Below, piece by piece: positions 1-64,000 of a stretch of 64,000 nt of DNA (positions within the stretch are counted from its first letter, which is position 1; every line of letters begins with the position of its first letter). The stretch is from Isurus oxyrinchus (lineage: Eukaryota). A program made the position numbers and the translations under genes. The notes below the pieces were generated by a model. It was not told the origin of the DNA, searched no databases, and saw only the letters and a program-made list of their open reading frames with translations. The stretch covers positions 496,001-560,000 of the forward strand of contig JANJGN010000323.1 in NCBI GenBank assembly GCA_026770705.1, in the 5' to 3' direction.

Positions 1-12290: not shown

Positions 12291-12407
12291 AAGAAAGATG
12301 AGAAGGATCTGGAAATGAAATCTAACCGCGGAGTCAATCCTGATACAGATGATGATCTTTACGCAAACTGTGATTTTGCCAAGGATTCTGTTTATGGGAA
12401 TTTATAA
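12291..12407 (+). CDS. Gene A: probable terminal cytoplasmic exon (KKDEKDLEMKSNRGVNPDTDDDLYANCDFAKDSVYGNL*)
   Basis: ctattacag acceptor, 117 nt ending in TAA; two tyrosine motifs, C-terminal SVYGNL fits the ITIM consensus. Confidence 0.7.
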   Translation, partial: KKDEKDLEMKSNRGVNPDTDDDLYANCDFAKDSVYGNL

Positions 12408-13524
12408 ACTGAGCAAGAATGAGACACACACAGTGTGGGGAGAATACAGAACGGGAGAATCAATCAAAACTCCAATTTACCTTCCTAATATCCACAGGAA
12501 CTCACTCCCAGGAAATAGATTTAAACCTCTTGTTACAATCTGATGGAATTTCTTTGGAATGATCTATCCAGGATGATTGTCTGTGGGTTTCAATTTGAAC
12601 ATCCTCCTTCAGAATTGTCCCTCCCTGTTGGAAACATCCTTCTCTCCATTCTGATTGTAAATGTCTTTAGATATCGTTCGATGATGTACCAGGACAGAAC
12701 GGACAAATTCAATCCCGTGTCCTTGATTATGAGTTAATTTTCATTCTGTTATTCACCTTCCTGTCTGTCAGTGTTTACAGAATATTCATCAGCCAGTGTA
12801 GACTTCAGGAAATGCAGGATCGGTGGATAATTGGAGCAGAGGAGATTGGTAAAATTTACTCAGCATTTTGTAGTCAAATGTATTTTCAGATATATATTTG
12901 GATTTTACACTTCATCGTTAAACAGCAAAACTAACTGCAATCCCGGAAACAGGGAAACAATTTGATTGGAGATTTGAGAAATTCTCTGCAGCTCAGAGGA
13001 TAACAGATGTGATACAGTGCCACCACTGGTGGCAGGACATCATTTCAGCGTGACATGTTTACATTGATGTTGCCAATGAACATAGGAAATTATGATGTGA
13101 AAAATTGGTTGCAGGTTTAACTTCTTCAATATGTCATGGATGGATGAGACAGCTTTGACAACAGAATGAGATATAGCTGCAATAAACCATCATTTTAGTC
13201 TTTCACACTTGGAGAGTACAATGAGCATCCATCCTGAAGGCTGAGTGGATGGGTGGACTGTGCGATGTGTTACAGATCACAGAGACCAACATCCTTGATC
13301 CTGGTTCTGCTCTGTGTTTGATGAGATACTTGGATAAAAGATTGGGAAAATAAATAATCCTCCGGCATTAACCTGTAACTGGTCTCTCCTTCTGTCAATG
13401 TCCTGAGGACAGAATTGGGTTCGAGGTCCAAAATCAGACATTCTTTGACTGCCCATTGAATAGGAACAGGAGGAGGCCATTCAGCCTCCTCGAACCTGCT
13501 ACACAGGAACAAGAGAGCACCTGA

Positions 13525-13737
13525 TACAAAAACAGAAAATGCTGGAGAAACTGAGTAGGTCTGGCAGCATCTGTGCAGAGATAAACAGAAATAACATTTC
13601 GAGTCCGTATGACCCTTCTTCAGAGTCTATAAGCAAGAAGTCTGTTTCTCTCTCCACAGCTGCTACCAGACCTGCTGAGTTAATGCAGCATTTTCTGTTT
13701 TTATTTCAGATTTACAGCATCTGCAGTATTTATTTTT
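13525..13737. mobile_element. Short Penelope-derived element with ~65-bp inverted ends and a minus-strand minimal hammerhead motif (13593-13623)
   Basis: aaaacagaaaatgctg...ggtctggcagca mirrored by tgctaccagacc...cagcattttctgtttt; similar to termini of the element at 58832-61156. Confidence 0.6.
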
Positions 13738-13739
13738 AA

Positions 13740-15060
13740 TGACAGGAGGACATTCAGCCTCTTGATCCTGTTACACAGGAACAGGAGGAGGCCATTCAGC
13801 CCCCTCGAGCCTGTTACACAGGAACAGGAGGAGGCACATTCAGCCCCTCGAGCCTGTTACACAGGAACAGGAGGAGGCCCATTCAGCCCCTCGAGCCTGT
13901 TACACAGGAACAGGAGGAGGCCCATTCAGCCCCCTCGAGCCTGTTACACAGGAACAGGAAGAGGCCCATTCAGCCTCTTGATCCTGTTACACAGGAACAG
14001 CAGGAGGCCATTCAGCCCCCTCGAACCTGTTACACAGGAACAGGAGGAGGCCCATTCATTCCCTCGAGCCTGTTACACAGGAACAGGAGGAGGCCCATTC
14101 AGCCCCCTCGAGCTTGTTACACAGGAACAGGAGGAGGCCCATTCATTCCCTCAAGCCTGTTACACAGGAACAGGAGGAGGACCATTCAGCCACTCAAGCC
14201 TGTTACATGAGGACAGGAGAAAGCCCATCAGCCTCTTGAGCCTATTATACAGGAACAGGAAAAGGACATTCAGTCCCTCAACACCCTTCCACAGGAACAG
14301 GAGAGAGTCTCAGCTCCTCGAGCCTGTTACCCAGGAACAGGAAGAGGACATTCAGTCTCTCAACCCACTTACACAGGAATAGGAAACCCATTCAGTCCCT
14401 CGTGCCTGTTACACAGGAAAAGGAGGAGGCCCATTCTGTTCCCTCGAGCCTGTTACACAGGAACAGGAGGAGGCCCATTCTGTCCCCTTGAGCCTGTTAC
14501 ACAGGTACAGGAGACCCATTCAGCCTCCACAAGCTTGTTACACAGGAACATTAGGGGCTCCATTTAGCCCCATCAAGCCTGTTACACAGGAACAGGAGGA
14601 GGCCCATTCAGCCACTCAAGCCTGTTAGATAGGAACAGGTGGAGGCCCATTCAGCCCCATGATGCTGTTACACAGGAACAGGAGGAGGCCCATTCTGTCC
14701 CCTTGAATCTGTTACACAGGAACAGGAGGTGGCCCATTCAGACCATCTAACCTGTAACACAGGAAAACAAGGAGATCCATTCAGCCTCTTGAGCCTGTTA
14801 CACAGGAACAGGAGGAGGCCTATTCGGACACTCGAGCCTGTTACACAAGGACAGGGGGAGGGCATTCAGCACCTGGAGCCTGTTACACAGGAACAGGAGG
14901 AGGCACATTCAGCCCTGCCAAAGACTGTTACACAGGAACAGGGGGAGGCTTAATCAGCCACACAATCATGTCACACTGGAACAGGAGGAGGCCCATTTAG
15001 ACCCCTCGAGCCTGTTACACAGGAACAGGAGGAGGCCCATTCAAACCCTCGAGCTTGTTG
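13740..15060 (+). repeat. 43-44-bp minisatellite, ~30 copies (gagcctgttacacaggaacaggaggaggcccattcagcccctc)
   Basis: Period measured at 13808/13851/13894/13938. Confidence 0.95.
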
Positions 15061-15164
15061 CATATGAACAGTCGATGGCCCTTCAACCACATTATTGGCA
15101 CGCAAAGGGTTAACAGTTTTCTAACAGTGCGAGGCAAAGAGTTGCTTTCTCACTTGGTACCAAG

Positions 15165-15184
15165 CACTTCCTCATTTTGACTCA
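15165..15184. promoter_or_regulatory. Gene B promoter: PU.1/ETS site (AAATGAGGAAGTG on minus) adjacent to AP-1 site (TGACTCA)
   Basis: cacttcctcattttgactca ~40 bp upstream of the putative first exon; conserved at paralogous promoters. Confidence 0.55.
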
Positions 15185-15220
15185 CAGTGACACATGCACC
15201 CTTTTTAATTAAACACAAAT

Positions 15221-15305
15221 AGGGAGCAGCACAGGAAGAGGTCATTCAGCCCAAGCAGAGCGTGTGGGCAGTTCCTCCCCAGGCGAGCAGTCGGACAGGT
15301 CCTCG
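15221..15305 (+). other. Gene B: putative non-coding first exon (start approximate)
   Basis: Conserved 85-nt block ending in a gtaagt donor, ~410 bp upstream of the leader exon acceptor; no AG at the homologous 5' edge. Confidence 0.55.
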
Positions 15306-15755
15306 GTAAGTAACGGAACGATTGGAATTCACTTCCACCACCAACACCGTCCTTTGTTGATGTTGTGACTTTATAAAGACAGATTCCAATGATTGATGCC
15401 TTTGAAAGATTTTTACTGATTATTGAATTCTGGGTGTGAGACTCAAGTCTGTTGTACAGAACATCTTTCTAGCTCAATGGATGAGGGAAGTGCAGGGACA
15501 TGAGATTTGGGATGTCCTGAGATAGTGAAAGGTGCTATAGAAATGCAAATCAATCATTGTTTGTCTTACTTAAAGACTTGTAACTCTCTGCAGAGCACCT
15601 ATCATCCCACAGAGAATCAAATTAGTCTGTGAAGACATTGTCTAAAAGCAGTTCTGATCTCTCGAGAGCTGTCGGACAAGAGGTGAGGTCTCATTAACTC
15701 CTTTCTCTTTCACAGCTTGAGAGTGAGAAGTGGATGGAATATCTGGGAGTGGACG

Positions 15756-15795
15756 ATGGTCGGGAAATCTTATTTCATCCTGTCACTTCTCCAAG
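15756..15795 (+). pseudogene. Gene B: leader exon (MVGKSYFILSLLQ)
   Basis: Acceptor at 15715, ATG, 40 coding nt, phase-1 donor gtaat; paralogous to 24501 and 46481. Confidence 0.75.
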
Positions 15796-16498
15796 GTAAT
15801 ATCATCATCAGCTCGGACAGATTTATGGTTAATATTCTTTGTAAAAGATCATTCTTATCTCTTTATCTCTGTAACCTCCTGCAACTCACCCAAACAACTT
15901 CCCAGATCTCTGTGTTACTCCAATTCCGGCCTCTTGACCATCCCCCGATTCCCATCACTCCAATACTGGCGGCCGGGCCTTCAGCTGCCTGGGGCCTGAG
16001 CTCTGGAATTCACTCCCTAAACCTCAGGGATGGAGGAGATCAGAGGGTTTCATTTTACTGAGAATCACCACGACGACATCACAGCTGCAGTCAGAATAGA
16101 CAGAGAGTCCAGCCCTCACACTTCCTGCACAGTTTCACCATAGCAACCACAATATGGAAATTTAAAAATACTGAAAGTTAAACTGAAGCTCAAACCAGTC
16201 AGTGTAGAGAGATGAGATGTTTACACAGTTTCCCTGTGTGTCTTGTAGACACTGTGTTGGATGGAAGACTGGCTTCACTAAACAGGGTCCTGAGGACCAT
16301 GAGCCAATGTAGAATGAACTTGTCCACTCCTGTGTCCAGGATTCTCTTCCCTCCATTGTGAAACCTTGGGGAGTTCCTTGTGTGTCCTGTAGATGGTCCA
16401 CACTGCAGCCACTGTGCCCCAGTGATGGAGAGGGTGGATATCGAGTCTAGTGGATCTACAAACTATCCAGAGTTAAATATTGATATTTCTCTCCCCAG

Positions 16499-16873
16499 TT
16501 GGACTGTCACAAGATTGAAAAGGCGACACTTCACGAGAGGTGACAGCGCAGGATGGTTCGTGTGTACAGATTCCATGTCATTACAGTTACTTATCAAATT
16601 TCATAGGGAGATCACGTGTCGGAATCTGCTTGAAAGGAATAGATGGGAACCCACAGCCGAAATGGTCTATAGCCTTTCATTCCGAGGGTCACAGTCACAG
16701 GGATCAAAGATTCCGCCATCGTACCCGGCTGTCTGGAGACCTGAAAGATGGCGACTGTTCCCTGATTATAAACAACATCAGACGGGAAGATGCAGGACCT
16801 TATTTTTTCAGAATAGAATTTGACAGCTGGAATAGATACAGCTACTATCCTGTAACCCAGCTTCACGTTTCTG
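16499..16873 (+). pseudogene. Gene B: Siglec-type V-set exon with a nonsense codon
   Basis: SCVQIPCHYSY...GDCSLIINNIRREDAGPYFFRIE; TGG>TGA at 16516-16518 relative to intact copies. Confidence 0.88.
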
Positions 16874-17347
16874 GTAAGTGCTGTGTTATAATTACTCAAC
16901 AATTCACATTCAACACTCAATGGGAGATAACACAAACTGTGACATTTACATATTAACACAAAACGCAGCTTATTATAACACACTGTCTGATTCTCAATAA
17001 CCTGGTGATAACTTCCAGTTCAGTCCTAAAGCAACCTCTAATACTCACTTTAATATCAATGATGAAAAGCATTAACTGTATTATCAGGTTACCACTCCCA
17101 TCAATCTCTCCTGTTCTGTTTAAAAGTCTGACGTATCGATAAAAGAAAGATGTGCATTTCTGCAGCGCAATTTACCACCTCAGGAGGATCCAAATCCCTT
17201 CACAGCCAATGAAATTATTCCTGAATTGTAGTCACAGATGTAAAACACAGCAGGCAGTTTGTGCACAGCAAGATCCAACAAACCACAAGGTGATAAATCA
17301 CCCAGATCACTGAGGAAATGAGAAGCCAGTGAACTCAAACCTCTGGT

Positions 17348-17378
17348 CTGATGAAGAGTCATACGGACTCGAAACGTT
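17348..17378 (+). ncRNA. Minimal hammerhead ribozyme motif in a Penelope-derived fragment (~17345-17480)
   Basis: CTGATGA-A-GAGTC-atacg-GACTC-GAAAC-GTT: conserved core, 5-bp stem II, minimal stem III. Confidence 0.55.
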
Positions 17379-17731
17379 AACCCTGTCTTCCTCTCCACTG
17401 ATACTGTCAGACCTGCTGAGTCTTTCCAGCAATTTTTGTTTTGGTTTCAGATTTCCAGCATCCGCAGTATTCTGCTTTTAACTCCAATCTCTGGTCTGAG
17501 CCTCTTCTCTCATCCAGTGTTCTCAATTCACATGTCTCGGAGTGAACGTGTATTAAGCTGAGAGACAGAAACACTACTGCCAAAGAGCAAGAAAATCTTT
17601 CCTGATCATTGTAACCTCTCAGTTCTGATATCATCCTTGTAAAAGTGCTTTTTCTTGTGGGACTGTGGTTTCTATTTGAACTGATGCTTCACATTATATT
17701 TCTCTAAAAGGACCCATTCTCTGTCTGTTAG

Positions 17732-18028
17732 ATTTCACAGATAAACCCACGATATTCCCTGCTGAAATTATTGCAGGAAAGCATGTGGATGTAAGCTGCA
17801 CCTTCAACACAACGTGCAATGGAACAGCAGCGCCTGTCTTAACCTGGGAAACTCCCACTGACGTACCTGGATCAGTCTCAAACACTGTAACTCAGCATGG
17901 TGTCACTCTGACCTATATTTCTGTTCTGACCCTGATCCCATCACTCAAACACCACGGACACACTCTCAGCTGCAGAGTGAGATATCCATCTGTTTCATCG
18001 GAGCGGACCCTCGTACTAACTGTGCAAG
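17732..18028 (+). pseudogene. Gene B: Siglec-type second Ig (C2) exon, open frame
   Basis: DFTDKPTIFPAEIIAG..CTFNTTC..VLTW..HGHTLSCRV..LTVQ; AG/GT; extra Cys typical of the Siglec D1-D2 disulfide. Confidence 0.85.
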
Positions 18029-18351
18029 GTAAGTACATACACCTTTCATTCTACATCAGCACTCCGTCAGCGCTGACCCTCTGACAGTGCAGCCCGTTCT
18101 CAGTGTCCACATTCTCAGACCTCTCAAAGTGCTTCACAGTCGATTGAAGTTAATTGATCTTTATTTGATTATTGCTGAATAAAGAGACAAGCTGTCTAAA
18201 GTTTACATCTCGCACACACCATTCTCCATGGCAACACGTCCACCTATCAGAGACCACTTGCCAACCAATCAGCACTCTCTTCCCATTAAGTATAAATTGT
18301 GGTTCACTTTCTGTTGGTAATCCTGTGAACGGGCTTCTTGATTCCTGCCCT

Positions 18352-18503
18352 GACATCTTAATGTCCAAATGAACAGAACAAGTTCCAACAATGAGCTGTG
18401 GTTGGTGATTCCTCCCATTACATATCGGGACACTGGAGACTATCAGTGTGTGGCAGAGAATGAACATAGAGCAGTGGAGGGGTTCATAACCATCACTGTG
18501 GAA
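18352..18503 (+). pseudogene. Gene B: 3' remnant of a repeat C2 exon (5' half replaced by unrelated sequence)
   Basis: MNRTSSNNELWLVIPPITYRDTGDYQCVAENEH...ITVE|gtgagt; acceptor and first Cys missing. Confidence 0.8.
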
Positions 18504-20175
18504 CGTGAGTGTACACAGACATCAACATCTCTCTCAGATTCAAACATTGCACAAACACACACAAATATACAGAACTAAATAGACACGTGCAGACACACAT
18601 GTATGAGCAATTACAAAGACACACTCACGAACAAACACACTAGCACACACTCCCCTGTGGCTTACCTGAGTACTGCACTGGAGAGTTGGCCTGAATTCTG
18701 GGATTTGTGTTCCCAATCATGTTTATGGAAGAATATGGAAATTACAAAGTCTATTACAGACAGTCAGATGCATAGAGACACTCACAGATACTCTCTGCCT
18801 CTCCAACTCTCTCTCTCCCTTTAAGAAGCTTCCTGAAAGCTAACCCTTCGAACAATCACCGGCCCCAACTCCTCCTTATCTGATTCTGTGTGATTTTGTT
18901 TGTATATCTGAGAGTAAGAGAGAGGTGGAGAGGTTTAGTTAGAGAATTCCTGCTGGTGAAAATCTTACATCATTTACTCACCTTTCCAGTGCACATATTT
19001 CCCAGTATGTCCAAGGCCCCTGTTTATAATGATGACTGCCTATGTAAACGTCACGCTGTAGTTACAGTCTCCCACCAGTGGTGGCATTGTAGCACTTAAT
19101 CCTTGTGTTTCCCAGCTTTTCAAGCAACTCCACTTCCCAGTTTGCTACATAAGCTGTGAGTTCATCAGAATTAAAGTATTTCTCAAATGATAGATTTGAT
19201 AATTCATTTTATTGAAAACTTCCTCAGTGCCTCCCTGAAGGGTTTACACTCTCTGGGAAGCAGGAATAGGCTGGATGTTGGGGAGTTCATCTTTTCCCAG
19301 AGAGTAGGGATCCTTGAGAATGTGCTGTCAGTGGGTGTGGTAGTTCCTGTTTCTCTGTCGCCTTCAAGAGGGATCTGGAGTGGTTACTGACTGGGGGAGA
19401 GATCATGGAAGCGGAGAATGATACAGCACAGGAGGAGGCCATTCAGCCCATTGAGGCTGTGCCAGGTCTTTCAATGTTCTATCCAATCAGATCCACTAAC
19501 CACCACTCCACTTTACCCCATCTTCCTCCTTCAAGTGTTTATCCAATTTCCCTTTTGAAAGTTCCTATTGAATCTGCTTCCACCGCCCTTTCAGGCAGCA
19601 CCTTCCAGATCACAACAACTCGCTCTGTCAAAACAAATTCTCCTCATCTCCCCCTCCAGTTGGTCAATCTGTGTCCCTCTGGTTACCGACCCTCCTGCCC
19701 CTTAAATACATCGATACTGTTCACCTCAACCACTCCCTGTGGGAGTGAGTTCCACATTCTCCCCTCTCTCTGGGTAAAGATTGGAACTGTTTATTAAGCG
19801 GGGGGTGTAAGTCCGTGGGGGAGTCCATCTCGATTCTGCCCGATTCGCACACGCATCCGAGATGGATTTCCACCCTGCACTAAACGTTTCCAGAATTTTC
19901 TACAGCACAATCCTGTACACAGCGATGGAGAGAAACATTGGACAGGGAGTCCAACAGCACAATGATCCATTCTCACCAATGTTCCACGCTAAGGGGAAAG
20001 TTCCGATTGTCCACTCTTAGAGTGTTTACAATGAAAACATTCATTCCACATTGAATCCCAGTGGATGGGTCAATATTACAGCAAATGTTGCAGTGATATG
20101 AAGCTTGATTGTTCAGCCAGAGTGAGAGATTGAAAGCGGAGAGTCAGTGATGATTTCTTTCTGTGTGTTCTCTAG

Positions 20176-20315
20176 ACAGTGGAGGAGAGATTCTGCACGT
20201 GATCCTGATCCTGGGAATACGAGCTGTGATATTCCTTGTGGCTGTGGTTATCACTATCACTGGAGTCTGTGTCTGGGAGAGACAAACAGTGAAAGGAAGT
20301 CGACAGACTGTTTGA
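20176..20315 (+). pseudogene. Gene B: TM + short tail exon with an intramembrane Arg (SGGEILHVILILGIRAVIFLVAVVITITGVCVWERQTVKGSRQTV*)
   Basis: ttctctag acceptor, phase 1, hydrophobic stretch containing CGA (Arg), stop at 20313-20315, no tyrosine. Confidence 0.75.
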
Positions 20316-20439
20316 AGCTTTGTACAGCAACAATCTGGTCAGTCAGTGCGGACAAATAACGTGTGATGTTGTGTTAAGTTGTAATGAAACTGGTCAGTGT
20401 CCTGGTTAGAATCACCTTCGTATCAGAGAGGCATTCCAG

Positions 20440-21020
20440 CACAGTAGGAGACCATTCAGCCCATTAAGTCCATGCTGTCTCTCTGTAGAGCAATCCAGTC
20501 AGTCCCATTCCCCCTCTCTATCCCTGTATCTCTACAAGTGTCCATCCAATTTCCTTTTGAAATCATTCATCGTCTCCGCTTCCACCATCCTCGTAGGCAG
20601 CGAGTTCCAGCTCATTACCACTCGCTGTGTAAAAAAGTTCCTCCTCACATCCCCCTCTGTCCAAAACCTTCAATCTGTGTCCCCCAGTCCTTGTCCCATC
20701 AGCTAATGGCAACAGCTTCTCTTTGTCTACCGTATGTAAACCCATCATCATCTTGTACACCTCGATCAGATCCCCCCTCAATCTCCTTTGCTCCAAGGAG
20801 AACAACCCCAGCTTCTCCAACCCAACCTTGTAGCTAAAATCCCTCATCCCTGGACCCATTCTGCTCAATCTCCTCCCCACCCTCTCAAGGACCCTCACTT
20901 CCTTCCCAAAGTGAGGAGACCAGAACTGGACACAATACTCTAGTTGTGACCTAACCAGAGCTTTATAAATGTTCAGCATAACCTCCCTGTGTTTGTACTC
21001 AATGCCTCGATTTATGAAAA
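20440..21020 (-). mobile_element. CR1 LINE 3' fragment
   Basis: YKALVRSQLEYCVQFWSP...LGLFSLEQRRLRGDLIEVYK. Confidence 0.9.
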
Positions 21021-21739
21021 GCTTATTCTTTCCATCAGCACAAACAGCAATTTCCAAGCGGACTCCCATCAGCAGACAGAGTGCAATGAAACATCGGCAT
21101 GCCTGCTTCTTAATGTACGGAGAGAAACCTGGAACGAGAGATTCTCCTTCTTCTCCTCAGCAAGCTGAAACTTTTCCTTATACCTGGTGCTCCCCAGTCC
21201 TGCTGTGTGGACACATCATACCACGGCATTGTCTGGCTGTGTGCAGCCAACATGGTCGAATAGGAATGAACAGAAATGTGACATTGCTAAACTCTGTTCT
21301 CTGATTGGAATGAGCTTTCTGAATGCTGCACCTTTTTCATGCTGCGATAGATTGTAAGAAGCATTTGGGTTATGAATAAAATTACATTGATTAACACAAG
21401 TGATTAAAATGTTCAGGCTTTTCTGTAGATACTTATGGATTAAAATTCTTATTTTGCTGCCAGATTCTTGGCTCAAAGACATTATTTCATGTTGTCACTT
21501 TTTCCAGTCTGATGAATTCCTGTGGCCATCTGTATAATGGAAATTTCCAATGTAAACACGTCACATTGCAGCTGCACACTCCTGCCAGTGGTGGTGCCAT
21601 TCCAAAACTGTCTTGCTGCACCAACACAGTGAGAATTATTCTCGACATGTACATGATGTTGTTATTACACAGACATCAGGCGGAATCTTGGGCTGTGCCT
21701 AGAATGCACTTAGGACATTGCAGACCACGCACAGAACTG

Positions 21740-23690
21740 ACAGTGCAGCGTTTCCTCAATCCTGACCCTCGGTCAGTGCAGCGCTCCCTCATTACTGTCC
21801 CTCTGACAGTGCTGCACTACCTCATTATTGACCCTTTTCAAGTGCAGCACCCTGTCAGCACTGACCTTCTGACAGTGCAGCACACCCTCATGGCTGACAA
21901 TCTGACAGTGCAGCACTCCCTCAGTACTCATCCACCCACAGTGCAGCACTCCCTCAGTACTGATCCTCTGACACTGTATCCCTCCCTCACTACTGACCTT
22001 CCGACAGTTCAGCACTCCCACGGTACACACCTTCTGACAGTGCAGCACTCCCTCATTACAGACTCTCTGACAGTGCAGCACTCCCTCAGTGCTAACCCTC
22101 CCACAGCGCAGCCCTCTCTCAGTACTCACCCTCCCACAGTGCAGCACTCCCTCAGTACTCACCCTCCCTCGGTGCTGTTCGAGTTGATTCAATCAAGACT
22201 GGTACCCAAAGAGGGAGGTTTCAATGCTAAATCATTGAATCGGTGAAAATTATTTTTAGGCTTACGGGAACAAGACTTAGTTCCTCAAATCCTTTCTTTT
22301 GCAATAACACACAGTACAAGAATTCTGTTTAAATAAATTCCAGTTAAACTTTGCCATGAAAGGATATCTTCTCACACTCGGCTCTACCTCAGTACTAACC
22401 CTCCCACAGTCCGGCACCCCCTCAATACTGACCCTCTGACTGTGCGGAACTCACTCAATACAGACCCGCCGACAGTTCAGCACTCCCACATTACTTACCC
22501 TCTGATAGTGCAGCGCTCCCTCATTACTGACCCTCTGACAGTGCAGCACTCCCTCATTACTGACCCTCTGACAGTGCAGCACTCCCTCATTTCCGACCCT
22601 CTGACAGTGCAGCACTCCCTCGGTACAGACGCACTGACAGTGCAGCACTCCCTCAGTACTCACCCTCCCACAGTGCAGCACTCTATCAGTACTCACCCTC
22701 CCACAGTGCAGCACTCCCTCAGTACTCACCCTCCCACAATGCAGCACTCTCTCAGTACTGACCCTCCCACAGTGCAGCCATCCCTCTGTACTCAACTTCC
22801 CACAGTGCAGCACTCCCTCAATTCTCACCCTCCCACAGTGCAGCCCTCCCTCTGTACACACCCTCCCACAGTGCAGCACTCCCTCAGTATTCCCCCTCCC
22901 ACAGTGCAGCACTCCCTCAGTACTCCCCCTCCCACAGTGCAGCACTCCCTCAGTACTCACCCTCCCACAGTGCTGTGCGAGTTGTTTCAATCAAGACTGG
23001 TGCACAAAGAGGGAGGTTTCAATGCTAAATCATTGAAATCGATGAAAATTATTTTTAGGCTTACGGGAACAAGACTTAGTTCCTCAAATCCTTTCTTTTG
23101 CAATAACACACAGTACAAGAATTCTGTTTAAATAAATTCCAGTTAAACTTTGCCATGAAAGGATATCTTCTCACACTCCGCTCTACCTCAGCACTAACCC
23201 TCCCACAGTCTGGCACCCCCTCAATACTGACCCTCCGACTGTGCTGAACTCACTCAGTGCAGACAATCTGACAGTGCAGCACTCCCTCATTACTGACCCT
23301 GTGACAGTGCAGCACTCCCTCAGTACTGAACCTCCGACAGTGCAGCACTCCCTCAGTACTGACCATCTGACAGTGCAGCACTCCCTCAGTACTGAACCTC
23401 TGACCGTGCAGCACTCCCTCATTACTGACCCTCTGACAGTGCAGCACTCCCACATTACTGACCCTCTGACAGTGCAGCACTCCCTCATTACTGACCCTCT
23501 GACAGTGCAGCAATCCCACATTACTGACCCTCTGACAGTGCAGCACTCCCTCATTACTGACCTTCTGACAGTGCAGCACTCTCCCATTACTGACCCTCTG
23601 ATAGTGCAGCACTCCCACATTACTGACCCTCCCACAGTGCAGCACTCCCACAGTAGATTCCCGCTGACAGTGCAGCACTCCCTCCGTAAT
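21740..23690 (+). repeat. 33-bp minisatellite (cagtgcagcactccctcagtactgaccctctga) in three blocks separated by a duplicated ~230-bp spacer
   Basis: 11-aa periodic ORFs; spacer at ~22170-22400 repeated at ~22970-23200. Confidence 0.93.
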
Positions 23691-23909
23691 GATAACAGGG
23701 ATCGTTGAAATGTATCATAAGGCCAGAGACCTGTATTGGGGACTCTATCGCCTGAGTTTCAGCCTCAGTGGTGAGGGGGAGGAGTCTAATCCCACGGAGC
23801 CAATGGAGAAGCTTCATGACTACAGCTGCCCAAATATGAGCTGACAGATCACACATGGTAAACGTTTTGCTGAGAGCACAAAACATCCTCGATCTTCTCA
23901 CTGATTACC

Positions 23910-24050
23910 CACTTCCTCATTTTGTCTCACAGTGACACATCCACCCTTTCTAATTAAACACACAGAGGGGGCAGCACAGGAAGAGGTCATTCAGCCCAAG
24001 CAGAGCGTGTGGGCAGTTCCTCCCCAGGTGAGCAGTCGGACAGGTCCTGG
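23910..24050 (+). promoter_or_regulatory. Gene C promoter (PU.1 site intact, AP-1 changed to tgtctca) and non-coding first exon 23966-24050
   Basis: Homology to the other copies; gtaagt donor at 24051. Confidence 0.55.
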
Positions 24051-24500
24051 GTAAGTAACGGAACGATTGGAATTCACTTCCACCACCAACACCGTCCTTT
24101 GTTGATGTTGTGACTTTATAAAGACAGATTCCAATGATTGATGCCTTTGAAAGATTTCTACTGGTTATTGAGATCTGGGTGTGAGACTCAAGTCTGTTGT
24201 ACAGAACATCTTTCTAGCTCAAGGGATGAGGGAAGTGCAGAGACATGAGCTTTGGAACGTCTTGAGGTGGTGAAAGGTGCTATAGAAATGCAAATCCTTC
24301 AATGTTTTTCTTTCTAAAAGCCTTGTAACTCTCTGCAGAGCACCTATCATCCCACAGAGAATCAAATTAGTCTGTCAAGACATTGTCCAAAAACAGTTCT
24401 GATCTCTTGAGAGCTGTCGGACAAGAGGTGAGGTCTCATTAACTCCTTTCTCTTTCAGAGTTTGAGAGTCAGAAGCTTATGAATTATCTGGGAGTGGACA

Positions 24501-24540
24501 ATGATCGGGAAATCCTACTTCCTCCTGTCATTTCTCCAAG
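24501..24540 (+). pseudogene. Gene C: leader exon (MIGKSYFLLSFLQ)
   Basis: ATG, 40 nt, phase-1 donor gtaat. Confidence 0.75.
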
Positions 24541-26149
24541 GTAATAACATCATCAGCTCGGACAGGTTTATGGCTAATAGTCTTTGTAAAAAATCATTCT
24601 TATTGAGTGTGATTGGGAACCGATTCAGCAGTGAGCCAGTGTACAAACTCACACCAAGTCCCATTCACCCATCACCCCTGTGCTCACTGATATACACTGA
24701 CTCCCTGTCTGACAGCAGAATTGGAGGAGAGCAGAGATCTCAGAGGGTTTTAGGGTTGGAGGAGGTTACAGGGATCGGGAGTGTAGAGGGGGGATGGTGG
24801 GGTAAGAAATCGATGATGAGAATTTGAAATTTGAGTCATTGCTGGACTGGGAGCCAGTGTAGTTCAGCCAGTGACAGGGGAGCGATCGGCTGAATAGAGA
24901 ATCAGGAATACCAACTGGGGGATGAAGTCTATCCTGATGCTGGGACTCGGATAACAATGCCCTGAAATTTTGTGTCTTTTGCTGATTTTGTCAGAATTTC
25001 CCATGAAGACAACACAGCAGCTCCTAGAATAGACAGGCTGTTCAGTGTCACACTTCCTGCCCATTCTCACCATGCTAGATACTTCAATAAGGGAGCAAGA
25101 TAACTGAAAGAGAGAAGGAAGGTTAAGCTGTCTGTGTGTAAAACTGTCAAATATTCTGAGTTATCATGATTGTCTCTGATCTGCTGCAGAGTTTAAAGTT
25201 CTCAGAACATTAGCACTTTGCAGCTCAGAGAGAGACCATTGACTCACTGCCTGAAAGGCCGGTGGAAGCAGATTCAACAGGAACTTTCAGAAGGGGAACT
25301 AGATAAATACTTGAAGGGGACATTTTGCAGGGCTGTGGAGGAGAGAGCAGAGGTTAGAGTGGGATTAATTGGACAGATCTTTCAAAGACCCAGCACAGGC
25401 TCGATGGGCGAAATGGCATCCTTCTGTTCCGGATCATTCTACAATCTGATAAATTAAGCCCCACATCAGTAACTCTTCAGGCTCCTGCTGCAGGGATGGA
25501 TCTTTGAGAAGGACAGGGAACAAGAGGTTTCTGGTATCATTTTCATATTTCTTGACAATTACATAAGTGTATAGATCTGTTGAATATTTGAGTCTCTAAA
25601 GCGTAGAGGTAATCTGCTGTTATGTCGAGATCTTGTGGTGGCAAAATAGTCTGGAGGTTTCTTTAATTGCTCACATTGATCTGTGGGATTGTCATTCTTC
25701 GACGTTGTCCCTGGTTTCAATTGACATTACACCCTTGATGCAATTGAGGAGGCTTTAAACTAAGATGGCAGGGGATGGGATCCCGAGAGGAGGTTCAACA
25801 GAGAGAGATGCACAGCCAAAATTAGAAGAGAGAGCAAATGAACCTGGAAGGCATAGAAATTATTGGCCATTTAAGGCTCAAGATAGCGTGGCAAAGTTGG
25901 ATTGTATTAATTTTAATGCAAGGAGTCTGACAGACTTGCATTCTCCTGCAGGTGTAATGTTGCAGCTCCCTTCAAACTGCCAATATTGTTGAATCCTTCT
26001 GCATATTTCAATGTTATGTCATGAACTGAGTTGATGGGATAGTTTCTGAGACCGGGACAGACATAAATCCATTGGCTTTCGGCCGGACCGGACAATCATG
26101 GAAGTGGGTGGGGCCAGAAAATCCCACCCCTATGGGAACATTTTCAGTT

Positions 26150-27900
26150 TATTTGATGTGCCCAGAGAGATCAATAAAGACGACAATCCACAATTTATTG
26201 GCAAGCCACGTCAGGATATGTGTGAGAGGTGGAATATTGATCACCGTTCCTAGTCTCGTCGTGTACATCATCGCCATTTCTTGGTTTGTCAGTCACCACA
26301 TGTATATGTTCCTGATGGGATAGCGGATGGTCATTTTTATTGCTTGAAGGTTCCCCGTTGTGCAGGGTTTGTTTGGATCAGCGCACGGCTCTTTGTAGCT
26401 GCATCAGCCTTTGCTCTAGTGCCCTGCCGCTGTCAATGGCCCTTTCTGCCACAAGCCTTGCAGGATTGGTGGAAAGCTGGGCATTTCCTTGGTGCCTGCA
26501 GAAGGCCACACCTTCCACACGTCTCACTAGGTTTGGATGTTCTAGTGAGTGTGTCAACAATTGATGTTGTACTGAGGATCTGTAAGCTTCGTTGACCTGC
26601 GAGGATCACTTCGTATTTATGTCCATCCTTGAGTAGCTCTTCAATGCTATATGTTTTGGTCTTATCTAGCAGAGCTTTCTGGAAGGCTTCCATGGGAGTG
26701 GATGCGATCACCAACTCAACAACTGTGTCTGCAGGCTCTGTGTTTGAAATCACAGTGCGTACCCTTTTCTCTACATCGGCTGATGAAGTGGTCTATGGAT
26801 TGTGTAGGCTGATGAAATGACATAAACTCTAGATGATGAATATGGAGTTTAACGTGATTCTGAACCTGTCTTCCAATGTCGTCCATATCTATTGGGAATC
26901 CTTTCACTCTTCTGCTGTTAATCCTGATGTGTTCAGCCTGTGTAGACCTTCATTCCCAATCGCGAGGTGAATTTTTATGGGTGGCTCGTCTGGTTCAGTC
27001 ACACCTGAATCAGGAAACCAGAGCTCTGTACGCTGTTTAAACATTCTGAATTCAGATAGTCGGTCAGCTACATCCCAGTTCAAACTGGGGAATTTCGTGG
27101 ACATTCTGACAATATTCCTTTGACATTCCTTCTCCTGCAGGATCTGGGATGAGTGTCGCTTTAGCCCCTTTCGTGTGCTTTTCCAAAGCTCCGCCCACAA
27201 GGACAGGTTGTGGCAGGAACACACCACATAGTAATGGCGTCTTTGTTTTTTATTCAATTTGCTGTTCAGCAATCTCGAAACCGCCCATTATAATCACTAA
27301 CTTCTCTGGGCTGATTTTTATAATGGTTTTTGTGTGTTTGACTCTCCCTCGCTCACTATCGATCCAGCCCACACCCTGGTCACTCGCCTTCCCTGACTGA
27401 GCTAACCCGCTGCTGGTCCTGGCGATACACACTGTCCCACTCACTGACCTACAGGCCGTGTGCTGTAATCTCACCAAGAGGGATCCGTCTGCTCCCCAGC
27501 TCTTTACTTGAGCTCTTTCCCATCACTGTGTCTTCAAAGGATTCCTGAGCAGTCAGTACACTGCGATTTCAACCCTCTCTGATGCTGTGTCTCTGTTGTG
27601 GTCTGACCAAAGCGTCGAGGGTCGTCTCAAGTCATGTAGCTTGATCTAAGGCTGTTCACCACGTCATACCTGTACTGAATCTTGCTGCCAGAATGTTTGG
27701 CCACCGCTCATCACCATGTTGTGTTTTTATAATGATATAAAGGCACCAGCCACTGATACGGAATTGGGTAAACACATTTTGGGTTCATTTATTTAGAATG
27801 GGGACATGAGAACAGATATACAAGGATAGAAAGCTGGGAGACACCTACGGCCAAACTGTGTGAGCTGTGTTCTGCTCACAGACCAAAGTGAAACTTGGAC
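26150..27900 (-). mobile_element. Ty3/Gypsy-type LTR retrotransposon remnant (gag with paired zinc knuckles; probable PBS near 27700-27716)
   Basis: CGRCG...CPAFHQSCKACGRKGH knuckles; upstream gag-like peptide (SEFRMFKQRTELWF...IGNEG); minus-strand ...aaca-TGGTGATGAG junction; boundaries approximate. Confidence 0.7.
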
Positions 27901-30527
27901 TGGATGGTGTTATCATCCCAGCTGATGTTACTACTGGGCAAGTCAGATCCCAGGGTGGAACTCAGCTTGATAGGTCCTAACTTTTATTTTTCATTTAGGA
28001 ATGTGGAGTGCGGCTACTGAACAGAGTCACAGGAGTCATCTGATGAACATCTCACAAAAGAATAAAACATTTATTAAACTAGGAAAGACAAACTATATTA
28101 CATTCCTCCTTCACCCAGACCTATACATTTACAGATTCATAAGGATAACACACTACAATAACTATTTTATACTCTCATGTTCACACTAAGTACACAGTCG
28201 ATGTAAACCAATAGATGAACTCTGGTCACCACATTCTGAGACCAAGTGACAGAACCCACGTGAAACAAATGCTCTGGGTCCCTCCTCAACCTACTCCAGA
28301 CACTTGTTACACCGTGAGGCAACTGGTCTAACGAAACTGCATCTTTCTCATGAGAGTTTCCAATCTCTACTCACCAAGTGCTCTCTTTGGAATCTTCTCC
28401 AACATGACACTTTCACTCAGACACCTTCCACAAGGGTCCACTTTCACTATTTCAAACTCTCCTTCCCATGTTCCTGCGCCCTGGATCGCCATGTGCATTC
28501 AGCCTTCCTTCCACGCCCTGTCTCTCCAATGCTCAGCCGTGCCAATGGAACACCATGGCTTCACATGGCCAGAGTAAGAGACATCAACATTTGGCTGTCT
28601 CCTGTGATCTTCTGGCTTCTAATAAGCCTTTTTTGCTTTATGTCTGTGTCCTTTTGCTTTTTCTCTTTTAGCTTGGATCCCTCCTCTGCTCCTCAATCTT
28701 AACTTCACTTAACAGGGCCTTTTCCAGATTTGACTAGAAGGTCTTCTTGGCCCTTTCTCCTGTTCCACTCGATGGTTTTGGCTTCATCTTTACTTTGGGA
28801 CTGACTATCTGTCCCGCTCCTTTGCTGCTTCTCCTGGCAACTCCTTTCAACAGAACTGAATGTACTTTTCTGTTTTTCTCGGTCTCTGTGGGTCCTTCCC
28901 TCTGGATCACTGTTGCTAGGCAACAGCACAGTTTCTTACACCTTGTATTTGTTTTGACTTTCATTTAAGAGTCACCAAACATTATTAGAATGCTGGCTTC
29001 TGTAAAAATGAAACCAAAACTCAAGTCTCCCACTTTCCTAACACACAAATTCAGAAATCAAACTAAACTTGAACTTAAAGATAGACCTTATGCCTAACAC
29101 ACACAAATACACACAGAACTTCCTTAATCTATCCCCACTTCCTCAAAATCACATGACACACTTCCCCTCGAGTGATGCCATGCTGCTATCCCTGAAAGGC
29201 ATATTACAACAGTGTTATCACTTGGCAGGTGATGTGTGCCAGGCAGACCAAGTCCATGAGAGAAAGGTGGTCACATGATCATAATGATTTTGCAATTTGT
29301 ATTTATTATGAGATGTGTGCACTGAATTCAGAAGCAATAAGTCCACCAAGACCTTTAGAGATTTGAAAATTAAGCTAAAATACTTGTTCTCAAAATAAAA
29401 GATTTCAAGCACATACATAACTCTACAATTACCACTATAGTAATTCTTAAAATTCCAAATTAACCTGACTCCCAGTTACACTCCCTTTAAGGCAACGGTC
29501 CAAAAATAGACTTTATATTTAAAACAAACTCAGCAAGTTAACACAATACAATAGCAATACCCTGCACAGAGGAATTCCAAGTGGCTTTTCCCCAACTTCA
29601 GTTCTGTTGGATAGCAGGCTTGTGCACAAATGCTAGAGGTTTCATTAAGACTATATCACACACTCGTGTTAGATCTTACATGGCATTCTGACACATAGCC
29701 TTTTTCTCCCTGATAGATATATATTTCTCTCTTTGTAACATGAAAATTCTATTGTTCCATATGTTTTTGAAACTGTCTCTTCCTCATAACAAATTCTTTC
29801 GTGGTGCCCATATTGCCAGGAGCCTTTGAGAAAAATGAACACATTCCTTAGTCTTGCTTATCTGGCGAGTTGTAAACAAACTAAGATTCCTTTGAAATCC
29901 AACAACCCCTTCATTGATATAAAAATGCAAATTCTCTTCATACCTTCCATGCTAAGCAGCATCCATGTTTCCTCAATAGCATGTCAAGCACCTAGCTCCT
30001 TTTGATCATTTTAAACTTCCAATCTAATTAACTCCAAATGTACTTAAATCACATGCAGACCCATCATGCGTACCCCCATAAACCTACTTCACAATATACT
30101 ATAAAATATTATGAAAATTATTATACTTTCATCACAATAGGAACCACTGCCTTAGACACTGAGGATCTAGGACAGCTAGGCCAATTCATGATTCATGATG
30201 GTGATAATGGGGGAATTCTGAAGGCTCCTAATCCATTGTCCTACGTTGCAAATCAGCAGTGAACTCACTTCAATTAGTGCGTCTTGTAGACACTGTGTTG
30301 GGTGGAAGACTGGCTTCACTAAACAGGTTCCTGAGGGCCATGAGCCAATGTAGAATGAACTTGTCCACTCCTGTGTCCAGGATACTCTTCATTGTGTTGT
30401 GAAACCTTGGGGCACTCATTGTGAGTCCAGACTGCAGCCACTGTGCCCCAGTGAAGGAGGGGGTGGATATCGAGTCTAGTGGATTGACAAAACATTCAGA
30501 GTTAAATATTGATATTTCTCTCCCTAG

Positions 30528-30902
30528 CTGGACTACCACAAGAGTGGAAAGGTGACACTCCACGAGAGGTGACAGCGCAGGAAGGTTCGTGTGTACAGAT
30601 TCCATGTCATTACAGCTACCCATCATATTTAGTATCGAGATCACCTGTCAGAATCTGGTAGATGAGAAGGAATTGGGAAACATGGAATGAATGGTCTATA
30701 GCCTTTCACTCCAAGGATCATAATCGCAAGTTACCACGGTTCCTCCATCGGACTCAGCTGTCTGGAGACCTGAAAGATGGTGACTGTTCCCTGATTATAA
30801 ACAACATCAGACAGGAAGATGAAGGATATTATTTTTTCAGAATAGAATTTGACAACAGGAATAGATACAACGACCGTCCTGAAACCCAGCTTCAGGTTTC
30901 TG
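30528..30902 (+). pseudogene. Gene C: V-set exon 1 with in-frame TAG
   Basis: Siglec V motifs incl. YFFRIE; TAG at 30659-30661. Confidence 0.88.
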
Positions 30903-31119
30903 GTAAGTGCTGTGTTATAATTACTCAACAATTCACATCCAACACTCAATGGGAAATAATAGTGTTTGATTTGCTTGTTTTTTGGCCGTGTTAACCAGCG
31001 TCACTATTTTTAATGATCTGTCTATTTCTGCTCCCAGATCCATGAGCTTATTGTGTGTGATTGAATCCACATCATAGCTGTAATGTAAACCGAGCTGAGG
31101 GGTAATGACACCTCCCCCC

Positions 31120-32780
31120 TGAGTGAAGTGCCTCCTCCCCACTACACCTTCCAACCCTCACACTGTCCGTGTAAACCCCATCCCATCTCCAGCCTCTCTT
31201 TCCTCTCCAAAGTCCTTGTACGTGTTTCCATCTCCCGAATCCGTTCCCATCTTTCCCGGAACTCGATGTTTGAATCCCTCCAATCAGGTTCCCACCCCAG
31301 CCACTGTGCTGAAACATCTCTTATCAAGGTCACAAATGGCATCCTGTGTGACTGTGACAAAGGTCAACTTTCCCTCCTCGTCCTTCTCGATCTGTCTGCA
31401 GCCTTTGACACGCTCGACCACACCATCCTCCTCCAACACCTCTCCACTGTCGTCCAGCTGGGTGGGACTGCTCTCCCCTGGCTCCATTCTTATCCATCTC
31501 ATCGTAGCCAGAGAATCACTTGCAATGGCTTTGCAGCATCATCTGAACAGTGTTAGTTTTCACCTGTCCACTGAGGATCCCCAGCTCTACCTCACCACCA
31601 CCTCTCTCGACTCCTCCACTGCTGCTAAATTATCAGGCTGCTTATCCGACATCCAGTACTGGATGGGCAGAAATTCCCTCCAATTAAATATTGGAAAGAC
31701 TGAAGCCATTGTCTTCATTCCCCGCTCCAAACTCTGTTCCCTCGCTACCAACTCCATTCCTCTCCCTGGCAGCTCTCTGAGATTGAAGCCAATCTGTTCA
31801 CAGCTTTGTTGTCCCATTTGATCCTGAGATGAGCTTCTGGCCTCATATCTGCGCCCTCACTAACACCGTCTATTTCCACCTGCGTAACATCGCACGACAT
31901 CACCCTGTCTCAGCTCATCTGCTGCTGAAACCCTCATCCACGCCTTCATTACCTCCAGACTCGACTGTTCCAACACACGCTCTACACTCCATAAACTTGA
32001 GGCCATCGAAAACTGCTGACCACGTCCTTACTCACACCAAGTCCCATTCCCTTATCACCCGCTCTGCTCGATGACCGAGACTGGCTCCTGGTCAAGCAAA
32101 GTCTCAATGTCACAATTTTCATCTTTGTTTCCTCACTATCCCTGTAATCTCCTCGTCCTCCTCCAGTACCTACAACCATCCCATTCTCTGTAACCTCTTC
32201 AAGCTTCTGCTGCTTCCCTATATCTGTAAAATCATCCTGCCCAACAAACCTACCAATCTCTGCAACCTCCTCCAGTCACTACAACCCTCCCTACCTCTGC
32301 AAACTCCTCCATACCCTACACTCTCCCAATCTCTCTTAAATTTTCCAGCCCCTACAACCGTCCCTATCTCTGTAACTCCTCCAATCACTACAACCCTCCC
32401 TATCTCTGTAACCTCCTCCAGCCCCTCCAACCCTCTGAGGTCTCTGCTCTCCTCCAATTCCAGCCTCTTGACCATCCCCCGATCCCATCGCTGCAACATC
32501 GGCGGCCGTGCCTTCAGCTGCCTGGGACCCAAGCTCTGTAATACCCTGCCTCAACCCCTCTCCGTCCCTCTCTCTCACTCTCTCTATCTCTCTATCTCTA
32601 TCTCTCTCTCTCTCACTATCCATTTCATCCCTCTTTGAAGATTCTCCATAACACCGACCTCTTCTGGCCAGCTGTCGCTAATATCTCCACATGTGTCTGG
32701 GTGACATACTTTGTTTTATGATGTTCCTGTGTAGCACCTTGAGGTGATTTGTCATGTTAAAGTTGTTGTGTAAATATAAC
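31120..32780 (+). mobile_element. L2 LINE fragment (RT and 3' region)
   Basis: LQSG...AETSLIKVTN...LVLLDLSAAFDTLDH; WMGRNSLQLNIGKTE. Confidence 0.85.
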
Positions 32781-33334
32781 TTGTTGCCCTTTGACCCTCG
32801 ACCCCAGATCGAGTCTTATTTTTGAGGGAATGTACAACCTCCTTAGATTTCTGACCAAAGTGTCATTTGATTATTTTTATTGAGCGAATGCCAAGCCCCG
32901 ATACCGAGCGAGAGCCTCCTCATTTGCTGAGTTTAAGGTGATGAGTCAGCCCCTTAGTCCGTAGAGGGGATTCTCCTCGGTAATGTGCAGCCTTGTTTGT
33001 GTCTCTCCACAAGCGCATGAGGGGTTTGTACAGAGGCTGCAGCGCTGGAGGGGGTCTGCACAGGGGTCCTGGCCTGTCCTGAGCCGGTTTTAGCAAGGAC
33101 CACTCTGGCCTTGGCAGCTGAAAGCCAGCCATTGGACAGACGGGGCCTGTCACAAGGAGCCTGTTAGTCACTCCCCCCCCGTGTCTCCTGTGCTCGGATC
33201 CAGACCATGTTGGCTGGTGGATCTGGCTCAGGAAGGGTCCTCCCCATGGGACCCCCAGATGGAAGGTGGGTCGAGCGGGTCATTCACTTGCATGTTTTTT
33301 CTGCAGCTTTAATATTTTAAGAAGGTAAGAATGT

Positions 33335-34100
33335 AGGAACATAAGAAATAGGGACAGGAGCAGGCCATTCAGCCCCTCGAGCCTGCTCTCACTGATCTAG
33401 TTGCGGCCTTAACTCCATTTTCCTGCCTGTCCCCCAAACCCTTGACTCCCTTGTCGATCAAAAACCTGCCTCACTCAGCCTTGAGTCTATTCAATGGCCC
33501 AGCCTCCACTGCTCTCTGGGGAAGAGAATTCCACAGGCTAGCGCCCCTCTGAGAGAGGAAATTCCTCCTCATCTCAGTCTTAAATGGGAGAGCACTCATT
33601 CCGAAACTGTGCTCCCCGGTTCTAGATTCCCCCACGAGGGGGAAACATCCTCCCAAAATCCACCCTGTCAAGCCCCCTCGGAATCGGATATGTTTCAATA
33701 AGGTCACCCCTCATTCTTCTAAACTCCAATGGATACAGGCCCAACCTGCTCAACATTTCCTCACAGGACAAACCCTTTAATCCCAGGAATCAGCCCAGTG
33801 AAGCTTCTCTGAACTGCCTCCAATGCAGAGTCTATCCCTCCCTAAGTAAGGAGACCAGAACTGTACACACTGCTCCTGATACAATCTCAACCTGTGCAGC
33901 TGTTGCAAGACTTCCCTCCTTTTATACTCCATCCCATTGCAATGAAGGCCAACATTCCACTTGCCTTCCTCATTCCGTGGTGTTCCTGAATGCTGACTTT
34001 CTGTGATTCATGTACCAGGACACCCAGATCCCTCTGTACTGCATTCTGCAGCCTCTCTCCATTTAAATAATATCCTGTTTTTCTATTCTTCCTGCCAATA
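33335..34100 (-). mobile_element. CR1 LINE 3' fragment
   Basis: YYLNGERLQ..VQRDLGVLVHESQK; EMRRNFLSQR..LWNSLP; CR1-like tail at 33335-33390. Confidence 0.85.
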
Positions 34101-34219
34101 TAATTTGTTGCCATTCTCCTCAGTATTGACCATCCCCCCAATTCAGCCTCATCTGTAAATATCGGGTTCAGTGGATCCACAAACCTTCCAGAGTTAAATA
34201 TTGAGTTTTCTCTCCCCAG

Positions 34220-34596
34220 TTGGACTGTCACAAGAGTGGAAAGGTGACACTCCACGAGAGGTGACAGCGCAGGAAGGTTCGTGTGTACAGATCCATGTCA
34301 TTACAGTTACCCATCACATTTGGTAAAGAAAACACATGTCGGAATCTGGTAAATGAGGAGGTACATACAGAACAAATGGTCTAAATGGTCTATAGCCTTT
34401 CACTCCAAGGATCACAGTCACGAGTTACCATGGTTCCACCATCGGACCCGGCTATCTGGAGACCTGAAAGATGGCGACTGTTCCCTGATTATAAACAACA
34501 TCAGACGGGAAGATGCAGGACCTTATTTTTTCAGAATAGAATTTGACAATGGTCCGAGCCATAACTATTACCCTGTAACCCAGCTTCACGTTTCTG
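34220..34596 (+). pseudogene. Gene C: V-set exon 2 (1-bp deletion, TAA, dead donor)
   Basis: cagatcc vs cagattcc near 34292; TAA at 34350-34352; donor gtaag changed to ataag. Confidence 0.88.
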
Positions 34597-35409
34597 ATAA
34601 GTGCTGTGTTATAATTACTCAACAATTCACATCCAACACTCAATGGGAAATAACACAAACTCTGACGTTTACATATTAACACAAAACACAGCTTATTATA
34701 ACATACTGTCTGATTCTCAATATCCTGGTGAGAGCTTCCAGTTCAATCTGAAAGCAACCTCTAATACTCACTTTAATATCAATGATTAAATGTATTGACC
34801 GTGTACATCAATGTTATCAGGTTATCCACTCCCATCGATCTCCATAACCCTGTATGACAGTCTTACATTTCGACTAAAGATAGATTCACATTTCTATAGC
34901 GCCTTTCAACACCTCTGTACATCGCAAATGGATTCACAACCAATGAAATAATTCTTGAAATGAAGACCTTGTTGTAATCTGGGAAACACAATCGCCAATT
35001 TGTTCACAGGAATCTCCCAGAAAAGGTGATGTGATCAATAACCTGATCATCTGCTTTAGATGCCGGTTCAGTTATTGGTTCAAATGGATTCTCTCCTGCT
35101 GGGGACAGGATAAAATTTAAATCTGGCAGATTTCAGAGAAAGTAACAAGCCAGTGTGTCAGGAACTGTGAGCTGCTCCCCCACCCTCACCTGGGATTGTC
35201 AATTCAATTGTCTCAAATTGGAAGTGAATTCATCTGAGAGACAGAAACACCACTAAGTCTGAAAATAGGAAATTCTCTCCTGATCATTGTAATCTCTCAG
35301 TTCTGATATCATCCTTGTAAAAGTGCTTTCTCTTGTGGGACTGTGATTTCTATTTGAACTGGTGCTTCACATTATATTTCTCTAAAAGGATCCATTCTCT
35401 GTCTGTTAG

Positions 35410-35704
35410 ATTTCACAGATAAACCCACGATATTCCCTGCTGAAATTATTGCAGGAAAGCGTGTGGATGTAAGCTGCACCTTCAACACAACGTGCAATGG
35501 AACAGGAGCACCTGTCTTAACCTGGGACACTCCCACTGACGTACCTGGATCAGTCTCAAACACTGTAACTCAGCATGGTGTCACTCTGACCTATACTTCT
35601 GTTCTGACCCTGATCCCATCACTCAAACACCATGGACACAGTCTCAGCTGCAGAGTGAGATATCCATCTGTTTCATTGGAGCGGACCCTCGTACTAACTG
35701 TGCA
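35410..35704 (+). pseudogene. Gene C: second Ig (C2) exon, donor deleted
   Basis: Matches 52864-53160 but a short deletion removes ag|gtaag... Confidence 0.85.
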
Positions 35705-35877
35705 TTCTATATTAGCGGTATTAGGATATAATGTGCAGAGCAAGATCCCACAAACATCACTTGAAGACAAAACTTGTCCTTTTCTAATGAGTGATATTGA
35801 GCAGGGAGAGCTCTTCCTTGTATTGACCCTTGGGATTGTTTATCCCAACCTGATAGGTCAGAGGGGGCCCAGGTTGT

Positions 35878-35944
35878 GACTATCAGTGTGTGGCAGAGAA
35901 TGAACATGGAGCAGTGGAGGGGTTCATAACCATCACTGTGGAAT
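35878..35944 (+). pseudogene. Gene C: 3' remnant of a repeat C2 exon
   Basis: DYQCVAENEHGAVEGFITITVE|gtgagt only. Confidence 0.8.
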
Positions 35945-35959
35945 GTGAGTGTGGAGATA

Positions 35960-36272
35960 CATTTGTTTGGTTGTTGTCTCCGTGGTCTCCGTGGAGCCAT
36001 TGGGATCGTGTTGTTTTTAATCCAGTTTTCTTCAATCCTCGCTCAGTCCACGTTATCCACACATCCAATTTTTCCTCTCCCTTTCTGTTTTTGCTCTCAG
36101 TTTCTCCTTCAATGGTTGTCAGGACAAGGCTGTCAGGTCTTCGTTTCCAATCTCCGTACTTGACGAACTTTCTCTCTCTAACTGTCCTGAACAACCCTTT
36201 TAATTGCTGAACGTCTCCTCTTGATCTAAGCCACTCATTGGTCTTTCTGTACATCCAGCTGATTCTGAGCAT
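35960..36272 (-). mobile_element. RTE-like LINE 3' fragment (also at 63840-64000)
   Basis: MLRISWMYRKTNEW...IEG..RKG peptide. Confidence 0.55.
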
Positions 36273-37330
36273 CTGGCAGCATCTGTGGAGAGAAAGACAG
36301 GGTTAGCGTTTGGAGTCCGTAAGACTCCTCTTCAGAGCTAAAGGGAAGTAGACATGTGGTGAAATATATCCTGTCTAAGGGGGGGCGATGGGACAGGTGG
36401 AGCTGGATAGAAAACCAGCGATAGGTGGAGGCAATGGAGAGATTGTGGAAGATGTCATAAACACAAGGTCAAAGGGTTGTTAACAGTGGTGGTATTGGAT
36501 AAAGGAGGTGCTAATGGTGACATTAAGCAGAGTGTGATAATGGGGGACCAGGGTAAGCACTCTGGAAAGAGACAGATGGCCCTCGTGGGGGTGTGGCAGG
36601 GGGAGGGGACGGTGGAGGGAATAAAGATCGAAAATAGACTAAAATCTGTGGATAAAACAATCAATAAAAATGGAAATGAATTTCAAATAATAGTAATAAA
36701 AATAAGTGGAAAACAGTTAACAAATAAAACAATTAAAATGAATATATAAAAAAAGGGTTCAAAAAGCAGTGAAGATCGAGGAGAGAGTTCATGATCTGAA
36801 ATTGTTGAACTCAATATTCAGTCGGGAAGGCTGTAAAGTGCCAGGTCGGAAGATGAGGTGTTGTTCCTCCAGTTTGCGTTGGGCTTCACTGGAACAATGC
36901 AGCAGGCCAAGGACGGACATGTGGGCATGAGAGCAGGGTGGGGTGTTAAAATGGCAAGCGACAGGGAGGTCTGGGTCATGCTTGTGGACAGACCGAAGGT
37001 GTTCATCAGAGCGATCACCCAGTCTGTGTTTGGTGTCTCCAATGAAGAGGAAACCACATTGGGAGCAGCGAATGCAGTAGATTAAATTGAAGGAAGTCTG
37101 CATGAAGCGCTGCTTCACCTGGAAGGAGTGTTTGGGTCATTGGACAGTGAGGGGGGAGGAAGTAAAGGGGCAGGTGTTGCACCTTCTGCAAATACATGGG
37201 AAGATGTCATCGGAGAGGGTTGAGGTGCTAGGGGTGATGGAGGAGTGGACCAGGGTGTCCTGGAGGGAATGATCCCTGTGGAATGCCAACGGGGTGGGGG
37301 TGAAGGGAAGATGCTTTTGGTGGTGGTCAG
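36272..37330 (-). mobile_element. Penelope-like element fragment (GIY-YIG endonuclease)
   Basis: LIYCIRCSQCGFLFIGDTKHRLGDR..EH; homologous to 59332-60078. Confidence 0.85.
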
Positions 37331-37479
37331 ATTTTGTCCGAAGGAGGTGAGAAATGAGGGAGGGAATTCCAGAGGTTAGGATCCAGGCAGCTGAAGGCAC
37401 GGCTGCCAATGGTGGAGCGATAGGAATCGGGGGAATGTCAAGAAGCTGGAATTGGAGGTGCACAGAGATCTCGGAGGGT

Positions 37480-37885
37480 TGTAGAGGCTGGAGGAGTTTA
37501 CAGAGATAAGGAAGGTTGAAGGGGCTGGAGGAGGTTACAGAGATAGGGACGGTTGAATCGGCTGGATGAGGTTACAGAGATAAGGAAGGTTGTAGGGGCT
37601 GGAGGAGGTTACAGAGATAGGGAGGGTTGTAAGGGCTGGATGAGGTTACAGAGATAGGGAGGGTTGAAGGGGCTGGAGGAGGTTACAGAGATAGGGAGGG
37701 TTGAAGGTTCTGGAGGAGTTTACAGAGATAGGGAGGGTTGAAGGGGCTGGAGGAGGTTACTGAGATAGGGAGGGTTGTAGGGGCTGGAGGAGGTTACAGA
37801 GATAGAGAGGGTTGAAGGGGCTGGAGGAGGTTACAGAGATAGGGAGGGTTGAAGGGTCTGAAGGAGGTATCAGAGATAGGGAGGG
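37480..37885 (+). repeat. 37-bp minisatellite (ggagggttgaaggggctggaggaggttacagagatag) within an L2-like fragment
   Basis: ~10 copies; reverse complement of the motif in the L2 3' region near 32390-32430. Confidence 0.9.
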
Positions 37886-38195
37886 GGTAAGGAGGGATTT
37901 GAAACAATGTGAATTTTAAAATTGTGGCATTGTCGGACCGGGAGCCAGTGTACCTCAGTGACCAACAGGGAGTGATGTGTGAACGGGACTCGGTGTGAGT
38001 TAGGACATGGGGACAGCAGAGTTTGGGATGAGCTGATGTTTACGGAGAGTGGAAGATGGGAGGTCGGGCAGGAGAGTGTTGGGATAGTTGAGTGCAGAGG
38101 TAACAAAGGCAGGAATGAGTGTTTCAGTGTTAAGATTCTATCTTACGCTCTAACTTTGCTATGACGTTGTCTTATTGTTATCCTTCCCTCCTCAG

Positions 38196-38489
38196 ATAAG
38201 CCGGAGATTTCCCAGCAGTCGGAGTGCACTCGGAGATCAGAGGGGGTCACCTGCATCTGTGTGGCCACCTCCAACCCACCCGGAGACCTCACCTGGCACC
38301 TGCCCAGTGCCAACATCAGTGGTAACCAAACACACGGAGGTTTTGTGTCGTGGCAGGTCAGAGATGGGCATCTGGTGACTGGTTCCCTCACCCTGATGAG
38401 ACCCCAGGATGAGGGGGGAGTGATTGCATCCTGCTCGGTTCAAAACCCACATGGGGAAGCCATGTTCAAGGTGTATGTGTGGGTCAAAG
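38196..38489 (+). CDS. Gene C: membrane-proximal Ig exon of MAG-D5/Siglec-5-D4 type (intact frame)
   Basis: YKPEISQQSECTRRSEGVTCICVATSNPPGDLTW...SCSVQNPHG; ctcag/gtgag; 294 nt phase 1-1. Confidence 0.85.
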
Positions 38490-38844
38490 GTGAGAGACTC
38501 GCTCAGGATCGATCTCCACTCAGCTGGATTGATCCCTAAACTCGAGAATTCCCTCCCTCAACCTCTCCACCTCTCTCTCTACCTCCTCTAAAATGCTCTT
38601 TAGAACTTACCCATTTGACCAAGCTTTGAATCACCTGATCTCATGTGACAATGGCAACACTTGGTCAAATTGGAGCCAGGCCATTCAGGGGGTGATGTCA
38701 GGAAGCACTTCTTCACACAAAGGGGAGTGGAAATCTGGAACCCTCTCCCCCAGATAAGCTGCTTCATTGGGTGCAAGACAGAAAGCTTTGACAAAATGTC
38801 CTTTCTCAGCAATACTCAGGTTCTCCTCCCAAACGATAAAATAT

Positions 38845-39170
38845 TTTATATAAACATTTCATAGATTACATTGATAAATATTATATATAAATGTTACATA
38901 GATTACATTGATAAAAATTATATATAAATGTTTCACAGTTTAAATGGATAAATATATATAAATGTTACATATATTACATTGGGCAATATTATATATAAAT
39001 GTTACATGGATTAAATCGAGAAACATTATATATAAATATTACAGAGATTAAATGGATAAAAATTATATATAAATGTTACATAGATTATATTGATAAATAT
39101 TATAAATTTATGCTGTAGGGATCACATTGATAAATATTATATATAAATGTTACATGGATTAAATCGAAAA
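38845..39170 (+). repeat. AT-rich ~37-bp minisatellite (atagattacattgataaatattatatataaatgttac)
   Basis: ~8 degenerate copies. Confidence 0.85.
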
Positions 39171-39698
39171 ATAAGACTTGCGTTGATAAAATACTTAGGA
39201 ATTCCCAAAACTCTCGATAACCAGTAAAGCAGTTTCAAAGTGAGCTCACTGTCATCATGTAGGAAACGCAACAGCTGATTTGTGCACAGCAAGATCTCAC
39301 AAACAACAGCATGAAATTGAGGTGATAATTGATTATTTTAGGGAGGTTAGTTGATACATATATATAGAAATTACATATATAATATGGGTCACTAATTATC
39401 TTAAGGGAGGGAAACCTGTCCATTTTAACAGGTCTGGGTGTATATGTGACTCCAGTCTCAAACACCAACATGGTTAACTCTTACCTGCCCTCTGAACTGG
39501 TCTCCCAGTTTGGGACAAACCAGTGGTTCAGGAGGAAGACCCCCCACCACCTTCTCAAGGGGAAACTAGGGATGGACAATAAATGTCAGCATTGCCCGAG
39601 AATGAGTATTTAAACATTGAGTGAGTGTATCGCTTCTCGAGATACATCGGAGCATCATTGTAAACCTGTAGTGCAGTAATTAATGGCTGTTTTTACAG

Positions 39699-39795
39699 GT
39701 AGAGACTCCAGTAAATGGACAGTAGGATTGTTCACGGCTGGGATCATGTTGAGTGTTTTCCTGGCTGGAATCTTCATCTTCATCTGTGTGAGAAA
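39699..39795 (+). CDS. Gene C: transmembrane exon (GRDSSKWTVGLFTAGIMLSVFLAGIFIFICVRK)
   Basis: ttttacag/gtaagt, 97 nt, uncharged TM. Confidence 0.88.
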
Positions 39796-39949
39796 GTAAG
39801 TCTGAAGATTTAACTTGATTTTAATATAAACATTTGTTTAGGACTAATTGGACAGTTTTTACAAAGGGCCAGCACAGGCACGATGGGCTGAGTGGCTTCC
39901 TCCTGAGCTGTGAGATTTTAAATTCTTTAATCGAATGTGACTGTCAATG

Positions 39950-40390
39950 GTGAGGCCGTTATTAAATTGCCCATCTCTAATTGCCCCTTGAGAAGGTGGT
40001 GGTGAGCTGCCTTCTTGACCCGCTGCAGTCCATGTGGTGTAGGTACAGACACAGTGCTGTTAGGGAGGGAGTTCCAGGATTTTAACCCAGCGACAGTGAA
40101 GGAACGGTGATATATTTCCAAGTCAGGATGGTGAGTGACTTGGAGGGGAACTTCCAGGTGGTGGTGTTCCCATGTGTCTGCTGCCCTTGTCCTTCTAGAT
40201 GGTAGAGGTCGTGGGTTTGGAAGGTGCTGTTGAAGGAGCCTTGCTGAGTTGCTGCAGTGCATCTTGTAGATGGTACACACACTGCTGCCACTGTGTGTTC
40301 ATGGTGAAGGGAGTGAATGTTTAATGTGGTGGATGGGGTGTAGATCAATCGGGCTGCTTTGTTGTGGATGGTGTCAAGTTTCTTGATTCT
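39950..40390 (-). mobile_element. LINE 3' fragment, same family as 8971-10000
   Basis: SFTVAGLKSWNSLPNSTV...KKAAHHHLLKG. Confidence 0.75.
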
Positions 40391-40519
40391 GTGCTTTGTG
40401 CAGAAGTGATTTAAAGAGACAGTCCCAGTTGTTGGTGTAAGGTTACAGTGGGCTCTGTGTCTGTGCTGCACTGACTCTCTGCTATATGATAACCACAGTG
40501 TGATATTGTGTTATTGCAG

Positions 40520-40601
40520 GAGAAAGACAGCGATGGAGGAGAGAGTTTCAGGGACCAGTGACATTGCATTGACCCCCAGTCCACTCTCTGTGAAGCACCA
40601 G
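40520..40601 (+). CDS. Gene C: cytoplasmic exon 1 (RKTAMEERVSGTSDIALTPSPLSVKHQ)
   Basis: ttgcag/gtacag, 82 nt, phase 2-0 joins the TM exon to the last exon in frame. Confidence 0.8.
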
Positions 40602-40736
40602 GTACAGGAGCTGTTTACACTCACTCCAAAGCTTCAATCTCAGTGTGTAGACAACACGTGTCCCAGATTCCCAGCCCAGTTACCCACTGATTTGTACCTG
40701 TGGAGTCAGCAATGGTTCAGTATCATGCTGTCTCTC

Positions 40737-41474
40737 TGTTATGACACAGCAACTGGTAAAGGCTGTTGTTTAAAATCCCAGAGGGAAACTTTAAACAACT
40801 GTCATAACCTATATTTCCCAGTGGAATGTTTGAGATGCAGCTCTAAATTCAGGAATAAGAACACCAGTTCTCGAGATGGTTTTATATCAAACTGCATGAG
40901 ACATTTATTAATTAACACAAGTTAAACATATGCACATGGCTACAAACTAGTATTATCATAACTTTTTAACAAATTCTCAAACTAATCTCCTCTAAGACAA
41001 CCCATAGACTTTAAGCAGATTCCAGGCAAAGCATTTTCACCTCACAAATTCCAAATGAGGTTCCTTTCACTTTGGTTCCTTTGCAGACAGGTGTAGGCTT
41101 ACAGCTGCTTTGATGTTACAAGCCTCTGCTCTGCACACACAAAACTGCTCAAGTTATACCCAATGCTTCTCTTTGAATGTAAATTCTCATTGAATCATCA
41201 GGACCTTTGAACTCCACCCTTCATCGTATCAATTTTATTAGTAATATAAACATTGATTCGTTTAAGATTTCACTCCCAGACATTGAATGCTCTGTTTAAA
41301 AATGGAAATTACCCCTTTACCTCTTTGTTTACATCTCAAAACTACTTGACATCAAAGTACCCGGACTGGCTGGCTTTAATCCAATTAAAACACTCACAGA
41401 CACAACCACAGACTAAACCCCTGTTTAAAAAGACAATTTCCACTTACATTACATACATTAATAGATTAATAACA
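40737..41474. mobile_element. Dispersed LTR-like repeat (tgttat...ataaca); related copy ~44565-45395 interrupts a CR1
   Basis: TG...CA ends with short terminal inverted repeat; shared blocks between the two copies; no clean TSD. Confidence 0.5.
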
Positions 41475-41831
41475 CCCTATCTCTATCCCTTTCTCTCTTT
41501 CTCTTCCCTCTCATCCTCTCTCTGATTACAAGGTTCTTGTTAATGAGCCTCACGTCAGGTACCTGAGTGCAGAATCCAAGCCGGCACTCGCCAGAGACAT
41601 TACCGAGGGAGTGCGAGACTGACAGAGGGTCAGTCCTGAGGGAGTGCTGCGCTGTCGGGGGTCAGTACTGAGGGAGTGCTGCCCTGTCATAGGTGGTTTC
41701 TTTTTTATGATATGAGAGAGAGAGTAAAACCAACTGAGACACGACTGACACTAATGAGGCTGCACAATAATTTAACCCTATCAGTGCCAGTAAATGATGT
41801 GAGGATGTCTTCTGTTTCCATTTCTCTGTAG

Positions 41832-42080
41832 GGTAAACAGAACGTGCTGATTACTGAGCCCCGGAACACAACCAGAGACACAACTAGCGAGGGGGAGACC
41901 CCAGTTCCCCGGGGTCTCTCTGAAGGTCCAGTGGGAGGTGGTGCTGGACATGGGAACCCTGACAATCCCGCCGAGCTTCTCTACGCCAATCCCCAAGTCT
42001 TCAGGGTGCCCAGTGGTGATGGGTCTGTCCACAGGGAAGAGGAGACGGAATACGCACAGATCAGATTCAAGCGAAACTGA
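41832..42080 (+). CDS. Gene C: terminal cytoplasmic exon with ITIM-like LLYANP and ITSM-like TEYAQI
   Basis: ctctgtag acceptor, 249 nt to TGA; ...ELLYANPQ...EETEYAQIRFKRN* parallels CD33-related Siglec tails (TEYSEI). Confidence 0.88.
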   Translation, partial: GKQNVLITEPRNTTRDTTSEGETPVPRGLSEGPVGGGAGHGNPDNPAELLYANPQVFRVPSGDGSVHREEETEYAQIRFKRN

Positions 42081-43844
42081 TTGTGAAACGGGGAGAGGGG
42101 GTGAGGAGGTTTGTGGATGGGGGCAGGGATTGTGATTCCTTGAAACATGAGACAACCCACTGGGGGAGAGGGGGAGAGAGGGAGGAAGGGACTGAATGGG
42201 TCTGTGGTTGGTGTGGCTTGGAATGAAACGTTTCCCCAGAGACGACTTGATGCTGAGTCATTGGGGACAGAGATTCAGTGTCTCTCTCTCTCGCACTCTG
42301 TCTCTCTCTTTCTCTCTCCTTCTCTGTCTGTCTCTCTCTCTCTCTCTGTCTCTCTCTCCTTCTTTGTCTCTCTCTCTCTGTCTCTCTCCCTCTGCATCTC
42401 TGTCTATCTCTCTCCTCCTTTAACATGGTCCTTATTAACTGGCTTTGTTAACTCAGCTTTTGGTCACCTGTCCCTTATATCTCATTATTTGTCTCAGAGA
42501 TGGATTTATATGTGGTTAACAATCCCCTGAAGAGCTTTGGGACAGTTTGCTACTTTAAGTGTGCTATATAAATGCAAGTTGTTGTAGTAACGTTGATCTG
42601 CCTCGATTCAGAATGGAAACACGGAGAATCCTTCGACAGGGCATGTGTGCAACAGGCTCACAATAAATGCATTGCACGGCAACAACTAAGCATGTCCTTT
42701 GATGCTGATGCATCCCAGTCCTGCTGTGTGGACACATCACAACCGAGGGACTGCCTGACTGCATGCAGCCAACATGGCCGAATAGTAATTAGCAGAAATG
42801 TGACGTCACTGAACATTGTTAACATTTCAGAATGTGCTTTCTGAATTCTGCAACTTGTTTATTCTGTTATAGATTACAAGAAGCTTTTGCATTTTCTATA
42901 ATATTACATTTATTGTCACAAGGGATTGAAATGCCCAGACAACTCGGTACAGATATATTTTTATTAAACATCTTACTCTGGGACAACCTCCCTGCTCCAA
43001 TCTGTTAATTCATGTCATTGCATTTCCCCACCAAATTATGTAAATTCCTGTGTCCACATTTATCATGAGAATTTCCCATGTAAACATGTCACACTGTACT
43101 TACACTCTCTTGCCAGTGGTGGTGCTGTAAGCACACCAAGTACTTTCTCAGCGATTGCAGCACATCTCCCAGTTGTCTTTACAATATTATTAAGATACAG
43201 GGAATGGGGACAATCTTCACACTGTGGTTACGATGTTAAGACAGAGAGCTGGTGAAACCACCCTCCCCCTCCCGAGGCAGCATCTGTTCTGGCTGTGAGA
43301 CCCCCACACTTATCCCACGCCCCCTGTTCATTTCTCCATCCCTGCTCTAACTTAGCGCTTTTGGACATGAAGGGCGGGGCCCTCAGGAAAGTGTGGAAGG
43401 GCTGCCCATCGCAGCTGGAACAAGGAACCTGACAGGTCTCCCAGGATAGAATGGCGGAGTGGGGGAGGGGGAGCAGTGGGGTCAATATCCACACCCTCCA
43501 GGAGGGCAGCATCACTCATCAGGGAAACGCAGGGCCGAATGCCCCTCCACCCGGAACGCTGTCCACCATGATTTCAACGTCCTTCACCGGAAGCCTTTTG
43601 AAGGTTGCCGTGGCCAGATTTCAATCGGCCGCTGGGTCACCATTGGTCCAAGCAGTCACTAAGCACCCACCTCTGCCCGCCCCTTTGCACTCATTCTGCA
43701 GCCACATCTTATGCGAGCAGGCCTTAATTAGCCCGGCCGCGTAAAATCGCAGCGCGGAGCTGATCGCGGGCGATAGTCGGATTCCTCACCGCCCCCAGCC
43801 CTGTGCACCCCTGCCGAGGGCAAAAATCTGACCTGAAGGATCCC

Positions 43845-45800
43845 AGCAGAATAATAAAGAGGCAGAAATGATAATATGAGAGTAAACTAGCAAGAACCAT
43901 AAACAATGACAGTGAGATGTTGTACATTAAAATAAGAGAGAAGCTACAGTAATAATGGGACACATAGAAAATCAGACTGGGGAATTAATAATGGGAAACA
44001 AGGAAATGACAGAGACTTTCAACAAGAATTTTGTGTCTGTCTTCACAGTAAAAATCTCTAAAACCATCCCAATAGCAGGAGAAAGTCACGGTGCAACAAG
44101 GAGGGAGGAACATAAAACAATCACTATCACCAGAGAAAAAGTATTAAGAAAACTAATGAGACAAATGCTGACAAGTCCCATGGAGCAGACGGCCTGAATG
44201 TGAGGGTCTGAAAGGAAATGGCTGCAGAGACGGTGGATGCATTGGATGTAATCTTCCAGAATTCCTTAGATTATGGGAAGGTCCCAGCGGATTGGAAAAA
44301 CATAAATGAAACATTTCTGTTCAATAAAGGGGGGAGGCAGAAAGCAAGAAACTACAGGTCAGTTAGTCTAATATCTGTCATTGAGAAAATACCAGAATTC
44401 ATTATGAAGGAGGGAGCAGCAGGACATTTAGAAATCCATAATTCAATCAGACAGAGTCAACATGGGTTTGTGAAAGGGATATCATGTTTGAAAAAATAAT
44501 TAGATTTCCTCGAGGATGTAACAAGTGGATTGGATAAAGGGGAACCTGTAGATGTGGTGTATTAGGGACTATGACACAGCCAAGGGTAAAGGCTGAGTTG
44601 TTCAAATCCCAGAGGGAAAATTGAAATAACTGTCATAACCTAATTTTGCTATTTGTAATTTCGAGATGAAGACTTTGAATTCAGTAGGAATAAGACCACG
44701 GAGGCTTGTGGGTTTTTTATATAAAACTAAATAAACCATTTATTAATTTAACAACAAAATTAACACATACACATTGGCTACAAATAACTATTATAATAAC
44801 ATTTTAACAAATCCCCCAATTAATCAACCCCACGTAAACCTCTACTAAGGCAACAATGAACCATTGACATAATATAGACACCAGGCAAAGCACATTTGAC
44901 ATTACGAATTCCGAATGAGGTTCCTTTGCAAGTTGGTTGGAGGCTGCAGGCTGGTTAGGTCTGAAATGCTCCTGCCTCACACACACAAACTCCTTCCTTT
45001 ATATAGCTAGCTTTCCCTTTGAATGTAAATTTTCCATTGTATCACTCGGACTTCTGAAGTCCAGCTCTTCGAACAATAAAACCCCCTTTCATAGCACCAA
45101 TTTCATTAGTAAGTTCAAGAAAAAACACATCTTTTGGCTCCTTCTAACTAGGTGCAAGATTTTACCCCCAGTCTGGAATGGTTTATTCAACAATTGCAAA
45201 TGAACAATTTACTGTTCTCCTCACAATTCACCCAATTAACATCTCAAAACTACTAAACATCAAAGCACACAGACCAGCTGGCTTTAATCCAATTAAGACA
45301 CACACAGACACACACCTATACATGGACCACCACTAGAATTCTATTTGAAAATATAATTTCCAAGCACATTTTACACACAAATATCTCTTCATGACACTGG
45401 ATTTCCAAAAGGCTTTCGATAAGGTGCCACATCAAAGGATACTGCACAGGGTGAAATTGGATGGTGTTGGGGGGGATATATTAATATGGATAGAGGACTG
45501 GCTAACTGACAGGAAACAGAGAGCCAGGATAAATGGGTGATTTTCAGCTTGGTAAACTGTAACTAGTGGAGAGCCACAGGGATCAGTGCTGAGGCCTCAA
45601 CTATTCACAATCTACATTAGTGACTTGGATGAAGGGACTGACTGTACTGTAGGCAGATTTTCTGACTGTGCGGTGAAGATAAGTAGGAAATATATAAACT
45701 GAGCAGGAAAGCAAGTTGTGAGGAGGACACAAAGAGGCTGCAGAGGGAGATAAATAGTTTCAGTGAGGGGATAAAAAAATGAGTGGATGGAATATAAGGA
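43845..45800 (+). mobile_element. CR1 LINE ORF2 (RT) fragments
   Basis: VPADWKNIN..LFNKGGRQKARNYRSVSLISV; SQHGFVKG; later DFQKAFDKVPH- and PQGSVL-like DNA. Confidence 0.85.
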
Positions 45801-45906
45801 ATATAAGGGTGTCCAGCTGATCTTACTTCTTCTGTTCTTATATTCTTATACAGACACAGGGTTTACTGACAGTGCACAGCAAAGTGCTGTTCTCTCACTT
45901 TGTTCC

Positions 45907-46047
45907 AACTTCCTCATTTTGACTCACTGAGACACATCAACCCTTTCTAATTAAACACACAGAGGGAGCAGCACAGGAAGAGGTCATTCAGCCCAAGCAG
46001 AGCGTGTGGGCAGTTCCTCCCCAGGCGAGCAGTCGGACAGGTCCTGG
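45907..46047 (+). promoter_or_regulatory. Gene D promoter (PU.1 + AP-1, 45907-45926) and non-coding first exon 45963-46047
   Basis: acttcctcattttgactca followed by the conserved 85-nt block and gtaagt. Confidence 0.6.
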
Positions 46048-46480
46048 GTAAGTAACGGAACGATTGGAATTCACTTCCACGACCAACACCGTCCTTTGTT
46101 GATGTTGTGACTTTATAAAGACAGATTCCAATGATTGATGCCTTTGAAAGATTTCTACTGATTATTGAGATCTGGGTGTGAGGCTCAAGTCTGTTGTACA
46201 GAACATCTTTCTAGCTCAAGGGACATGAGCTTGGGGACATCCTGAGGTGGTGAAAGGTGCTATAGAAATGCAAGACCTTCATTGTTTTTCTTTCTGAAAG
46301 CATTGTAACTCTCTGCAGAGCACCTATCATCCCACAAAGAATCAAATTAGTCTGTGAAGATATTGTCTAAAAGCATTTCTGATCTCTCGAGAGCATTCAG
46401 ACAAGAGGTGAAGTCTCATTAACTCCTTTCTCTTTCAGAACTTCAGAGTTATAAGCTGAGGAAATATCTGAGAGTGGACC

Positions 46481-46520
46481 ATGATTCGGAAATCTTACTT
46501 CCTCCTGTCACTTCTCCAAG
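46481..46520 (+). CDS. Gene D: leader exon (MIRKSYFLLSLLQ)
   Basis: accATG context, 40 nt, phase-1 donor gtaat; signal peptide completed by VGLS in the V exon. Confidence 0.82.
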
Positions 46521-47394
46521 GTAATACCATCGTCAGCTCAGACAGATTTATGGTTAATAGTCTTTGTAAAAGAACATTCTTATTGAGCTCTGATAGGGAA
46601 CTGAATCAGCAGTGATCCAGTGTACAAACTCACACCAAGTCCCATTCATCCATGACCACTGTGCTCACTGATATACACTGAATCCCTGTCTGACAGTAGA
46701 ATTGCAGGACAGCAGAGGTCTTGCAGGGTTGTAGGGGCTGGAGGGGTTTGCAGGGATAGGCAGGTTTGTAGCAGCTAGAGCAGAATCTTAAAATTCAGTT
46801 GCTGTCGGACGTTGGTCACTGAGCGATTGGGATTGATGGGTTGAGTAGAGAAGCAGGGATAAATACTGGCGGATGAAGCCTATCCTAATGTGAGGTCTCC
46901 TATAGCAATGGCCTGAAATTTGTGTCCTTTCCTGCCTTTATTCAAAATTGCCCATGAAGACAACACAGCAGCTCCTAGAATAGACAGGCTGTTCAGTGTC
47001 ACACTTCCTGTCCATTCTCACCTTGCTAGATACTTCAATAAGGGAGCAAGATAACTGATAGAGAGAAGGAAGGTAAAGCTGTCTGTGTGTAAAACTGTCA
47101 AATATTCTGAGATATCATGAGTGTCTCTGATCTGCTGCAGAGTTTAAATTTCACAGAATCTGAGCACTTTGCAGCTCAGAGAGAGACCATTGACTCACTG
47201 CCTGAAAGGGCGGTGGAAGCAGATTCAACAGGAACTTTCAGAAGGGGAACTGGATAAATACTTGAAGGGAAATTTGCAGGGATGTGTGAAAGGTGCTGGA
47301 GAGGAATTGGGAAAGAGCCAGCACATGCACGATGGGTCAAATGAGCTCCTCCTGTGTTGTATCATTCAACAATCAGACAATTTAAGACCCTTGT

Positions 47395-48615
47395 CAGCAA
47401 ATCTTCAGAATCCTGCTGAATCACAGATGTTTCAGAAGGACAGGGAACAAGAGGTTTCTGGTATCAGCGTTTCATGTGGGGCCCAGTTCAGTTTGAACAA
47501 ATAAACAACGTCATCTTTGAAAGTCATGAACCCAACACAGCGGCATCTCCGGCACATGCAGAGCTCAGTCCAGAGGCACTTTGTTAGTGTGTTTCACAGT
47601 GTCTGCTGGAGTAGGGTCAGTGCTGAGCTTGGGGACAAGTCAGTCTACAATGCTGCATCGGAATCAACAATACAACAATATGGGGTTTGGATCAGAAATA
47701 ATCCCCTAGACAATGAGGATCCAAAGAGATTCCTCAGACAATGAGGATCCAAAGAGATTCCTCAGACAATGAGGATCCAAAGAGATTCCTTATTCCATTG
47801 GTTGTCTAACTGGGGTCCATGATTTTCCAAGGGGTCCTTGGCAGAATCAAATTATCGAGCAATAGTGTGTAAAATACCGGAGAGAACGGGAAAGGTGGGA
47901 TCAATGGAAAACTGTTCACTCTGTTTACACTAATGGGAGTTAGTCTCAGTAATGGAGACCATGAAACTATCATCGATTGTCATACACACCCATCTGGTTC
48001 ACTAATGGCCTTTAGGGAAGGAAATCTGCCGTCTATATCTGGTCTGGCCTACATGTGACTCCAGACTCATAGCAACGTGGTTCCTCTGAAATGTCCGAGC
48101 AAACCATCCAGTTCTCACCATGCTAGAAACTTCAATAAGGGAGTAAGATAACTGAAAGAGAGAAGGAAGGTAAAGCTGCTCATGTGGACAGATGTCAAAT
48201 ATCCTGAGTGATCATGATTGTCTCTACTCTGCTACAGAGATTATGTCACGGGACATTAGAGATGGGCAGCAAATGCTGGCCTTGGCAGCGACGCCCACAT
48301 CCCATGAATGAATACATTTACAAAATCTTATTACTTGGAAGGTGCAAGTGCAGGTTGTTATGATCCTTGAGCAGACCCTCTCAGCACTGACCCTACTCCA
48401 GCAGACCCTGTGAAACACACTAACAAAGCGCCTCTCGCCTGAGCTCTGCATGTGTCGGAGGTGCCGCTGTGGTGGGTTCATGACTTTCAAAGATGGTGTT
48501 GTTTATTTGTTCAAACTGAACTGGGCCCCACACAAAACGCTGATACCAGAAACCTCTTGTTCCCTGTCCTTCTGAAATATCCGTGACTTCAGCAGGATTC
48601 TGAAGAGTTGCTGAT
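47395..48615. repeat. Inverted duplication, ~235-bp arms (47395-47630 / 48380-48615)
   Basis: Reverse-complement match, also visible as mirrored ORFs 47517+ and 48224-. Confidence 0.85.
47708..47789 (+). repeat. 28-bp tandem triplication (agacaatgaggatccaaagagattcctc)
   Basis: Direct reading. Confidence 0.9.
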
Positions 48616-48734
48616 GGAGGAACAGACACCCAATTTTTTTTCGTAATTTACAGTTAGGAACCAATAATATTTTGTTTCAAGTAGACGAGGTTTGAGATTT
48701 AAGACGCCTGCGAAGAGAATAAAGCTACAAGATT

Positions 48735-49209
48735 CCTGTGAGGTGGAACGTCACTGAGGCCATCCGAGTTGAAGCGACTTTTGGAGAGAATTCCAAGGCA
48801 GGATGTACGAAGTTGAAGATTGGAATCCCTCATGAGAGAAACAGAGTTTCCATGGCTTTTAAACAAACAAAAATAAACTTTACTGCACCAGCTCAGAAAG
48901 ATAAAATAATTTACAATATCCACCTTATACCCTAACATTCTGGATTAATATGAGCTCATGTGAATTAACAGGCAAACTGTGGTCTCACAGCCACATTACT
49001 CATTAAATTGTAAACGCAACCAAGACAGAGCCCATGGATTTCACAACAACCCACCCGGACATCAGTGAACACTGTCAGTCAACCAATCTCACTGAAACTC
49101 TGTTTCTGTCATGAGGGATTCCAGTCTTCAACTTCGTACATCCTGCCTTGGAATTCTCTCCAAAAGTCGCTTCAACTCGGATGGCCTCAGTGACGTTCCA
49201 CCTCACAGG
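48735..49209. repeat. Near-perfect 116-bp inverted repeat (48735-48850 / 49094-49209)
   Basis: About two mismatches between arms. Confidence 0.9.
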
Positions 49210-49597
49210 GTTTCCATCTCTTCTCCTGAGGCTCCATTGCCCTGGATTCCCGACTATATACTCAAGCACCACTAGGATTAGATGAAAGGTTTTGATTGAC
49301 TGGGTAGAGAGAGAATGTTCCCTCTTGTGGGCAGGAGAATAACTAGAGGCCGAGTGATTGGTGATACCTTAAACATTGAAGAGGGAATGAACACCAATCA
49401 GATTGAATCAGATTAGCCAATCAGCTGTGTTGAAGAGCAGACAGGAATGTTAGGCTAATTAGTGATTCATGACGGTGATAATGGGGGGAGTTCTGAGGGC
49501 TCCTAATCCATTGTCCTGTCTTGTAAATCAGCACTGAATGGATCTCAATTGGTGGGTCTTGTAGACACTGTGTTGGGTGGAAGACTGGCTTCACTAA

Positions 49598-49867
49598 GGG
49601 GAAGCGGTAGCAGAGAGGTATTGTCACTGGGCTAGTATTCCAGAGGCCCAGGGTGATGCTCTGGGGCCCTGGATGTGAATCCCATCACGGCAGATGAATG
49701 GGATTAAAAAGCCTGGTTCACTGATCACCTATAGGGAAGGAAATCTGCCACCCTTACCCAGTCTGGAGGACATGTCACTCCAAACCCACAGCAATGTGGT
49801 TGAATCTTAAATACCTCTGATAGACATGGGATGGGTAATAAATGATATGAATGAGTAATTTGAAAAA
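49598..49867 (+). mobile_element. tRNA-derived SINE with actaa target-site duplication
   Basis: Degenerate A/B-box head, LINE-like tail, A-rich end; paralogous introns (~16275, ~30315) show the empty site ttcactaaacagg. Confidence 0.75.
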
Positions 49868-50089
49868 ACTAAACAGGGTCCTGAGGACCATGAGCCAATG
49901 TAGAATCAACTAGTCCACTCCTGTGTCCAGGATTCTCTTCCATCCATTGTGAAACCTTGGGGATTTCCTTGTGTGTCCTGTAAATGGTCCACACTGCAGC
50001 CACTGTGCCCTAGTGATGGAGGGAGTAGATATCAAGTCTAGTGGATCGAAAAAACATCCAGAGTTAAATATTGATATTTCTCTCCCCAG

Positions 50090-50458
50090 TTGGACTGTCA
50101 CAAGAGTGGAAAGGTGACACTCCACGAGAGGTGACAGCTCATGAAAGCTCGTGTGTACAGATTCCATGTCATTACAGTTATCCATCACATTTGGAAAACC
50201 AACCGCGAGGTGGAGTCTGGTTTAATAATGAGAAACAGATTCCCTGGGCTCCCATTGCCTTTCACTCCAAGGATCACAGTCACGAGTTACCACGGTTCCG
50301 CCATCGGACCCGGCTGTCTGGAGACCTGAAAGATGGCGACTGTTCCCTGATTATAAACAACATCAGACGGGAAGATGCAGGACCTTATTATTTCAGAATA
50401 GAATTTGACAATGGTCCGAGCCATAACTATTACCCTGAAACCCAGCTTCACGTTTCTG
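50090..50458 (+). CDS. Gene D: Siglec-type V-set exon 1, intact
   Basis: 369 nt phase 1-1; QEWKG, SCVQIPCHYSYP, GDCSL, YYFRIE (essential Arg position). Confidence 0.92.
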
Positions 50459-51194
50459 GTAAGTGCTGTGTTATAATTACTCAACAATTCACATTCAACA
50501 CTCAATGGGAAATAACACAAACTGTGACGTTTACATATTAACACAAAATACAGCTTATTTTTACACACTGTCTGATTCTCAATAACCTGGTGATTGCTTC
50601 CAGTTCAGTCTTAAAGCAACCTCTAATAATCACTTTAATATCAATGATTAAATGTATTGACTGTGTCCATCAATGCTATCAGGTTATCCACTCCCATCAG
50701 TCTCTCTAATCCTGTTTAAAAGTCTGACAAATCGACAAAGTAAAGACTTGCATTCCTATAGCGTCTTTCATCACCTCAGCACGTACCAAATCACTTCACA
50801 GACAATGAAGAAATTCTTGAAGTATAGTCACTGTCTAACGTGGCAGTGAGTTTGTACACAGGAAGCTCCCACAGAGAGCAATGGGATCAGTGACCCAGAT
50901 CTCTGAGAGAATGATGAGCCAGGGTTCCATGAGCTGTGGACTGCTCCATCACCCACACCCCGGTGTTGGCAATTCAAGGGTCTGGGAGTGAAAGTGTATT
51001 CAGCTCAGTGACACATTCCCCACCAAGTTTGAAAATAGGAAAGTTGCTGCTGATTGTTGTTACCTCTCAGTTCCCATCTCATCCTTGAAAACCTGCTTTC
51101 AAAATACAAAAGTAAGTCTCACATTTCCATAGCGCCTTTTACCACCTCAGGACGATCCTAAACTGATTCACAGCCAATGAAGTGATTCTTGAAG

Positions 51195-63827: not shown

Positions 63828-64000
63828 GTGAGTGTGGAGATACATTTGTTTGTTTGTTGTCTCCGTGGTCTCCGTGGAGCCATTGGGATCGTGTTGTTTT
63901 TAATCCAGTTTTCTTCAATCCTCGCTCAGTCCACGTTATCCACACATCCAATTTTTCCTCTCCCTTTCTGTTTTTGCTCTCAGTTTCTCCTTCAATGGTT

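Follow-up and report, generated by a model that had tools for sequence, protein, structure and literature searches.

Organization of the locus

The stretch of Isurus oxyrinchus DNA analysed here (the window, 64,000 nucleotides of contig JANJGN010000323.1) carries a broken Siglec-type gene on its forward strand, downstream of a related gene with an uncharged transmembrane (TM) exon. The broken gene opens with an intact leader exon at 15717..15795, with the ATG at 15756 (MVGKSYFILSLLQ) and a joint from 15793 to 16497. It continues with a V-set exon of Siglec type (16499..16873), an intact C2-set exon with an extra Cys (17732..18028), the 3' half of a repeat Ig exon (18352..18504) and a terminal TM exon (20176..20315). 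The first AATAAA downstream, a candidate poly(A) signal, lies at 21375..21380. A 43-bp minisatellite of 31 copies (13744-15071) separates the last exon of the upstream gene from the leader and has been copied together with the cassette.

The V-set exon is the broken part. The TGA that an earlier note on this DNA had placed in it is present at 16516-16518, and a second change at 16627-16629 replaces the core C-strand Trp by Cys, so that the window copy has no functional open frame through V. Apart from the TGA the V reading frame is open, and leader, C2, TM exon and splice sites are intact. The same note had counted the repeat exon as broken as well. Only its 3' half is indeed present, but this is no lesion specific to the window copy, because the half exon is an intronic relic common to 74 of the 83 genes of this type examined, intact ones included, and is skipped in splicing by the joint from 18026 to 20174; the other 9 of the 83 keep a full repeat exon before the TM exon.

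The terminal exon encodes a short stalk, an Arg-bearing TM helix and a short Tyr-less tail. Its frame reads (D)SGGEILHVILILGIRAVIFLVAVVITITGVCVWERQTVKGSRQTV*, in phase 1, with an AG acceptor directly 5' of 20176. The apolar run is 29 residues long, including His and Arg, with 10 apolar or His residues N-terminal of the Arg, whose CGA codon lies at 20220..20222; the tail counts 12 residues after Trp, and the stop codon ends at 20315. The exon proposed by the earlier note, intact and with an intramembrane Arg and a 12-residue tail, is therefore real, and its activating-type anatomy also stands, given the conserved basic TM residue and the short tail without ITIM. Genes ending in this exon are called Arg-TM genes below, and those with an uncharged TM exon neutral-TM genes.

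Hydrophobicity by itself is weak evidence of a TM exon. The mean Kyte-Doolittle value of 2.56 exceeds a threshold (at least 2.3 over 29 residues) that was reached in none of 20 Markov shuffles, and the real window holds 23 such segments, probably mostly simple repeats. The exon is not a chance reading because GT..AG joints connect it to the C2 exon and homologues were matched in protein searches with E-values from 4e-15 to 5e-7. The possibility that the short tail reflects a decayed splice donor of the window copy was rejected, as paralogues and the proteins of Carcharodon and Scyliorhinus have the same tail and stop.

Siglec-type ectodomain

The family assignment of the broken V exon was made through the intact paralogous V exon at 50092 in the window. 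This exon scored above the cut-off for the Pfam families V-set and Ig_CD22, and C2-set_2 was also matched; the intact paralogue thus shows the Siglec order of an N-terminal V-set followed by C2-set domains. Used as query, it found MAG, Siglec-5/7/8 and CD33 as best PDB matches (E about 1e-13). The Arg on the F strand that is essential in Siglecs appears in the motif YFFR when aligned with MAG and Siglec-5, is retained in the window copy at 16810; the Arg-TM genes have it in 74 of 80 intact V exons. Siglecs have a characteristic Cys pattern, with a B-E disulfide, no F-strand Cys and an extra Cys each in V and C2. Aligned to MAG, the shark sequences display this pattern at the sequence level, with Cys 21, 26 and 86 in V and Cys 22, 28 and 80 in C2. 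The family may bind sialic acid.

Splicing and conservation of the terminal exon

Contigs of presumed RNA runs contain the GT..AG joints leader to V, V to C2 and C2 to TM, with the caveat that their RNA origin is a guess and that near-identical paralogues are indistinguishable in them; runs with small word shares were excluded. On the window, the C2-to-TM joint from 18026 to 20174, which skips the half exon, was matched in three of four runs (X1, X2 and X7), and on the intact paralogue L142 in X3, X4 and X6. Overall it was found in six of eight runs, counted as three studies and two organisms because X1-X4 represent one sample, and a single contig of 559 nt covers V, C2 and TM. Run X19 contained none of the three joints. 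The suspicion that the TM exon might never be spliced to Ig exons is thereby removed for the family; the joints prove splicing of the family and not of the window copy. At position 16531, the window base, a marker of the copies sharing the TGA, differs from all compared contigs of X1, X2 and X5, which is no evidence of silence because contigs drop rare variants. In X5 (organism B), sequence matching the repeat exon was spliced to the Arg-TM exon. Together with the full repeat exon kept in some genes, this likely represents an ancestral three-domain form.

The Arg is widely conserved, as the earlier reading had required of paralogues. It is invariant as R15 in the alignment of shark homologues, and the motif GIRA occurs in all nine proteins (P0001-P0009) from three other genera, Carcharodon, Scyliorhinus and Chiloscyllium. 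These proteins, whose names ("Siglec-12/13-like", "CD33-like", "CD22-like") come from automatic NCBI annotation, share the terminal exon with 73-93% identity over the aligned exon, with Carcharodon closest (89-93% in the TM exon). Basic residues are scarce at the cytoplasmic end of the TM segment, and EGQ replaces ERQ in several orthologues. In the Isurus genome, 98 of 100 listed copies have CGA at the Arg codon and two have CAA; among same-length copies on contig C52 it is kept in 63 of 65. A CpG-decay test on these 65 copies did not discriminate, since the Arg CpG codon had changed in 2/65 and a CGA codon of the tail likewise in 2/65. There is no sign of special protection of the Arg inside the genome, where the copies have not existed long enough for selection to become visible.

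Size of the family and state of its members

Exact-pattern searches of the genome revealed 217 copies of the Arg-TM exon (29-nt pattern, Arg codon left open), 297 neutral-TM exons and 538 V exons, counts that may include haplotype duplicates, as the FcR-gamma exon, too, occurs on two contigs; reversed-pattern controls of all three gave no match. A search with 201 bp returned 229 candidates, of which 40 were scored, each at about 100% identity, and the ITIM-ending exon had 139 candidates. Twelve contigs of known length carrying the Arg-TM exon add up to 13.2 Mb, and on C52 alone 66 Arg-TM and 92 neutral-TM matches are located. The Arg-TM copies are real duplicates, because their flanks differ by 2-9% and their lesions vary.

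The suggested existence of intact paralogues was borne out by a survey of C52, which covered positions 1-400 kb as a whole and 10 kb around 56 other listed copies, and so 66 of the 217 genes on one contig. Intact in all exons seen were 22 of the 66 (11 complete and 11 whose leader falls outside the 10 kb), while 42 were broken or missing an exon and 2 were intact with Arg replaced by Gln. The latter two (L100 and L133), otherwise intact, are predicted to be adaptor-less decoys. The common architecture is leader, one to four V exons, C2, Arg-bearing TM and short tail. Tandem V exons, spaced by about 2.3 kb and up to about seven in succession by pattern matches, some of them identical, were seen in L097, L117, C52:1871617-1886931 and the gene at C52:104349; they may encode multi-V ectodomains or allow alternative splicing.

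Expansion of the family could have proceeded mostly by neutral segmental duplication, most Arg-TM copies, intact or broken, being passengers. We regard this as rather unlikely. The 42 broken genes among 66 on C52 and the amplification of a dead clade to at least 17-24 copies speak for it, as does the TM exon being barely less variable than its intron (1.2% against 2.2%, in a sample chosen by its TM pattern). Against it, exon and Arg have been retained across three shark genera and spliced forms appear in several runs; the passenger explanation moreover bears on copy number and not on the existence of function. Comparison of exon and flank diversity was discarded as a test of selection, because the search pattern biases the sample and the 3' value of 12% probably has a structural cause.

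Neutral-TM relatives and pairing

Neutral-TM genes are interspersed with the Arg-TM genes. In the upstream gene, the uncharged TM exon (10196..10292, forward strand) follows eight intact repeat exons and one deleted copy, with leader, V and C2 located just before the window. Its predicted cytoplasmic exons on the same strand fall within 10828..12407 (10828-10849, 11649-11753 and 12291-12407; splicing inferred from phases) and would encode a tail with PVYENC, DLYANC and a terminal SVYGNL of ITIM consensus. A second kind of uncharged TM exon lies at 39699..39795, also on the forward strand, in a gene that is broken in the window; TEYAQI closes a candidate tail exon near 41850-42075, and the predicted tail of this type reads LLYANI...TEYAQI. 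Both this tail and SVYGNL fit the ITIM consensus quoted in the accessible parts of PMC7226832 and PMC13358205.

Other features of these genes were noted in the window. The gene at 24462-39795 has both V exons and the C2 donor broken and the neutral TM exon intact, with a candidate ITIM LLYANP in place of LLYANI. The neutral-TM genes at 233-8932 and 53708-63826 contain at least eight repeat Ig exons, 96-99% alike, which make up a stalk of variable length; among these exons, the one at 58038 has a stop and that at 233-325 an internal deletion.

Out of 16 sampled neutral-TM V exons, 12 have an Arg-TM V exon at 96% identity or more. The two labels interleave on the V tree, with 13 changes against a shuffled mean of 15.0, as expected from exchange of ectodomains. 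Near-identical V exons are thus present on activating and ITIM-type genes within one cluster, and from the sequences the family is presumed to work as paired receptors. The window copy itself differs. Its V exon belongs to a clade of 24 rows with support 100, all from Arg-TM genes, in a tree of 137 rows that includes the 16 sampled neutral-TM V exons, and the V of the neighbouring inhibitory-type gene is only 86.7% identical. The role of activating partner that had been suggested for this gene would apply to the paired family, but no neutral-TM counterpart of the window copy's own V exists among the 16 sampled.

Putative adaptor of the intact members

The terminal exon is best understood as the intact anchor exon of a broken copy, and we consider it likely that intact family members activate cells by pairing of the Arg with adaptor Asp, most likely that of FcR-gamma. 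The buried TM Arg would associate with the Asp residues of an adaptor dimer, and ITAM/Syk signalling would follow downstream of the adaptor.

The chemistry of Arg and its register somewhat favour FcR-gamma over DAP12. In the available text of PMC1440944, Fc-gamma partners carry the Arg near the outer TM end, at position 3 against position 6 for the Asp, and a central Lys distinguishes type I partners of DAP12 from these outer-Arg receptors (PMC1440944 and PMC13107469, both as far as accessible). Measured from the first charged cytosolic residue, the shark Arg is at a distance of 19 residues and the FcR-gamma Asp at 16, which places the Arg three residues farther out than the Asp, as in known FcR-gamma-coupled receptors. 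The register is uncertain because the hydrophobic stretch has 29 residues: the best 19-residue helix window puts the Arg at position 2, while the best 21- and 23-residue windows put it at position 8, mid-membrane. A complex prediction for the Arg-TM exon with a shark FcR-gamma TM dimer, run without alignments, gave a score of 0.09 and a mark of 0.34 and counts neither for nor against this pairing.

FcR-gamma-like and CD3-zeta-like TM exons were both found in the genome, the FcR-gamma exon on two contigs (L052/L053), whereas a 2014 survey, in its accessible part, reports no FcR-gamma in sharks (PMC4016189). In most of the shark FcR-gamma proteins (P0010-P0016) the tail is extended and contains two additional YxxI/L motifs, possibly a second ITAM.

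With family and activating role unchanged, the adaptor could instead be DAP12 or DAP10, as for primate Siglec-14/16, an assignment that appears somewhat unlikely. Siglec-14 combines a TM Arg with DAP12, which counts in favour of this adaptor, and so does the mid-membrane Arg of the longer helix windows. Human activating Siglecs use DAP12 according to the available portions of PMC6288428 and PMC13233462, and the partially accessible literature names it for all characterised activating Siglecs. However, replacement of Lys by Arg lowered KIR-DAP12 assembly to 15% (PMC1440944, available text). For DAP10, a genome search of the family, insensitive to short split exons, gave no credible match, its one hit being implausible (E 0.4, internal stop). 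FcR-gamma remains the preferred adaptor of the predicted activating receptors.

Inactivation and duplication of the window copy

An exact search of the genome located the identical TGA context in 17 copies on 10 contigs, so the stop is older than the duplications. The TGA and the core Trp-to-Cys change were inherited together in the five copies read, and the TGA copies read match the window at 95-98% identity across kilobases, in a stretch that takes in the end of the upstream gene. Within the V clade, 23 of the 24 members are broken, by several different lesions, with L142 as the intact exception. Death before duplication is the simplest reading of the TGA clade: the gene would have died first and then been multiplied by segmental duplication in a cassette with the end of its upstream neighbour. 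The birth-and-death turnover proposed earlier is upheld, and the window copy is just one of many dead duplicates in a genuine paired Siglec-like family of very large size.

Continued use of the window copy, either through a V-less product (leader-C2-TM) or by donation of V sequence in gene conversion, seems improbable. Skipping of V would keep the frame because all exons are in phase 1, several paralogues without V have leader, C2 and TM (e.g., L104 and L136), and L119 and L142 resemble V mosaics with a converted 3' end. On the other hand, no leader-to-C2 joint was among the joints listed, and the V-less copies carry other lesions as well. The analogy with SIGLEC14/16 null alleles is not supported for the window copy, and a polymorphic locus at which the TGA is a null allele and other individuals of the population carry a functional one, as with SIGLEC16P (an allele at a single locus in the accessible text of PMC5701461), is very improbable, since the otherwise open V frame, the intact remaining exons and splice sites and one intact clade member are outweighed by a TGA present in many copies, linked to the Trp-to-Cys change, and by the varied lesions of nearly the whole clade.

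Relation to known receptor systems

Paired activating and inhibitory Siglecs have been described mainly from primates, and humans have 15 Siglecs. Activating types, their pairing and the loss of activating genes are established for Siglecs; the shark system stands apart by its lineage and scale, by the adaptor predicted for it and by its portable TM exon. The likeness to primate Siglec-5/14 and Siglec-11/16 extends to V-set and C2 domains, a basic TM residue with short tail versus an ITIM tail, V exons nearly identical between signalling types and frequent inactivation of the activating genes (PMC6288428 and PMC5701461, accessible parts). The shark system differs in having hundreds of genes versus two pairs, tandem V exons (one to four or more), duplicated dead copies versus allelic nulls, and predicted FcR-gamma versus DAP12.

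The FcR-gamma-coupled Fc-alpha-RI/CD89 and NKp46 are likewise type I receptors with a TM Arg, N-terminal in their case, and a short signal-less tail (PMC1440944 and PMC13107469, in part); unlike them, the shark proteins have a Siglec-like ectodomain, not a C2-only one of LRC type, and a longer hydrophobic run. Siglec-15 and teleost Siglecs provide an activating fish Siglec with a conserved basic TM residue, which in Siglec-15 is a Lys used with DAP10/12 (PMC7226832, available text). The same text states that fish genomes lack ITIM-bearing CD33-related Siglecs, whereas the shark has tails of ITIM consensus. A literature search largely without subscription journals or supplements found no description of a shark Siglec expansion; the accessible part of a whale shark paper holds one generic mention of Siglecs.

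We tentatively propose, while holding it somewhat doubtful as a whole, that a system of paired Siglec receptors in sharks may comprise several hundred genes spread across more than 13 Mb, in which an ancient portable Arg-TM exon turns CD33/MAG-like and CD22-like ectodomains into FcR-gamma-coupled receptors, in the role of the LILR/KIR-type clusters of bony vertebrates. With at least 158 of the TM exons on one contig and more than 500 in the assembly, paired design and birth-and-death turnover would reach back to the oldest lineage of jawed vertebrates and be much larger in scale there, and FcR-gamma coupling would constitute a wiring unlike that of mammalian activating Siglecs.

In Chiloscyllium (P0006-P0009) the Arg-TM exon also ends a CD22-like ectodomain with multiple C2 domains, an arrangement absent from the 83 genes examined in the Isurus genome. 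A neutral-TM match (C34:15134583) and a V match (C25:36073487) lie outside the cluster contigs, on large scaffolds.
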